From the NCBI GenBank assembly GCA_002432945.1, contig DJHE01000019.1, forward strand, positions 35,301 to 99,300: a stretch of DNA of 64,000 nt, written 5' to 3'. The stretch is from Synergistaceae bacterium UBA5827. GTDB lineage: Bacteria > Synergistota > Synergistia > Synergistales > 79-D21. The position numbers and the translations under genes are program-made. Below the pieces are notes generated by a model. The model was not told where the DNA came from. It ran no database searches and worked only from the letters and a program-made list of their open reading frames with translations. Below, one piece after another: positions 1 through 64,000 of the stretch (position 1 is its first letter; the number at the start of each line of letters is the position of its first letter).

Positions 1-489
1 GAAACGGGACCGCTGAGGGATCTTGAGTTGATTGTCCAAGCCCTGGGCGAACTGGGACTTGGAGAAAACCTAAGGCTCGATCTCGCCCTTGCAAGGGAAT
101 TGGAATACTATAGCGGCCCCGTTTTCGAAATCTTTTCCGGGAATGCGGGAGTGAGTCTCGGGGGCGGAGGTCGTTACGACGGTTTACTGGAACAGTACGG
201 CATAGTCGGGCAGGCCCTCGGTTTCGGGCTGGACTTGAGAGCAGTAGCTTCCCTTTCTCGTGAGGAAGGGGCGATCCCTGCCGTTGCCTGGTGCGGTGGA
301 CTTTCGCCAAGGGTCGCCCTGGAACGGGCTGACGACTTTATCGCTTCCGGATACCGCGTCGAGTTGAGCTGGCAGGAACGCAGGGAAGGCGCGATCCGGC
401 TCGCCCAGACGAGGGGCTATGGCTGGTGGATTGATCTTCCAGCCTGCACGGCCTATGAACTCGACCCGGGAAGGAAGGAGGGTCCCTGA
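1..489 (+). CDS. hisZ: ATP phosphoribosyltransferase regulatory subunit HisZ, C-terminal part (5' end outside window)
   Basis: Frame 1 is open from base 1. It has a HisRS-like motif 3 (SLGGGGRYDGLLEQYG). Its stop overlaps the ATG of a short-form hisG (TGATG at 487-491). Confidence 0.85.
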   Translation, partial: ETGPLRDLELIVQALGELGLGENLRLDLALARELEYYSGPVFEIFSGNAGVSLGGGGRYDGLLEQYGIVGQALGFGLDLRAVASLSREEGAIPAVAWCGGLSPRVALERADDFIASGYRVELSWQERREGAIRLAQTRGYGWWIDLPACTAYELDPGRKEGP

Positions 490-1148
490 TGTTCACCTTG
501 TGCCTGCCCACCGGGCGAGTCCTGGAAGATGCGATCGAAGTCCTCCAGGAACTCGACATCCCCACGGGTCGCCTGAAGGAAAGAGGGCGCTCCCTGGTCA
601 TCCAGGAGGAGGGGTTCCGTTTCCTGCTGGCCAAGCCAATGGATGTCCCAGTCTATGTTCATTACGGAATCGCCGACCTGGCCCTTGCGGGCTCGGATGT
701 TATCTGGGAAACGGGAGCCTCCCTGGTCGAACTCCGTGACACCGGCAGGGGCGCGTGTCGAATCGTTCTTGCCGGCCCGAAAAAGGTGGCAAGCCTTTTC
801 CTCGGTCATGAAAGCCGGGTGATGGGCCTCAGGGTCGCGACAAAATACCCTCGGATCGCGGAAGAATATTTTGCGGAAAGAGGAATCCAGGTGGAATTCG
901 TCCACCTGAACGGTTCTATCGAGATGGCCCCACGACTTGGGCTGAGCGACTGCATCGTGGATATCGTGCAGACGGGTTCGACTCTCAGGGCAAACGCCCT
1001 GTCCGTTATCGCCGAGATCGCACCGGTCAGCCTGAAGTTCGTCTCGAGTCGCAAGAGTCTCCAGTTGGCATGGAATGCCATCGAGGAAATCATTGGGAAG
1101 TTTGCATCTTCAAAGAAAGCAGGCGATGGAAATGACAAAGCGTTATGA
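489..1148 (+). CDS. hisG: ATP phosphoribosyltransferase, short form
   Basis: 219 aa, MFTLCLPTGRVLEDA... and DIVQTGSTLRANAL are typical of HisG. The short form matches the presence of hisZ upstream. Confidence 0.92.
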   Translation: MFTLCLPTGRVLEDAIEVLQELDIPTGRLKERGRSLVIQEEGFRFLLAKPMDVPVYVHYGIADLALAGSDVIWETGASLVELRDTGRGACRIVLAGPKKVASLFLGHESRVMGLRVATKYPRIAEEYFAERGIQVEFVHLNGSIEMAPRLGLSDCIVDIVQTGSTLRANALSVIAEIAPVSLKFVSSRKSLQLAWNAIEEIIGKFASSKKAGDGNDKAL

Positions 1149-1701
1149 AAGGCATTCCCTGGAAACGCACATCGCTTTCGAATTCCTGCCCCCCGGGGAA
1201 AAAACCCGCCTGGAATGCCCCTGCGGCTTTCTCAGCCACATGATCGAACTTTTCCTCCACCATGCGGACATCCCCGGGTACCTGAGTGCTTCGGGTGACA
1301 CGGAAGTTGATGCGCATCACCTCGTGGAAGACGTGGGAATACTGATTGGAGCAGCATTTCTCGATCTTTTCCGGAAGGGCCCCTGCGAACGGTACGGTTC
1401 GATTGCCCTTCCAATGGACGGCACGCTCGTCCTCGTCGCCCTCGACATCAGCGGACGCGGCGGACTCACATGGAATGCAGCCTTTCCCACCTCTCGATGC
1501 GGAGATTTCGACACGGAACTGGTCCGGGAATTCTGGACGGCGTTCTCCAGGGAAGCACGGCTAACACTCCATCTGCATGCCCTGGCCGTGGACAATTCCC
1601 ATCATCTCGCGGAGGCCATTTTCAAGGGAGTCGGCAGGGCGCTGAAGACGGCCCTTGCCCCCTCGACCACGGAATCCAGCACGAAGGGAATCTGGGTATG
1701 A
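1126..1701 (+). CDS. hisB: imidazoleglycerol-phosphate dehydratase (monofunctional)
   Basis: IGPD histidine motifs are present (DAHHLVEDVGI, NSHHLAEAIFKGVGRAL). I chose the start at ATG 1126 because the ORF-track start at 1075 would overlap hisG by 74 nt. There is no HAD phosphatase domain. Confidence 0.9.
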   Translation: MEMTKRYERHSLETHIAFEFLPPGEKTRLECPCGFLSHMIELFLHHADIPGYLSASGDTEVDAHHLVEDVGILIGAAFLDLFRKGPCERYGSIALPMDGTLVLVALDISGRGGLTWNAAFPTSRCGDFDTELVREFWTAFSREARLTLHLHALAVDNSHHLAEAIFKGVGRALKTALAPSTTESSTKGIWV

Positions 1702-2318
1702 TCGGCGTTATCGACTACGGGGCCGGGAACCTGGGGAACGCCTTGCGGGCCCTGAACCACCTGGGGTACGCGGCGAAACTCATGGCAAGCCCCGAAGACC
1801 TGGATGGGAATTTCTCCCTTCTCGTCCTTCCCGGCGTGGGAGCCTTTCCTCCAGCAAAGGAGGAACTAGCCCGAAGGGGTTGGCCGGAAGCCCTTCATGG
1901 CTGGACCGACTCCGGAAAGCCGCTTCTTGGGATCTGCCTGGGGATGCAGCTCCTTTATGATGCAAGCCTGGAGGACGGCCGCACAGAGGGCCTGGGATTC
2001 TTTCACGGCGAAGTCGCTCCGCTAGCGGGACTGAAAAAATCCCCCCACATGGGTTGGAACCGTGTCCACTGGGTACGGGATCTCCAAGGCGTTACAGAGC
2101 TCTTTCCCGGAGGGCTTGACGCCTATTTTGTCCATGGTTACGCCGCACCTGTCACCGACATCTCTCTAGCTGAGACAAGGGTGGACGGCTTTTGCTTCAG
2201 CTCTGTGTCCATGAAGGGGAACATCGCTGGTTTCCAGTTCCATCCCGAACGAAGCGGACCCGATGGATTACGTCTCCTTGGGACCTTCATCGACCGCCTG
2301 GCGGAGGGACGCCCATGA
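1698..2318 (+). CDS. hisH: imidazole glycerol phosphate synthase, glutaminase subunit
   Basis: MIGVIDYGAGNL, catalytic GICLGMQ and FQFHPERS are present. ATGA overlap with the hisB stop at 1698-1701. The ORF-track N-terminus (1470) is a frame extension inside hisB. Confidence 0.93.
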   Translation: MIGVIDYGAGNLGNALRALNHLGYAAKLMASPEDLDGNFSLLVLPGVGAFPPAKEELARRGWPEALHGWTDSGKPLLGICLGMQLLYDASLEDGRTEGLGFFHGEVAPLAGLKKSPHMGWNRVHWVRDLQGVTELFPGGLDAYFVHGYAAPVTDISLAETRVDGFCFSSVSMKGNIAGFQFHPERSGPDGLRLLGTFIDRLAEGRP

Positions 2319-3034
2319 AAGTCTGGCCTGCGATCGACCTGTTCGAAGGCAAAGTCGTCCGGCTCACGAGGGGAGAATTCTCTGCCAGAACCGAATATGC
2401 CGAGAATCCCCTAGCCGTCGCACGGTCTTTCATTTCTGCCGGGTGCCGGCGCCTCCATGTCGTCGACCTGGAAGGGGCAAAGGTTGGCGAACCTTGCCAT
2501 GCCGAATTATTGCCGGGTCTATCAGCCCTCGGCCTTACTATTCGCTACGGTGGAGGTTTGCGCTCTGCCGAGGCTATCGAAAGGGTTCTCTTATCGGGAG
2601 CTTCTTTTACGATGGTCGGGAGCCTGCTTTTCTCCTCCCCTGAAGCCCAGGAGGAACTTTACGAAAGGTTCGGCGAGCGAATCATCCCGGCTGTAGACGT
2701 GAAAGGCGGGCGCGTTTCCATCCGCGGATGGACGGAAGAACTCGAATTTTCCCCCAAGGAAATCCTTAATGGGCTTCTTTCGGCGGGATTCCGGCAAACC
2801 CTTGTCACTGCTGTCGATCGCGATGGAACAGGAATGGGACCCGACATGGGCCTTTACCGGGAACTTCGGGAAGCCCTCCCGGAAATGGCTTTCACGGCGG
2901 CCGGGGGCATCGCCAGCCTGGAAGACCTGAAGGCACTGGAAAAATTGGGTATTTCTGACGCTGTGGTGGGAAAGGCTCTCTACGAAGGGACACTGACCCT
3001 CGAACGGGCCCTGGAGGTTGAAAGGCCATGCTGA
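2315..3034 (+). CDS. hisA: ProFAR isomerase
   Basis: [17 protein letters not shown]... is a typical HisA N-terminus. ATGA overlap with the hisH stop at 2315-2318. Confidence 0.92.
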
Positions 3035-3804
3035 TGAAACGGATTATCCCATGCCTCGACATCAAGGAAGGACGAGTCGTCAAGGGAATCCAGTTTTTGA
3101 ATCTCCGTGACGCGGGAGACCCGGCGGAACTCGCAAGGACCTATATGAACGAGGGGGCTGACGAACTCGTTTTCCTGGATATTTCGGCTTCTGCCGAAAG
3201 GCGGAGGACCATGCCAGACTGGATAAGGTCGGTAGCCGACCAACTCTTCATCCCTTTCACCGTGGGAGGCGGCATCTCTGAACCCGAACAGGCCAGGGAA
3301 ATCGTGGCACTTGGGGCCGACAAGGTGTCCCTCAACACCGCTGCCGTGCGCAATCCCCGCCTGATAATGGAGTGTGCACGGACCTTGGGGCGCCAGGCTG
3401 TCGTATTGGCCATAGACGCCAGGCAAACGGCCGAAGGCCATTGGGAGGTCCTCGTGGAAGGCGGCCGGACCCCGACGGGCCTTGACGCCGTCGAGTGGGC
3501 CAGGGAAGGGTTCCGGCTCGGCTGCGGTGAGATTCTCCTTACCAGCATGGACAGGGACGGGACTAACGAGGGATACGACCTCGACCTGGTCAGGAAAGTC
3601 TCAGAAGCCGTCTCCGTTCCCCTAATCGCCTCGGGAGGAGCGGGATCCGCGGAACATATGCGGCTCGCCTTCGAAGCGGGTGCCGACGCGGCCCTTGCCG
3701 CTTCCATCTTTCATTACGGAGTCCTGGGAATCGGGCAAGTCAAGTCCGAACTTGCAAAAGCCGGGGTTTCGGTACGCTTAGGTGTCGGGAGGGAAAAACA
3801 ATGA
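3028..3804 (+). CDS. hisF: imidazole glycerol phosphate synthase, cyclase subunit
   Basis: [26 protein letters not shown] and ASGGAG are HisF hallmarks. Overlaps hisA by 7 nt. Confidence 0.95.
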
Positions 3805-4430
3805 TTATCGCCTATGACGAGATCCGGTTTGATTCGAGCGGACTGGTCCCTGTCGTGACACAGGATGCAGAATCCGGTGAAGTCCTGATGGTTGCATGGT
3901 CGAACAGGGAGGCGCTGGAGGAAACGCTGCGAACCGGAGAATTGACGTTTTTCAGCCGTTCGCGCAACCGTCTCTGGAAAAAGGGAGAGACGAGCGGCAA
4001 CTCTATGCGCCTCGTCGAGATGAAAATCGACTGCGACGGGGATACCCTTCTAGCCCTTGTCGAACCCGCGGGACCGGCCTGCCACACGGGGGAAAGGACC
4101 TGCTTCTTCCGCTCCCTCTGGGGCGAGGGGGGGACGGATTGCACGTTCTGGGGGCAACTCTGGCGAGTGCTGCAGGAAAGGCGTCACGCCCCGGTTGAAA
4201 AGAGCTATACTGCTCGTCTGCTTGGAGAAGGACCTTCCAGGATCGCCCAGAAAGTTGGCGAAGAAGGGGTCGAAACAGCCCTTGCGGTCGCCCTGGGAGA
4301 TCGGGAAGGAACCCGTTATGAGGCAGCAGACCTGCTGTACCACCTGCTTGTCGCCCTGGTCTCACTGGACTTGAAACCGGTCGACGTTCTCAGGGAGCTC
4401 CGCGTGCGACACCGAAAGTCCCCCAAGTGA
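3801..4430 (+). CDS. hisI: bifunctional phosphoribosyl-AMP cyclohydrolase / phosphoribosyl-ATP pyrophosphatase
   Basis: N-terminal HisI part (VPVVTQD..., [10 protein letters not shown]) is fused to a HisE part (EEGVETALA..., [11 protein letters not shown]). ATGA overlap with the hisF stop. Confidence 0.92.
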
Positions 4431-5036
4431 ATACGCCTCGAGTTTCCAAAGGCCGATGAAGCTCCAGGAATCGCGCACCTCGTCGACAAGCCGGAACCCG
4501 CGTTTCTCCAGCCGGGTGCAAAAGTGTTGGAAACCGGTTGGGAAAACCCGGGTAAAAAGGAGGGTTTCCAACCTACCGGCGATCCGTCCCAAAACACGGT
4601 CCAGGTCCACTTCGTTTACCAGAAGCCGCCCTTCTGGCTTCAGCAGCCGGAAGACCTCGTCAAGCAAGAGGTCCTGCTCCCTGATGTGGTGAAAAACGTC
4701 TGAAAGGACAACCGCGTCAAAAAATCGATCCGGATAGGGTGCCACCGTCCCGCTTCCCACCCGCGTTTTTATTTTTCCATGGCGGACCTGTTCGACCATT
4801 TGGGAGCTCTCATCCAGCAGATGGATTTCACCGCATCGGCCGAGCAGGCGGCGGGCAAAAAGTCCCGTTCCCCCGCCCAGATCAAGGACGACATCATCCG
4901 GGGTACAGGAGAGGAGATCGACCATCCGGTCCAGGCGACCGGACATGAATCGACCGATCCACCTGTCATAGTAGGGTGCAACCCTATCAAACGGCTTCAC
5001 CATCCGAAACCCTCCCCGGTTTTCCTTCAAAGTCAT
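4362..5036 (-). CDS. class I SAM-dependent methyltransferase
   Basis: Motif I VLDLGGGTG, plus LLKPEGRLLV and a Methyltransf_11-like layout. An alternative start MVKPF lies at 5003. The last 23 codons overlap the 3' end of hisIE on the opposite strand. Confidence 0.75.
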   Translation of the reverse strand: MTLKENRGGFRMVKPFDRVAPYYDRWIGRFMSGRLDRMVDLLSCTPDDVVLDLGGGTGLFARRLLGRCGEIHLLDESSQMVEQVRHGKIKTRVGSGTVAPYPDRFFDAVVLSDVFHHIREQDLLLDEVFRLLKPEGRLLVNEVDLDRVLGRIAGRLETLLFTRVFPTGFQHFCTRLEKRGFRLVDEVRDSWSFIGLWKLEAYSLGGLSVSHAELPENVDRFQVQ

Positions 5037-5078
5037 GCCTCACAGGCAAAGAACTTCCCTGCCTGCTATGATATCGCC

Positions 5079-6134
5079 ATGAATTGCCCCGGAAATTCGG
5101 CCCACCTAGGGAAAAATGACGTCGAAGGCTTTCTTGACAGCTTCCGGAGCATCGGAAGGACTGTCATTCCCACCGACTGCGGAAGGTCCGCCCTTGTCCT
5201 GGCCTTGCGCACCCTTGCCACCCGGGAATTTTCCGGGATAGCATGGCTCCCGGCCTACGCCTGCCCTTCGCTTCCGCTTGTCTTTCGGAAAGAAGGAATC
5301 CTGGTTCGGCGGTATGCTACCGCCTCCGGTTTTCGGCCCGTTTTCCCTTCCACTGGTCCCGAGAGAAGGGATGTCGTGCTTCTCATCCACTACTTTGGCT
5401 TCCCCAACCGGGGAGCCCTGGGCTGGATCCGTTCAAGATACCCGGGAAACCGCCCTTTCGTGATCGAGGACTGCGCAGGATCCTCCCTTTCGGGAAATAT
5501 TGGAATTTACGGTGATTTCGCCCTCTTCAGCTTCAGGAAATTTTTCGAGGTCCCTGACGGCGGAGCCATAATATCGCGTTTTTCGCTCGAACCGTCCTTG
5601 AATCCTGCAGACCCGGGCCTCGCCAGGAAAAGGAACCAAGCCTTCTGCTCCTTCCGCAATGGAGATTCCGCTCTCGGATGGCATCTTCTAGAAAGAGCCG
5701 AGGCCCATCTTGACGGGGCCCTTTCGCTCTTGCCTCGAGCCCCTGCCCGCGAATCCTGGGAGGCCTTGAAACAGGCCTCTTTCCGCGAGGAGGCCAACCG
5801 GCGAAGGACCTTTGCGAAAAAGCTGACGAAGCAGATTTCCGAGGATCACGGCATCTCCGCTTCGCTGTCCCCCTTGTTCCCGTCCGTCTGCGACGAGGCG
5901 GCCCCGCTATTCCTGCCCGTTGAAGTCCTCGGCGACCGGGATAAGCTTGCAAGCCTCCTGAACCAGGCAGGCTTTGGCTGTCCCTCCCTCTGGAGCCTGA
6001 ACCCCGCTCTCCGGTACTCCTTCCCCTCGGAATTCAGGCTAGGGCAACGCACTGTCGGTTTGCCGATACCCCGGACCGGGAGTGACCGAGATTTATCGGT
6101 AATAATGGATTGTCTTAAAAATTTTGCTTCTTGA
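5079..6134 (+). CDS. DegT/DnrJ/EryC1-like PLP-dependent enzyme (distant), function unknown
   Basis: EDCAGS...GDFALFSFRKFFEVPDGG resembles the DegT-family PLP-lysine segment (FSFxxxKxxxxxEGG) with the K-to-DGG spacing kept. Start taken at ATG 5079. The ORF-track start at 4779 is antisense to the methyltransferase. Confidence 0.55.
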   Translation: MNCPGNSAHLGKNDVEGFLDSFRSIGRTVIPTDCGRSALVLALRTLATREFSGIAWLPAYACPSLPLVFRKEGILVRRYATASGFRPVFPSTGPERRDVVLLIHYFGFPNRGALGWIRSRYPGNRPFVIEDCAGSSLSGNIGIYGDFALFSFRKFFEVPDGGAIISRFSLEPSLNPADPGLARKRNQAFCSFRNGDSALGWHLLERAEAHLDGALSLLPRAPARESWEALKQASFREEANRRRTFAKKLTKQISEDHGISASLSPLFPSVCDEAAPLFLPVEVLGDRDKLASLLNQAGFGCPSLWSLNPALRYSFPSEFRLGQRTVGLPIPRTGSDRDLSVIMDCLKNFAS

Positions 6135-6150
6135 TCGAGGATATTCCTGC

Positions 6151-6179
6151 TTGACCCTTCCTTTCAGATTATCTATAAT
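6151..6179 (+). promoter_or_regulatory. sigma70-type promoter of rubrerythrin gene
   Basis: TTGACC (6151-6156), a 17-nt spacer, then TATAAT (6174-6179). It lies 33 nt upstream of the rbr ATG and ahead of the AAAGGAGG RBS. Confidence 0.7.
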
Positions 6180-6180
6180 C
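6167..6180. promoter_or_regulatory. perfect palindrome GATTAT-CT-ATAATC overlapping the -10 element (candidate repressor operator)
   Basis: The inverted repeat was read directly from the sequence. It covers TATAAT of the rbr promoter. Confidence 0.45.
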
Positions 6181-6211
6181 ATTTTAAATTAAAAAGGAGG
6201 CGATTCGGAAG

Positions 6212-6706
6212 ATGAAGCAAACCCATGACAACCTCAAGGAAGCGTTCGCTGGAGAATCGATGGCTAACAGGAAGTACCTCGCCTTTGCCCGCCAGGCTGA
6301 CGCCGAAGGGTTTCACCAGGCAGCTAAACTATTCAGGGCTGCGGCCGAGGCCGAAACCATCCATGCAACCGACCATCTCAAAGCTCTCGGGATGATCAAG
6401 TCCACCGAGGAAAATCTCAAGGCAGCCATCGAGGGCGAAACCTACGAGTTCACGAAGATGTACCCGGACTTCATCGCCACGGCAAAAGAAGAAAATGCAG
6501 AAAACATCGCGAAAAAGCTGAACCTGGTGGGAAAGGCTGAAGCGGTTCACGCAGGTTTGTACGAAAAAGCCCTGGAGAACCTTGGCAAGGAGAAAGCCAC
6601 GGACCTATTCCTCTGTACCGTCTGCGGGCATATCGCCGAAGGTGAAGCCCCGGATAGCTGCCCCATTTGCGGAGCCAGGAAGCAGGCATACAGGAAAATC
6701 GATTAG
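6212..6706 (+). CDS. rbr: rubrerythrin
   Basis: N-terminal ferritin-like diiron domain (EAFAGESMANRKY, EAETIHA) plus a C-terminal rubredoxin-like CxxC...CxxC (CTVCGH...CPICG). Strong RBS AAAGGAGG. Confidence 0.92.
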   Translation: MKQTHDNLKEAFAGESMANRKYLAFARQADAEGFHQAAKLFRAAAEAETIHATDHLKALGMIKSTEENLKAAIEGETYEFTKMYPDFIATAKEENAENIAKKLNLVGKAEAVHAGLYEKALENLGKEKATDLFLCTVCGHIAEGEAPDSCPICGARKQAYRKID

Positions 6707-6730
6707 AGGCTATCGGCCAGGCTGCCTAAA

Positions 6731-6781
6731 AAAATGCGAGCCCCCGCCAGGTTTGCCGAGGGGGTTCGCATTTTCGTTTTT
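6731..6781. terminator. bidirectional rho-independent terminator between rbr and glsA
   Basis: 13-bp stem AATGCGAGCCCCC / GGGGGTTCGCATT (one G:U pair). An A-run lies on the left and TTTTCGTTTTT on the right, so it can serve both convergent genes. Confidence 0.75.
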
Positions 6782-6789
6782 CCTTTTCC

Positions 6790-7725
6790 CTAGAGGACCC
6801 TCAGCCCATACCGGTCGGACAGCCGCTCTAGCAGGGCGATACCCGCAATCGAGTTTCCCTGCCGGTCCAGGGCAGGGCCACAAACCCCAATCCCCATAAC
6901 CCCGGGAACCGCAGCCACTATACCGCCCCCCACGCCGCTTTTCGCCGGCAGGCCGACGCGCACCGCAAAGGCTCCCGAACCATCGTAAAGCCCGCAGGTT
7001 GCCATCAAGGCCCTGACGGTGCGACAGATTGACGGGGGCAGCACTTCCTCACCCGTCCTGGGGTTTCGCCCATCCATCGAAAGGGTTCCCGCGAGGACCG
7101 CGAGGTCTGAAACCGTAACCTCCAGGCTGCATTGCCTGAAATAAACATCCAGGATCGTTTCCACATCAGCGGTGATCGTCCCGACGCTCTTCAGGAAATA
7201 GGCCAGGGAACGGTTGCGGTCTCCCGTCCTCTTTTCCGAAAGGTAGACGGCCTCGTTTTCTCTCATCCGCGGGTTGCCGGCCAGTCTACGGGCCATGTCC
7301 CTAACCGCGCAGAAAGCCTTTTCGGGATCTTCGTAGGGAAGCATGGAATCGATGACGATCGCCCCGGCATTGATAAGAGGGTTCTGCGGTACGTGGGGAC
7401 GGATCATTTCCAAGCGCATGACCGAGTTGAAAGGGTCCGCCGTCGGGTCCATTCCCACCTTGCTGAAGACCGCTTCCTCCCCGAGTTCCATCAAGGCCAA
7501 AGAAAGCGACACCACTTTCGAGATGGATTGCATCGTGAAACGGACGTCCCTGTCCCCTGCGGAAAAAAGCGTACCGGCTGCATCCACTGCGGCAACGGCA
7601 AGGACCTCCGGATCTCCTCGGGCCAATTCCGGGATATAGGTCGCCACTTTTCCCCCGGCTGCCAGGGGCCTTGTTTCCTCGATAAGCCACTCCAGGTCCG
7701 CCTCTCCGAAACAGTTCCAATTCAT
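6790..7725 (-). CDS. glsA: glutaminase A
   Basis: 311 aa with GGKVATYIPELA and the FTMQSISKV serine-lysine catalytic motif typical of glutaminase. Confidence 0.9.
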   Translation of the reverse strand: MNWNCFGEADLEWLIEETRPLAAGGKVATYIPELARGDPEVLAVAAVDAAGTLFSAGDRDVRFTMQSISKVVSLSLALMELGEEAVFSKVGMDPTADPFNSVMRLEMIRPHVPQNPLINAGAIVIDSMLPYEDPEKAFCAVRDMARRLAGNPRMRENEAVYLSEKRTGDRNRSLAYFLKSVGTITADVETILDVYFRQCSLEVTVSDLAVLAGTLSMDGRNPRTGEEVLPPSICRTVRALMATCGLYDGSGAFAVRVGLPAKSGVGGGIVAAVPGVMGIGVCGPALDRQGNSIAGIALLERLSDRYGLRVL

Positions 7726-8153
7726 CCGGCACTTCCCCCCCTCCCGGAGATGACGACACGCTTGGCACCTTTCGCTTCGAACCAGTCCTTCAGCCTCTCG
7801 GCCAGGTCACCCTGGAGCAGGATGGTTCCCGCCTCCACCCAGGCGCCACTCCCCATTTCCCTGCGAAGCTCGCGGGCCAGGTTGTTGAGCTCTTCGTTCC
7901 TGAAAGGCAGCCCTTCCACGCGAGTCGCTCGTTTGCCTCCGTGTCCCTTTTTCTCGAACTGCAACACGATGCGGCTGGCAAGTGAAAGGTCCGGCCGAGG
8001 CAGGAGGGGGCCTTCCGAAACACTGTCCTCCGCAGTCTCGGGTTCTTCCCTTCCAGCCGGCACAAGCCCCCGTGCCCTCATAAGCTGACCCAGCAAGGGC
8101 TGCATGAACTTGCCTTCCTGAAGATCGATTCGGGTTTTCTGTTTTTTGCCCAT
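7722..8153 (-). CDS. yciH: SUI1/YciH-family translation initiation factor
   Basis: C-terminal SUI1 domain (KKGHGGKRATRVEGLP...LLQGDLAERLKDWFEAKG). ATGA overlap with the glsA start. Confidence 0.8.
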   Translation of the reverse strand: MGKKQKTRIDLQEGKFMQPLLGQLMRARGLVPAGREEPETAEDSVSEGPLLPRPDLSLASRIVLQFEKKGHGGKRATRVEGLPFRNEELNNLARELRREMGSGAWVEAGTILLQGDLAERLKDWFEAKGAKRVVISGRGGSAG

Positions 8154-8207
8154 GGCGATATCTTAACATTGGACACCCTAGCCACTTTCGGCCTTTTCGC
8201 CAGTGCA

Positions 8208-8216
8208 TGGTAAAAT
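8208..8216 (+). promoter_or_regulatory. possible extended -10 promoter (TGGTAAAAT) for the pilin-like gene
   Basis: A TGnTAAAAT element sits about 50 nt upstream of ATG 8265. No convincing -35 element. Confidence 0.35.
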
Positions 8217-8264
8217 TCATTAAAAATACAAGCTCGATCTGGAAAGGGAAAGCGGGGGAGGAAA

Positions 8265-8789
8265 ATGAAAAGGCTCGGCAGAAAAAGGTGGGCTTTCACT
8301 CTCGTGGAGATCCTGATCGTGCTGCTCCTCATCGGCATCCTGGCCGGGGCCCTGATGCTCGTTTCGTTCTCGGTCACAGCAAAAGCAGAGGCAACCCGAA
8401 TTGTCGAAGACATGAGGGCAATGAAAAGCGCCGCAATGCTTTACTACGCCGATTTCGGGCTTTGGCCTGTCTGGATGAAAAGCGGAACTACAATAAGGGA
8501 CGCCAATAACAGGGCGACCCCCGACAAATACTTGGAAAGTATCCCCTTGAGAGGTGACCACTGGGTCGGGGTAGCTGGGGTTTCTGGAGATCTCGGAGAA
8601 GCTACGGTCATCTTCGTTTCGACATCCGTGAGCTCAACGACCCTCGAAAGGCTGGGAGTAATGGGCTCTGGTTTTCCCCTTTACGGGATTACCGTAGCCG
8701 GGAGAATCACGGCTATACCAGACAACCCGGATGTCTTTGATGCTTCCACTCACAACGCCGCACTCTGGTACATAAGGAAAAACCAGTAA
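8265..8789 (+). CDS. prepilin-type N-terminal cleavage/methylation domain protein (type IV pilin / pseudopilin-like)
   Basis: Class III signal-peptide architecture: MKRLGRKRWA-FTLVEILIVLLLIGILAG. RBS GGGGGAGG. Confidence 0.8.
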   Translation: MKRLGRKRWAFTLVEILIVLLLIGILAGALMLVSFSVTAKAEATRIVEDMRAMKSAAMLYYADFGLWPVWMKSGTTIRDANNRATPDKYLESIPLRGDHWVGVAGVSGDLGEATVIFVSTSVSSTTLERLGVMGSGFPLYGITVAGRITAIPDNPDVFDASTHNAALWYIRKNQ

Positions 8790-8793
8790 TCTT

Positions 8794-8997
8794 CTAGCGT
8801 TTCTCCTCCGGTTCTTCCACGAATTCTTCCTCGCTGAGAAGCTGGTCGTGATTTGCGTCACCGGCAAGGAAAAGGGGACAGGCGTAGCGAAAGTTGCCGT
8901 CGTCGGGAAAGGCCTCCACCAATATCATCTTCCGGCCGCACCAGCACTGCAGGGTCATCTCGGGTGAACTGAGCTCCTCGTGGTTTTTCTCTTCCAT
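8794..8997 (-). CDS. small acidic Cys-containing hypothetical protein (67 aa)
   Basis: ORF directly downstream of the PHP gene on the same strand. Start chosen at the ATG preceded by GGGGGGTGA. Contains CWCG...C and an acidic tail. No family recognised. Confidence 0.4.
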   Translation of the reverse strand: MEEKNHEELSSPEMTLQCWCGRKMILVEAFPDDGNFRYACPLFLAGDANHDQLLSEEEFVEEPEEKR

Positions 8998-9032
8998 GCC
9001 GGTCACCCCCCCTTGTCCCATATTTTATCACT

Positions 9033-9818
9033 TCATTGTGCTAGATGGCCTTTGTCCAGAAAAGATTTCTCTCCCCATGGGTCAAACACTCCTCTTCCTG
9101 CCTCGCCGCGAAGCGCAAGCTTCAACTCTGAAAAACTGGGCGTTGCTACCCGGAAAACCGTAGAGCAAAGGCACTCCATCTGGTCCAGGGAATGGGCATC
9201 GGAGTTTCTCAACAGGGGAAAATTCGTGTATTTGGAACGGAATGGCTGCGCCTTCCCCGGAGTGATCCGGCAGGTCAATTCAAGAGCGTCAACCGGGTAG
9301 TCGATCGGGATGGGACCCAGAATCGCCGGGTAGGAAAAGGCTTCCCTGTCGATGTGGCTGAGAAAGCAGATTCCCTCTCTTCGCCTGGCTTCGCGCACGA
9401 TGGCGTCGATCCCGTGACGGGCCCCCTGGACAAGGAGGATCGGCTCCTCTCCAAGGATCTGGTTCTCGTGATCGATCAGGATCTGGGGACCGAAAAGCTC
9501 CGGCCGGTTCTGGATTTTTGGAAAACCCTCCCAAAGCCAGGCCTCGAAATCCAGCGCTTCTTCCGGCGTCCCGAAAAGAGTGACGGCATGGATGTCTTCC
9601 GCGCTCTGGACCTCTATCCCCGCCAGCACGAGCAAGCTTTTCCCCTCAGACGCTTTCTGGACCGCCATGGCATTCCTGGCCGTGTTGTGGTCCGTCACCG
9701 CCAGGACATCGATCCCCAGGTCGAGGGCACGCGAAACAATGTCCGGCGCTCCCATGTCGAGCCCGCCGCATGGGGAAAGCACGGTATGAAGATGAAGGTC
9801 CGCCCGGACCAGGCGCAT
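9033..9818 (-). CDS. PHP-domain metal-dependent phosphoesterase
   Basis: N-terminal ADLHLHTVLSPCG and VLAVTDHNT are PHP motifs. The start lies 4 nt after the stop of the upstream DRTGG gene. Confidence 0.85.
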   Translation of the reverse strand: MRLVRADLHLHTVLSPCGGLDMGAPDIVSRALDLGIDVLAVTDHNTARNAMAVQKASEGKSLLVLAGIEVQSAEDIHAVTLFGTPEEALDFEAWLWEGFPKIQNRPELFGPQILIDHENQILGEEPILLVQGARHGIDAIVREARRREGICFLSHIDREAFSYPAILGPIPIDYPVDALELTCRITPGKAQPFRSKYTNFPLLRNSDAHSLDQMECLCSTVFRVATPSFSELKLALRGEAGRGVFDPWGEKSFLDKGHLAQ

Positions 9819-9822
9819 TGGG

Positions 9823-10158
9823 CTAGCCTTTCAATCCCAAGTCGTGAAGGGCCCCGCAGATTTCGAAAGGCGATCCTGCGGCAGTGGCCAGGGCGATGTT
9901 CTCCTTTTTGCAGCGATCCAGCAACTCAGGATCCGGTGTTCTCCCCGATGCCAGGATAACGAGGGGAATCTCCTTGAGAACCGCCACGGCAGCCAGGTTG
10001 ACATGGGTCTGGAGGGTCACCCAGGCCGCTCCTTCCGGAGCGCCCCCCATGACAAAGCTCAGAAGGTCACCCACGACCCCGCGGGAAACGGAGCGATTCC
10101 CGTCCCCGCCGTTATGGACATCAAGCTTGAGGCTTTCGATCAGGGACAAGACCGTCAT
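9823..10158 (-). CDS. DRTGG-domain protein (111 aa)
   Basis: The VVGDLLSFVM...LQTHVNLAAVAVLKEIPLVILASGRTP layout is typical of DRTGG. ATGA overlap with the upstream gene's stop at 10155-10158. The ORF-track start at 10326 is an extension. Confidence 0.75.
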   Translation of the reverse strand: MTVLSLIESLKLDVHNGGDGNRSVSRGVVGDLLSFVMGGAPEGAAWVTLQTHVNLAAVAVLKEIPLVILASGRTPDPELLDRCKKENIALATAAGSPFEICGALHDLGLKG

Positions 10159-11468
10159 TTCGCGTGCTTCCTTTCGTGAAAGGCATGCGGCAGCTTGCCG
10201 CTCAGGGCGGTGATCTCCTCCCCAAGGACGGAGATACGTTCCCGCAGCTTGAAGACACAATCGGTGATTTCCCCTTCGCCCCGGACCACGTCTTCGGCGA
10301 GGGCCCTGCACGAAGGACGCCCGCAAGCTCCGCAGTCGATGTGGGGGAGCTCGGCGTATACCGCCTGCATCGTTTTCAGTTTCTTCATCGCCTCGTCAAG
10401 GGTGTCTGCCAGGGAAGGTCGAGGCCGGGGCTGGATAGGCTGTTCGAGTTTCCAGATTCCGGTCTCGTAAAGATCAGCCAAATCGGCTTTTTCTCTCTCA
10501 GTGGCAACCCACTCGATTGGCTGTCTTGAGAGTCTCAGTTCCGACAGGAAGCGGGACTCCGCGTTCCCTATCCCGCCTATGCAACCAAGGTCGCAAACCC
10601 GGCATTCCACGAAATCGACACCTTTCAATCGCCCCAGCTCCAGGTCCTGCAGGAGGTCGATCGTGTTCCTGAGTCCCGAAACGGCCATTGTCGTGATGTT
10701 CTTCTTCGAGAAGGCCTTGATGTGGCGGCTTTCTCCACCCCTCAGGGCCCAGGCCAGCCAACGGCTTCCAACCGGGTCCAAGGCCGCGCCATCCACTTTT
10801 GGGCCAGCAGCCAAAAGATCCCTCGCCAGGCGCTTGACTGAGACGACATGGCCCATGGTGCTTTTTTCCCTTCCCACCGGTCCTCTGACCAGCATGACCT
10901 TGGCACTGCAAGGCGTCACGAGGATCACGCCTTCATCCGAACCGGTTTCCTTGCGCCAAAGGAGAGTCCCCGTTTCCAGGGGAGTTTCTGTCTCCACGAG
11001 GCGGTGGAGCAACTCGGGAAACCGGACCTGGATCAACCTGACCACCGCAGGGCAATAGATGGAAATGAGAGGCAGGCTTTCCTTGGAAGCTTCTTCGATC
11101 TGCCTGGCCGTGGCGAAGGCCGCGAGGTCAAAAGCCCTGGCCGTCTCGTCGAAAAGGTCCTTTATGCCCAGTGAGGCCAGCGCCTTCCTGACGAGACCCG
11201 GGGTCCAGTAATGGGAAAATTGGGCGCAGAAGGTGGGATCGGCCATAAGGGTGGCCGGTCCGTGGCTCCGGATCAGATCCCAGTCGTCCTCGTCGAGGGC
11301 AAGTGCTTTCTCCCTGCAGCTCCTAAGACATTCCCCGCAGTCTATGCACAGGTCGGACAGGATCCTCACCTTGCCGTCAACCACCCTGAGGGCCTCGGTC
11401 GGGCAGGACTTGATGCAGTTCACGCAACCCTTGCAACTGCCTTCGATGATCTTGATCCCCGTTTCCAT
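10155..11468 (-). CDS. [FeFe]-hydrogenase-like Fe-S protein (2x 4Fe-4S ferredoxin motifs + Fe-hydrogenase large-subunit C-terminal-like core + C-terminal CX2CX4CX16C domain)
   Basis: Two ferredoxin motifs: CKGCVNCIKSCP and CIDCGECLRSC. Variant H-cluster motifs: SIYCPA, TPCSAK, CDLGCIGG. C-terminal DCGACGRPSC-x16-C. Start at ATG 11468 is preceded by GGAGG at 7 nt. Confidence 0.8.
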   Translation of the reverse strand: METGIKIIEGSCKGCVNCIKSCPTEALRVVDGKVRILSDLCIDCGECLRSCREKALALDEDDWDLIRSHGPATLMADPTFCAQFSHYWTPGLVRKALASLGIKDLFDETARAFDLAAFATARQIEEASKESLPLISIYCPAVVRLIQVRFPELLHRLVETETPLETGTLLWRKETGSDEGVILVTPCSAKVMLVRGPVGREKSTMGHVVSVKRLARDLLAAGPKVDGAALDPVGSRWLAWALRGGESRHIKAFSKKNITTMAVSGLRNTIDLLQDLELGRLKGVDFVECRVCDLGCIGGIGNAESRFLSELRLSRQPIEWVATEREKADLADLYETGIWKLEQPIQPRPRPSLADTLDEAMKKLKTMQAVYAELPHIDCGACGRPSCRALAEDVVRGEGEITDCVFKLRERISVLGEEITALSGKLPHAFHERKHAK

Positions 11469-11472
11469 CGGC

Positions 11473-11919
11473 CTACCTCCTGTCCCCTGGTCCTTCATGG
11501 AAAAGGATCGTTGCTGTGAGGGTCGTCCCCTTGCCGACTTCCGACTCGATTTCAAGGTTATCGGAATTGCGCTTGATGTTCGGCAGCCCCATTCCCGCTC
11601 CGAACCCCATCTCCCTGACCCTGTCGGGAGCCGTGGAAAAACCCTCCCGCATGGCCAGATGGAGGTCGGGAATCCCGGGTCCCCGGTCCGTGGCCTGGAT
11701 CGTCAGTTTTTCCGGCGTGATAACCGCTCGAAGGGTTCCCCCACCGGAATGGATCACGAGGTTCATCTCCGCCTCGTAAGTGATGACCGAAGCACGCCGC
11801 GATATCGCGGACGGGACTCCCAGCATGATGAGGGTTTCCTTGATCTGGTTGGACGCTTCCCCGGCGGCAAGGAAGTCGTCCCCCCTTACCGTGAATTCGA
11901 CCTCGTAATGACTGTCCAC
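11473..11919 (-). CDS. GHKL (HATPase_c) ATP-binding protein, anti-sigma-factor/Ser-kinase-like, no HisKA domain
   Basis: N box EAEMNLVIH, G1 DRGPGIPD, G2 GFGAGMGLPN. GTG start with GGGAGG 8 nt upstream. 148 aa. Confidence 0.8.
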   Translation of the reverse strand: MDSHYEVEFTVRGDDFLAAGEASNQIKETLIMLGVPSAISRRASVITYEAEMNLVIHSGGGTLRAVITPEKLTIQATDRGPGIPDLHLAMREGFSTAPDRVREMGFGAGMGLPNIKRNSDNLEIESEVGKGTTLTATILFHEGPGDRR

Positions 11920-11922
11920 ACA

Positions 11923-12288
11923 CTATGCCTCCCGGGAGGGGATGATGCACGGGGACAGGCCAGCCTTGTAGAGCAGCCCGCAGGTTTCATACATGCTCAT
12001 GGAAGATACCAAAAGCGGCATCCCAACGTTCTTGGCCAGGGAAACCGCCTCTTCCTGGGGTCTTTTCCCCCTTACGAAGACAACCGCGGGAATATCCATC
12101 ATCTGGGCTGTCCGGACGATCTGCACGTTGGTCAGCCCGGTCAGGAGAAGCGTCCCGGGCCAGGCAAAGGCCAGGACATCGCTCATGAGGTCCGAGGCAT
12201 AGGCGTTCTCGATCTCAACCGTGTCGAGCAGGTTCTCTCCATAAAGGATTTCCGCTCCGATGCAGGATACGATCTCTTTCAGTTTCAA
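11923..12288 (-). CDS. DRTGG-domain protein (121 aa)
   Basis: ASDLMSDVLAF...LLLTGLTNVQIVRTAQMMDIPAVVFVRGKRP is DRTGG-like. TTG start with GGGGAGG 9 nt upstream. First gene of the operon. Confidence 0.75.
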   Translation of the reverse strand: MKLKEIVSCIGAEILYGENLLDTVEIENAYASDLMSDVLAFAWPGTLLLTGLTNVQIVRTAQMMDIPAVVFVRGKRPQEEAVSLAKNVGMPLLVSSMSMYETCGLLYKAGLSPCIIPSREA

Positions 12289-12357
12289 GCAGTTCGACCT
12301 CCCCGGTCAATGCCAGCATGGTGGTTCTCTGTGATAAAAATAACATATTGGCTCCGA

Positions 12358-12371
12358 AACGTCATGACGTT
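12358..12371. promoter_or_regulatory. perfect 14-nt palindrome AACGTCATGACGTT in divergent intergenic region (candidate operator)
   Basis: Read directly from the sequence. It lies between the DRTGG operon start (12288) and the symporter start (12421). Confidence 0.4.
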
Positions 12372-12420
12372 ACACTGTGCCCGGCAGGACGATCTTGAAA
12401 GCGAAAGAGGGGGAAGTGCC

Positions 12421-13788
12421 ATGTTCACCTTCGGGGCTGGCGTCGGGCTTGTTATCCTGGCGTTTGTCATCCTGGGAACTTTCACGGCACGGGGAGTCCG
12501 TAGCGCTTCCGACTATGCCCTGGCAGGCCGGAAAGCCGGTTCCCTGGAGGTCAGCGGGATTCTCCTCGGAGCCTTGGTCGGGGGCGCCAGCACCGTGGGG
12601 ACCGTGGAGATGGCCTATCGTTTTGGCCTCTCCGCGTGGTGGTTTACCCTCGGCGGAGGCATCGGGTGCCTGATCCTGGGCGTTTGGTTTGCCCGCCCTC
12701 TTCGAAGGACGGAGCTTTCAACCATACCGGAACTCCTTGAAAGCCAGTACGGCCCTAAAACCGGCCTTGTTGCCCTGGCCGCATCAACGATTGGAACCTT
12801 TATCTCGGTCGTTGCGCAGTTTCTTGCCGGGCTGGCCATGCTCCAGGGGATCTGGCCCCTTTCCGACACGGCCGCCGCAGCCGGCGTCGCGCTGGCAATC
12901 CTGGGATTCATCCTCCTCGGGGGGGTGAAAAGCTATGGCGCGCTGGGAAAGGCAAAGATCGCCTTTCTCTACCTTGTCCTTGCCATCTGCGCCGGAGTAG
13001 CCGCCGCCGGGGGAGCGACACTGCCTTCCCTATGGGAAGGGCTACCCTCCAACCCATGGTTCAACCTCTTCGGCCGCGGCCTGGGACCTGACCTGAATGC
13101 AGGCCTGTCTCTCGTTGTCGGCGTGATGACGACCCAGATCTACATCCAGGCGATTTTCTCAGCTTCAAGCGAGAGGACGGCTCGCAAGGGAACCCTCCTT
13201 TCTGCGGCACTGATGCCGCCGCTGGGACTCTTGGGCATCTGGGTCGGCCTAGGCATGAGGGTCCAGCAACCGGGACTTGTCGCATCCCAGGTGCTCCCAG
13301 TCTTCATCTCGCAGAATTTTCCGCCCCTGATCGCAGGGTGCCTCTGGAGCGGTATCGCCATAACGATCATCGGAACCGCGGCAGGGCTCTGTTTCGGCAT
13401 CGCCACGAACCTTGCACGGGATCTATCGCCATTTTTCGCCCGGAAAAAACGGACTGATGGGGAACTCCTCTGGCTTAGCCGCACAACCCTGCTGGTGCTT
13501 GTATTCAGCGCAGCAGCCATGGCCCTCCTCGCCCCGGGTTCCCTGATCCTCTCCTGGAGTTACCTCAGCATGGGCCTTCGGGGTGCCGGGACCTTTCTAC
13601 CATTCTCCATCGCCATTCTCGCGCCTGGCCGCCTCAATCCAGGATGGGCTTTCACTTCTTCCCTTGCCGGCCTGGCGATCACGCTGGCCTGGCCCTTGAC
13701 AGGCCTACCCGGGAATCCACTCTTCGCGGGCCTTTCCATTTCTGCCCTCTGCTGTGCCCTCGGCTGGGCAAGAAAAGGGACGGCTTGA
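12421..13788 (+). CDS. sodium:solute symporter (SSS) family transporter
   Basis: 455 aa, polytopic and hydrophobic, with an SSS-like N-terminus (DYALAGRKAGS...GGASTVGTVEMAYRFG). Start at ATG 12421 after AGAGGGGGAAG. The ORF-track start at 11233 is an antisense extension. Confidence 0.8.
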   Translation: MFTFGAGVGLVILAFVILGTFTARGVRSASDYALAGRKAGSLEVSGILLGALVGGASTVGTVEMAYRFGLSAWWFTLGGGIGCLILGVWFARPLRRTELSTIPELLESQYGPKTGLVALAASTIGTFISVVAQFLAGLAMLQGIWPLSDTAAAAGVALAILGFILLGGVKSYGALGKAKIAFLYLVLAICAGVAAAGGATLPSLWEGLPSNPWFNLFGRGLGPDLNAGLSLVVGVMTTQIYIQAIFSASSERTARKGTLLSAALMPPLGLLGIWVGLGMRVQQPGLVASQVLPVFISQNFPPLIAGCLWSGIAITIIGTAAGLCFGIATNLARDLSPFFARKKRTDGELLWLSRTTLLVLVFSAAAMALLAPGSLILSWSYLSMGLRGAGTFLPFSIAILAPGRLNPGWAFTSSLAGLAITLAWPLTGLPGNPLFAGLSISALCCALGWARKGTA

Positions 13789-13801
13789 ATAAAGCCGTCC
13801 C
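13771..13801 (-). terminator. hairpin terminator for the adenosine-kinase/HAD transcript
   Basis: 10-bp stem GGGACGGCTT / AAGCCGTCCC (13777-13801), followed on the minus strand by TTTTCT. It overlaps the stop codon of the convergent symporter gene. Confidence 0.5.
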
Positions 13802-13831
13802 CAAGTTGATACGTGCCTGTTCAAAAGTCTC

Positions 13832-14329
13832 CTAGCGCTTGTAGCCGATGATGCTCCTGAGCAGGCGCTTTCGGGCCGCGACATGGGTATCCTCCTCGAC
13901 GCCCCTTGAAGAAAAACCGTCTACGACTCCCGCTATCCCGCGTCCCTGGCCAGTCTCAAAAATGAGGACCTCCAAGGGATTCGCTGTCGCGGCAAATATC
14001 CCGCAGACCTCCTGGACGCCCTTGATGCGATCCAGCACATTGATCGGGTATCCGTTGCGGATAAGGACGACGAAGGCGTGACCGGCGGAAAGGGCCTGGG
14101 CATTTCTGACGGCAGCGTCTACAAGGTCCGGGGAATTGCCGTCGTGGCGAATGAGACAGGGTTCCGAGGCCTCGCAAAAGGCGATACCGAACTGCAGGCT
14201 GGGTGATGAGGTCACAAGAGCTTCGAAAAGGTCCTCCACGGTCTTGATGAAATGGCTTTGGCCCAGGATGATATTGCACTCTTCGGGGATCTCCATCTTC
14301 ACAACTTGCCATCCCTTGATTTCCGACAT
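13832..14329 (-). CDS. adenosine-specific kinase family protein (PF04008-like)
   Basis: 165 aa. NIILGQSHFIKTVEDL...FCEASEPCLIRHDGN...GHAFVVLIRNGYPINVL matches my recollection of this family. Confidence 0.7.
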   Translation of the reverse strand: MSEIKGWQVVKMEIPEECNIILGQSHFIKTVEDLFEALVTSSPSLQFGIAFCEASEPCLIRHDGNSPDLVDAAVRNAQALSAGHAFVVLIRNGYPINVLDRIKGVQEVCGIFAATANPLEVLIFETGQGRGIAGVVDGFSSRGVEEDTHVAARKRLLRSIIGYKR

Positions 14330-14347
14330 TACAGCACCTCCCTGGTC

Positions 14348-15226
14348 TCAGGCGGGCGATGTTCCCAGATGCAGGGGACACCCTCTCCTGTATGTCAATC
14401 CCGTCCCTGTTGGAAAGGGAACCGAACCAATCTCGTCACCTGATTCCTCGAGGAAGCTGCAGAGCTCAATGAAACCCATGCTGGAAGCTGGCGGCAGGAT
14501 AAGGTGCGCAGATTCGATGACCTCTTTTGGGGCACCCCGGAAAGTGACGGCAAGGTCTGCTTCCCTGAGAAGCCCCACATCGTTCAGGTGATCTCCTGCC
14601 GCAACGATCCGGCCGACCTTAAGTCCCGAATCCTCCAGGAACGCCCTCAATGCTGCCCCCTTTGACACGCCAGGGGGCAGGATGTCGAGAAACCCTTCCC
14701 CCGCCAGGGTCACTTCCACGCGTCCTTTCATAGAGATCTTGATTCGCTTCCCAAGTTCCCGTGCCTCGACGGGGTCACCGTAATAGATGATTCGGTAGGG
14801 GTTGAAGGATAGTTTCGGTGAGGCCAGGTCGGGCCTGACGACCACTCCCAGGCTCCTGAAGAACCTCCGGGTGACTTCGTCGCTTGGCCTGCAGGTGACT
14901 TCCTCATCGCCGTAAGCTTGGACAAGGAGGGAGGATTCCCATCCCATGGAGAGGATTTCGCCGGCCACCCGACTGGAGATCCTCCACTCCCTGAAGGGAG
15001 CTTTCCCTCCCCTTCCGTCCATGATTCGAGCCCCGTCGTAGACAATTGCAGGCAGGTCCGAAGCGATCGCCTCGGCGAAAGGACGCGCGGAAGCCCAGAT
15101 TCGCCCGGTCGCGATCATGAGCCTCCAACCCGCGCGACGAAGGCGGCCGCAGGCCTCGATTACGGGCCCCGGGACGCTGTTTTCTGCGGTGAGTGTCCCA
15201 TCGATATCCGTCACAAGGAGTTTCAT
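14348..15226 (-). CDS. Cof-type HAD-IIB family hydrolase
   Basis: Motif I LLVTDIDGTL and motif IV AAGDHLND. Start at ATG 15226 with GGGGAGG 6 nt upstream. ORF-track start at 15256 has no RBS. Confidence 0.8.
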   Translation of the reverse strand: MKLLVTDIDGTLTAENSVPGPVIEACGRLRRAGWRLMIATGRIWASARPFAEAIASDLPAIVYDGARIMDGRGGKAPFREWRISSRVAGEILSMGWESSLLVQAYGDEEVTCRPSDEVTRRFFRSLGVVVRPDLASPKLSFNPYRIIYYGDPVEARELGKRIKISMKGRVEVTLAGEGFLDILPPGVSKGAALRAFLEDSGLKVGRIVAAGDHLNDVGLLREADLAVTFRGAPKEVIESAHLILPPASSMGFIELCSFLEESGDEIGSVPFPTGTGLTYRRGCPLHLGTSPA

Positions 15227-15322
15227 TTCATGCCTCCCCTTCTCGTGCAGCTTCATTTTACCAGCAGGCCCCTTCCTCGATCAGAACAGGACACTCCCGG
15301 TATCCGGGCAAATAGGGTTTTA

Positions 15323-15331
15323 TGATAGAAT
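15323..15331 (+). promoter_or_regulatory. possible extended -10 promoter (TGATAGAAT) for the LIV transporter operon
   Basis: A TGnTAGAAT element sits about 47 nt upstream of the TTG start at 15378. The -35 is weak. Confidence 0.3.
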
Positions 15332-15377
15332 CGGAACGCGTTGGAAGGTTCCAAATAATCATTGGAGGTGGTTGATT

Positions 15378-16532
15378 TTGAGGAAACTGGGTCTGTTGCT
15401 GGTCGCTTTCGCGCTCGCGTTCGTGTTCGCCGGTTCAGCACTTGCTGCCGACACGATCAAGGTTGGGTACCTGGCCGCCCTGACGGGTGACTGGGCTGCC
15501 TACGGACAGACGGAGTTGAACTCCGCAAAGCTCGCCGTGGACGAGATCAATGCCAAGGGCGGAGTCCTCGGCAAGAAAATCGAACTCGTTCCCTACGATT
15601 TCCGCACTCGCCCGGAGGACGCGGTCAACGCCTTCCGGCGCATGGCCGAGAATGACAAGGTCGTTGCCGTTATCGGCGCCAACGGAAGCGGGATCAACAT
15701 CGCCACTGCTCCCCTTTCAACGAAGTACAAGATCCCCCAGATCGGAACTGTTTCCACGAACCTGAACGTCACGGTGACCCCCGAAGGCAAGCTGAACCCT
15801 TACATGTTCAGGATCTGCTTCACGGATCCCTACCAGGGGCAGGTCATCGCCTTCTTCACCGCCAAGAATCTCAAGAAGATGAAGGCCGCTGTCCTTTACG
15901 ACGTGGGAAGCGACTACTCCCAGGGACTCCGGGATTTCTTCATGCAATCCTACAAGAAGCTTGGCGGAGCCATTGTGGCTGACCAGGGCTTCCGCGCCGG
16001 GACCGACGTCGACTTCCGTGCCCAGCTGACCACTATCCGCGACAGCAAGGCCGACGTCCTCGTCCTCCCCAACATGGGCAAGGAAATGGCCCTGATCATG
16101 AAACAGGCTCGCGAACTGGGAATGAAGGACATCGTTTTCATCGGCGGCGACGGCTACGGCGATTTCATGTGGGAGATCGCAGGTCCTTCCATGGAGGGAA
16201 GCTACTGGATCAATCACGTTGACCCGGCCGACCCTGCAATGAAGCCGTTCTTCGATTCCTACAAGAAGAAATACAACGACGAATGCAAGGAGTTCGTCAA
16301 CGGTGTGCTGGCCTACGATTCCGTCTATTGGCTGGCCGACGCCATCAAGAGGGCCGGAAAAGCTGACAGCACCGCCATCCGCGATGCCCTTGAGAAGACG
16401 AAAGACGTCAAGCTGCATCACGCCGTCATGTCGACCGACCCCAAGACCCACAACCCGATGAACAAGACCGCGGTCGTCCTGATGGCCAAGAACGGAAAGG
16501 CCGTCTACTACACGAAGATCCAGCCCAAGTAG
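15378..16532 (+). CDS. livK: branched-chain amino acid ABC transporter substrate-binding protein
   Basis: Signal peptide (M)RKLGLLLVAFALAFVFAGSALA, then TIKVGYLAALTGDWAAYG and a LivK/Peripla_BP_6-like body. TTG start 9 nt after GGAGG. Confidence 0.88.
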   Translation: MRKLGLLLVAFALAFVFAGSALAADTIKVGYLAALTGDWAAYGQTELNSAKLAVDEINAKGGVLGKKIELVPYDFRTRPEDAVNAFRRMAENDKVVAVIGANGSGINIATAPLSTKYKIPQIGTVSTNLNVTVTPEGKLNPYMFRICFTDPYQGQVIAFFTAKNLKKMKAAVLYDVGSDYSQGLRDFFMQSYKKLGGAIVADQGFRAGTDVDFRAQLTTIRDSKADVLVLPNMGKEMALIMKQARELGMKDIVFIGGDGYGDFMWEIAGPSMEGSYWINHVDPADPAMKPFFDSYKKKYNDECKEFVNGVLAYDSVYWLADAIKRAGKADSTAIRDALEKTKDVKLHHAVMSTDPKTHNPMNKTAVVLMAKNGKAVYYTKIQPK

Positions 16533-16554
16533 ACCCCAGGAAAACCGGTCTCGG

Positions 16555-16586
16555 CAAGGCGGGCGCGGAAGTCCGCGTCCGCCTTG
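16555..16586 (+). other. intercistronic GC-rich hairpin between livK and livH
   Basis: 14-bp stem CAAGGCGGGCGCGG / CCGCGTCCGCCTTG with an AAGT loop. There is no T-run, so it is more likely an mRNA-stability or partial-termination element than a full terminator. Confidence 0.5.
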
Positions 16587-16667
16587 CATTTACAGTAGCT
16601 GGGAGCCATACAGCAGGTGTATGCCAGGCATGCGTTGCATCCCTAAAGCAAGAGAGGTGTTGGCCAC

Positions 16668-17549
16668 TTGGACACATTGGTTCAACAGATCATCAACGGG
16701 CTTTCCCTCGGTTCCGTTTATGCGCTGATCGCGGTCGGTTACTCGCTGGTCTATTCCATCCTTCTTTTTTCCAATTTCGCCCACGGTGGCTTCCTGGTCA
16801 TCGGAGGTTACATCTGCTACTACACACTGGCTGCCCTGGGAAATAACATTTGGCTATCCGGCCTTACGGCCATGGTTGGCGCGGGCGTGATCGCAATCCT
16901 GGTCGAGAGACTTGCCTACAAGCCCATCAGGGAGAGGACGAACGTCACCCTATACCTGCTGATCGCCTCCATGGGCATGAGCATCGTCATAGAGAACGTT
17001 TTCGTCGTTACTGTAGGAGGACGCTTCCGGGCACTTCCCCCTGTCATCCCCACCGACCCCGTCAATTTCTTCGGATTGGCCACGACAAGCGCTTTCGACC
17101 TTCTCTCCCTTGCGATGGCCGTCCTTTTCCTGACGGCACTCCAACTCTTCCTGAGCAAGACGAAATGGGGGCTCGCAATCCGCGCAGCATCTTACGACCT
17201 TCGCACCTCGGGCCTTATGGGCGTCAACGTGAACCGCTTGATTTCCATCGTCTTCTTCGTTGCGGGATTCCTCGCCGCAGTGGGAGGAATCTTCCTGTCG
17301 GTCCGTTATACCCTTTATCCGCAGCTGGGCTTCATCACAATCAAGGCCTTTGTCGCGGCGGTCATCGGCGGGCTGGGCAGCTTGCCCGGAGCGGTCCTGG
17401 GCAGCCTGATCCTGGGCCTTGCCGAGATGTTGACGGCAGGCTTCATTTCAAGCCAGATGCGAGATCTCGTCGTCTTCGGCATGCTGGTCCTTACGCTTCT
17501 CTGGAGGCCTTCCGGCCTCTTGGGCAAGCAGGTCAGCGAAAAGGTCTAG
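16668..17549 (+). CDS. livH: branched-chain amino acid ABC transporter permease
   Basis: LVQQIINGLSLGSVYALIAVGYSLVY is a canonical LivH N-terminus. TTG start after AGAGAGG. Confidence 0.92.
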   Translation: MDTLVQQIINGLSLGSVYALIAVGYSLVYSILLFSNFAHGGFLVIGGYICYYTLAALGNNIWLSGLTAMVGAGVIAILVERLAYKPIRERTNVTLYLLIASMGMSIVIENVFVVTVGGRFRALPPVIPTDPVNFFGLATTSAFDLLSLAMAVLFLTALQLFLSKTKWGLAIRAASYDLRTSGLMGVNVNRLISIVFFVAGFLAAVGGIFLSVRYTLYPQLGFITIKAFVAAVIGGLGSLPGAVLGSLILGLAEMLTAGFISSQMRDLVVFGMLVLTLLWRPSGLLGKQVSEKV

Positions 17550-17560
17550 GAGGCGTTTCC

Positions 17561-18451
17561 ATGTCAGGGTACGTTGAAGGAATCATCATTCTCCTTTTCA
17601 TCAACGGCATCGCCGCCATGGGAGTTTCCCTGCTGACCGGCTTCACCGGAGTATTCACCCTTGGCCATGCGGGCTATATGGCCATCGGAGCCTACACGGC
17701 AGCCATCATGACGGTCCGATTTGGCATTCACTGGCTTCCTGCGATTGTTGCCGGAGGGATCATCGCAATGGTCCTGGCCTACCTTATCGGGGTCCCGACT
17801 TTGCGCCTGATGGGCGATTATTACGCCATCGCCTCCATTGGCCTCGGGGAATCCATCCGCCTCGTGCTGGAGAACTGGCAATCTTTCACCCGTGGAGCCC
17901 GTGGCTACCCGGGAATCGACAATTACACGACCCTCACCGTCGCCGCAGCCTTTTTCGTCGTCATGGCAGCGTTGATGTTCTATTTGATACGAAGCAACTT
18001 CGGGCGGGCCTTCAAGGCATGCCGCGATGACTATATCGCCGCTTCGCTGTTGGGCTTCAACACGGCACGCTACCGGGTGCTCAGCCTCTCGATCTCCGCA
18101 TTCTACTGCGGAGTGGCAGGGGCACTCATGGCCGGTTTCCTGACCTTCATCCAGCCCGTCATGTTTGACTTGAACAAGTCGACGGAGCTGACAGCGGTCG
18201 TCGTCTTCGGCGGTCTCGGGTCATTGAGCGGAAGTCTTATCGGCACGGCGGTCATCACCCTGGTGACCGAACTCTTCCGCCCAATTTCCCAGTACCGAAT
18301 GTTGATTTACGGGGCTGTCATGGTCATTATCATGGTGGCACGCCCTGAGGGAATCATGGGCCAGCACGAGTTGGGTCCCCGTTTCATCAAATCCCTCTTT
18401 AAGCGAAACAACGGCCCCTCAAAGGCAGTGGAAGGGAGTGACGGCCTATGA
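17561..18451 (+). CDS. livM: branched-chain amino acid ABC transporter permease
   Basis: LLTGFTGVFTLGHAGYMAIGAYT is typical of LivM. ATG 17561 follows AGGAGG. The ORF-track start at 16850 is another frame within livH. Confidence 0.9.
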   Translation: MSGYVEGIIILLFINGIAAMGVSLLTGFTGVFTLGHAGYMAIGAYTAAIMTVRFGIHWLPAIVAGGIIAMVLAYLIGVPTLRLMGDYYAIASIGLGESIRLVLENWQSFTRGARGYPGIDNYTTLTVAAAFFVVMAALMFYLIRSNFGRAFKACRDDYIAASLLGFNTARYRVLSLSISAFYCGVAGALMAGFLTFIQPVMFDLNKSTELTAVVVFGGLGSLSGSLIGTAVITLVTELFRPISQYRMLIYGAVMVIIMVARPEGIMGQHELGPRFIKSLFKRNNGPSKAVEGSDGL

Positions 18452-19227
18452 ACGACACCGTCCTCAAGCTCGATCACGTCAACAAGTATTTTGGAGGTGT
18501 CCATGCCGTCCAGGACATGAGCTTCACCCTGGAGAAGGGCGAGCTTGCCGGTCTGATCGGCCCCAACGGGGCGGGCAAGACCACGATCTTCAACCTGATC
18601 ACGGGCGTCTATGATGTGGACAGCGGTGGCATACTCTTCGGGGGTGAGGACATTACCCCCTACAAAACCTACGAGGTCGTCCGCAAGGGCATCGCAAGGA
18701 CCTTCCAGAACCTCAGGCTCTTTCCCCGGTCCACTGTCCTTGAAAACGTCATGACTGCCTGCCAGCAGCACTACCAGTACAATTTCTTCGAAGCGGCGAC
18801 ACACATGGGACGTTGGAAATCCCTGGAAGGGAAAATCCGGGAACAGAGCATGATCCTCCTGGAGCGCGTGGGCCTTGCCGAACTTGCGGAACAGGCCGCG
18901 GGCACTCTGCCATATGGGCACCAGCGGCGCCTGGAAATCGCCCGTGCTTTGTCCCTGCAACCTAGCCTGCTACTTCTCGACGAGCCTGCCGCAGGAATGA
19001 ACCCGGATGAAGTCCAGGACCTGAATGGGCTGATAACAAAGATTCATAGCGATTTCGACTTGACCATCCTCGTAATTGAGCACCACATGGAACTGGTGAT
19101 GGAGATTTGCCCCCACATAGTCTGCATGAATTTCGGCGCCAAGATCGCAGAGGGAGACCCGGACCATATCCAGAACCATCCCGAGATTCTCAAGGCCTAC
19201 CTCGGCGAGGAGGTGTTGGAAGCATGA
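18448..19227 (+). CDS. livG: branched-chain amino acid ABC transporter ATP-binding protein
   Basis: Walker A GPNGAGKTT, signature YGHQRRLEIA, Walker B LLLLDEP. Overlaps the livM stop. Confidence 0.92.
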   Translation: MNDTVLKLDHVNKYFGGVHAVQDMSFTLEKGELAGLIGPNGAGKTTIFNLITGVYDVDSGGILFGGEDITPYKTYEVVRKGIARTFQNLRLFPRSTVLENVMTACQQHYQYNFFEAATHMGRWKSLEGKIREQSMILLERVGLAELAEQAAGTLPYGHQRRLEIARALSLQPSLLLLDEPAAGMNPDEVQDLNGLITKIHSDFDLTILVIEHHMELVMEICPHIVCMNFGAKIAEGDPDHIQNHPEILKAYLGEEVLEA

Positions 19228-19970
19228 GCGACATCCTGCAGCAACAACAGCCACTCCTCTCGGTTATGGACCTTCACGTTTCATATGGTGCAATCAAGGC
19301 CGTAAGGGGATTCAACCTTGATGTCTACCCAGGGGAGATCGTCTGCGTCATTGGTTCCAATGGGGCAGGAAAATCGACCCTCATGAATGCAATCATGGGA
19401 AACGTCAAGCGACAAGGAGGCCAGGTTCTTTTCGAGGGAAAACCCTTGGACGGCCAAAGCTTCCAGATCGTCACAAAGGGCATCTCCCTGGCTCCTGAAG
19501 GACGTAAGGTATTTGCACCCCTGACCGTCTACGAGAACCTCATGATGGGGGCCTTCCCGGTCAACGACAAGGCCAAGGTAAAGAAAGACCTTGAGTGGGT
19601 TTACACGCTCTTTCCCCGTCTCAGGGAGCGCATGGCCCAATACGCGGGGACCCTTTCAGGCGGCGAACAGCAAATGTTGGCCATTGGCCGGGCACTGATG
19701 GCCAGCCCACGCCTGCTTCTACTGGACGAACCTTCCCTGGGACTCGCTCCGATCATCATCAAGGATATCTTCAGGGAGTTAAAACGGATCAACGAGGAGG
19801 GCGTCACGATTCTTCTCGTGGAACAAAATGCCAGGCAGGCACTTCTCCTGTCTCACAGGGGATATGTCATGCAGACGGGCCAGCTTGTCATGGAGGGCGA
19901 TGCAAAGGAACTCCTCCACAACCCCGATATCCAGGCCGCCTATCTGGGAACGGGCAAAAAGACCCATTAA
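19224..19970 (+). CDS. livF: branched-chain amino acid ABC transporter ATP-binding protein
   Basis: Walker A GSNGAGKST, signature LSGGEQQMLAIGRAL, Walker B LLLLDEPS. ATGA overlap with the livG stop. Confidence 0.92.
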   Translation: MSDILQQQQPLLSVMDLHVSYGAIKAVRGFNLDVYPGEIVCVIGSNGAGKSTLMNAIMGNVKRQGGQVLFEGKPLDGQSFQIVTKGISLAPEGRKVFAPLTVYENLMMGAFPVNDKAKVKKDLEWVYTLFPRLRERMAQYAGTLSGGEQQMLAIGRALMASPRLLLLDEPSLGLAPIIIKDIFRELKRINEEGVTILLVEQNARQALLLSHRGYVMQTGQLVMEGDAKELLHNPDIQAAYLGTGKKTH

Positions 19971-20007
19971 CTTTCGAGACTTGAGCGTTCCACGAGTTCC
20001 GCAAACG

Positions 20008-20044
20008 AAAAAGGGGATCCCGCAAAAAGCGGGATCCCCTTTTT
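20008..20044. terminator. bidirectional rho-independent terminator (livF / skp)
   Basis: Perfect 11-bp stem GGGGATCCCGC-AAAAA-GCGGGATCCCC, flanked by A5 on the left and T5 on the right. Confidence 0.85.
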
Positions 20045-20071
20045 CCTCTAAAACAGGTTAATCTGCCAGCG

Positions 20072-20512
20072 CTAGTTGGAGAACTTCTTCTTCAGTTCCT
20101 GGATAACATCATCCGTGATGTCTAGTCCCCCCATGAAAACCTGGGCCTTATCGAGGACGATGGTCAACCCCTTTGCCTTTGCAATGGAGCGGATCGCAAG
20201 GTCTATATCCTTGAAGAGGGGGGCCATGAGCTTCTGTTCTTCCGTGGCTGCCTCGTTGCGCTTCGTCTGGTAGATTTCAGCCTTTTTCTTGTTGTCCTGC
20301 TCCTTGTCAATAGCCGCTTTCGCCTCGGCCTGCTTCTTCTGGACAACAGCCTGGACCTGCTTCTGCACCTGTGCCATCTTCGGGTGCTGGAAAAGGACCT
20401 TTTGCGGTTCGATGACGCCGATTTTTTCATCCGCCAGGGCCACGCCGGCAACCATTGTCAGGATGAAGGCTGAGAGAACTGCGAGGAGAACCATTTTCTT
20501 GCTCGAAACCAT
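20072..20512 (-). CDS. skp: OmpH/Skp-family periplasmic chaperone
   Basis: Signal peptide, then a Lys/Gln/Ala-rich coiled region and C-terminal KGLTIVLDK...DITDDVI. RBS AAGGAGGG. Confidence 0.8.
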   Translation of the reverse strand: MVSSKKMVLLAVLSAFILTMVAGVALADEKIGVIEPQKVLFQHPKMAQVQKQVQAVVQKKQAEAKAAIDKEQDNKKKAEIYQTKRNEAATEEQKLMAPLFKDIDLAIRSIAKAKGLTIVLDKAQVFMGGLDITDDVIQELKKKFSN

Positions 20513-20552
20513 CGAACACCCTCCTTTTGATTTTTCCGGGCTACGGTGATAG

Positions 20553-20581
20553 ATTCTACTCTCACACGCATCCGAAGTCTA
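20553..20581 (-). promoter_or_regulatory. candidate skp promoter TAGACT-17-TAGAAT
   Basis: Hexamers read on the minus strand, with a 17-nt spacer. It overlaps the divergent promoter candidate below. Confidence 0.35.
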
Positions 20582-20589
20582 GGTATAAT
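20561..20589 (+). promoter_or_regulatory. candidate promoter CTCACA-17-TATAAT for the DUF3343 gene
   Basis: Consensus -10 TATAAT at 20584-20589, 43 nt upstream of ATG 20632. The -35 matches 4 of 6 positions. Confidence 0.45.
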
Positions 20590-20631
20590 TACGTAACAGT
20601 CCACTTTCCCATTCGATCGGAGGGCGCCACA

Positions 20632-20847
20632 ATGGAATGCCTCGCGACGTTCGACACCACCCACATGGCTCTTCTTTTCGAGAAGGCGTGCAGGGCTTCA
20701 GGCTTATCGGCAAGAATCGTTCCCGTACCCCGCGAACTTTCCGCGAGTTGCGGACTTGCCTGCACCTACCCTTGCAACAGGGAAGAAGAGGTCAAACAGA
20801 TCTGCCATGACAAAAAGGTGGAAACGGCCGGTTTTCACCGTCTATAA
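20632..20847 (+). CDS. DUF3343-domain protein (putative Se/S carrier-like)
   Basis: 71 aa. ATFDTTHMALLFEKACRASGLSARIVPVPRELSASCGLA matches the DUF3343 pattern as I recall it. ATG follows GGAGGG. Confidence 0.65.
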   Translation: MECLATFDTTHMALLFEKACRASGLSARIVPVPRELSASCGLACTYPCNREEEVKQICHDKKVETAGFHRL

Positions 20848-21170
20848 CCAGGCCTATCTCCATTATCATTTGATTTCTCCCCCGGTTTGACTGGCGATTT
20901 TGGTGGGATCTGGGTCGGAAAGTATTTCCTCCAGAAAAGAAGATCAAGGCCCCACCAGAAGAGAAGTCCAACGGCGACAATGGAAATCGACAAGACAAAC
21001 AGCCCTGGCTTTCCTGGATGAACACCCTCTTGCAACACCAGGAGCGAATCTTTTCCCGGGGTAAATGCTTGCCTTACCAACCAGCCGATCGCCAGAAACA
21101 GCGAAAACCACATCAACCACCATCCCCGGCGTGCCAAGGACCACTCTAAAGGCCTAAACGTGGATCGCAT
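20835..21170 (-). CDS. small membrane protein, two predicted TM helices, unknown function
   Basis: Hydrophobic segments WWLMWFSLFLAIGWLV and LFVLSISIVAVGLLFWWGLDLLFW. GGAGGGAGG sits just upstream of the ATG. Overlaps the comF stop by 17 nt. Confidence 0.55.
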   Translation of the reverse strand: MRSTFRPLEWSLARRGWWLMWFSLFLAIGWLVRQAFTPGKDSLLVLQEGVHPGKPGLFVLSISIVAVGLLFWWGLDLLFWRKYFPTQIPPKSPVKPGEKSNDNGDRPGYRR

Positions 21171-21870
21171 CCTCCCTCCACTGCACGGAAAAGGGCTCCA
21201 GAGGGCTCATCGCCCAACAATAGGCCCCCTTCAGGGGGACTCCTGAAAGCTTTAGTGCTTCCGAAGCCCGAAGAAGTGTCGTGCCGGTCGTGAAGACATC
21301 GTCAACAAGGAAAACCGGGGTTTCGACCTGGGACCCTCGCCAACGAAAGGCGTCCTTCGGCAGGGCCCGCCTTTCAAAAGCATTCCTTGCCACCTGGGAG
21401 TGAACCGACCGTGTCCACTCAAGCCCAGTAAGAACCGTTGCCCCCCACTCCCTAGCCATCCCGCGGGCAAGCAATTCAGCCTGGTTGTAGGACCGTGGGG
21501 AATCTTTATGAAGGGGCACGGGAACAAGAACCGATCCCGGGTCCTCGTGATAAAGCCTCGCAAGAGCCTTTCCCATTTCAAAAGCCAATTTGCGGTGCCC
21601 CGAATACTTAGCCAGGTGAACGACATCCCTGGCCTTCCCTTCGTGCCAGGTTCCCGTACGGATAAAGGAAGCGTGCGAGGCAATCCCGCAAGGGAAAGGG
21701 CCGCCCCCGCACTCTAGGCATCGGTCCTGCATCCCGACCAGCAATCCATCGAGGCAGGACGGACAACCGACCGTCCCGAGCCTTCCGCAAACAGGGCAGG
21801 TTGAAGGCCACAGGAAATGGCAGAGGATTTCCCATACCTGTCTTCCTGCGGCTTCAACCCTGCTCTTCAT
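21154..21870 (-). CDS. comF: ComF-family protein (phosphoribosyltransferase domain)
   Basis: N-terminal Cys pairs CPVCG...CPSC and the C-terminal PRPP-binding motif VFLVDDVFTTGTT. Confidence 0.85.
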   Translation of the reverse strand: MKSRVEAAGRQVWEILCHFLWPSTCPVCGRLGTVGCPSCLDGLLVGMQDRCLECGGGPFPCGIASHASFIRTGTWHEGKARDVVHLAKYSGHRKLAFEMGKALARLYHEDPGSVLVPVPLHKDSPRSYNQAELLARGMAREWGATVLTGLEWTRSVHSQVARNAFERRALPKDAFRWRGSQVETPVFLVDDVFTTGTTLLRASEALKLSGVPLKGAYCWAMSPLEPFSVQWREDAIHV

Positions 21871-21894
21871 TTCGCCAAGCTGAGCCTTTCAGTT

Positions 21895-23100
21895 TCAGGC
21901 TTTAGAGGCTGCCGACGATAGGCTTTCGACCCTGTCCAACTTCTCCCATGCAGGAAGGGGTGCCAGATCGATACGCCCCATGTGCCCATAGGCGGCAACC
22001 CGACGATACTGGGGTTTACGAAGATCAAGGTCGCGGATTATCGCAGCCGGCCGGAAGTCAAAATTCTCTGACACCAGGCGAGTCAGTGTTTCATCCGGCA
22101 GCTTGCCTGTCCCATAGGTATGCACCATCAAGGAGACAGGGTGCGCTACGCCTATGGCGTAAGCCACCTGGATTTGGCAACGATCTGCGAGTCCTGCGGC
22201 AACGACGTTTTTGGCCGCATACCGCGTCATGTAGGCCGCTGAACGGTCCACCTTGGTGGGATCCTTCCCCGAGAAACAGCCGCCTCCATGAGGAACGACT
22301 CCTCCGTAAGTGTCCACGATGATCTTTCGCCCCGTTAAACCTGTATCTGCGAGCGGACCTCCCTGGACGAACCGTCCAGTCGGATTGATGAGAATCCTGG
22401 GTTTCCTCTCCCTAAGGTGGCCGGGAATGGTGGGCAGGATCAACCTTTCGACCAGATCGGTTTCGATTTCTGCCTGGTCGACCGCCGGGTGATGCTGTGT
22501 GGACACCACGACAGTCTCAACTCGAACGGGCTTGTCCCCGTGGTATTCGACCGTGACCTGGGTTTTGCCGTCAGGCCGCAGGTAGGGAAGGATCTTTTCC
22601 TTTCTCAGGGAAGCAAGCCCCCTGGAGAGGCGATGAGCCAGGGCGATGGGCAAGGGAAGGAATTCCTCGGTCTCATTCGTGGCGTAACCGATCATCATGC
22701 CCTGGTCGCCTGCCCCGATCCGGTCGATTTCCTGCTCGCTCATGTGGGATTCCCGCGCTTCAAGGGCCCGGTCAACACCCTGCGCAATATCCTTGGACTG
22801 TTCGTCGATCGCGGTGAGGACCGCACAGGTGTCTCCATCAAACCCGTACTTCGCCCTGGTGTAACCGATCTCCTTCACGATCTTCCTCGCAAGGTTCGGG
22901 ATATCGACATAACATTCCGTGGTGATCTGGCCAGCGACCATCACAAGCCCGGTCGCCACCATGCATTCACAGGCGACTCTCCCCATGGGATCCTCTTTCA
23001 GGATCGCGTCGAGAACTCCGTCCGAAATCTGGTCTGCAAGCTTATCGGGATGCCCCTCCGTGACGGACTCAGAGGTAATGAAACTTTTCTCGTTCATCAT
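21895..23100 (-). CDS. metK: S-adenosylmethionine synthetase
   Basis: [29 protein letters not shown] and [16 protein letters not shown]. Start at ATG 23100. The ORF-track TTG at 23121 overlaps the SD GGAGGTG. Confidence 0.95.
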
Positions 23101-23119
23101 TGACCTGTTGCACCTCCTC

Positions 23120-23160
23120 AAAAAAGTAGCCCTCCCCCGTGTCTTTCTCGGGGTTAAGGG
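23120..23160 (-). terminator. terminator-like hairpin + U6 in the metK leader (terminator of the upstream GNAT unit or an attenuator)
   Basis: Minus strand reads CCCT-TAA-CCCCG / loop AGAAAGACA / CGGGG-G-AGGG (9 bp with an internal loop), then CTAC-TTTTTT. This is immediately followed by SD GAGGAGG and the metK ATG. Confidence 0.5.
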
Positions 23161-23212
23161 CAGATGACGCCACTCCCGAAAGGGATCTGGTCCTCAACTC
23201 TTTCCCGAACTC

Positions 23213-23638
23213 CTACGAATACTCGATCGGGCAACGAAGCAACATCAACAGCCCTTCTTTCGGCTCAAAACCAAGCTGGGCCAGGAAGGGAGCCAGTTCG
23301 CTCGTATAGGTGACCACAAGAGGGATTTCCCGCATGGCGGGATGCTCGACCGCATAGCGTATCAAAGCGGTCCCCAGCCCCTTGCCCTGATGATCCGGGT
23401 GCACCAGCACGTCCCAAAGGGAAGCACGAAAAACGAAATCGGTAAGAACCCTGCAAAAGGCAACCAACTTCCCTTCGTACTGGGCAGAAAAACAGATGCT
23501 TGTACCCGCAAGCATTCGCTCGATCTGCTCCAATGACCTGCTTCTTCCCCACCGGGTGAAGCGATAAAGATCTTGGAGTTCGCTCGCTTTTACGGCAAGC
23601 TTGCTATCGTAAAACAGATATGTTGTCTCTAGAGGCAT
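23213..23638 (-). CDS. GNAT-family N-acetyltransferase
   Basis: 141 aa with the acetyl-CoA binding segment VLVHPDHQGKGLGTALIRYAVE. Confidence 0.85.
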   Translation of the reverse strand: MPLETTYLFYDSKLAVKASELQDLYRFTRWGRSRSLEQIERMLAGTSICFSAQYEGKLVAFCRVLTDFVFRASLWDVLVHPDHQGKGLGTALIRYAVEHPAMREIPLVVTYTSELAPFLAQLGFEPKEGLLMLLRCPIEYS

Positions 23639-23862
23639 CCGTTCGCCTTTACGCCAACGTGATCATCGCTGCACGCGAAGGACATTCCCCCCAGGATGCG
23701 TCGAAGATCCCCACCTCTCGCATCGGCACTTACTGAAAGTTGCATGACCTGGCCAGTCCCGCAACATTCACAGATCCAGGTCGCGCGAGCCATACCGTCG
23801 CTATCGGGCGTTCCAGGCAATATCTTTACACCGCCGCAAACTTGACATGCCACGATCAACAT
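23629..23862 (-). CDS. small Cys-rich hypothetical protein (possible zinc ribbon)
   Basis: 77 aa. CQVCG...CECCG pairs. Overlaps the GNAT start by 10 nt. No family recognised. Confidence 0.45.
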   Translation of the reverse strand: MLIVACQVCGGVKILPGTPDSDGMARATWICECCGTGQVMQLSVSADARGGDLRRILGGMSFACSDDHVGVKANGCL

Positions 23863-23892
23863 CAGTGATCCTTCCTCTCTTCAAGCCCCGGT

Positions 23893-25095
23893 TTAGGAGG
23901 AATGCTTCAGGACAATTCTAACGCGAACAGGGCCCTCGCTGTACACATCCTCCTCGGCCTCCACAATGATTGTCATGGCTGTTGAGGCTTCGGTAATTCG
24001 TTCAACCGAGCTATAAAAATCGCCGGCGGAAAGGTTGCCGACCGTTCCTCTCAAAGGGTCGGGAATCACGCCTTCCTGTATTGAAAGCGTGTTGACTTCC
24101 CTTAGGAGGAGGTAAAGTTCCCTTTCCACTTCTTCCCTGTCCAGGGAGGAAGGAAGTTTCTTCTTGCCCAGGACCTGCCCTTTCTTGAAAACCAGCTGGC
24201 TTTCATGTACATCCAGGGACACGAGAACCGGTTCTTCTCTAACGGCATTTGACTCGGCCACAAGCCTGATCACTATCCTGGATGGTCGGCCGGCGAAAGG
24301 ATCCGGGTTATCAAGCTCGTTTTCCTTCTCCGAGAGGATTCGGACAAGATCGGGTTTTACCCCGGACCGAAGTGCAAGCTCCATCCGCGCTTCCTCCACA
24401 AGGGTCGATAAAGCCGACTTTACCGCATCCTTACTGCTTTTCTGTGGCACAGGAACCTGCGCCAACACCTCTTTAGCCAGTACGATGATCCTCCCCTCGC
24501 GAACCTGTTCCAGGCCTTTCTTTAGGGAGTCCATCTCGGTTTTCAGGTAGGCAACCGACTTTTCCAATGCCGCACGCTTGATCTCCAGCCCCTTGAGTTC
24601 CTCTTCCAGCCGAACGCGCTCAAGCTCTACGGCGGCAGACTTTTCGGTCTGGGTCTTCAACTCGCGCCGGACCTGGGCTAATTGCCCGAGAACCGTTTCG
24701 AATTTATCCTGTGCCGCTTTCAGTTCGTCCTGTTTTTTTTGCAGTTCGTCCTGGCTCGCAAAAAGCTTGAACTCCATTTCCTGAAGTTCCTGGCGGCTTT
24801 CCTGTAGCTGGGATGTCAACTGTGTAATTTGCCGCTGGACGAATTTCATGCTAAAAAGTGCCGTTCGCACCGTTTCTGAGGTCATCGAAAGAAACCAAAG
24901 GGTAACGACCGTAATGAGGATTCCCGTAAGTACAGTGATAAAAGAGGAAGTGTATCGCGGTCGGAGTCCGAAAAGGGAGATCCGCCTTTTGCCGATTCTC
25001 ATCCCTACGACATCGCCGACATATGCAACGATCGCACTGGCTCCAATGAGAGACAGGATCAGCATCCAGTTGAGCTCTGAAAGGAAGTCCTGCAA
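23893..25095 (-). CDS. DUF3084-family membrane-anchored coiled-coil protein
   Basis: N-terminal TM segments (GDVVGMRIGKRRISLFGLRPRY) are followed by a long Q/E/L-rich coiled coil. TTG start 7 nt after GAGGA. Confidence 0.65.
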   Translation of the reverse strand: MQDFLSELNWMLILSLIGASAIVAYVGDVVGMRIGKRRISLFGLRPRYTSSFITVLTGILITVVTLWFLSMTSETVRTALFSMKFVQRQITQLTSQLQESRQELQEMEFKLFASQDELQKKQDELKAAQDKFETVLGQLAQVRRELKTQTEKSAAVELERVRLEEELKGLEIKRAALEKSVAYLKTEMDSLKKGLEQVREGRIIVLAKEVLAQVPVPQKSSKDAVKSALSTLVEEARMELALRSGVKPDLVRILSEKENELDNPDPFAGRPSRIVIRLVAESNAVREEPVLVSLDVHESQLVFKKGQVLGKKKLPSSLDREEVERELYLLLREVNTLSIQEGVIPDPLRGTVGNLSAGDFYSSVERITEASTAMTIIVEAEEDVYSEGPVRVRIVLKHSS

Positions 25096-25283
25096 TTTCC
25101 CGTCCTCTTTCCACGTTTGACTTTCCGAATCGGGGTTTCGGATCGGCTCAAGCCTACCATAAAACCCCCTCGATGCAAATCGGCATGGTTACGGACTTTT
25201 TCAGGACCAAAATGGGGGAGACGGTTCCCCGCCCCCCCCTCGAACCCATTATTTCAACCTTGCGCGCCGCATATATTCCTATT

Positions 25284-26669
25284 TTAGCAGCAGCAGCATC
25301 CCTTGGCTTTCTTGAGGGCCTTGCGAACGATGTCAAGCCCCTTGTCAAGGTCGCCCGTCGGTACGTTAAGGGCGGGGCGGAAGCGAATGGACTGGGTGCT
25401 GCAGGGCAGGATCAGCATCTTCTCGTCCCAGCAGGAGTGCAGGACCTTGTCTCGCAACTCGTGTGTTACGAGATCGAAGGCACACATCAGGCCCTTGCCG
25501 CGAGTGTTCCGGACCATGTCCGGGAATTCCTTCTGGATCTCCATCAAACCCTTGAGAAGGTGCGGGCCCGCCACGTTGCTGACGTGGTCAAGGATCTTCT
25601 CTTCGCGGTAGATCTCGAGATAGCGCTGGGCCCGAACCATGTCGACGACGTTGCCGCCCCAGGTCGAGTTGATTCGGCTGGATACCGTGAAGCAGTTATC
25701 CTCAAGTTCATCAAAACGGGGACCGGCAACAAAACCGCAGATCTGGGCCTTCTTGCCGAAGCTGAAGATATCGGGCTTGACAGGGGCATGATGTTCCCAG
25801 GCCCACATCTTCCCGGTGATACCCATTCCGCACTGGACTTCGTCAAAGATCAGGATGATCTCGTTCTCGTCGCAGATCTGTCGCAGTTGCTTGAAGAACT
25901 CGGTCCGGAACTGGTTGTCCCCGCCTTCGCCCTGGATCGTTTCAATGATGAGGGCGCAGATATCGTCGGGGTTGTTCCAGATGGCCTTCTTGATCTGGCT
26001 GACGGCCACTTCCTCAAGCCATTCCACGTTGGACAGGTTCTGCTCGAGAGGCCAGGTAATCTTCGGAGGAATGACGCGGGGCCAGTCGAACTTTGCGAAA
26101 TACTGGTACTTGTTGGGATCGTAGGTATTGGTGGTGGAAAGTGTGTAACCGCTTCGGCCGTGGAAGGCATCGCGGAAATGGATGACCTTGGTCCCCTTCT
26201 TGCCGTCTATGGCATCGCCCTTGCCGACCTTGCCCGCCTTCATAAGCTTCCGGACCTTCCAGTCCATCGAAGCCTTGAACGTGTTTTCGACAGCCAGGGT
26301 TCCGTAGTCGATAAAGAAAGTGTGGTTGAAACCGTCGGGCTTCGCCACCTCGTTGAAGGTCTTGATGAAATCGGCCATTTCCATCGTATAGATGTCGGAG
26401 CTCGCGACCTTGTTGATCGCGGCGCGGAAGATCCGCTCCTTGAATTCATCCGTGGTTAGCATGGGATGATTCATCCCGAATGGGGCCGATGCGAAGAAGG
26501 TGTAGAAATCGAGCCACTCGGCTCCGTCTTTCATGTTGACGATATGGCTGCCCTTCGACTTCTCCATGTCGATGATGATGTCAAAACCATCACGCAGGAG
26601 GTTGCTCGCAATCGTCGGGAAAACCTCATCCGGACTAACGCTGAAGTTGCGGCCGCACGTGTAGGACAT
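25284..26669 (-). CDS. lat: class-III aminotransferase, L-lysine 6-transaminase-like
   Basis: LRDGFDIIIDMEKSKGSHIV...FFASAPFGMNHP resembles the Lat N-terminus, and FDEVQCGMGITG is a class-III motif. ATG 26669 follows AAGGAGG. The protein ends in GCCCC. Confidence 0.8.
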   Translation of the reverse strand: MSYTCGRNFSVSPDEVFPTIASNLLRDGFDIIIDMEKSKGSHIVNMKDGAEWLDFYTFFASAPFGMNHPMLTTDEFKERIFRAAINKVASSDIYTMEMADFIKTFNEVAKPDGFNHTFFIDYGTLAVENTFKASMDWKVRKLMKAGKVGKGDAIDGKKGTKVIHFRDAFHGRSGYTLSTTNTYDPNKYQYFAKFDWPRVIPPKITWPLEQNLSNVEWLEEVAVSQIKKAIWNNPDDICALIIETIQGEGGDNQFRTEFFKQLRQICDENEIILIFDEVQCGMGITGKMWAWEHHAPVKPDIFSFGKKAQICGFVAGPRFDELEDNCFTVSSRINSTWGGNVVDMVRAQRYLEIYREEKILDHVSNVAGPHLLKGLMEIQKEFPDMVRNTRGKGLMCAFDLVTHELRDKVLHSCWDEKMLILPCSTQSIRFRPALNVPTGDLDKGLDIVRKALKKAKGCCCC

Positions 26670-26826
26670 TCCGTTTTCCTCCTTGTTGAAGAAATTTAAA
26701 AATATACCGCACAACCCTGCTTGTTTATTTTATCATGACCATTTTGAACTAGTCTAGGGTTACGGGTTTTTTTCCGCAAGGAGCTGTTTCCAGACATTTC
26801 TCTACAATTTCCAACTTTTTGCCTTT

Positions 26827-27297
26827 TTAGGAAAACGGCTGGGGATCATTGCCTCCTGACGCCCCGAAATTCCCGGAGGATGCCGGCAACTCCCGGTCGC
26901 TCAATACTACCGTATCTATCCACTCCCTTGAATGGAAGTCTCCCTGTCCGATTCCGGGACAGAACGCCGATTCCCGTTCCCATGTTTCCCGCGTACCCAG
27001 CAAAGAAGGCCAGAACGGGTATTTCCTGCATTGGGAGGGGCGACAAGAATAAATAAGGCAGAGCGCGTTATCCCAGTCATAGAATATGCACTCTCCCCTG
27101 TGCCCGTCTTTCAGGACAAAAGAATCCTCCCTTCTGGAAACATAATTCCAGAAAAACTCTTCCGGGGAAAGGGAAAGAAACTCCGCAATCGACTTCAACT
27201 CTTCTACCGATAACGTGACGATTCCGGGTCGGCGACAGCAGCGCCCGCAATGCATACACGAAAATAATAAACCTGCCTCATACCAAGGTTCATTCAT
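26827..27297 (-). CDS. YkgJ-family cysteine-cluster protein (UPF0153)
   Basis: CMHCGRCCRRPG (CxxCxxCC), plus the later CLIYSCRPSQCRKYPFWP. Confidence 0.8.
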   Translation of the reverse strand: MNEPWYEAGLLFSCMHCGRCCRRPGIVTLSVEELKSIAEFLSLSPEEFFWNYVSRREDSFVLKDGHRGECIFYDWDNALCLIYSCRPSQCRKYPFWPSLLGTRETWERESAFCPGIGQGDFHSREWIDTVVLSDRELPASSGNFGASGGNDPQPFS

Positions 27298-27333
27298 CTT
27301 CGTTCTGCTTTCCTGGATGTCGGCGCGTCCTGA

Positions 27334-28386
27334 CTATCGCCCCTTCAGAAGTCCCTTGCGAATCACTGAGAGGATTGCTCCAGAAGCCTTGAGCTGGTCC
27401 AGGGATTCAAGGGCCTTCCCAGTTCCCAGGGCCACGCATTCGAGCGGATGTTCCGCGACATGACAGGGCATCGCGGTTTCCTCTGAAACACGCTCGGCGA
27501 GATCCCGGAGAAGAGCACCCCCACCTGTAAGCCATATCCCCCTGTCGATGATGTCAGCTGAAAGTTCGGGAGGCGTCCTTTCAAGGATCCTGCGGATACC
27601 TGCAATAATCGCGTTCACGGGTTCTTCTATGGCCCTGGCCACCATTGAACTGGTGACCTCGATCTGCCTCGGCAGTCCCTGTACAAGGTCACGTCCCTTG
27701 ATGATCTGCGTCTCCTCCTCGCCGTGCGGCTTGACCTTGCAGGTACCGATGTTGATCTTGAGCGCCTCCGCGGTTTGTTCGCCTATTGCCAGATTGAATT
27801 CTTTCTTGATGTAGCGGGCGATGGATTCATCGAACTCATCACCGCCGATACGGAGCGACTCGGCAACGACAACGCCCCCCAGGGAGATCACGGCCACATC
27901 GGTCGTCCCTCCTCCGATATCGACGATCATGTTCCCCCGGGGCTCCGCAACTTCCAAATCGGCCCCAATAGCGGCAGCCATGGCTTCCTCTATCAGAAAG
28001 GCTTCCCGGGATCCCACCTCGATTGCGGCCTCCAGGACCGCCCTTTTCTCTACGTCGGTTGCCCCGGAAGGAACGCAAACCATTACACGATGCCTGAAAA
28101 GCGAGCCCATTTTCAGGCTGGAAGAAACCTTGTTCAGGAAATGGCGTAACATGGCCTCCGTCATCGTATAGTTCGCGATCACACCATCCCTGAGCGGACG
28201 TACGGCAACGACATGCCCCGGCGTCCTCCCCAGCATGCGCTTGGCTTCATCGCCAACGGCCAGGACTCTTCCGTTATTCTGGTCTATCGCAACAACCGAA
28301 GGTTCCCTTAGGATAACTCCCTTGCCCCTAAGAAAGATGAGAACGGTCGCAGTACCGAGGTCAATACCGATATCTTTTCCTAGCAA
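27334..28386 (-). CDS. mreB: rod-shape-determining protein MreB
   Basis: (M)LGKDIGIDLGTATVLIF, REPSVVA and DIGGGTTDVAVISLGG. TTG start 9 nt after AAGGAGG. The ORF-track N-terminal 65 aa are an extension. Confidence 0.93.
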   Translation of the reverse strand: MLGKDIGIDLGTATVLIFLRGKGVILREPSVVAIDQNNGRVLAVGDEAKRMLGRTPGHVVAVRPLRDGVIANYTMTEAMLRHFLNKVSSSLKMGSLFRHRVMVCVPSGATDVEKRAVLEAAIEVGSREAFLIEEAMAAAIGADLEVAEPRGNMIVDIGGGTTDVAVISLGGVVVAESLRIGGDEFDESIARYIKKEFNLAIGEQTAEALKINIGTCKVKPHGEEETQIIKGRDLVQGLPRQIEVTSSMVARAIEEPVNAIIAGIRRILERTPPELSADIIDRGIWLTGGGALLRDLAERVSEETAMPCHVAEHPLECVALGTGKALESLDQLKASGAILSVIRKGLLKGR

Positions 28387-28441
28387 GTCCGAAAACCTCC
28401 TTGTGTTCCTTCTTTCCGAAAGCCTGATCCATAAGAGTGTA

Positions 28442-29194
28442 TCATCCCCACGGGGAAGGCGTGTATCCGATACCCCAAAGGAAAAGCCCACTGGAAGGAG
28501 CCATTTCCTGTGTACGCCCCTCCTCCGGCAGGCCCGAAAGGCGATCCAGGAACGCTCCAAGAGAGAGTCTCCCTCCTGCAACCCTGTTGAGATCCCCTAC
28601 CAGGTAGCGAACCATGTGAAAGAGAAAGCCCGTTGCCCTGATCCGAAAGGCGGTCCACTCTCTCCGATGGATAAGCCTTACCCTCAAAACCCGCCTTGCC
28701 GTATTTACGGGACGCTCTCCCTGGGGACAAAATAGCCCAAAATCATGGATCCCTTCCAGGGCTTTGCATGCCAAAGCCAAATCCGGCGAGGACCAGTCTG
28801 CCTGAACCCTCCAGACGAAGGGCCTGACCTGCGGAAAACAATAGGGGGCCGTCCAGAGGAAATAGACATACTCTCTCCAGGTTGCATCGTAGCGGGCGTT
28901 GAATGCTTCGTCGACTGCAGCTGCCCGTATTATCCCAACTTCAGGAGGCAGGTTTTTGTCGATGGCCTGTAGCAATCGACCGGCTTCCCATTTCCTTGTG
29001 AGATCGAACGATACGACTTGTCCCCGGGCATGGACTCCCTTGTCTGTTCGGCCAGCCCCAACGCAACGGACACGGGCCCCCTCAAGCACACTTAACGCGT
29101 CCTCAAGATCTCCCTGGACCGTCTTCCTCCCCGGTTGTCTTTGCCAACCGGAATAGGGCCGTCCATCATAGGCGAGTTCCACCGCATAACGCAT
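28442..29194 (-). CDS. truA: tRNA pseudouridine(38-40) synthase
   Basis: MRYAVELAYDGRPYSGWQRQ and the catalytic GAGRTDKGVHA. Confidence 0.93.
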   Translation of the reverse strand: MRYAVELAYDGRPYSGWQRQPGRKTVQGDLEDALSVLEGARVRCVGAGRTDKGVHARGQVVSFDLTRKWEAGRLLQAIDKNLPPEVGIIRAAAVDEAFNARYDATWREYVYFLWTAPYCFPQVRPFVWRVQADWSSPDLALACKALEGIHDFGLFCPQGERPVNTARRVLRVRLIHRREWTAFRIRATGFLFHMVRYLVGDLNRVAGGRLSLGAFLDRLSGLPEEGRTQEMAPSSGLFLWGIGYTPSPWG

Positions 29195-29197
29195 CTT

Positions 29198-30004
29198 TCA
29201 GGCTCCCAAGTCCATCAGGACGAAAACCGCAACAATGACAAGAGTTCCGGCCATTGCAAAGGTGTCTGCCCTTTTCCATCTCAGGGGATTCATACGGCTC
29301 CTGCCCGTTCCTCCCCTGTAGCAACGTGCCTCCATGGCCTGTGCCAGATCCTCCGCTCTCTGGAATACGATGACGAAAAGAGGGACGAGGACCGGGATAA
29401 AAGCCTTCATGCGCCGCAATAGGCCGCCATGATCAAGGTCTGCACCCCTGGCAAGCTGCGCACGAAGGATGCGGTCCGTTTCATCGAAAAGGGTCGGGAT
29501 GAACCTGAGCGCAATAGTCATCATCATCGCCATTTCATGCGCCGGGAAGCCAAATCGCTGGAATGGACGGAAAAGTCTTTCAAGACCGTCGGAAAGTTCC
29601 ATCGGGCTGGTCGTCAATGTCAGGAAACCGGCAAAGAGGACAAGAAAGAAAAGCCTCAAACCCATCCTGAAAGCCATCCCCACTCCTTCCCTCGTGACAG
29701 ATAAAATCCCCCACTCCCAAAGGATGACCCCTCGAGTCAGGAACAGGTGGATACCTGCCGTGAAAAGAACAAGGATGATGACCGGTCGGGCACCCTGGAT
29801 GACCACCCGGAAGGGAATCCGGGAGAATCGGGAAAGGAAAAGCAGGAAAATTCCCCAGGCAACGAATGCAACCGGGTGCTTCACCATGAATATCCCGGCA
29901 AGGAGCAACACGACGGACAGGATCTTGCACCTCGGGTCCAGCCGGTGAACTGGAGAATCTGCAGGGATGTACTGGCCGAGTGTAAGGTGATTGAGAAATT
30001 TCAT
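29198..30004 (-). CDS. ecfT: energy-coupling factor transporter transmembrane component
   Basis: DPRCKILSVVLL..., with the ARG motifs LARGAD and the CbiQ-like topology. Follows two ecfA genes. Confidence 0.88.
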   Translation of the reverse strand: MKFLNHLTLGQYIPADSPVHRLDPRCKILSVVLLLAGIFMVKHPVAFVAWGIFLLFLSRFSRIPFRVVIQGARPVIILVLFTAGIHLFLTRGVILWEWGILSVTREGVGMAFRMGLRLFFLVLFAGFLTLTTSPMELSDGLERLFRPFQRFGFPAHEMAMMMTIALRFIPTLFDETDRILRAQLARGADLDHGGLLRRMKAFIPVLVPLFVIVFQRAEDLAQAMEARCYRGGTGRSRMNPLRWKRADTFAMAGTLVIVAVFVLMDLGA

Positions 30005-30843
30005 GTTCGGATTTCCTTTTCGAGGCGATCTGCCAACTCCACCGCATCAAGAGTGAAAGGAACGTGGTAGCCATAATCCCTCAACCCGGAAACCAGCTCA
30101 AGAATAGGAGGGAGGCAAAGCCCCCTTATCGGCCGTTCAACCAACTCATCCATGAGTGAGCCGGGGGTTCCGCAAAACACGGTTTTCCCCTTTTCCAGGA
30201 CAAGGATACGTTCTGCCATTGCCAAGGCCAATTCAAGATCGTGCGTAATGTGGACGATGCCTATCCTTTCTTTTACAAGGCCTTTAAGAAGCCCGAGAAG
30301 TTCCCTTCGTCCAGGAGCATCCATGCCCGCTGTCGGCTCGTCGAGGACAAGGTAATCCGGGCGTGCTGCAAGGACGGAAGCAATACAGAGGCGACGCTTC
30401 TGTCCTCCGGAGAGTTGGAAGGGGCTCCTCGTAAGCAGTTCTTCCGACAATCCCAGGAGTTTCATTGTCCTGGTCGTCGTTTCACGGATGTCTTCTTCGC
30501 TGAACTTCCAGTTCCTCGGCCCAAAAGCCATCTCCTCAAGCACGCTCTCGGCAAAGAGTTGATGCTCTGGGTATTGGAAGACAAGCCCCACCTTTCTCCT
30601 CACCATGCGAAGCGCGGAGGGCTCTGCTGTCGTGGGAATGCCATCAACTTCCACACTCCCCGACGTTGGTAAAAGCAAGGCATTAAGATGCTGCGCCAGT
30701 GTGGATTTTCCGCTTCCCGTTTGGCCAACGATGGCAACCCAGGTACCCGGTTCCACCATGAGATCCACCCCGCACAGTGCCTTCGTTTCAAGCGGGGTGC
30801 CGGGGTGGTAGACATGGCCGAGGGAATCGACCCTTATGGACAT
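30001..30843 (-). CDS. ecfA2: energy-coupling factor transporter ATPase
   Basis: Walker A GQTGSGKST, signature LSGGQKRRLCIA, Walker B LVLDEPT. Second of two tandem ECF ATPases. Confidence 0.9.
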   Translation of the reverse strand: MSIRVDSLGHVYHPGTPLETKALCGVDLMVEPGTWVAIVGQTGSGKSTLAQHLNALLLPTSGSVEVDGIPTTAEPSALRMVRRKVGLVFQYPEHQLFAESVLEEMAFGPRNWKFSEEDIRETTTRTMKLLGLSEELLTRSPFQLSGGQKRRLCIASVLAARPDYLVLDEPTAGMDAPGRRELLGLLKGLVKERIGIVHITHDLELALAMAERILVLEKGKTVFCGTPGSLMDELVERPIRGLCLPPILELVSGLRDYGYHVPFTLDAVELADRLEKEIRT

Positions 30844-31661
30844 AGGTTTTCAAGCAACTCCTTTACAAATGGCAAGCAAGCCTTCGGGAGAAGGTTCCTC
30901 TCCTGGAGTTTCCTGGAAAATCGGACGAGGGGGGGCATTTCAAGCCCCCATTCATCAAAACAGTCCTTCATTGCAAAAAGCCCGGCTAGATCCCCGGCCC
31001 AGGTGATTCTCCCCTTGCCGAGGACCACAACGCGCGTCGCGTCCAGGATCTCATCCAGCCGGTGGGTGATTTGGACCAGGGTCATACCCGTTTTATGGAG
31101 ATTCCTGAGGATTTTTAGCACATCCTCCCGCCCTTGCGGGTCCAGCATGGCCGTCGCCTCGTCGAGTACAAGGCAACAGGGCTGCATGGCCAAAGCCCCA
31201 GCAATCGCCAACCTTTGCTTTTGTCCTCCCGACAGGGCATATGTCGGTGCACGTCGTTTCTCTTCAAGCCCAACCCGGCAAAGGCAATCAAGCACTCTTT
31301 CGTGGATCTCCAATGATGGCAGTCCCAGGTTTTCAGGGCCAAAGGCAACATCCTCTTCAACCACAGAGGCGACAATCTGGTTGTCGGGGTTCTGGAAAAC
31401 CATGGAAACATGGCTTCGGATCGACCAAAGGTTATCCTCGTTACCGGTCTTTAAACCGCAAACAAGACAATCGCCCCGCGTCGGGATCAGCAGGGCGTTT
31501 AAGAGTTTAGCCAGAGTGGATTTCCCAGATCCGTTCGCGCCAATCAGGGCAACCCAATCCCCATTACGAATTGAAAGATCAACTCCGTCAAGGGCGGGCG
31601 TGATCGCGCCCGGGTACGTGAAACTCACGCCCCGAAGCGCGAACACATCCTCGTTATGCAT
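30834..31661 (-). CDS. ecfA1: energy-coupling factor transporter ATPase
   Basis: Walker A GANGSGKST, signature LSGGQKQRLAIA, Walker B LVLDEAT. Immediately downstream of rplQ. Confidence 0.9.
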   Translation of the reverse strand: MHNEDVFALRGVSFTYPGAITPALDGVDLSIRNGDWVALIGANGSGKSTLAKLLNALLIPTRGDCLVCGLKTGNEDNLWSIRSHVSMVFQNPDNQIVASVVEEDVAFGPENLGLPSLEIHERVLDCLCRVGLEEKRRAPTYALSGGQKQRLAIAGALAMQPCCLVLDEATAMLDPQGREDVLKILRNLHKTGMTLVQITHRLDEILDATRVVVLGKGRITWAGDLAGLFAMKDCFDEWGLEMPPLVRFSRKLQERNLLPKACLPFVKELLENLCP

Positions 31662-31664
31662 TTT

Positions 31665-32018
31665 CTACTGGACCAGTTCGATAACCGCCATTGGGGCCGC
31701 GTCTCCCAGGCGATTCCCCAGCTTTATGATGCGAGTGTAGCCACCAGGCCTATTCACGTATCGCGGGGAAATTTCCTCGAAGAGCTTCTTGACCGCTTCC
31801 TTGTTTTGCATACGGGAAGCGACCAACCGCCGATCCTGAAGCGTCCCGCCCTTGGCGCGGGTAATCAGCCTCTCGGAAACGCGGCGCAACTCCTTTGCCT
31901 TGAGCAGGGTGGTCGTGATTTTCTCCTCCATGATCAGGCTGGCCGTCATGTTGCTTAACATGGCCATACGGTGGCTTGTGTACCGGCCAAGCCTCCGGGT
32001 ATCGACTCTATGCCTCAT
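31665..32018 (-). CDS. rplQ: 50S ribosomal protein L17
   Basis: MRHRVDTRRLGRYTSHR...GGYTRIIKLG. Sits after rpoA. Confidence 0.97.
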   Translation of the reverse strand: MRHRVDTRRLGRYTSHRMAMLSNMTASLIMEEKITTTLLKAKELRRVSERLITRAKGGTLQDRRLVASRMQNKEAVKKLFEEISPRYVNRPGGYTRIIKLGNRLGDAAPMAVIELVQ

Positions 32019-32021
32019 AAA

Positions 32022-33029
32022 CTAATCCTCCTTCACGGGCTCTTCAGGTGCGTCTTCCCCCGGGAGGGAAATCGAGAACTTTTCCAGTTTTTCCTCGATT
32101 TCCCGGAGAGAGATCTTGCCCAGATTGCGTATTTTCATCAGTTCGGAACGGCTTTTGCTGACGAGGTCGCCTATGGTGTGTACGCCCCCGCGGAGCAGGC
32201 AGTTTTCACTGCGAACCGACAATTCCAGGTCCTTGATTCCTCTTGCCAGGATCGTGTCTCCATCTGCGATAGGAATGACTTCTTCGTCAGACAGGCTTTC
32301 TTCTTCCTGTTCCTCCTGCCCCGCGCGGCCATGCGTCTCCCCTTCCGAAAGACGGATCTCGTCCGAGAAAAGGGCAAAGTAACCCTTAAGGACATTCGAA
32401 GCTTCGCACATGGCATCAGGAATTGTAACCACGCCATTCGTCCAGATTTCAAGGACAAGGCGGTCGTAGTCCGTTCTCTGGCCAACCCGGGCGTTTTGGA
32501 CCTCGTACTTGACGCGCTGTATTGGCGAAAAAATTGCATCAACCATCAACGCGTCGATCGGGAGGTAGGTCGGCCTGGGCCGATCTGTCGTTGCGTAACC
32601 CATCCCCTGCTCAACGTAAAGGTCCATCACGATCTTATGGCCCTTTTCCAGAGTCCCAATGACGCTTGACGGGTCAATGAATTCGACCTCGCTGTCCGGC
32701 TGGATATCGGCAGCAGTAATTTCCTTCGGGCCTTCAACCTCAAGATGCAGGATTCGCGCTTCCGAACTGTGGCACCTTAGGGGAATGTGCTTGAGGTTGA
32801 TCATCAGTCCAAGCACGTCTTCCTTCAATCCCGGGACAGTGCTGTACTCGTGCAGAACTCCCTCAATCCGGACTGCAGTTATTGAAGCCCCTTTTATCGA
32901 TGAAAGGAGCACCCGTCGAAGCGCATTGCCGAGTGTGACGCCATATCCCCTTTCAAGAGGCTCCACGACGATCCTGCCATATCGGGGGGTACCCTCCTCC
33001 AGCCTGATCTCCGGTCGCATGGGATCCAT
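32022..33029 (-). CDS. rpoA: DNA-directed RNA polymerase subunit alpha
   Basis: EPLERGYGVTLGNALRRVLLSSI, with a C-terminal LELSVRSENCL domain. Confidence 0.97.
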   Translation of the reverse strand: MDPMRPEIRLEEGTPRYGRIVVEPLERGYGVTLGNALRRVLLSSIKGASITAVRIEGVLHEYSTVPGLKEDVLGLMINLKHIPLRCHSSEARILHLEVEGPKEITAADIQPDSEVEFIDPSSVIGTLEKGHKIVMDLYVEQGMGYATTDRPRPTYLPIDALMVDAIFSPIQRVKYEVQNARVGQRTDYDRLVLEIWTNGVVTIPDAMCEASNVLKGYFALFSDEIRLSEGETHGRAGQEEQEEESLSDEEVIPIADGDTILARGIKDLELSVRSENCLLRGGVHTIGDLVSKSRSELMKIRNLGKISLREIEEKLEKFSISLPGEDAPEEPVKED

Positions 33030-33051
33030 CTTCCCCCCACCTTTCTACCCG

Positions 33052-33684
33052 TTAGCGGGCATAGAACTCGACGACGAGTTGCTCGTTGACCGGCGATTCG
33101 ATCTGGTCACGGTTGGGTAGTGCCACAACCTTCGCGCTCAGGTTCTCCCCGCTCACTTCGAGCCAGGCAGGAATGGATCGGCTACCCGCCACTTCTGCGT
33201 TTTCCTTCACGTATGCGATGTCTCGGCTCCCCTCTCGGACGGAAAGGGTATCTCCCGCCTTGACAAGGTAGCTAGGGATATCGATCTTTTTGCCGTTCAC
33301 CTCGAAATGACCGTGGCAGACGAGTTGCCTGGCCTGGCGACGGCTCACCGCAAAACCAACCCGGTAGACGACATTGTCCAGTCGACGTTCCAGAAGCTGC
33401 AGGAAATTATGCCCAGCCTGGCCGCCCATTTTCGTCGCCATTTCGTAGAAACGGCGGAACTGGGCCTCATGCATGCCGTAAAAGCGACGCAGTTTCTGCT
33501 TCTCGCGAAGGCGAAGGCCATATTCGCTCATTTTGGCTCTCCGCTTGCTGTCGCCATGCTGTCCGGGTTTCTTGTTTCGTTTCACGATGCCGCATTTCTC
33601 GGTATAGCACCGGTCACCCTTCAGGAAAAGCTTGACACCTTCAGCCCTGCATTGCCTGCAGGCTGGTCCGACATATCTGCTCAT
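33052..33684 (-). CDS. rpsD: 30S ribosomal protein S4 (Cys-cluster form)
   Basis: MSRYVGPACRQCRAEGVKLFLKGDRCYTEKC... Conserved position in the cluster. Confidence 0.97.
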   Translation of the reverse strand: MSRYVGPACRQCRAEGVKLFLKGDRCYTEKCGIVKRNKKPGQHGDSKRRAKMSEYGLRLREKQKLRRFYGMHEAQFRRFYEMATKMGGQAGHNFLQLLERRLDNVVYRVGFAVSRRQARQLVCHGHFEVNGKKIDIPSYLVKAGDTLSVREGSRDIAYVKENAEVAGSRSIPAWLEVSGENLSAKVVALPNRDQIESPVNEQLVVEFYAR

Positions 33685-33719
33685 GGGATGTGGGTTCCCT
33701 CCTTAACTTCGTCTGCGAA

Positions 33720-34112
33720 CTACACGCGCCGCCGCTTCGGGGGACGGCAGCCATTGTGGGGAATCGGCGTCTCGTCCTTGATCAGCCGAACCTGAAGTCC
33801 GGCAGCCTGAAGGGAGCGAATCGCTGACTCACGGCCGGGTCCAGGTCCCTGGACCACAACATCGACTTCCATCAGGCCATGATCCTGCGCCAGCTTGGCC
33901 GCCTGGGATGCTGCAATCTGGGCAGCAAAGGGAGTTGATTTCCTGGCTCCCTTGAACCCTACATTGCCGCCCGAAGCCCAGGACAGGACATTCCCCTGCT
34001 TGTCCGTGATGTTAATGATCGTATTGTTAAACGTGGAGTGGATATGCGCCACCCCGTAGCTAACATGCTTCTTCTCCTTGCGTTTTCCCTTGCGCTGAAC
34101 CCGCTTTGCCAA
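33720..34112 (-). CDS. rpsK: 30S ribosomal protein S11
   Basis: [14 protein letters not shown]...[13 protein letters not shown]. Confidence 0.97.
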
Positions 34113-34134
34113 TTGGGTCGACCTCCTCGCCGCG

Positions 34135-34518
34135 CTACTTCTTCATCGTCGCCTTTTTCTTGCCGGCGATCGTCTTCTTCGGCCCCTTGCGGGTCCGGGC
34201 ATTCGTCTTCGTCCGCTGTCCACGAACCGGAAGCCCTCGCCTGTGGCGCAGCCCCCTGTAACAGCCGATCTCCATCAGCCGCTTGATATTCATCGCGACT
34301 TCCCGACGCAAGTCACCTTCAACCCGATAATTTGTCTCGATCTCGGACCGCAGGCGCTTCGATTCGTCGTCCGTCAGGTCTTTCACGCGGGTATCAGGAC
34401 TTATACCCGTGGCCGCGAGAATTTCCTTTGACTTTGTCAGCCCGATCCCGTAGATGTAGGTCAGGGCGATCTCTACCCGTTTTTCCCTAGGCAGGTCTAC
34501 ACCAGCAATACGCGCCAT
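34135..34518 (-). CDS. rpsM: 30S ribosomal protein S13
   Basis: [26 protein letters not shown]. Confidence 0.97.
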
Positions 34519-34522
34519 CGTC

Positions 34523-34651
34523 CTATGGCCTCCTTGGTCCCTGGCTCTGCTTGTGTCGCGGATTCTTGCTGCAGATCACGCGCACAACACCGTGCCTCTT
34601 GATGACTGAGCAATGTTCGCAAATTGGCTTTACCGAAGGTTTAACCTTCAT
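34523..34651 (-). CDS. rpmJ: 50S ribosomal protein L36 (42 aa, Zn-binding form)
   Basis: Hand-translated: [42 protein letters not shown]. It is below the ORF-track length cutoff. Its 3' end carries the SD of rpsM. Confidence 0.9.
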
Positions 34652-34717
34652 ATCCTCACGCTCCCATTCCATTTCGACACATCAACCCTTCCGAACGCTG
34701 GAAAGGCCTTATCGCGA

Positions 34718-34945
34718 TCATTTATATCTATACACGATCCGACCCCGTGTCAAGTCGTAAGTGGAAAGCTGGATCAGGACCTGGTCCCCGGGCAGGATGC
34801 GGATGAAGTGCATCCTCATTTTCCCCGAGACGTGGGCAAGTATTCGATGCCCGTTTTCCAGCTCCACCCGGAACATGGCATTGGGGAGCGGTTCCACGAC
34901 CCTACCCTTGACTTCGATCACATCATCCTTCGCCATGCGGATCAA
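34718..34945 (-). CDS. infA: translation initiation factor IF-1
   Basis: [29 protein letters not shown]. The TTG at 34945 lies 4 nt after GAGGAGG. The alternative ATG at 34936 would give the usual MAKDD N-terminus. Confidence 0.93.
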
Positions 34946-35024
34946 TCGACCTCCTCATTACGGGCCCTTTGCCTGGAAGCGGCAATCCGGTCCAACATGA
35001 TACAGTCCTCTCCCGTCAAGGAGA

Positions 35025-35798
35025 TCAACTCTCCCATGGCGTGAGGATCTCCGATCCGCTTTGGCAAACCAGGACCGTGTGCTCAAAGTGGGCTGCATCG
35101 GAGCGGTCGGCCGTCAAGACAGTCCATCCGTCTTCCCCTGTGACAACATCCTCCCTGCCGGTCATCACCATGGGTTCGATCGCGACAGTCATTCCGCTCT
35201 TCAGGGTGATCCCGCTGCCGGAACGCCCAAAGTTAGGCACTTGAGGAGCCTCGTGAAGTTTCCTGCCAATTCCGTGCCCCGCGTAACTCCTGACTAGCCC
35301 ATATCCTTTCGGGACAAGAAAACTTTCAACAGCGTAACCAATGTCTCCCACGGTCGCCCCCTCACGTACAACCGACACCGCGCGGTGAAGCGACTCAAGG
35401 GCGTTCTCCATGAGGATGCGGCGTTTTTCCGACACCTTGCCAACCCCATATGTACAGGCAGCATCTCCGTAGTATCCCCTGTACTCGACCCCCATGTCAA
35501 AACTGACGATATCCCCTTCTTCCAGGAAGCGCCTGCGGTCGGGAATTCCGTGCACCACCTCTTCGTTGATGGAGATGCAAAGAGTTCCTGGAAAAGACCT
35601 CTTGATACCGGGAACACGGTAACCCTTGAAGGCAGGACGTGCTCCGCATTTGACCACATGGGCGTAAGCTTCTTCATCCAAGGAGTAGGTATCCACCCCT
35701 GGCCTGACCCTGTCGCGGAGGAACCGCAGCACGTCGGCAACGATACGTCCTGCCTGCCGCATGAGGGCAAGTTGTTCTTCGGTTTTCAAGGTGATCAT
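35025..35798 (-). CDS. map: type I methionine aminopeptidase
   Basis: The HGIPD... and YAGHGIG metal-ligand context is present. Start at ATG 35798 forms an ATGA overlap with the adk stop. ORF-track start 35813 is also possible. Confidence 0.92.
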   Translation of the reverse strand: MITLKTEEQLALMRQAGRIVADVLRFLRDRVRPGVDTYSLDEEAYAHVVKCGARPAFKGYRVPGIKRSFPGTLCISINEEVVHGIPDRRRFLEEGDIVSFDMGVEYRGYYGDAACTYGVGKVSEKRRILMENALESLHRAVSVVREGATVGDIGYAVESFLVPKGYGLVRSYAGHGIGRKLHEAPQVPNFGRSGSGITLKSGMTVAIEPMVMTGREDVVTGEDGWTVLTADRSDAAHFEHTVLVCQSGSEILTPWES

Positions 35799-36448
35799 TC
35801 GGACCTTCCCCAAGGGGCGGCCAGGATGGTTTTCAGGACTTCGTCACTTGATTTTTCCGCTTCCACTTCGACAAGAAGTTCCCTCTCCTTGTAGAAGTCG
35901 ATAAGCGGGGCGGTCTGGGAATGGTAGACTTCAAGACGTTTCCTGATGACTTCCTCCCGGTCGTCCTCCCTTTGGAAAAGTTCCCCCCCGCAAAACTGGC
36001 AATGCTCTCCCTGTGAGCTAGGGTTAAAGCGCACGTGGTAAATGGCTCCGCACTTGCGACATCCCCTTCGACCCGAAAGCCGTTCGATCACGATTTCATC
36101 GGAGACTTCGAAGAGGACCACTGCATCGAGATCCATCTCCAGTTCTCCAAGCATCTTCTCAAGGGCTTCGGCCTGGGAGACGGTCCGCGGGAAACCGTCC
36201 AGGATAAATCCTGTTGCACAATCCCCCGCGCCGAGCCGATGTTTCATCATTTCGACAATCAGCGCATCCGGCACGAGCTTTCCCGAATCCATATACCCCT
36301 TTGCCTGCAATCCGAGATTCGTACCCTTGGCAACGTTCTCCCTCAGGATATCTCCGGTGGAGATGTGGGCCACCCGGACCTTCTCAAGCAGTTTTGCAGC
36401 CTGAGTCCCTTTCCCCGACCCGGGGGGACCCAAAAAGATAAGACGCAT
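35795..36448 (-). CDS. adk: adenylate kinase (Zn-lid form)
   Basis: MRLIFLGPPGSGKGTQ. The lid has CRKCG...CQFCGG. Start at ATG 36448. An alternative GTG at 36463 overlaps the secY stop. Confidence 0.93.
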   Translation of the reverse strand: MRLIFLGPPGSGKGTQAAKLLEKVRVAHISTGDILRENVAKGTNLGLQAKGYMDSGKLVPDALIVEMMKHRLGAGDCATGFILDGFPRTVSQAEALEKMLGELEMDLDAVVLFEVSDEIVIERLSGRRGCRKCGAIYHVRFNPSSQGEHCQFCGGELFQREDDREEVIRKRLEVYHSQTAPLIDFYKERELLVEVEAEKSSDEVLKTILAAPWGRSE

Positions 36449-36459
36449 GGCGTTCTGCC

Positions 36460-37749
36460 TCACATCTTGAACAGGCCGGCCCGGTCCCGCCGTTTCAGGA
36501 TGCCCTCGTAATGACGCATGAGAAGCTGCCCCTCTATCTGCTGGACCGTGTCAAGAGCCACACCCACGACAATAAGGATAGCCGTGCCGCCGAAATAGAA
36601 CGTATTGATGCCCATGACTTGCGTCATCAGCGTAGGCAATAAGGCGATCAGGGAGAGGAATATGGCACCGGCAAGCGTGATCCGGGTCATGACCCTCTCG
36701 ATGTAGTCGGACGTAGGTTTTCCCGGGCGTATTCCCAGGATGAACCCGCCATACTTCTTCATGTTGTTCGCAACGTCTACCGGATTGAAGACAACAGCCG
36801 TGTAGAAGTAGGCGAAGAAAATGATCAGCGCTACGTAAAGCACGGTGTAGATAAGGCTGCTGGGCGAAAAAGCCCTCTGTATAAACGCCCCAACGCCTCC
36901 CGGGAAGAACCGGGCAATCGTATACGGCAAAAGTAGAACCGACGAGGCGAAAATGATCGGGATAACTCCCGACTGATTGACCCTCAGGGGAATGAATGTG
37001 CTCTGCCCGCCGTAGACCTTGTTACCCACCACCCGTTTTGCATACTGCACGGGCAACCGTCTCTGCCCCTCTTGAAGGAGGATGCAGCCTGCAACGACCG
37101 CGACCATCAAAACAAGTGCAATGAGAAGGGCTAGGAAATTCATCTGCCCGGAGCTGACACTCGTCCAGGTCTGGATAATGGCCTCGGGAATCCTCGCAAC
37201 GATGCCCGCGAAAATCAAGAGACTGATGCCGTTTCCGATGCCGTGGTCCGAGATCACCTCGCCAAGCCACATCACCGCCACGGAACCTGTGGTTATGGTT
37301 GCAACGACAAGGGCAAGGTCCCAAGGAGTCCCCGAAAAGATTCCAAGCCCCCGGAGCCAGAAGGAGAGCCCGAGCGCCTGCACGGCAGCAAAACCGACCG
37401 TACTCCAGCGGGTATAGGCCACAATCTTCTTGCGGCCCTCCTCGCCTTCCTTCTGGAGTTTCTCCAGGGCGGGGAACACCACCACGAGAAGCTGCATGAC
37501 GATGCTCGCGTTGATGTAAGGACCGACACCAAGGGCAAACACGCTGAAACGACGGAGCGCTCCGCCTGCAAACAGATCAAGGAAACCAAGAACCCCGCCC
37601 TGCTCAAACAGCCTCGACATTGCGGTCCCATCAATTCCCGGCGTCGGGATATGGGCACCGAGGCGAAAAACAAAAAGAACGCCAAGGGTAAAGAGTATCC
37701 GACGCTTCAGGTCAGGCAACCGCATCGCGTTGCGGACGGAGTCGAGCAC
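36460..37749 (-). CDS. secY: preprotein translocase subunit SecY
   Basis: 429 aa, polytopic, LKRRILFTLGVLFVFRLGAHIPTPGID. Position between rplO and adk. Confidence 0.97.
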   Translation of the reverse strand: MLDSVRNAMRLPDLKRRILFTLGVLFVFRLGAHIPTPGIDGTAMSRLFEQGGVLGFLDLFAGGALRRFSVFALGVGPYINASIVMQLLVVVFPALEKLQKEGEEGRKKIVAYTRWSTVGFAAVQALGLSFWLRGLGIFSGTPWDLALVVATITTGSVAVMWLGEVISDHGIGNGISLLIFAGIVARIPEAIIQTWTSVSSGQMNFLALLIALVLMVAVVAGCILLQEGQRRLPVQYAKRVVGNKVYGGQSTFIPLRVNQSGVIPIIFASSVLLLPYTIARFFPGGVGAFIQRAFSPSSLIYTVLYVALIIFFAYFYTAVVFNPVDVANNMKKYGGFILGIRPGKPTSDYIERVMTRITLAGAIFLSLIALLPTLMTQVMGINTFYFGGTAILIVVGVALDTVQQIEGQLLMRHYEGILKRRDRAGLFKM

Positions 37750-38196
37750 CTAGATCACCTCTGCCTTTCCGCCCGCTGCAGCAATCTTCTCGACGGCCTT
37801 GGCACTGAATGCGTTGGCCTTGACATTGAGGGCCTTCGTTAGTTCCCCCGTCGCCAGGATCTTAACGCCATGCAGGTTCCCATGGATCAGGCCCACTGAG
37901 AGGAGCTCGATTGCCGTAATCTCTGCTCCGGCTTCAAAGCGCTCTTCGAGTGACTTGAGGTTGACCACTTCATAATTGATAGCGTGGCGGGCGTTGTTGA
38001 ATCCTCGCTTGGGAACCCGCCTCTGGATGGGCATCTGGCCGCCCTCGAAGCCACGGCTCACGCCGCCTCCTGCCCGGGCTTTCTGCCCCTTGTGACCTTT
38101 TCCAGCTGTTTTTCCTGTGCCGCTACCGACTCCACATCCGAGCCTCTTGGGCTTCCGGCGGGATCCCGGGGCGGGACTGAGATCATGCAGGTGCAT
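37750..38196 (-). CDS. rplO: 50S ribosomal protein L15
   Basis: [36 protein letters not shown]. Confidence 0.97.
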
Positions 38197-38208
38197 GGGA
38201 TCTCCCTC

Positions 38209-38394
38209 CTATTTCTCGATGGCTTCCCAGTCGACCAAATGATGGACTGCCGCGATCATTCCCCGGATCTGGGGAGTATCTTCCATCTCGACCGTGTCGT
38301 TAAGCTTTCGGAATCCAAAAGCCCGGATTGTCCGCTCCTGCTTGTCGGGGCGTCCGATACAGCTACGCTTCCATGTGATTTTCAGCCTTGCCAT
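38209..38394 (-). CDS. rpmD: 50S ribosomal protein L30
   Basis: 61 aa, MARLKITWKRSCIGRPDKQERTIRAFGF. Confidence 0.95.
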   Translation of the reverse strand: MARLKITWKRSCIGRPDKQERTIRAFGFRKLNDTVEMEDTPQIRGMIAAVHHLVDWEAIEK

Positions 38395-38406
38395 AACGCC
38401 GCCCCC

Positions 38407-38919
38407 CTATGCCGCCTGAACCGGCTTGCGATCCTTGCCGCGCAGGCGAAGGGTCTCCTCGGGAGTCCTCATGCTCCTCAGCGCTTCAAAGGTCGCGTAG
38501 GCAACGTTGATCGGGTTCGATGTCCTGCCGATGACTTTCGTCAGGACATCCTTCACTCCACCGAGTTCCATGATGGCTCGTACCACCGCTCCCGCGATAA
38601 CACCCGTCCCTGGAGCAGCGGGCTTGAGGAGAACTTCTGCCGCGCCGAAATGGCCGATTGTGGGATGAGCCACCGTGTTTCCAACCTTTTTCAGCGTCAC
38701 CATGCTTTTCTTTGCCTTTTCGATACCCTTCCGCACGGCTTCGGGAATCTCTCTTGCCTTGCCCATCCCCATGCCGACCTGTCCATTGCCGTCACCGGCA
38801 ACGACGAGCACGCTGAATTTAAACCGCTTGCCGCCCTTGACCACCTTGCTGACGCGCTTGATGGAAACAACACGCTCGGTCAGTTCGGTCTCGGTCCCTT
38901 TTTGCATCCTGGCTGCCAT
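38407..38919 (-). CDS. rpsE: 30S ribosomal protein S5
   Basis: [29 protein letters not shown]. Confidence 0.97.
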
Positions 38920-38932
38920 TGGCCATTCCCCC

Positions 38933-39301
38933 CTAGAACTTCAGCCCGGCTTCGCGGGCGGAATCGGCCAAGGCCTTCACCCGACCGTGGAACATGTGCC
39001 CGCCCCGGTCGAACACGACAGCCTGGATTCCCTTTTCCAGGGCTCGCTCCGCAACCAGCTTGCCGATAAACTTCGCCGCCTCGATGTTTCCGGTTCCCTT
39101 GAGCTGCTCTGCAACGGCCTTTTCACGGGTGGACACCGCAACAAGGGTCGTCCCTTTTACATCGTCAATGACCTGGGCATAGGTGTGCTTCAGGCTCCGG
39201 AAAACTGAAAGCCTTGGAGCTTCGGCGGTCCCCGAGAGTTTTTGCCGGAGACGCAAGTGACGGATTAGTCTCATTTCATTTCGGCTTCGTTTTTTAATCA
39301 T
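38933..39301 (-). CDS. rplR: 50S ribosomal protein L18
   Basis: [19 protein letters not shown]...[18 protein letters not shown]. Confidence 0.97.
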
Positions 39302-39316
39302 GCTCTTTCACCTCGA

Positions 39317-39859
39317 CTACTTCTTCGATCCAGCCTTGCCGGCCTTACGAATGATGAACTCTCCCGCATAGCGGATCCCCTTGCCCTTGTAGGGCTCAGG
39401 CGGACGGTAACCGCGGATGTTGGCCGCGAGCTGTCCCACAACCTGCTTGTCGGCACCCTTGATGAGGATTTTCGTCGGGCCATCCGTCAGTATCTCGACT
39501 CCCGCAGGCGGTTCAACCTGGATCGGGTGGGAATACCCAAGGCTCAATACCAGGGTTTTCCCTTGCATCTGGGCCCTGTAGCCGACCCCGACGATCTCGA
39601 GTTGCCGCTGGAAACCTTCGCTGACTCCCACGACCATGTTGTTCAGCAGGGCACGCGTCATTCCATGGAATGCCCTGGACTTGATTTCATCGTCCTTGCG
39701 GGTAACGACAATCTGCCCCTCCTCGAGGGACACATCCACGCACGGAAGAAGATCGAGTGAAAGTTCGCCCCTCGGGCCCTTTACCTTGACGTGACGCTCT
39801 TCCACGGAAACCTGGACATCCTTGGAGAGCGGAATGCTTTTCCTTCCAATTCGTGACAA
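39317..39859 (-). CDS. rplF: 50S ribosomal protein L6
   Basis: MSRIGRKSIPLSKDVQVSVE...GVGYRA...PEPYKGKGIRY. Confidence 0.97.
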   Translation of the reverse strand: MSRIGRKSIPLSKDVQVSVEERHVKVKGPRGELSLDLLPCVDVSLEEGQIVVTRKDDEIKSRAFHGMTRALLNNMVVGVSEGFQRQLEIVGVGYRAQMQGKTLVLSLGYSHPIQVEPPAGVEILTDGPTKILIKGADKQVVGQLAANIRGYRPPEPYKGKGIRYAGEFIIRKAGKAGSKK

Positions 39860-39874
39860 GGACTACACCCCCCA

Positions 39875-40279
39875 CTACCAGACGTAGCAGATGACTTCGC
39901 CCCCCAGGCCGTTGAAACGGGCCGTGGCATCCGTCATCAATCCCTGTGAGGTGGAAATGATGGCCACTCCGAGCCCTCCCATGACCTTGGGCAGATCGCT
40001 TCTGCCTACGTAAATTCGACGACCGGGCTTGCTGATTCTCCGCAGCCCCTGGATAACGCGTTCCCGGTTCGGTCCATAGTTCAGCATCAGCCTGAGCATG
40101 GAAACAGGCTTCTTTGCATCATTAAGGACCTTGAAATTGCGAATATATCCCTCTTCCTTGAGGATCTTGGCAACCTCAAGCTTCATTTTGCTCATAGGGA
40201 TATCAACGGTCTCCTGGAAAACCATGTTCGCATTCCGGATGCGCGTGAGCATATCCGCTATGGGATCGGTCACGTACAT
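39875..40279 (-). CDS. rpsH: 30S ribosomal protein S8
   Basis: [17 protein letters not shown]...GGEVICYVW. Confidence 0.97.
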
Positions 40280-40306
40280 TTCCCCTGCCTCCTTCTGACC
40301 TTGCGG

Positions 40307-40492
40307 CTACCAGCTCGACTTGACCACGCCGGGGATTTTCCCCTCGCGGGCCAGCTTGCGGAAGCAGCAGCGGCACATGTTGAATTTGCGCAGCACGGAA
40401 TGGACGCGCCCACATAGGGGGCAACGGTTATACTTCCGCACCTTGAATTTCGGTTCCCTCTTCGCCTTGACTTCAAGGGCCGTTCTCGACAT
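40307..40492 (-). CDS. rpsN: 30S ribosomal protein S14, type Z (zinc-binding, 61 aa)
   Basis: YNRCPLCGR...[23 protein letters not shown]. Confidence 0.96.
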
Positions 40493-40506
40493 CTCGACTT
40501 ACCCCC

Positions 40507-41049
40507 TTAACGGCTGAAGGGCATACCCAGCTCCTTGAGAAGGAGGTAGGCCTCTTCGTCGTTCTTCGCCGTGGTGACGATGCTGATGTTCATTCCTCGC
40601 ACGCGGATGACCTTGTCGTAATCGATCTCGGGAAAAATGAGCTGTTCCTTGAGACCGAGATTGAAATTCCCACGGCCATCAAATCCTTTTCGGGATACTC
40701 CCTGGAAATCCTTGATCCTGGGCAGGGCTAGCGAAAGCAACCTGTCAAGGAATTCCCATTTTCTCGTTCCCCGAAGGGTGACGGCGCATGCGACGGGCAT
40801 ACCTTCGCGGAGCTTGAAACCCGCGACAGATTTTTTCGCCCTTTTTAGTACGGGACGTTGCCCCGTGATCTGGGTCAACTCGTTGATCGATGCATCCATG
40901 TACTTGATGTCGACCTTTGCCTCGCCGACCCCGATGTTGACCACAACCTTTTCGATGCGCGGGGCCTCCATGACATTCCTGAAGGCGAATTCCTTCATCA
41001 GGCGCGGGATGACCTCTTCCTTGTACTTTGTCTGTAAGCGCGGAACCAT
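40507..41049 (-). CDS. rplE: 50S ribosomal protein L5
   Basis: [21 protein letters not shown]... Start at ATG 41049 after GGAGGAGG. The ORF-track start at 41139 would overlap rplX. Confidence 0.96.
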
Positions 41050-41068
41050 GGCTAAAGAAGCCTCCTCC

Positions 41069-41395
41069 CTACACCTTATCCACGATTTCCCCGCACTTTT
41101 TGCAGAGGCGCACCTTGCGTCCGTCATCCATGAAGGCACGGGCGACTCGGGTGGGCTTGCCGCAGGCGGGGCAAACGAGCATGGCTTTTGCTGCGTAAAA
41201 CGGCGTTTCCTGCTTTACGATCCCGCCCTTGGGGCTCTTCTGGGTGGGACGAACGTGCTTCGTCGCCAGGTTGACGCCTTCCACGACGATCATGTCCTTT
41301 TTGGGAATGTGGCGAAGGACCTTGCCTTCTTTCCCTGCGTCTTTTCCAGACAGGACGTGGACGCGGTCACCTTTCTTGATTCTCATCTTTCCCAT
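41069..41395 (-). CDS. rplX: 50S ribosomal protein L24 (CxxC...CxxC zinc-ribbon form)
   Basis: [21 protein letters not shown]. The C-terminal [10 protein letters not shown]...CKKCG resembles the Cys-containing L24 of Thermus as I recall it. Confidence 0.96.
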
Positions 41396-41407
41396 GACAA
41401 AAGCCTC

Positions 41408-41776
41408 CTACACGACCTCAGGGGCAAGCGAGACGATACGCATGTATTTCTTCTCGCGAAGCTCCCTGGCAACGGGGCCGAAGATGCGGGTTCCTTTTGG
41501 ATCGCCGTTGTTGTCGATGATCACGGCCGCATTGTCGTCGAAGCGAACGTATGAACCGTCTTTACGCCGGATTTCCTTGCTTGTCCTGACGATTACCGCC
41601 TTGACCACTTGGCCCTTCCCGATGTTGCTATTGGGAATGGCTTCCCTTACGGAGGCGACGATCACATCGCCGATCGAGCCGACAAAACGCTGGCTCCCCC
41701 CTACGACATGGACGCACATGATCTTCTTTGCCCCGGAATTATCGGCTACGTTCAGGACCGTCCTTAGCTGGATCAT
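41408..41776 (-). CDS. rplN: 50S ribosomal protein L14
   Basis: [22 protein letters not shown]. Confidence 0.98.
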
Positions 41777-41779
41777 CCC

Positions 41780-42073
41780 TTACGCCTCCTCGCCGCCGGC
41801 CTCTACACCCAGAATCGGGGCACGGCGAAGGACTTCCTTCAGCGTCCAGTGCTTGTGGGCGCTTAGGGGGCGCGTCTCCTCGATGAGGACCTGGTCACCT
41901 ATCCGGCAGGTGTTCTCTTCGTCGTGAGCCATGTACTTCTTGAACTTCAGGACCGGCTTACCGTACAGGGCGTGCTTGGCCATCCGGTCCACACGGACGA
42001 CGATTGTCTTTTGCATTTTATTGCTGACAACCGTTCCGATCCGTGTCTTCCGATGAGGGGTTCTCTCCTCCAT
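41780..42073 (-). CDS. rpsQ: 30S ribosomal protein S17
   Basis: [18 protein letters not shown]...[25 protein letters not shown]. Confidence 0.96.
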
Positions 42074-42079
42074 CGTCCG

Positions 42080-42295
42080 TTACCTCCTTGCGGTCGCGCG
42101 ATCCACGGCAACTTCCTTCTCACGCTTGACCGTGAGAATCCGTGCGATGGTCCGCTTGACTTCCGAAATTCGACTGTGGTTCCCCTGCTGTCCAATTGCG
42201 CTCTGGAAGCGCAGGTTAAAAAGTTCTTCCTTGAACTGGCGGTGCTTGTCGTTCAACTCTTCGATTGTGAGGTCCCTGTAATCCTTGGCTTTCAT
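42080..42295 (-). CDS. rpmC: 50S ribosomal protein L29
   Basis: LTIEELNDKHRQFKEELFNLRFQ. Confidence 0.95.
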   Translation of the reverse strand: MKAKDYRDLTIEELNDKHRQFKEELFNLRFQSAIGQQGNHSRISEVKRTIARILTVKREKEVAVDRATARR

Positions 42296-42298
42296 GTT

Positions 42299-42721
42299 CT
42301 ATTCACCACCCAGTCCCTCTCGGGCAACAAACCGGACCTTGATCGGGAGTTTGTGACCAGCCGTGAGGAAAGCCTCTTCGGCAACCTCCCGAGTGACACC
42401 GGCTACCTCAAACATGATCCGGCCCCGCTTAACCGGGGCGACCCAGAACTCCGGGCTTCCCTTCCCCTTGCCCATACGGGTTTCCAGGGGTTTCTTCGTG
42501 AAGGGGCGATCGGGGAAGATACGGATCCAGATCTTGCCGCCCTTCTTCATCTTGCGGGAGATCGCAACACGAGCGGCTTCGATCTGTCTTGCCGTGATCC
42601 AGGCGCAATCCAGCGCCTGCATCCCGAAATCGCCAAAATCGACCTCGGTGGCTCCCTTTGCTCGGCCACTCAGGGGCCTGCGAAATGGCTTCCTGTATTT
42701 GACGCGGCTAGGCATAAGCAT
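42299..42721 (-). CDS. rplP: 50S ribosomal protein L16
   Basis: [13 protein letters not shown]...[24 protein letters not shown]. Confidence 0.97.
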
Positions 42722-42727
42722 GGTGCG

Positions 42728-43405
42728 TTAACCCCTTTCCTTTGCGCCCTCTTTGGCCGTCTTCCGGGGCCGGTAGGCGGCATCGCCACGGTAAACCCAC
42801 ACCTTGACGCCAATAACCCCGTAAATCGTCCGGGCTTCGGCAAATCCGTAATCGATATCGGCCCTGAGAGTGGAGAGCGGAAGCTGTCCTTCAAGGTACC
42901 ATTCGGTCCGGGCGATTTCAGCTCCGCCGAGGCGGCCGCCGCACTGCACCTTGATCCCCTTGGCACCTGACTTCATGGCGCGGAAAATCGCCTTCTTCAT
43001 GGCACGCCTGAAACTCACCCTCATTTCAAGCGAAGAGGCCACGCTCTCGGCAAGGAGGAATGCCTCCATGTCTGGATTCTTGATCTCCTGGACGTTGATC
43101 ATGGCCCGGAGACCCGTCTTGGCCTGCAGTTCCTCACGGACCTTCTGGATCTCGGTGCCGCCTTTTCCGATCACTACCCCAGGCCGGGCGGTCGAAATCG
43201 TGAACGCGATTACGTTGCCGATGCGCTCGATTTCAACCTTTGAAACCCCTGCGCCCTTCCAGCGGTTGATAAGCCACTGTCTCAGCTCAAGGTCCTGGTG
43301 AAGGTTCTTCGCGTAATTCCTACCGCTGGCGTACCACTTGGATTCCCAATCGCGGATGATGCCCAGCCGCATCCCCACGGGATGAACTTTCTGACCCACG
43401 GTCAC
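42728..43405 (-). CDS. rpsC: 30S ribosomal protein S3
   Basis: GQKVHPVGMRLGIIRDWESKW...KH domain...GRLGGAEIAR. Confidence 0.97.
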   Translation of the reverse strand: MTVGQKVHPVGMRLGIIRDWESKWYASGRNYAKNLHQDLELRQWLINRWKGAGVSKVEIERIGNVIAFTISTARPGVVIGKGGTEIQKVREELQAKTGLRAMINVQEIKNPDMEAFLLAESVASSLEMRVSFRRAMKKAIFRAMKSGAKGIKVQCGGRLGGAEIARTEWYLEGQLPLSTLRADIDYGFAEARTIYGVIGVKVWVYRGDAAYRPRKTAKEGAKERG

Positions 43406-43411
43406 CCCTCC

Positions 43412-43744
43412 TTAGCGTTCCGAGACCACGATGGTCAAGTGGCTGGACGTCCGCTTGAACGGATGAGCCCGGCCCATCGAGACGGGGCGGAACCGCTTCA
43501 TAGCCGTTCCCCTGTCGGCAAAAGCTTCAGAAACGACGAGCTTATCAACGTCCAAGCCGTAATTGTTGTCTGCATTGGCCAAGGCGCTCTTCAAGGCTTT
43601 CTCGACGTAGCGGGCCGCCTTCTTGGGGGTGAATTTCAGGATCGCCAGGGCGTCACCGGCCTTCTTGCCACGGATCAGGCTGAGAACCTGGCGAAGCTTG
43701 GTCGGGGAAATATGCAGTCCCTTGGATATCGCTTTCGCTTCCAT
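43412..43744 (-). CDS. rplV: 50S ribosomal protein L22
   Basis: ISPTKLRQVLSLIRGKKAGDALAILKFTPKKAA. Confidence 0.96.
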   Translation of the reverse strand: MEAKAISKGLHISPTKLRQVLSLIRGKKAGDALAILKFTPKKAARYVEKALKSALANADNNYGLDVDKLVVSEAFADRGTAMKRFRPVSMGRAHPFKRTSSHLTIVVSER

Positions 43745-43759
43745 GTCTTCCTCAACCCC

Positions 43760-44041
43760 CTACTTCACGCCGGAAGAGCGTTCCTGCCCGGCATGCCCGC
43801 CAAACTTGCGGGTCGGCGCAAACTCTCCGAGCTTGTGTCCGATCATGTTTTCCGTGATGAACACGGGAATGTGCGTGCGGCCGTTATGAACCGCGATGGT
43901 GTGTCCGATCATGGCGGGCACGATCGTCGAGCGCCTCGACCAGGTCTTGATGACCGCCTTCTTCGATGCATCGTTCATCAGTTCTACCCGGTGGAGGAGC
44001 TTGAGTTCAATAAAAGGACCTTTCTTCGCGGACCTTGCCAT
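43760..44041 (-). CDS. rpsS: 30S ribosomal protein S19
   Basis: [11 protein letters not shown]...[30 protein letters not shown]. Confidence 0.97.
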
Positions 44042-44060
44042 GTCCTTCCCTCCTCAACCC

Positions 44061-44888
44061 TTACTTCGCGTACCGACGCCGGACGATCATCTTGTCGGAC
44101 GGCTTCGACTTGCGGGTTCTGAAACCCTTCGCTGGGGTTCCCCAGGGGGAGACAGGATGCTTGTTGGACTTGCTGCAGCCTTCACCGCCACCCATGGGGT
44201 GGTCCACTGGGTTCATGACCATCCCGCGAACCTTCGGCCGGCGGCCAAGCCAACGGACCTTGCCTGCCTTCCCGTCAACGACGTTCTCGTGTTCCTCGTT
44301 GCCAACCTGCCCAATGGTAGCCATGCACTGCTGGAGGACAAGGCGCAGTTCTCCACTCGGCATCCTGATGTAGGCATACTTGCCTTCTTTCGCCATCAGC
44401 TGGGCACTTGCCCCGGCAGACCTGACCATGACACCGCCCCTGCCGGGCTCCAGTTCGATATTGTGCACGACGGTCCCGACCGGGATATCCATCATCTTTA
44501 GCGCGTTCCCGGGCTTGATGTCGGAGCCGGGACCAGCCATTATCTGGGTGCCGACCACGAGACCGGACGGTGCCAGTATGTATCGTTTCTCGCCGTCTGC
44601 GTAATTGATCAGGGCGATCCGGGCTGAACGGTTCGGATCGTATTCGATCGTCGCCACTTTCCCCGGGATACCGATCTTATCGCGCTTGAAGTCGATTTTC
44701 CGGTATTGGCGCTTGTTCCCGCCGCCCCGGTGCCGCATCGTCACGCGACCCGTGTTGTTCCGGCCTGCGGTCCTCTTCAGGGGCTCAAGCAGGCTCTTTT
44801 CGGGCTCCGTAGAAGTAATTTCCTTGTAGTCCGCATTCGCCATGGTTCGGCGACTTGGTGTATAGGGCTTGAATTTTTTCATCGCCAT
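44061..44888 (-). CDS. rplB: 50S ribosomal protein L2
   Basis: [11 protein letters not shown]...[13 protein letters not shown]...[12 protein letters not shown]. Confidence 0.98.
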
Positions 44889-44908
44889 GTTCGTTCTCCT
44901 CCTGCGCC

Positions 44909-45205
44909 TTACGCGCTCGCGCCTTCAAAGAACTTGATGCGCTCACCCGCGGCGAGGGTTACGATGGCCTTTTTCCACGAGCGGGAGCGTCCCAAAAATG
45001 CGCCCAGGCGCTTCGGCTTCGAGCGGACCTTGACCGTATTGACGCTTTCGACCTTCACCTTGAAGACTTCCTCTACCGCCTGGCGGATGACAACCTTGTT
45101 CGCTTTCGGGTGAACCTCGAAGACGTACTTGTTGCTCTCCATCTGGCGATTCGACTTCTCCGTGATGATCGGCCGGATTATCACATCATGAGAAACGAGG
45201 TTCAT
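44909..45205 (-). CDS. rplW: 50S ribosomal protein L23
   Basis: [12 protein letters not shown]...[22 protein letters not shown]. Confidence 0.96.
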
Positions 45206-45828
45206 CGGCCGTACACCTCCTGCAACTTCTGGGCGGACTCGGCCGTCATGATCAGGTGTTCGTGGTTCAGGATGTCATAGACATTGATGCTGTCCACGTG
45301 AATCACCTTGGCCCCGGGAATGTTCGCCGCAGAGCGGTAAACGTTTTCGTTCGACTCATGGATGACCATGAGGGGCTTTCGCGTTGCTTCGACCTTGCCA
45401 AGGAAGGCCAGCATGGCCTTCGTCTTCGGGGATTCCAGGCTTACGCTCTCCAGGACCAGCATGCGATCCTCGGTCGCTTTTAGGGAAAGTGCACTCCGCA
45501 TGGCCAACTGGCGAACCTTCCGATTCACTTTCTGGGTGTAGTCGCGCGGTTTTGGCCCATGAGCGACTCCTCCCTTTAGCCAAAGAGGCGAACGGGTGCT
45601 TCCTGCCCTGGCACGGCCCGTGTGCTTCTGCCTGAAGGGTTTGCGCCCTCCGCCGCTCACGTCTGCACGGGTCTTGGTGCAGGCCGTTCCCTGCCTGGCA
45701 TTCGCCAGCTGGGCCACGACGACCTGGTGCATCGCGGGGACGTGAATGGGCGCTCCGAAAACGGCGTCGGAAAGTTCGAGGCTTCCTACGACTTCGCCCT
45801 GAAAATTGATCAACTTAATGGTAGGCAT
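45202..45828 (-). CDS. rplD: 50S ribosomal protein L4
   Basis: QGTACTKTRADVSGGGRKPFRQKHTGRARAGSTRSPLW. Confidence 0.97.
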   Translation of the reverse strand: MPTIKLINFQGEVVGSLELSDAVFGAPIHVPAMHQVVVAQLANARQGTACTKTRADVSGGGRKPFRQKHTGRARAGSTRSPLWLKGGVAHGPKPRDYTQKVNRKVRQLAMRSALSLKATEDRMLVLESVSLESPKTKAMLAFLGKVEATRKPLMVIHESNENVYRSAANIPGAKVIHVDSINVYDILNHEHLIMTAESAQKLQEVYGR

Positions 45829-45853
45829 GGTCTTCTTGCCCTCCTTCCGCCGC

Positions 45854-46480
45854 TTAGTGCTTCTTGCGGACCAAGACGAGGCCGTTGCGTGCCCCGGGAA
45901 TGGCCCCCCTGATCAGGATCAGGTTGTTTTCCGCGTCAATCGCAGCCACTTTCAGGTTCTTGATCGTGACTCTCTCATCCCCCATGCGTCCAGGGTTGCG
46001 ATGTCCCTTGAAAACCCGCCCGGGATAGCTGTGTGCTCCCGAAGAACCAGGGCGCCGGTGCCATTTCGATTGCCCGTGAGATGCCGGACCGCCACCCCAG
46101 CCATACCGCTTCATGCCGCCGGCCGTGCCTTTGCCCTTGCTCACTCCGGTCACGTCAACGATTTCCCCGGTCTCGAAAATTGTTGCCTGGATTTCGCTCC
46201 CGGGCTGGAAAGCCGCCTCGTCATCGATACGGAACTCCCGGATCCAGCGTTTTGGCTCGATACCAGCCTTTTCGAAGACAACCCTCATCGGTTTGGCCAC
46301 GTTCTTGGCCTTTTTTGCTCCGAAGGCAAGAACGACTGCCGTGTAACCGTTCTTCTCCTGGGTCCTCACAGCGAGAACCGGGCAGGGCCCCGCTTCGACA
46401 ACCGTTACCGGGACGGCTCTTCCTTCTTCGTCAAACACCTGCGTCATTCCGATCTTCCGTCCCAAAATCCCCATGCTCAT
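45854..46480 (-). CDS. rplC: 50S ribosomal protein L3
   Basis: MSMGILGRKIGMTQVFDEEG. ATG 46480 lies 9 nt after AAGGAG. The ORF-track start at 46513 has no SD. Confidence 0.96.
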   Translation of the reverse strand: MSMGILGRKIGMTQVFDEEGRAVPVTVVEAGPCPVLAVRTQEKNGYTAVVLAFGAKKAKNVAKPMRVVFEKAGIEPKRWIREFRIDDEAAFQPGSEIQATIFETGEIVDVTGVSKGKGTAGGMKRYGWGGGPASHGQSKWHRRPGSSGAHSYPGRVFKGHRNPGRMGDERVTIKNLKVAAIDAENNLILIRGAIPGARNGLVLVRKKH

Positions 46481-46519
46481 CCAATTCAGCTCCTTTTCGC
46501 TCAGAGCTCCCACCGAAGG

Positions 46520-46825
46520 CTAAAGCTTGATCTGGATATCCACCCCGGAAGGGAGATTCAGCTGCATTAAGGCCTCCATCGTTTTCTGTGTCGGGTCGAT
46601 AATGTCGATGAGGCGCTTGTGTGTACGGATTTCATACTGCTCCCGGGCATCCTTGTCCTTGTGCGGAGACTTCAGGACCGTAAACTTGTTGATCTCCGTA
46701 GGGATCGGGATAGGCCCGGACACTTTAGCTCCCGTGCGCTCCGCCGTTTCCGCTATCTGCACCGCGGAGGCATCGAGCACACGGTGGTCGAACGCTTTGA
46801 GGTTGATGCGTATCTTTTTTGCCAA
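46520..46825 (-). CDS. rpsJ: 30S ribosomal protein S10
   Basis: (M)[17 protein letters not shown]...[21 protein letters not shown] start 7 nt after GGGAGGG. The ORF-track 27-aa extension would overlap tuf. Confidence 0.96.
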
Positions 46826-46844
46826 GGTTGTTCCCTCCCGACGA

Positions 46845-48035
<1,191 letters not shown>

Positions 48036-48071
48036 CTTCGATACCCTCCTTGTTTAGAACCGCCCTGGGCG

Positions 48072-50135
48072 TTATCGTTTCAGGACTTTTTCGGCCACAT
48101 CCGGGCCGACTTCCGCATACTTCTGGAATTTCATCGAGTACGAGGCACGTCCGGACGTCTTGCTCCGCAGGTCCGTTGCGTATCCAAACATCTCGGCCAG
48201 CGGAACCTGCGCACGAACAATCCTGGCGTTGCTTCGCATTTCCATCCCCTCGACACTGCCTCGCCTTGATGCGAGGTCACCCATGACATCCCCGACATAT
48301 TCTTCGGGAGTGACAACCTCGACTTCCATCACCGGTTCCATGAGAACCGGCGATGCCTTCCGCATCGCTTCCTTGAAGGCCATGGAAGCAGCGATCTTGA
48401 ACGCAAGCTCGGAGCTGTCCACGTCGTGGTAGCTTCCGTCGACGAGGGCAATTTTCATGCCGATGACCGGGTAACCGCCCAGGATACCGTTGTTTTTCGC
48501 TTCATCCAGCCCCTTGCGGACAGCAGGGATGAATTCCTTGGGGACAACCCCGCCGACGATTTTGTCCTCGATTTCGAAACCGACATGATCCGGCAACGGT
48601 TCCATCTCGATGACGATATCGCCGTACTGCCCATGTCCACCGCTCTGCCGGACAAACTTTCCCTGTGCGCGAGAATCGTGACGAATGGATTCCCTGTAGG
48701 CGACCTGCGGACGACCGACCTTGACTTCAACGTTGAATTCTCTTTTCAGGCGATCGACCAGGATTTCGAGGTGCAGTTCGCCCATCCCCTGGATGATCGT
48801 CTGCCCCGTTTCCTCGTCGACGTGAACCCGGAAGGTCGGATCTTCCTCGGAAAGGGCTGAAAGCCCCTTGGAAAGCTTAACCTGGTCAGCCTTGCTAAGC
48901 GGCTCAACGGAAAGGTCGATGACCGGTTCCGGGAACTCTAGGGATTCCAGGACGATCGGAGCCCCTTCAGCGCAAAGGGTTTCACCCGTCCTTGTCCCCT
49001 TTAGTCCCGGGAGGGCAATAATTGCGCCCGCTTCGGTCGATTCCAGCTCTTCCCTCTTGTTGGCATGCATGCGCAGGATGCGCCCTATCCTCTCACGCCT
49101 GCCGGTTGTGGCATTCAGGACACTCTGCCCCGCTTCGATCCGGCCGCTGTAGACCCGGCAGAAGACAAGCCGGCCGACGAAAGGATCAACCATGATCTTG
49201 AAGGCAAGGGCGGTAAAAGGTTCGTCCTCGGAAGAAAGGCGCTCTTCCTCGAGGTTGGTGTCGGGGTTGATGCCCTTGATCGGTGGGAGGTCAAGAGGGC
49301 TGGGAAGATAGTCGATAACAGCATCAAGGACAAGCTGTATCCCCTTGTTCTTGAACGCGGAACCGCACATCACAGGAACGACCTTCATGGCGATAGTCCC
49401 GTTCCGGATGGCCCGCTTCAACGTGTCAACCGGCACTTCCTTCCCTTCCAGGTAAAGCTCCATGACCTCCTCGTCGACATCCGCAAGTGTTTCGATCAGG
49501 AGGTCCCTCGCCATCTGCGCATCTTCGACGAGTTCGGCAGGAACACCAACGACTTTATAATCCGTTCCAAGGTCATCCTGGTAAATTACAGCCTTGAAGG
49601 CCACAAGATCAACCATTCCCGTGAAACTGTCCTCAAGACCAATCGGCATCTGGATCGGGAGGGGCCTCGTTCCAAGCCTCTCCCTCATTCCATCGATGAC
49701 CGCGTTAAAATCCGCGCCTACGCGGTCCATCTTGTTGACAAAGGCAATGCGGGGAACCCCATACCTGTCAGCCTGCCGCCAAACTGTTTCGGATTGGGGC
49801 TCAACTCCTCCAACCGCGCAGAAAACAGCGACTGCGCCATCAAGGACTCGCATGGAGCGTTCGACCTCAACCGTAAAATCCACGTGGCCGGGCGTATCAA
49901 TTATATTGATATGCGCATCGTTCCAAAGGCATGTCGTGGCGGCAGAGGTGATCGTGATGCCCCTCTCTCGCTCCTGTTCCATCCAATCCATCGTCGCGGC
50001 ACCTTCATGTACCTCTCCCATTTTGTGCTTCCGCCCCGTGTAGAAGAGGATGCGCTCTGTGGTCGTAGTTTTGCCCGCATCGATGTGGGCCGCGATCCCG
50101 ATATTTCGGATATTTTTCAGATCTACATTCGGCAT
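48072..50135 (-). CDS. fusA: elongation factor G
   Basis: 687 aa. [34 protein letters not shown] and NKMDR. Confidence 0.99.
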
Positions 50136-50183
50136 GGTTTCAGGCTCCCCAACGCCGGCAGGTCCCGAAGTGACGCATCGGGT

Positions 50184-50654
50184 CTACCAGCGGTAATGCG
50201 CAAACGCCCTGTTGGCCTCCGCCATCTTGTGCGTGTCTTCGCGCTTTTTCATGGACGCCCCTTCACCCTTGAAGGCGTCGCTGAACTCACGGGCCAGGCG
50301 CTCAACCATCGGCATGCCCTTCTTGGCTCGGGCGTACTGGATAATCCAGCGGATGGCAAGGGCCTCTGCCCTTTCGGGCCCGACCTCGACAGGAACCTGG
50401 TACGTGGCGCCACCGACACGGCGGGGTTTGACTTCTACGACGGGCTTTACGTTATCCATTGCTTTCCGGAAAACCTCGTCCGGCTGCGAATTCAGCCTCT
50501 TGGCTGAAAGCTCAAGCGCCCCGTAAACGATCCGTTCTGCCGTGCTCTTCTTTCCGCAATACATGACGCAGTTCACGAACTTCGTGAGAGTCTGGATCCC
50601 GAACACGGGATCTGCAGATACTGTCCTCTTTCTAATGTGGCCCTTACGTGGCAT
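50184..50654 (-). CDS. rpsG: 30S ribosomal protein S7
   Basis: [10 protein letters not shown]...[19 protein letters not shown]...AFAHYRW. Confidence 0.98.
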
Positions 50655-50683
50655 GGGCTAAAGCCTCCCTTTCCAAGAAAAAA

Positions 50684-51055
50684 CTATTTCGGGCGCCGTG
50701 CCCCGTACTTAGAACGGCTCTTGCGCCGGCCGTCAACTCCGCCACAGTCCAACGTTCCGCGGATGATGTGGTAGCGAACACCTGGAAGGTCCTTGACGCG
50801 CCCTCCGCGGACGAGTACCACAGAGTGCTCCTGCAGGTTATGGCCGACTCCCGGGATGTAAGCCGTCACTTCGATCCCGTTAGTGAGACGGACACGGGCA
50901 ACCTTCCGCAAAGCGGAATTCGGCTTCTTCGGGGTGACTGTGTAGACTCGCGTGCAAACTCCCCTGCGAGAAGGGTTACCCTGAAGGGCAGGGGCGCTCG
51001 AGCGCTGCCTCTTGTCTTCCCGCCCGATTCGGATCAACTGACTGATCGTTGGCAC
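50684..51055 (-). CDS. rpsL: 30S ribosomal protein S12
   Basis: MPTISQLIR...[22 protein letters not shown]...[15 protein letters not shown]. Confidence 0.98.
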
Positions 51056-51072
51056 AGAACTCCCTCCTTTCC

Positions 51073-51339
51073 TTACTCGATATTTTCCAGATTCCCCTTG
51101 ACCAGCCCTGCGGCTGCCGCCTTGCGGGAAATGGCACTGGCACGGCCCAGCATTTCCATGCTCTCACACCACTCCACCGCTACGTTGCGCCTTTCGGCTT
51201 CGGCAAGGAGTTCCATGACGCGTTCTTCTGCCGCATCCCGTGCAAGGAAGAGTTTCTGCAACTGCCCCAACTGAATTTTGCGAAGTACCTGGTGGATACC
51301 GACGACCCGCCTGGCCGAAGCAAGTTCACTTAAAGGCAC
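51073..51339 (-). CDS. L7Ae-family RNA-binding protein (YbxF/RplGB-like)
   Basis: [25 protein letters not shown]...[21 protein letters not shown] resembles B. subtilis YbxF and sits at the same rpoC-rpsL position. GTG start 6 nt after GGAGGGG. Confidence 0.75.
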
Positions 51340-51371
51340 AGCAATCCCCTCCTGTGCGGACGCACCGAGAC

Positions 51372-51400
51372 ATAATATCAACCGGGGGGGCCCCTGTCAA
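51372..51400 (-). promoter_or_regulatory. sigma70-type promoter TTGACA-17-TATTAT upstream of L7Ae-like/rpsL (str operon promoter)
   Basis: Consensus -35 (plus-strand TGTCAA 51395-51400), an exact 17-nt spacer, and -10 TATTAT (plus-strand ATAATA 51372-51377). The -35 is embedded in a CCCTGTC/GACAGGG hairpin after rpoC. Confidence 0.7.
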
Positions 51401-51453
51401 GGAAAGACAGGGACTCCCCCCAGTCTGGTCTGGACGTTTTTCGATCCGGTGAA

Positions 51454-56373
<4,920 letters not shown>

Positions 56374-59300
56374 TTACGCATCCTCCCCCTCGTCGGCCAA
56401 ATCCTGTTCATCAGGTTCCTCTTCTTCGTAGGCAGAATCCAGCTCCTTCGGGTCAACGAAAAGCATTTCCTCCGTGACGCCGCCGGAAGAAGGGGGAAGA
56501 ACCTCATCCCCGGATTCCAGGTCGATCACGGGCGGACGAGGCCGGGACGCCCCCTGCACGGCAACTTCCTCGTCCTCGTCATCCAGCAGTACCTCACCGA
56601 TCGTTCCATCGTCATACATGATCTCGACGTCAAGCGCGAGCCCCTGAAGTTCCTTCACAAGGACCCTGAAACTCTCCGGAACGCCGGGCTTGGTGAGATT
56701 CTGCCCCTTGACGATCCTCTCGTAGGTCTTCAAGCGCCCCCGAATGTCGTCGGACTTGACGGTAAGGATTTCCTGGAGGATATGGGCGGCTCCGTAACCT
56801 TCGAGGGCCCAGACTTCCATTTCCCCGAAACGCTGCCCGCCGAACTGTGCCTTGCCGCCCAAAGGCTGCTGCGTGATAAGGCTGTAGGGACCGATGGAAC
56901 GGGCGTGTATCTTGTCATCGACAAGATGGATCAGCTTGAGCATGTACATGTAGCCGACGGTGACCTTGTTTTCCATGGCTTCTCCCGTCCGGCCGTCATA
57001 GAGGGTGATGCGTCCATCCTCGGCCATTTCGGGATACGCACCGTCGGAAAGCATCTTGACTCCGTCGAAGATATCCTGTTCGTTCGCCCCCTCGAAGACG
57101 GGAGTCGACACTTTCCACCCATTGTGAACGGCAACGAAACCCATGACGGTTTCCATGACCTGCCCGAGGTTCATGCGGCTGGGAACCCCCAGGGGGCTCA
57201 AGACCACGTCAACCGGGGTCCCGTCTGGGAGGTAGGGCATATCTTCCACGGGAAGGATCTTCGAGACGACCCCCTTGTTCCCGTGACGTCCGGCGATCTT
57301 GTCTCCCTCGGAAATTTTCCGGAGTTGGGCCACGTACACCTTGACGACCTCGTTCACCCCGGGGCTCAGGTCATCGCTGTTCTGGTCAATGGTCAGGCGC
57401 TTGACTGAAACGATCTTGCCGCCTTCTCCGTTGGGCACTCGCATGGAGGTGTCCCTGACTTCCCGCGCCTTTTCGCCGAAAATCGCCCGCAGGAGTTTTT
57501 CCTCCGGGGATTGGTCCGATTCTCCCTTGGGGGTTACCTTCCCCACAAGAATGTCTCCTGCCCGGACATCTGCCCCGACCCTGACGATACCGTTCTCATC
57601 GAGGTTTTTCAGGGCATCTTCCCCAACATTCGGAATATCCCTTGTGATCTCCTCGGGTCCAAGCTTCGTGTCTCGCGCCTCGACCTCGTATTCCTCGATA
57701 TGGATGGAAGAATAGTGGTCTTCTTGGACAAGACGCTCGTTCAGTAGAATCGCGTCCTCGAAGTTATAGCCTTCCCAGGAAACGAAGGCCACCAGGACGT
57801 TTCGCCCCAAGGCAAGTTCGCCATTTTCCACCGACTGGCCATCCGCGATGATCGCGCCTGCCTCCACCCGATCCCCTGAGGAAACGATGGGGCGCTGGTG
57901 AATCACCGTTCCCTGGTTGGAACGGCGGAACTTCGTCAGGTTATAGGCATCGAGGGTCCCTCCGTCAGAACGGACCTCGATGCGGTTGGCGTCCACGAAG
58001 GTAACCGTCCCCGCCTTGCGGGCCCGGACACAGCATCCTGAATCCTTCGCGATATGGTGCTCGATTCCCGTGCCGATGATCGGCGCCTGGGGAAGAACAA
58101 GGGGAACCGCCTGGCGTTGCATGTTGGATCCCATGAGGGCGCGGTTCGCATCATCGTGCTCCAGGAACGGGATGAGAGCGGTCGAGATCGAAACGATCTG
58201 CTTCGGGGAAACATCCAGGAAGTGTATCCGGCTCGGCTCCACGGTCTCGATGACGCCCCGGAAGCGGACATGGACGTCCGAACCCGTTATCCGGCCTTCC
58301 CTGTCCATCGGGGTATTTGCCCTACCGACGAAAAACTCGTCCTCCTCGTCCGCGGAGAGATAGACGATCTCGTCGGTGGCAAGCCCATCCACGACGCGCC
58401 GCTTGGGGGTCACGAGGAACCCGTATTCGTTGATTCGGGCATAGGTCGCCAGGGATGTCACAAGACCGATGTTCGGCCCTTCAGGTGTCTCGATGGGGCA
58501 GACGCGGCCGTAATGGGTGTAATGAACGTCGCGGGCTTCGAACCCCGTCCGCTCGCGGCTGAGCCCGCCGGGGCCCAGGGCCGAGAGTCGGCGCCGATGA
58601 GTCAACTCCGCCAGGGGGTTGGTCTGGTCCATGAACTGGGAAAGCTGGGCGGACCCGAAGAATTCCCTCAATGAGGCGGAGATGGGGCGAACGTTGATAA
58701 GGTCCTTCGCCGTGGCGTTTGTCAGATCGGGCAGGGTGGTCATCCGTTCCTTGGCGATACGTTCCATCCTCAGCAGGCCGATGCGGACCTGGTTCTGGAG
58801 GAGTTCGCCAACGGCCCTGACTCTCCTGTTTCCGAGATGGTCGATATCGTCTTCGGTTTCCTCGGCATTACGGAGCCTGAGAATCCCCTGGATAATGGCA
58901 ACGACATCGTCAATGGTCAAGAGACGCTGGTTTTCCTGGATTTCAAGGCCAAGTCGCTTGTTTAGCTTATAGCGGCCGACGCGGCCCAGATTATACCGTC
59001 GGGTATCGAAAAAGAGTCCGTACACATACTCCCGGGCGTTCTCCATCCGGGCCGGCTCGTTGGGGCGAAGGCGGCGGAAAAGTTCAAGGACCGCATCTTC
59101 CCCGGAGCGGGAAGTGTCCCTTTCCAACGTAGCTGCGATAGCGTTGTCGACGCTCCAGACCCAAACCTTGGTCATTCCCATTTCGAATAGCTGTTCCAGG
59201 TGTTCTTTCGTCAACCGGTCGTTGCGGCGGATCAGGACCTGCCCTTCCTTGTCGAGAACCGCTTCCGCAAGGAGGCGACCCCTGGCCTCTTCATGGAGTT

Positions 59301-59991
59301 CCACGAGGTCGATCTGCTCGGGAGCGGCCCCGAACAGCTTCAGTATCTCTTCGTCGCTCGTGGCCCCGAAGGCCTTAAGGAGCATCGTAACGGGGATCTT
59401 CTTGCGGTTGTCGATATTGACGGACAAGACGTCCCCGGGAGTCAGGTCAAACTCGAGCCAGGCGCCCCTGTCGGGGATCACCTTGGCTGCATACGACTCT
59501 CCTCCAGGAACGGTGGTGTCCGCGCTGAAGTAAACGCCTGCCGACCGTGCCAGCTGGTTGACCACCACTCGCTCGGTCCCGTTGACGATGAACGTTCCCC
59601 GGTCCGTCATGACGGGAAAATCCCCGAGGTATATCTCCTCTTCCTTGATTTCTCCGTTCTTCCGGTTCACCAGACGGATCGTTGCACGGACAGGCATGGA
59701 CCAGGTCAGGTCCCGCTGTCGCGCTTCCTCCTCCATGATCGGGGATTCGTCCACGAAATAGCGAACGAACTCGAGCGCGAAGGATCCGTCGTAGCTCTCA
59801 ATGGGAAAAATCTCCGCCAGGATTTCCTGGAGGCCTTGGGCCTCGCGGGAATCCGCCTCTGTTTCGGCCTGGAAAAACCATCGGTAGGAATTCCTCTGGA
59901 CCTCTACAAGATCGGGTAGATCAATGAGATCCTTGGCTCTCCCAAAAACACGGCGCTGAATGTGCTTCTTTGAGGGGGCAAAAACTGTCAT
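56374..59991 (-). CDS. rpoB: DNA-directed RNA polymerase subunit beta
   Basis: [13 protein letters not shown], the Rif-region [25 protein letters not shown] and an acidic C-terminal tail. Start at ATG 59991. The ORF-track start at 60060 is an extension. Confidence 0.99.
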
Positions 59992-60050
59992 GGGAGTTAC
60001 GACCTCCCTTAAGGGGTTTATGGGGACAATCCTAGAGGTGACGAAGGGGC

Positions 60051-60079
60051 ATAATAGCAAAAAGGCCGCGCAATGTCAA
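60051..60079 (-). promoter_or_regulatory. sigma70-type promoter TTGACA-17-TATTAT upstream of rpoB
   Basis: Plus-strand TGTCAA at 60074-60079 and ATAATA at 60051-60056, with a 17-nt spacer. About 55 nt upstream of the rpoB ATG. Confidence 0.7.
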
Positions 60080-60120
60080 CAGACAGGCACGACCTGACAT
60101 GGAACTTCTTCCAGTTTTTA

Positions 60121-60207
60121 TGGTGTCGAGGGGGGGAGTTGAACCCCCACAGGCTAATGCCCACTAGAGCCTGAGTCTAGCGCGTCTACCAATTCCGCCA
60201 CCCCGAC
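60121..60207 (-). tRNA. tRNA-Leu (anticodon CAG), class II with long variable arm, CCA encoded
   Basis: Hand-folded. Acceptor GTCGGGG/CCTCGAC (one G:U pair). D-arm GGCGGAATTGGTAGACGC. Anticodon stem CTAGA/TCTAG with loop CTCAGGC. T-arm GGGGGTTCAACTCCCCC. 3' ACCA. Confidence 0.9.
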
Positions 60208-60226
60208 ATCGAAACCAACAAACGGG

Positions 60227-60255
60227 ATTTTAGCAACCCGATCTCTTTTTGGCAA
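60227..60255 (-). promoter_or_regulatory. sigma70-type promoter TTGCCA-17-TAAAAT upstream of tRNA-Leu
   Basis: Plus-strand TGGCAA at 60250-60255 and ATTTTA at 60227-60232, with a 17-nt spacer. The -10 ends 19 nt upstream of the tRNA 5' end. Confidence 0.65.
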
Positions 60256-60265
60256 GGGCCCTTCG

Positions 60266-63163
<2,898 letters not shown>

Positions 63164-63175
63164 CAGGTCCTCCAA

Positions 63176-63208
63176 AAATGCATCGCGGGCCTGTTGCTGC
63201 CCGCGATG
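63176..63208 (-). terminator. hairpin + T-run between metG and tatD
   Basis: Perfect 10-bp stem CATCGCGGGC / GCCCGCGATG with an 8-nt loop. On the minus strand it is followed by CATTTTTGGAGGA, that is a T5 run immediately ahead of the tatD SD. Confidence 0.5.
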
Positions 63209-63255
63209 TCCAGGCCGTATCCCCAGGGGGGAGATCGTTCAGCGGAGGCAGACGG

Positions 63256-64000
63256 TCAGTGAATCCGGCTGCCGGGAGTAATCTTTCTGTCGAGCGTCAG
63301 GAGGGCAAGTTCCTTCCCGTCCGGACTCTCCGCCGCAAGCAGCATGCCGTTGCTGACGACGCCTCTGAGTTTAGCCGGTTTCAGGTTGCAGATGACGATA
63401 ATCTCCCGGCCAACGAGATCTTCAGGCTCGTAAAACTCGCGGATGCCTGAAACGATCGTCCTTCTCTCGTATCCCAGGTCAAGGTCAAGCTTGTAAAGCT
63501 TGTTGGCGTTGGGAACCGGTTCGACGCCGAGGACCCTGGCGGTTCGCAACTCAATCTTCCGGAATTCCTCGACGGAAACCTCTTCCTCGTGTTCGCCGGG
63601 ATCCGGAAGCAGGTTCTTTTTCGCTTCCCGCTCCGCCCTGTCCGCTTCCCAGGCCTTCAGGTCAATGCGGGGAAAGAGGATTTCCTCGCGCTTGATCGAG
63701 GTGCCCTCGGGAAGGAAACCCCACGGGTAATCCTCGAAAAGGACACTGTTCGGATCGCCGTCCAGGCCAAGCTGGTCCCACATGCGGCGGGAAGTTCCCG
63801 GCATGAAGGGGGCGACGAGGAGCGAAATCTGCACGAGGGCCTGGTACAGGGTCCCCAAAACCGAATCCAGGCGGGGATCGTTGTCCTTCCCGAGCTTCCA
63901 CGGGGCCGTTTCGTCGATATACTTGTTCATCCTGGAAACGAATGTCCAGATGGTCTTCAGGGCTTCGTCGAAGGCGAACTCCGCCATCTTTTCTGCGACG
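63256..64000 (-). CDS. metG: methionyl-tRNA synthetase, C-terminal part incl. tRNA-binding (EMAP/Trbp111-like) domain; 5' end outside window
   Basis: Anticodon-binding region ETAPWKL... and C-terminal IELRTARVLGVEPVPNANKLYKLDLDLG...VICNLKPAKLRGVVSNGMLLAAE. The frame is open to the window edge. Confidence 0.92.
   Translation of the reverse strand, partial: VAEKMAEFAFDEALKTIWTFVSRMNKYIDETAPWKLGKDNDPRLDSVLGTLYQALVQISLLVAPFMPGTSRRMWDQLGLDGDPNSVLFEDYPWGFLPEGTSIKREEILFPRIDLKAWEADRAEREAKKNLLPDPGEHEEEVSVEEFRKIELRTARVLGVEPVPNANKLYKLDLDLGYERRTIVSGIREFYEPEDLVGREIIVICNLKPAKLRGVVSNGMLLAAESPDGKELALLTLDRKITPGSRIH

What the first reader, a model, noticed from the sequence alone, without database searches (positions are those of the whole stretch)
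8794..12288. Tightly coupled DRTGG / GHKL-ATPase / [FeFe]-hydrogenase-like / DRTGG / PHP operon: candidate redox- or H2-sensing regulatory module with no hydrogenase nearby
Seen in sequence:
- Five minus-strand genes (12288 to 9033) are joined by 3-4 nt gaps or ATGA overlaps, and each has its own SD. A sixth small Cys-containing ORF (8997-8794) trails them.
- The kinase-like protein has complete N, G1 and G2 ATP-binding boxes but no HisKA/dimerisation domain.
- The window contains no STAS, sigma factor, response regulator or DNA-binding partner.
- Instead, two paralogous single-domain DRTGG proteins flank the kinase and the Fe-S protein, and a PHP phosphoesterase closes the operon.

Established knowledge: hydrogenase-like proteins next to kinases or phosphatases are generally regarded as putative sensory [FeFe] hydrogenases. 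DRTGG is a domain of unknown function.

Inference:
- The Fe-S protein is the sensor.
- The GHKL protein is a Ser/Thr kinase or partner-switching ATPase.
- The DRTGG proteins are its substrates or partners, and the PHP protein is the opposing phosphatase.
- From memory, similar gene sets sit beside electron-bifurcating hydrogenase operons in anaerobic Firmicutes and Thermotogae. I know of no biochemical description.
- Here the flanks are a pilin-like gene and a symporter, so the output of the module is unclear.
Basis: partly seen in the sequence, partly recalled or inferred. Interest (0 to 1): 0.62.

Follow-up and report, generated by a model that had tools for sequence, protein, structure and literature searches.

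The report
Putative hydrogen-sensor operon, orphaned from its enzyme
This is a conserved five-gene operon built around a "Group D" iron-hydrogenase-like protein already suspected to be a hydrogen sensor; it is a new member of a known kind, but comparing it with relatives points to the sensor's long-sought partner proteins.

Summary
Five minus-strand genes (12288-9033) are joined by 3-4 nt gaps or an ATGA overlap. They encode DRTGG-1, a 148-aa GHKL ATPase, a 437-aa [FeFe]-hydrogenase-like protein, DRTGG-2 and a PHP phosphoesterase.

The hydrogenase-like protein belongs to the known Group D (M2e) putative sensory [FeFe]-hydrogenases. Their one characterised member is TamHydS, so a biochemical description does exist.

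The five-gene set recurs in 60 of 69 informative loci. In Bacillota it usually adjoins HydABC. In other Synergistota it adjoins NiFe-HydABCSL or a formate dehydrogenase built on the same NuoE/NuoF core. In this window and its Synergistaceae relatives it stands alone, and the 64-kb window holds no hydrogenase, STAS, sigma factor or response regulator.

New evidence:
- The GHKL protein is SpoIIAB/RsbW-like.
- The two DRTGG proteins are paralogues sharing an invariant D-L-[M/L]-S.
- Natural fusions (DRTGG1-GHKL, GHKL-M2e, DRTGG1-M2e, M2e-DRTGG2) argue that these four proteins form one complex.

The closest solved relatives of the PHP protein are nucleic-acid and nucleotide phosphoesterases, so its role as a protein phosphatase is unproven. 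The sixth small ORF is lineage-specific and not part of the module.

The proposed signalling mechanism is inferred, not shown.

The parts
11923..12288 (-). DRTGG-1: single-domain DRTGG protein, 121 aa, TTG start.
   Evidence: Pfam DRTGG E 1.8e-5. The family alignment A2 has invariant D33, S36, T50, G74 and K75. In an AlphaFold model of the fused homologue, this domain matches AF1212/2IOJ (Pfam DRTGG) with TM 0.80 and rmsd 2.0 A. It is fused to the GHKL protein in at least 120 protein clusters.
11473..11919 (-). SpoIIAB/RsbW-type GHKL ATPase, a putative Ser kinase; 148 aa, GTG start, no HisKA domain.
   Evidence: Pfam HATPase_c 4e-10 and HATPase_c_2. The best NCBIfam match is SpoIIAB, below its cut-off. 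The family profile against PDB gives SpoIIAB 8e-12 and RsbW 1.5e-5, ahead of histidine-kinase CA domains. The model matches SpoIIAB with TM 0.85 and rmsd 2.0 A. The N, G1 and G2 boxes are invariant.
10155..11468 (-). Group D (M2e) [FeFe]-hydrogenase-like protein, a putative H2 sensor; 437 aa.
   Evidence: Pfam: Fer4 x2, Fe_hyd_lg_C 3e-21 and FeS PF04060 7e-14, with no PAS domain. Invariant Cys residues: eight N-terminal, four H-cluster (C139, C187, C292, C296) and C379-x2-C382-x4-C387-x16-C404. The AlphaFold model (pLDDT 85, pTM 0.83) finds only [FeFe]-hydrogenases as top PDB matches.
9823..10158 (-). DRTGG-2: a divergent paralogue of DRTGG-1, 111 aa, with an ATGA overlap to the upstream gene.
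   Evidence: hhalign of its family against the DRTGG-1 family gives probability 99.7%, E 3.5e-26. 24 of 27 family members hit Pfam DRTGG. Invariant D31, L32, L33, S34, W46, T48. It is fused to the C-terminus of M2e in eight representative clusters.
9033..9818 (-). PHP-family metal-dependent phosphoesterase, 261 aa.
   Evidence: Pfam PHP 1.2e-7, above the cut-off. Invariant H9, H11, D43, H44, E69, H77, H155, D207 and H209 in the family. The nearest solved relatives are EndoQ 2.5e-13, 3e0f, TM0559, RNase AM and a pAp phosphatase.
8794..8997 (-). Trailing small Cys-containing ORF (67 aa). It is lineage-specific and not part of the conserved module.
   Evidence: No family hit. tblastn finds it only in the same population and in L003, at 77% identity. 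In other Synergistaceae radA follows PHP instead.
12289..12420 (.). 132-nt divergent intergenic region between the operon and the SSF symporter gene. It presumably holds the promoter and operator.
   Evidence: Read from the sequence. It contains TGTGATAAAAATAACA (12330-12345), a 9/10 match to TGTGA-N6-TCACA, and the perfect palindrome CGTCATGACG (12360-12369). No sigma-70 consensus hit was found.
12421..13788 (+). Divergently transcribed sodium:solute symporter (SSF family, 455 aa). It is a syntenic neighbour; membership of the system is unproven.
   Evidence: Pfam SSF 1.6e-11; NCBIfam assigns only the sss superfamily. The same adenosine-kinase-like gene, SSF gene and module order is found in T. 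velox, Cloacibacillus and Synergistes loci.

Best explanation
The region is one operon encoding a Group D (M2e) [FeFe]-hydrogenase-like H2/redox sensor together with its signalling partners.

Shown here:
- It lacks a PAS domain and the group-A proton-relay cysteine; Tyr138 occupies that position.
- It carries the Group D hallmarks: Thr at the CpI-M353 position, plus a GGE glutamate and E288 that correspond to TamHydS E252 and E289.
- Its gene is locked in a conserved order with a SpoIIAB/RsbW-type GHKL ATPase, two paralogous DRTGG proteins and a PHP phosphoesterase.
- In other lineages DRTGG-1, GHKL, M2e and DRTGG-2 are fused pairwise into single polypeptides.

Inferred:
- These four proteins form one complex.
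- H2 binding or oxidation at the H-cluster causes a conformational change, as reported for TamHydS. The change passes through the C-terminal cluster domain to DRTGG-2, which sits where Group C sensors carry their PAS domain.
- This alters the ATPase or kinase state of the GHKL protein.
- The GHKL protein phosphorylates the invariant Ser of the D-L-[M/L]-S motif on a DRTGG protein. DRTGG-1 would play the acceptor role that DHp plays beside the CA domain of a histidine kinase, or that SpoIIAA plays for SpoIIAB.
- PHP resets the system.
- The output controls NuoE/NuoF-based (Bfu-type) H2- or formate-producing oxidoreductases. These are encoded next to the module in most genomes but are unlinked here, so in this organism the module acts in trans on a target outside the window.
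For: Identity of the sensor:
- Pfam domains.
- Invariant Cys sets and Group D residues, compared with the TamHydS residues reported in PMC8163306, PMC10407848 and PMC13104023.
- [FeFe]-hydrogenase fold of the model.

Operon:
- Junctions of 3-4 nt or an ATGA overlap, each with a Shine-Dalgarno sequence.
- Internal terminator-like sites are no more frequent than chance.

Conservation:
- Five genes in the same order in 60 of 69 loci with adequate flanks, including T. velox.
- GHKL plus M2e is the minimal pair in spirochaete loci.

Complex formation (natural fusions):
- DRTGG1-GHKL: L054 and at least 120 clusters, including cultured Thermosediminibacter, Caldanaerovirga and Thermovenabulum.
- GHKL-M2e: 607 aa in 6 of 7 members of its cluster.
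- DRTGG1-M2e: 534 aa in 6 members.
- M2e-DRTGG2: for example an 80-member cluster of 533-aa proteins seen on many contigs.

Kinase-like nature of the GHKL protein:
- SpoIIAB and RsbW are the closest solved relatives by sequence profile and by fold.
- ATP-binding boxes are invariant.

Candidate phospho-acceptor:
- D-L-[M/L]-S and a Thr are the only residues invariant in both DRTGG paralogue families. They are retained in the fused proteins.

Target:
- The module adjoins NuoE-'HisK'-'HydD'-NuoF operons ending in HydA (Bacillota), NiFe-HydSL or formate dehydrogenase (Synergistota).

Literature:
- M2e enzymes are proposed sensors and sit upstream of bifurcating hydrogenases and next to kinases (PMC3561251, PMC8163306).
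- TamHydS has low turnover and high H2 affinity, and shows an H2-induced change in secondary structure. Its partners are still unidentified (PMC13104023).
Against: - No protein of the module has been shown to be phosphorylated, and no experiment links any Group D enzyme to regulation.
- The closest solved relatives of the PHP protein act on nucleic acids or nucleotides, not phosphoproteins. PHP is never found fused to the other four and is missing or replaced in a few loci.
- TamHydS is catalytically competent, though slow, so a metabolic role is not excluded.
[quoted passage not shown] The signal path through that domain is therefore conjecture.
- No DNA-binding or sigma-factor output is encoded in the module or the window.
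- Whether this organism has HydEFG maturases or a Bfu-type operon could not be checked.
- Fusion of acceptor and kinase fits constitutive partners equally well, with no phosphotransfer at all.
Confidence: 0.55

Rival explanations
1. Nucleotide or metabolite signalling rather than protein phosphorylation. The DRTGG proteins bind a small ligand (a nucleotide or NAD(H)). The GHKL protein is an ATP-driven conformational switch. PHP degrades a nucleotide signal such as pAp or an oligo- or cyclic nucleotide. The hydrogenase-like protein still acts as the sensor.
For: - The nearest solved relatives of the PHP family are EndoQ, RNase AM, a pAp phosphatase and TM0559. No protein tyrosine or serine phosphatase reaches E 0.01. 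NCBIfam hits are RNase RNM and nucleoside bisphosphate phosphatase.
- DRTGG domains occur in ligand-regulated proteins: the CBS-DRTGG regulator of family II pyrophosphatase, 3l2b/3l31, is the best PDB match. From my own knowledge, unverified here, they also occur in the N-terminal regulatory region of Pta.
- PHP is the only member never fused to the others.
Against: - The GHKL protein is closest to true Ser kinases, SpoIIAB and RsbW.
- Both DRTGG paralogue families keep an invariant Ser and Thr.
- The parallel Group C systems pair the sensor with Ser/Thr kinases and serine phosphatases (PMC5707799, PMC11837493).
- PHP enzymes as a family do include phosphomonoesterases (own knowledge).
Confidence: 0.2
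2. Anti-sigma or partner-switching output. The GHKL protein sequesters a sigma or transcription factor encoded elsewhere. The DRTGG proteins act as STAS-like antagonists whose phosphorylation state decides release.
For: - SpoIIAB and RsbW, the closest relatives, are both kinases and anti-sigma factors.
- Source databases name the protein 'anti-sigma regulatory factor'.
- No DNA-binding domain is present in the module, so a trans-acting factor is needed if control is transcriptional.
Against: - No STAS, PP2C or sigma-factor gene occurs in the window or in any of about 90 related loci.
- The GHKL protein is covalently fused to DRTGG-1 or to the hydrogenase in many lineages. This fits poorly with a freely switching partner.
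Confidence: 0.12
3. The hydrogenase-like protein is a working, slow catalytic hydrogenase or electron-transfer subunit. The accessory proteins serve its assembly, activation or protection rather than signalling.
For: - TamHydS interconverts H+ and H2 reversibly (PMC8163306).
- All cluster ligands are intact.
- The fusions show a tight complex.
- Tyr138 could act as a proton relay (inference).
Against: - TamHydS has low rates and high H2 affinity, and lacks the group-A proton pathway (PMC8163306, PMC10407848).
- The module accompanies three different catalytic enzymes (FeFe, NiFe and formate dehydrogenase), which a dedicated catalytic subunit would not do.
- A SpoIIAB-like ATPase is typical of signalling.
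Confidence: 0.1

Closest known systems
Group D (M2e) putative sensory [FeFe]-hydrogenase; type example TamHydS of Thermoanaerobacter mathranii. Also listed as M2e in PMC3561251: TTE0887, Cthe_0335, Athe_1292, Csac_1857, Cphy_3798, Teth39_1463.
   Same: - Same architecture: two N-terminal [4Fe-4S] clusters, the H-domain and a C-terminal Cx2Cx4Cx16C cluster, with no PAS domain.
- Loss of the CpI-C299 proton-relay cysteine.
- Ser/Thr at the CpI-M353 position.
- Conserved glutamates of the alternative proton path.
- D378, C379, E392, D393, D403 and C404 at the same residue numbers as reported for TamHydS.
- An adjacent histidine-kinase-like ATPase gene.
   Different: - Tyr instead of Ala at the CpI-C299 position. 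This holds for all Synergistota members examined.
- It is not next to a HydABC operon.
- It comes from a diderm Synergistales bacterium rather than a Firmicute.
- Sequence identity to Bacillota members is only about 30-38%.
Group C (M2f) sensory [FeFe]-hydrogenases: TmHydS, Ruminococcus albus HydS, Thermoanaerobacterium HfsB.
   Same: - A hydrogenase-like sensor with the same N- and C-terminal clusters and no proton-relay cysteine.
- Encoded with a kinase and a phosphatase, next to catalytic hydrogenases (PMC5707799, PMC11837493, PMC13104023).
   Different: - Group C carries a fused PAS domain and is paired with Ser/Thr kinase and PP2C-type serine phosphatase genes.
- Here a DRTGG protein takes the place after the C-terminal cluster, fused there in some lineages. 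The kinase is SpoIIAB-like and the phosphoesterase is of the PHP family.
SpoIIAB-SpoIIAA-SpoIIE and RsbW-RsbV-RsbU partner-switching modules.
   Same: - A GHKL protein of about 145 aa with no HisKA domain, whose closest sequence and fold relatives are SpoIIAB and RsbW.
- A small alpha/beta partner protein with a conserved Ser.
- A dedicated phosphoesterase gene in the same operon.
   Different: - No STAS domain, no PP2C phosphatase and no sigma factor.
- The partner is a DRTGG-fold protein and is often covalently fused to the kinase.
- The input is a metalloprotein rather than a stress or developmental signal.
Regulatory [NiFe]-hydrogenase system HoxBC-HoxJ-HoxA of Cupriavidus necator (Ralstonia eutropha).
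   Same: The logic is the same: a slow, high-affinity hydrogenase forms a complex with a kinase to report H2 (as summarised in PMC5707799 and PMC8163306).
   Different: - The metal centre and protein families are unrelated.
- HoxJ is a PAS-containing histidine kinase acting on a response regulator.
- No response regulator is present here.
'hisK' and 'hydD' genes inside Bfu-type operons, for example Acetomicrobium mobile NiFe-HydABCSL (PMC8880783, PMC9304861).
   Same: - These unexplained regulatory or maturation genes lie in the operons that sit next to the module in most genomes. 46 of 49 loci have 'HisK' and 44 of 49 have 'HydD'.
- They are the likeliest downstream link.
   Different: - They are absent from this window.
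- 'HisK' is a different GHKL protein, about 185-194 aa with a histidine-kinase-like CA domain.

Membership tests
Group D (M2e) [FeFe]-hydrogenase | H-domain of [FeFe]-hydrogenase fold with the four H-cluster cysteine ligands. | tested here: met
   Fe_hyd_lg_C 3e-21. C139, C187, C292 and C296 are invariant in 45 diverse homologues. The L1 and L3 motifs align to HydA2. The model's top 50 PDB matches are all [FeFe]-hydrogenases, with TM (query-normalised) 0.55-0.65.
Group D (M2e) [FeFe]-hydrogenase | Two N-terminal [4Fe-4S] motifs and a C-terminal Cx2Cx4Cx16C motif, with no PAS domain. | tested here: met
   C12/15/18/22 and C41/44/47/51, plus C379-x2-C382-x4-C387-x16-C404, are all invariant. Pfam FeS PF04060 7e-14, with no PAS hit.
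Group D (M2e) [FeFe]-hydrogenase | Group-A proton-relay Cys (CpI C299) absent; Ser/Thr at the CpI-M353 position; conserved glutamates of the alternative proton path (TamHydS E252, E289). | tested here: met
   Y138 precedes the ligand C139. T185-P186-C187 is present; the family has S in 20 and T in 18 of 45 sequences at position 185. E246 (in GGE) occurs in 30 of 45 and E288 in 42 of 45. The reference residues come from PMC8163306 and PMC10407848.
Group D (M2e) [FeFe]-hydrogenase | Phylogenetic placement within Group D next to reference sequences. | not tested
   No reference Group A-G sequence set was available. Placement rests on architecture, hallmark residues and gene context.
Group D (M2e) [FeFe]-hydrogenase | Binds a functional H-cluster and reacts with H2; HydEFG maturases are present in the genome. 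| not testable with these tools
   Only 64 kb of this genome was available, and it holds no maturase gene.
SpoIIAB/RsbW-type GHKL Ser kinase / anti-sigma factor | A Bergerat ATP-binding fold of about 145 aa with N, G1 and G2 boxes and no HisKA/DHp domain; closest relatives are SpoIIAB and RsbW. | tested here: met
   148 aa, HATPase_c and HATPase_c_2 only. Invariant E49, N53, D78, G80, G82, G105, G107 and G109. PDB profile search: SpoIIAB 8e-12 and RsbW 1.5e-5, against at least 4e-4 for histidine kinases. Fold match to SpoIIAB with TM 0.85. The score is below the NCBIfam SpoIIAB equivalog cut-off (43 against 135 bits), so it is not an orthologue.
SpoIIAB/RsbW-type GHKL Ser kinase / anti-sigma factor | Works with a STAS-domain antagonist, a PP2C phosphatase and a cognate sigma factor. 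| tested here: not met
   None of these is in the window or in any related locus examined.
SpoIIAB/RsbW-type GHKL Ser kinase / anti-sigma factor | Ser/Thr kinase activity on its partner. | not testable with these tools
   This needs biochemistry.
DRTGG domain (Pfam PF07085) | Match to the family model and the DRTGG fold. | tested here: met
   - DRTGG-1: 25.0 bits against a 25.2-bit cut-off. The homologous domain in the fused protein matches 2IOJ with TM 0.80, and the fused proteins carry precomputed PF07085.
- DRTGG-2: the window copy gives no direct hit, but 24 of 27 family members hit and hhalign to the DRTGG-1 family gives 99.7% probability.
PHP phosphoesterase (Pfam PF02811) | PHP domain with conserved metal-binding His, Asp and Glu residues. 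| tested here: met
   32.7 bits against a 26.4-bit cut-off. H9, H11, D43, H44, E69, H77, H155, D207 and H209 are invariant in 27 homologues.
PHP-family protein phosphatases (CpsB/YwqE type) | Specific similarity to known PHP protein phosphatases. | tested here: not met
   The profile search of PDB at E <= 0.01 returns EndoQ, 3e0f, 9etk, TM0559, RNase AM, 2yb1 and PolC, and no CpsB or YwqE entry. A source database names a cluster member 'PHP family Zn ribbon phosphoesterase'.

The most novel reading that the evidence does not exclude
DRTGG-1, the GHKL protein, DRTGG-2 and PHP make up a previously undescribed serine-phosphorylation switch that needs neither STAS nor PP2C. In it a DRTGG domain is the phospho-acceptor, the functional counterpart of DHp or SpoIIAA. 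The switch is hard-wired to an [FeFe] H2 sensor and controls the whole family of NuoE/NuoF-based bifurcating enzymes (FeFe-HydABC, NiFe-HydABCSL, formate dehydrogenase) through their 'HisK' and 'HydD' genes. In Synergistaceae such as this organism it has become detached and acts as a stand-alone, genome-wide H2/redox sensor. This would give the DRTGG domain its first defined function and identify the missing partners of Group D hydrogenases.
Probability: 0.22. Interest if true: 0.72.

Novelty: new member of a known kind. Interest (0 to 1): 0.42.

Why it matters
Putative sensory [FeFe]-hydrogenases are thought to tell fermenting and syntrophic anaerobes how much H2 surrounds them. That in turn decides where electrons go: to H2, formate, ethanol or lactate.

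For Group D, nobody knows how the signal leaves the protein. A 2026 study of TamHydS names identification of the interaction partners as the critical next step (PMC13104023).

This locus is an ordinary member of that group. The comparison made here adds four things:
- a fixed five-gene set;
- four kinds of natural fusion, which nominate DRTGG-1, the SpoIIAB-like ATPase and DRTGG-2 as direct partners;
- a candidate acceptor serine;
- evidence that the module tracks Bfu-type enzymes whatever their catalytic subunit.

These points are directly testable by co-expression, phosphorylation assays and deletion in tractable thermophiles.

Tried and rejected
- The promoter and terminator scan of 8200-12700 gave no sigma-70-like site, and terminator-like sites were no more frequent than in shuffled sequence. 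It neither supports nor contradicts co-transcription.
- The Rfam scan of the window found only one tRNA.
- Full-text searches for DRTGG plus hydrogenase, or PHP domain plus hydrogenase terms, found nothing relevant. I could therefore not find any published treatment of the DRTGG and PHP genes. Zheng et al. 2014 is not held.
- The hfsABCD operon was considered as the match and rejected. HfsB is a PAS-containing Group C enzyme and HfsC is a serine phosphatase.
- I tried to find this organism's own Bfu-type operon through homologues of the 'HisK' protein. None came from the same assemblies, but the searches revealed the formate dehydrogenase and NiFe contexts.
- In loci where DRTGG or PHP genes are missing, the replacement neighbours are unrelated housekeeping genes: rotamase, CNNM, nitrilase, SpoU, racemase, LysO and one CheW. 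They give no alternative output.
- A Rex/CRP-like box (TGTGA-N6-TCACA) was sought upstream of the operon. Sites with at most 1 mismatch occur in 4 of 71 upstream regions against 4 of 297 random windows. AT-rich intergenic composition confounds this comparison, so it is inconclusive.
- The first greedy ORF caller failed in this high-GC window. It was replaced by HMM searches of stop-to-stop ORFs.
- The geometry of the DRTGG1-GHKL fusion model, such as the distance from the Ser to the ATP site, could not be measured because model coordinates are not exposed.

Full report
**1. What is in the sequence**

On the minus strand, five ORFs follow one another:
- 12288-11923: 121 aa, TTG start.
- 11919-11473: 148 aa, GTG start.
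- 11468-10155: 437 aa, ATG start.
- 10158-9823: 111 aa.
- 9818-9033: 261 aa.

The junctions are a 3-nt gap, a 4-nt gap, an ATGA overlap and a 4-nt gap. A purine-rich Shine-Dalgarno sequence lies 8-9 nt before each start. A 67-aa ORF (8997-8794) follows after 35 nt.

Consensus scans show no sigma-70-like promoter. Terminator-like sites inside the block are no more frequent than chance. The arrangement is consistent with a single transcript but does not prove one.

**2. Domains**

Pfam gives:
- DRTGG for the first protein: E 1.8e-5, 25.0 bits against a 25.2-bit cut-off.
- HATPase_c (4e-10), and nothing else, for the second protein.
- Two ferredoxin-type 4Fe-4S motifs, Fe_hyd_lg_C (3e-21) and the PF04060 FeS domain (7e-14) for the third protein.
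- PHP (1.2e-7) for the fifth protein.

The fourth protein has no direct DRTGG hit. However, a profile of its family matches the profile of the first protein's family with 99.7% probability (E 3.5e-26), and 24 of 27 family members hit Pfam DRTGG.

The small sixth ORF has no family match.

**3. The hydrogenase-like protein is a Group D (M2e) [FeFe]-hydrogenase**

In an alignment of 45 diverse homologues (25-62% identity), the invariant residues are:
- the eight cysteines of two N-terminal [4Fe-4S] clusters;
- four cysteines at the H-cluster positions (C139, C187, C292, C296);
- C379-x2-C382-x4-C387-x16-C404.

This is the architecture the literature defines for the M2e subclass, or Group D: an F-domain, an H-domain and a C-terminal Cx2Cx4Cx16C motif, with no PAS domain (PMC8163306).

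The hallmark substitutions are also present:
- The group-A motif TSCCP reads SIYCP, so the proton-relay cysteine (CpI C299) is lost.
- The CpI-M353 position is Thr. [quoted passage not shown]
- The glutamates of the alternative proton path are conserved: E246 in a GGE motif and E288, compared with TamHydS E252 and E289 (PMC10407848).
- D378, C379, E392, D393, D403 and C404 fall at the same residue numbers as reported for TamHydS (PMC13104023).

An AlphaFold model (pLDDT 85, pTM 0.83) finds only [FeFe]-hydrogenases among its top PDB matches.

TamHydS binds an H-cluster, turns over H2 slowly, has high H2 affinity and changes secondary structure on exposure to H2. Its partners remain unknown (PMC8163306, PMC13104023).

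**4. The organism and the window**

The closest homologues come from Synergistales MAGs (89% identity) and Thermanaerovibrio velox (63%). The window is nearly identical to contigs from JGI and ENA metagenomes.

Pfam families of the called genes on those contigs, plus direct scans, cover the whole 64 kb. The content is:
- a his operon, rubrerythrin, glutaminase, SUI1 and a pilin-like gene;
- the module;
- an SSF symporter, an adenosine-kinase-like gene, a HAD hydrolase and a branched-chain amino-acid ABC transporter;
- metK;
- the large ribosomal-protein / rpoA / secY / EF-Tu / EF-G / rpoBC cluster;
- tsaC (Sua5), tgt, a predicted 267-aa ORF not run against any family library, and a metG fragment.

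There is no hydrogenase, NuoE, NuoF, maturase, STAS, sigma-factor or response-regulator gene. HMMs built from related loci confirm that HydABC-type genes are absent.

**5. Conservation of the gene set**

A scan of one genome per species found at least 596 species with a relative; 80 loci were fetched. I clustered their ORFs and then searched all stop-to-stop ORFs with family HMMs.

- All five genes occur in the same order in 12 of 12 Synergistota loci and 48 of 57 other loci (mostly Bacillota) that have enough flanking sequence.
- Spirochaete loci and a few others keep only the GHKL-hydrogenase pair. Their other neighbours are unrelated housekeeping genes.
- The small sixth ORF is found only in this population and in one relative, at 77% protein identity. 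In T. velox and other Synergistaceae radA follows PHP instead.

**6. What the module sits next to**

In Bacillota:
- 50 of 67 loci (26 of 37 with wide flanks) carry NuoE - a second GHKL protein - a thioredoxin-like [2Fe-2S] protein - NuoF - HydA.
- This operon lies either directly downstream (34 loci) or divergently upstream (14 loci).
- It is the electron-bifurcating HydABC operon with the genes the literature calls hisK and hydD. [quoted passage not shown]
- This agrees with earlier notes that M2e genes lie upstream of bifurcating hydrogenases and near kinases (PMC3561251, PMC8163306).

In Synergistota the picture is richer:
- Thermovirgaceae and other Synergistales place the module directly upstream of NuoE-HisK-HydD-NuoF followed by a formate dehydrogenase fused to a GltD-like domain. 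That gene is split by an in-frame stop, probably selenocysteine.
- Two other lineages place it upstream of a NiFe-HydABCSL-type operon.
- An Acetomicrobium-like locus has NuoE-HisK-HydD-NuoF right after PHP.
- In the window's own clade (this organism, T. velox, Aminivibrio, Cloacibacillus, Synergistes) the module stands alone: 0 of 11 loci with 6-kb flanks have such genes. Cloacibacillus porcorum is reported to encode hydABC elsewhere in its genome (PMC10838667).

So "no hydrogenase nearby" is true. It is a trait of this lineage, not evidence against a link with such enzymes.

**7. The accessory proteins**

GHKL protein:
- A profile of its family finds SpoIIAB (8e-12) and RsbW (1.5e-5) as the closest solved proteins, ahead of histidine-kinase catalytic domains.
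- The N, G1 and G2 boxes are invariant.
- Source databases call it an "anti-sigma regulatory factor (Ser/Thr protein kinase)".

DRTGG proteins:
- The DRTGG-1 profile finds the DRTGG domain of the CBS-pyrophosphatase regulator (3e-4) and AF1212.
- The only residues invariant in both paralogue families are D-L-[M/L]-S (S36 and S34) and a Thr (T50 and T48).

PHP protein:
- All metal-binding residues are invariant.
- Its closest solved relatives are EndoQ, RNase AM, a pAp phosphatase and TM0559. No protein phosphatase appears.

**8. Natural fusions**

Among the family's representatives and loci I found four kinds of single polypeptide that join module proteins:
- DRTGG1-GHKL: first seen in L054. 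A database search then returned at least 120 clusters of about 269-aa proteins carrying Pfam DRTGG plus HATPase_c, at 39-100% identity. They include cultured Thermosediminibacter, Caldanaerovirga and Thermovenabulum.
- GHKL-M2e: 607 aa.
- DRTGG1-M2e: 534 and 556 aa.
- M2e-DRTGG2: eight representatives of 515-563 aa.

These are not assembly artefacts. Cluster members from independent assemblies have the same lengths. For example, an 80-member cluster holds many 533-aa proteins seen on up to 27 contigs, and six 607-609-aa and six 534-aa members occur in their clusters.

The fused DRTGG1-GHKL protein models confidently (pLDDT 89.5). Its halves match SpoIIAB (TM 0.85) and AF1212 (TM 0.80). The invariant Ser and Thr are retained in the fused proteins. 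PHP was never found fused.

These fusions are the strongest evidence here that DRTGG-1, GHKL, the hydrogenase and DRTGG-2 work as one complex. DRTGG-2 attaches exactly where Group C sensors carry their PAS domain.

**9. Most likely mechanism**

The components are shown; the steps are inferred.
1. The H-cluster protein senses H2 or reductant.
2. A conformational change passes through its C-terminal domain to DRTGG-2 and the bound SpoIIAB-like ATPase.
3. The ATPase phosphorylates the conserved serine of a DRTGG domain. DRTGG-1 would be to GHKL what DHp is to the CA domain, or what SpoIIAA is to SpoIIAB.
4. PHP reverses the modification.
5. The state of the complex controls Bfu-type H2- or formate-forming enzymes, perhaps through their HisK and HydD proteins.

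Weak points:
- No phosphorylation has been demonstrated.
- PHP looks more like a nucleotide or nucleic-acid esterase.
- The C-terminal cluster of TamHydS does not respond to H2 (PMC13104023).
- No output domain is encoded in the module.

The rivals are nucleotide-based signalling, an anti-sigma output and a catalytic role. They are listed separately with their tests.

**10. Verdict**

The locus is a new member of a known kind: the Group D putative sensory hydrogenase operon. It has two lineage-specific features. It is detached from any Bfu operon, and Tyr replaces Ala at the CpI-C299 position. The Tyr holds in all 14 Synergistota locus sequences, the window protein and L090, against Ala in 58 Bacillota sequences.

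The locus itself is of modest interest. The family-level results may help resolve how these sensors signal: the fixed five-gene set, the fusions, the candidate serine, and the association with NiFe- and formate-dehydrogenase-type Bfu enzymes.

Noticed in passing
L086-L092 (e.g. L090:5114-15863); L095:5161-15816; L099:5159-15817: In other Synergistota the same five-gene [FeFe]-sensor module lies directly upstream of NuoE-'HisK'-'HydD'-NuoF operons whose catalytic part is not an [FeFe]-hydrogenase. One type is a formate dehydrogenase fused to a GltD-like domain, split by an in-frame stop that is probably selenocysteine. The other is a NiFe-HydABCSL-type enzyme. The papers describing the A. mobile NiFe enzyme do not mention an upstream sensor module.
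   Followed up: partly
L054:9116-9922; proteins P0497-P0616, P0125, P0177, P0231, P0127, P0146, P0208, P0209, P0214, P0233, P0245, P0265: There are four kinds of widespread natural fusion between module proteins: DRTGG1-GHKL, GHKL-M2e, DRTGG1-M2e and M2e-DRTGG2. Cluster members from independent assemblies have the same lengths. PHP is never fused.
   Followed up: yes
window 11055-11057 (Tyr138 codon of the hydrogenase-like gene): All Synergistota members have Tyr at the position of the group-A proton-relay cysteine (CpI C299). This holds for 14 locus sequences, the window protein and L090. Bacillota members mostly have Ala, as in TamHydS. A Tyr hydroxyl next to the H-cluster amine might change proton handling.
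   Followed up: partly
window 12330-12345 and 12360-12369: The 132-nt divergent intergenic region holds TGTGATAAAAATAACA, a 9/10 match to the CRP/Rex-type TGTGA-N6-TCACA and conserved in relative L003. It also holds the perfect 10-bp palindrome CGTCATGACG. The test for enrichment of such boxes upstream of other modules was inconclusive.
   Followed up: partly
window 12421-14329; L001:5869-9060; L009-L012, L031: The order adenosine-kinase-like gene (PF04008), divergent SSF symporter, module (then radA in most) is kept across Synergistaceae genera whose hydrogenase-like proteins are only about 50-60% identical. The symporter shares its promoter region with the module, and its substrate could not be assigned. 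It may be co-regulated, or this may simply be conserved synteny.
   Followed up: partly
window 8794-8997: A small acidic ORF (67 aa, with C-W-C ... C) trails the operon. It occurs only in this population and in one relative (77% identity) and has no family match.
   Followed up: yes
L017:6009-6752; L050:11595-12335: In two Clostridia loci the PHP position is occupied by a 246-248-aa protein that does not match the PHP model. The L017 copy, the only one scanned, has no Pfam hit at all. It could be a very divergent PHP or a non-homologous replacement.
   Followed up: partly
L083:11646-12460 (NCBI GCA_002425905.1): In this NCBI record, which encodes an identical hydrogenase-like protein, no PHP gene is called between DRTGG-2 and the small ORF. 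An ungapped comparison of L083 with the window gave 9,087 mismatches over 21,314 positions, which I take to indicate indels somewhere in the locus; it was not localised to this stretch. In the window and in the JGI and ENA contigs the 261-aa PHP ORF is intact.
   Followed up: no
window 22000-60200: Most of the rest of the window is the conserved translation and transcription gene block: metK, the S10/spc/alpha ribosomal-protein operons, secY, adk, map, infA, rpoA, EF-Tu, EF-G, rpsL/rpsG and rpoBC. One tRNA lies at 60124-60207. In the related contig L094 the EF-Tu gene is called as two pieces, whereas the window ORF 46845-48035 (396 aa) is intact.
   Followed up: no
L047:9023-9487: In one Clostridia locus that has only the GHKL-hydrogenase pair, a CheW-like gene lies immediately upstream. 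This is a single case with no pattern.
   Followed up: no
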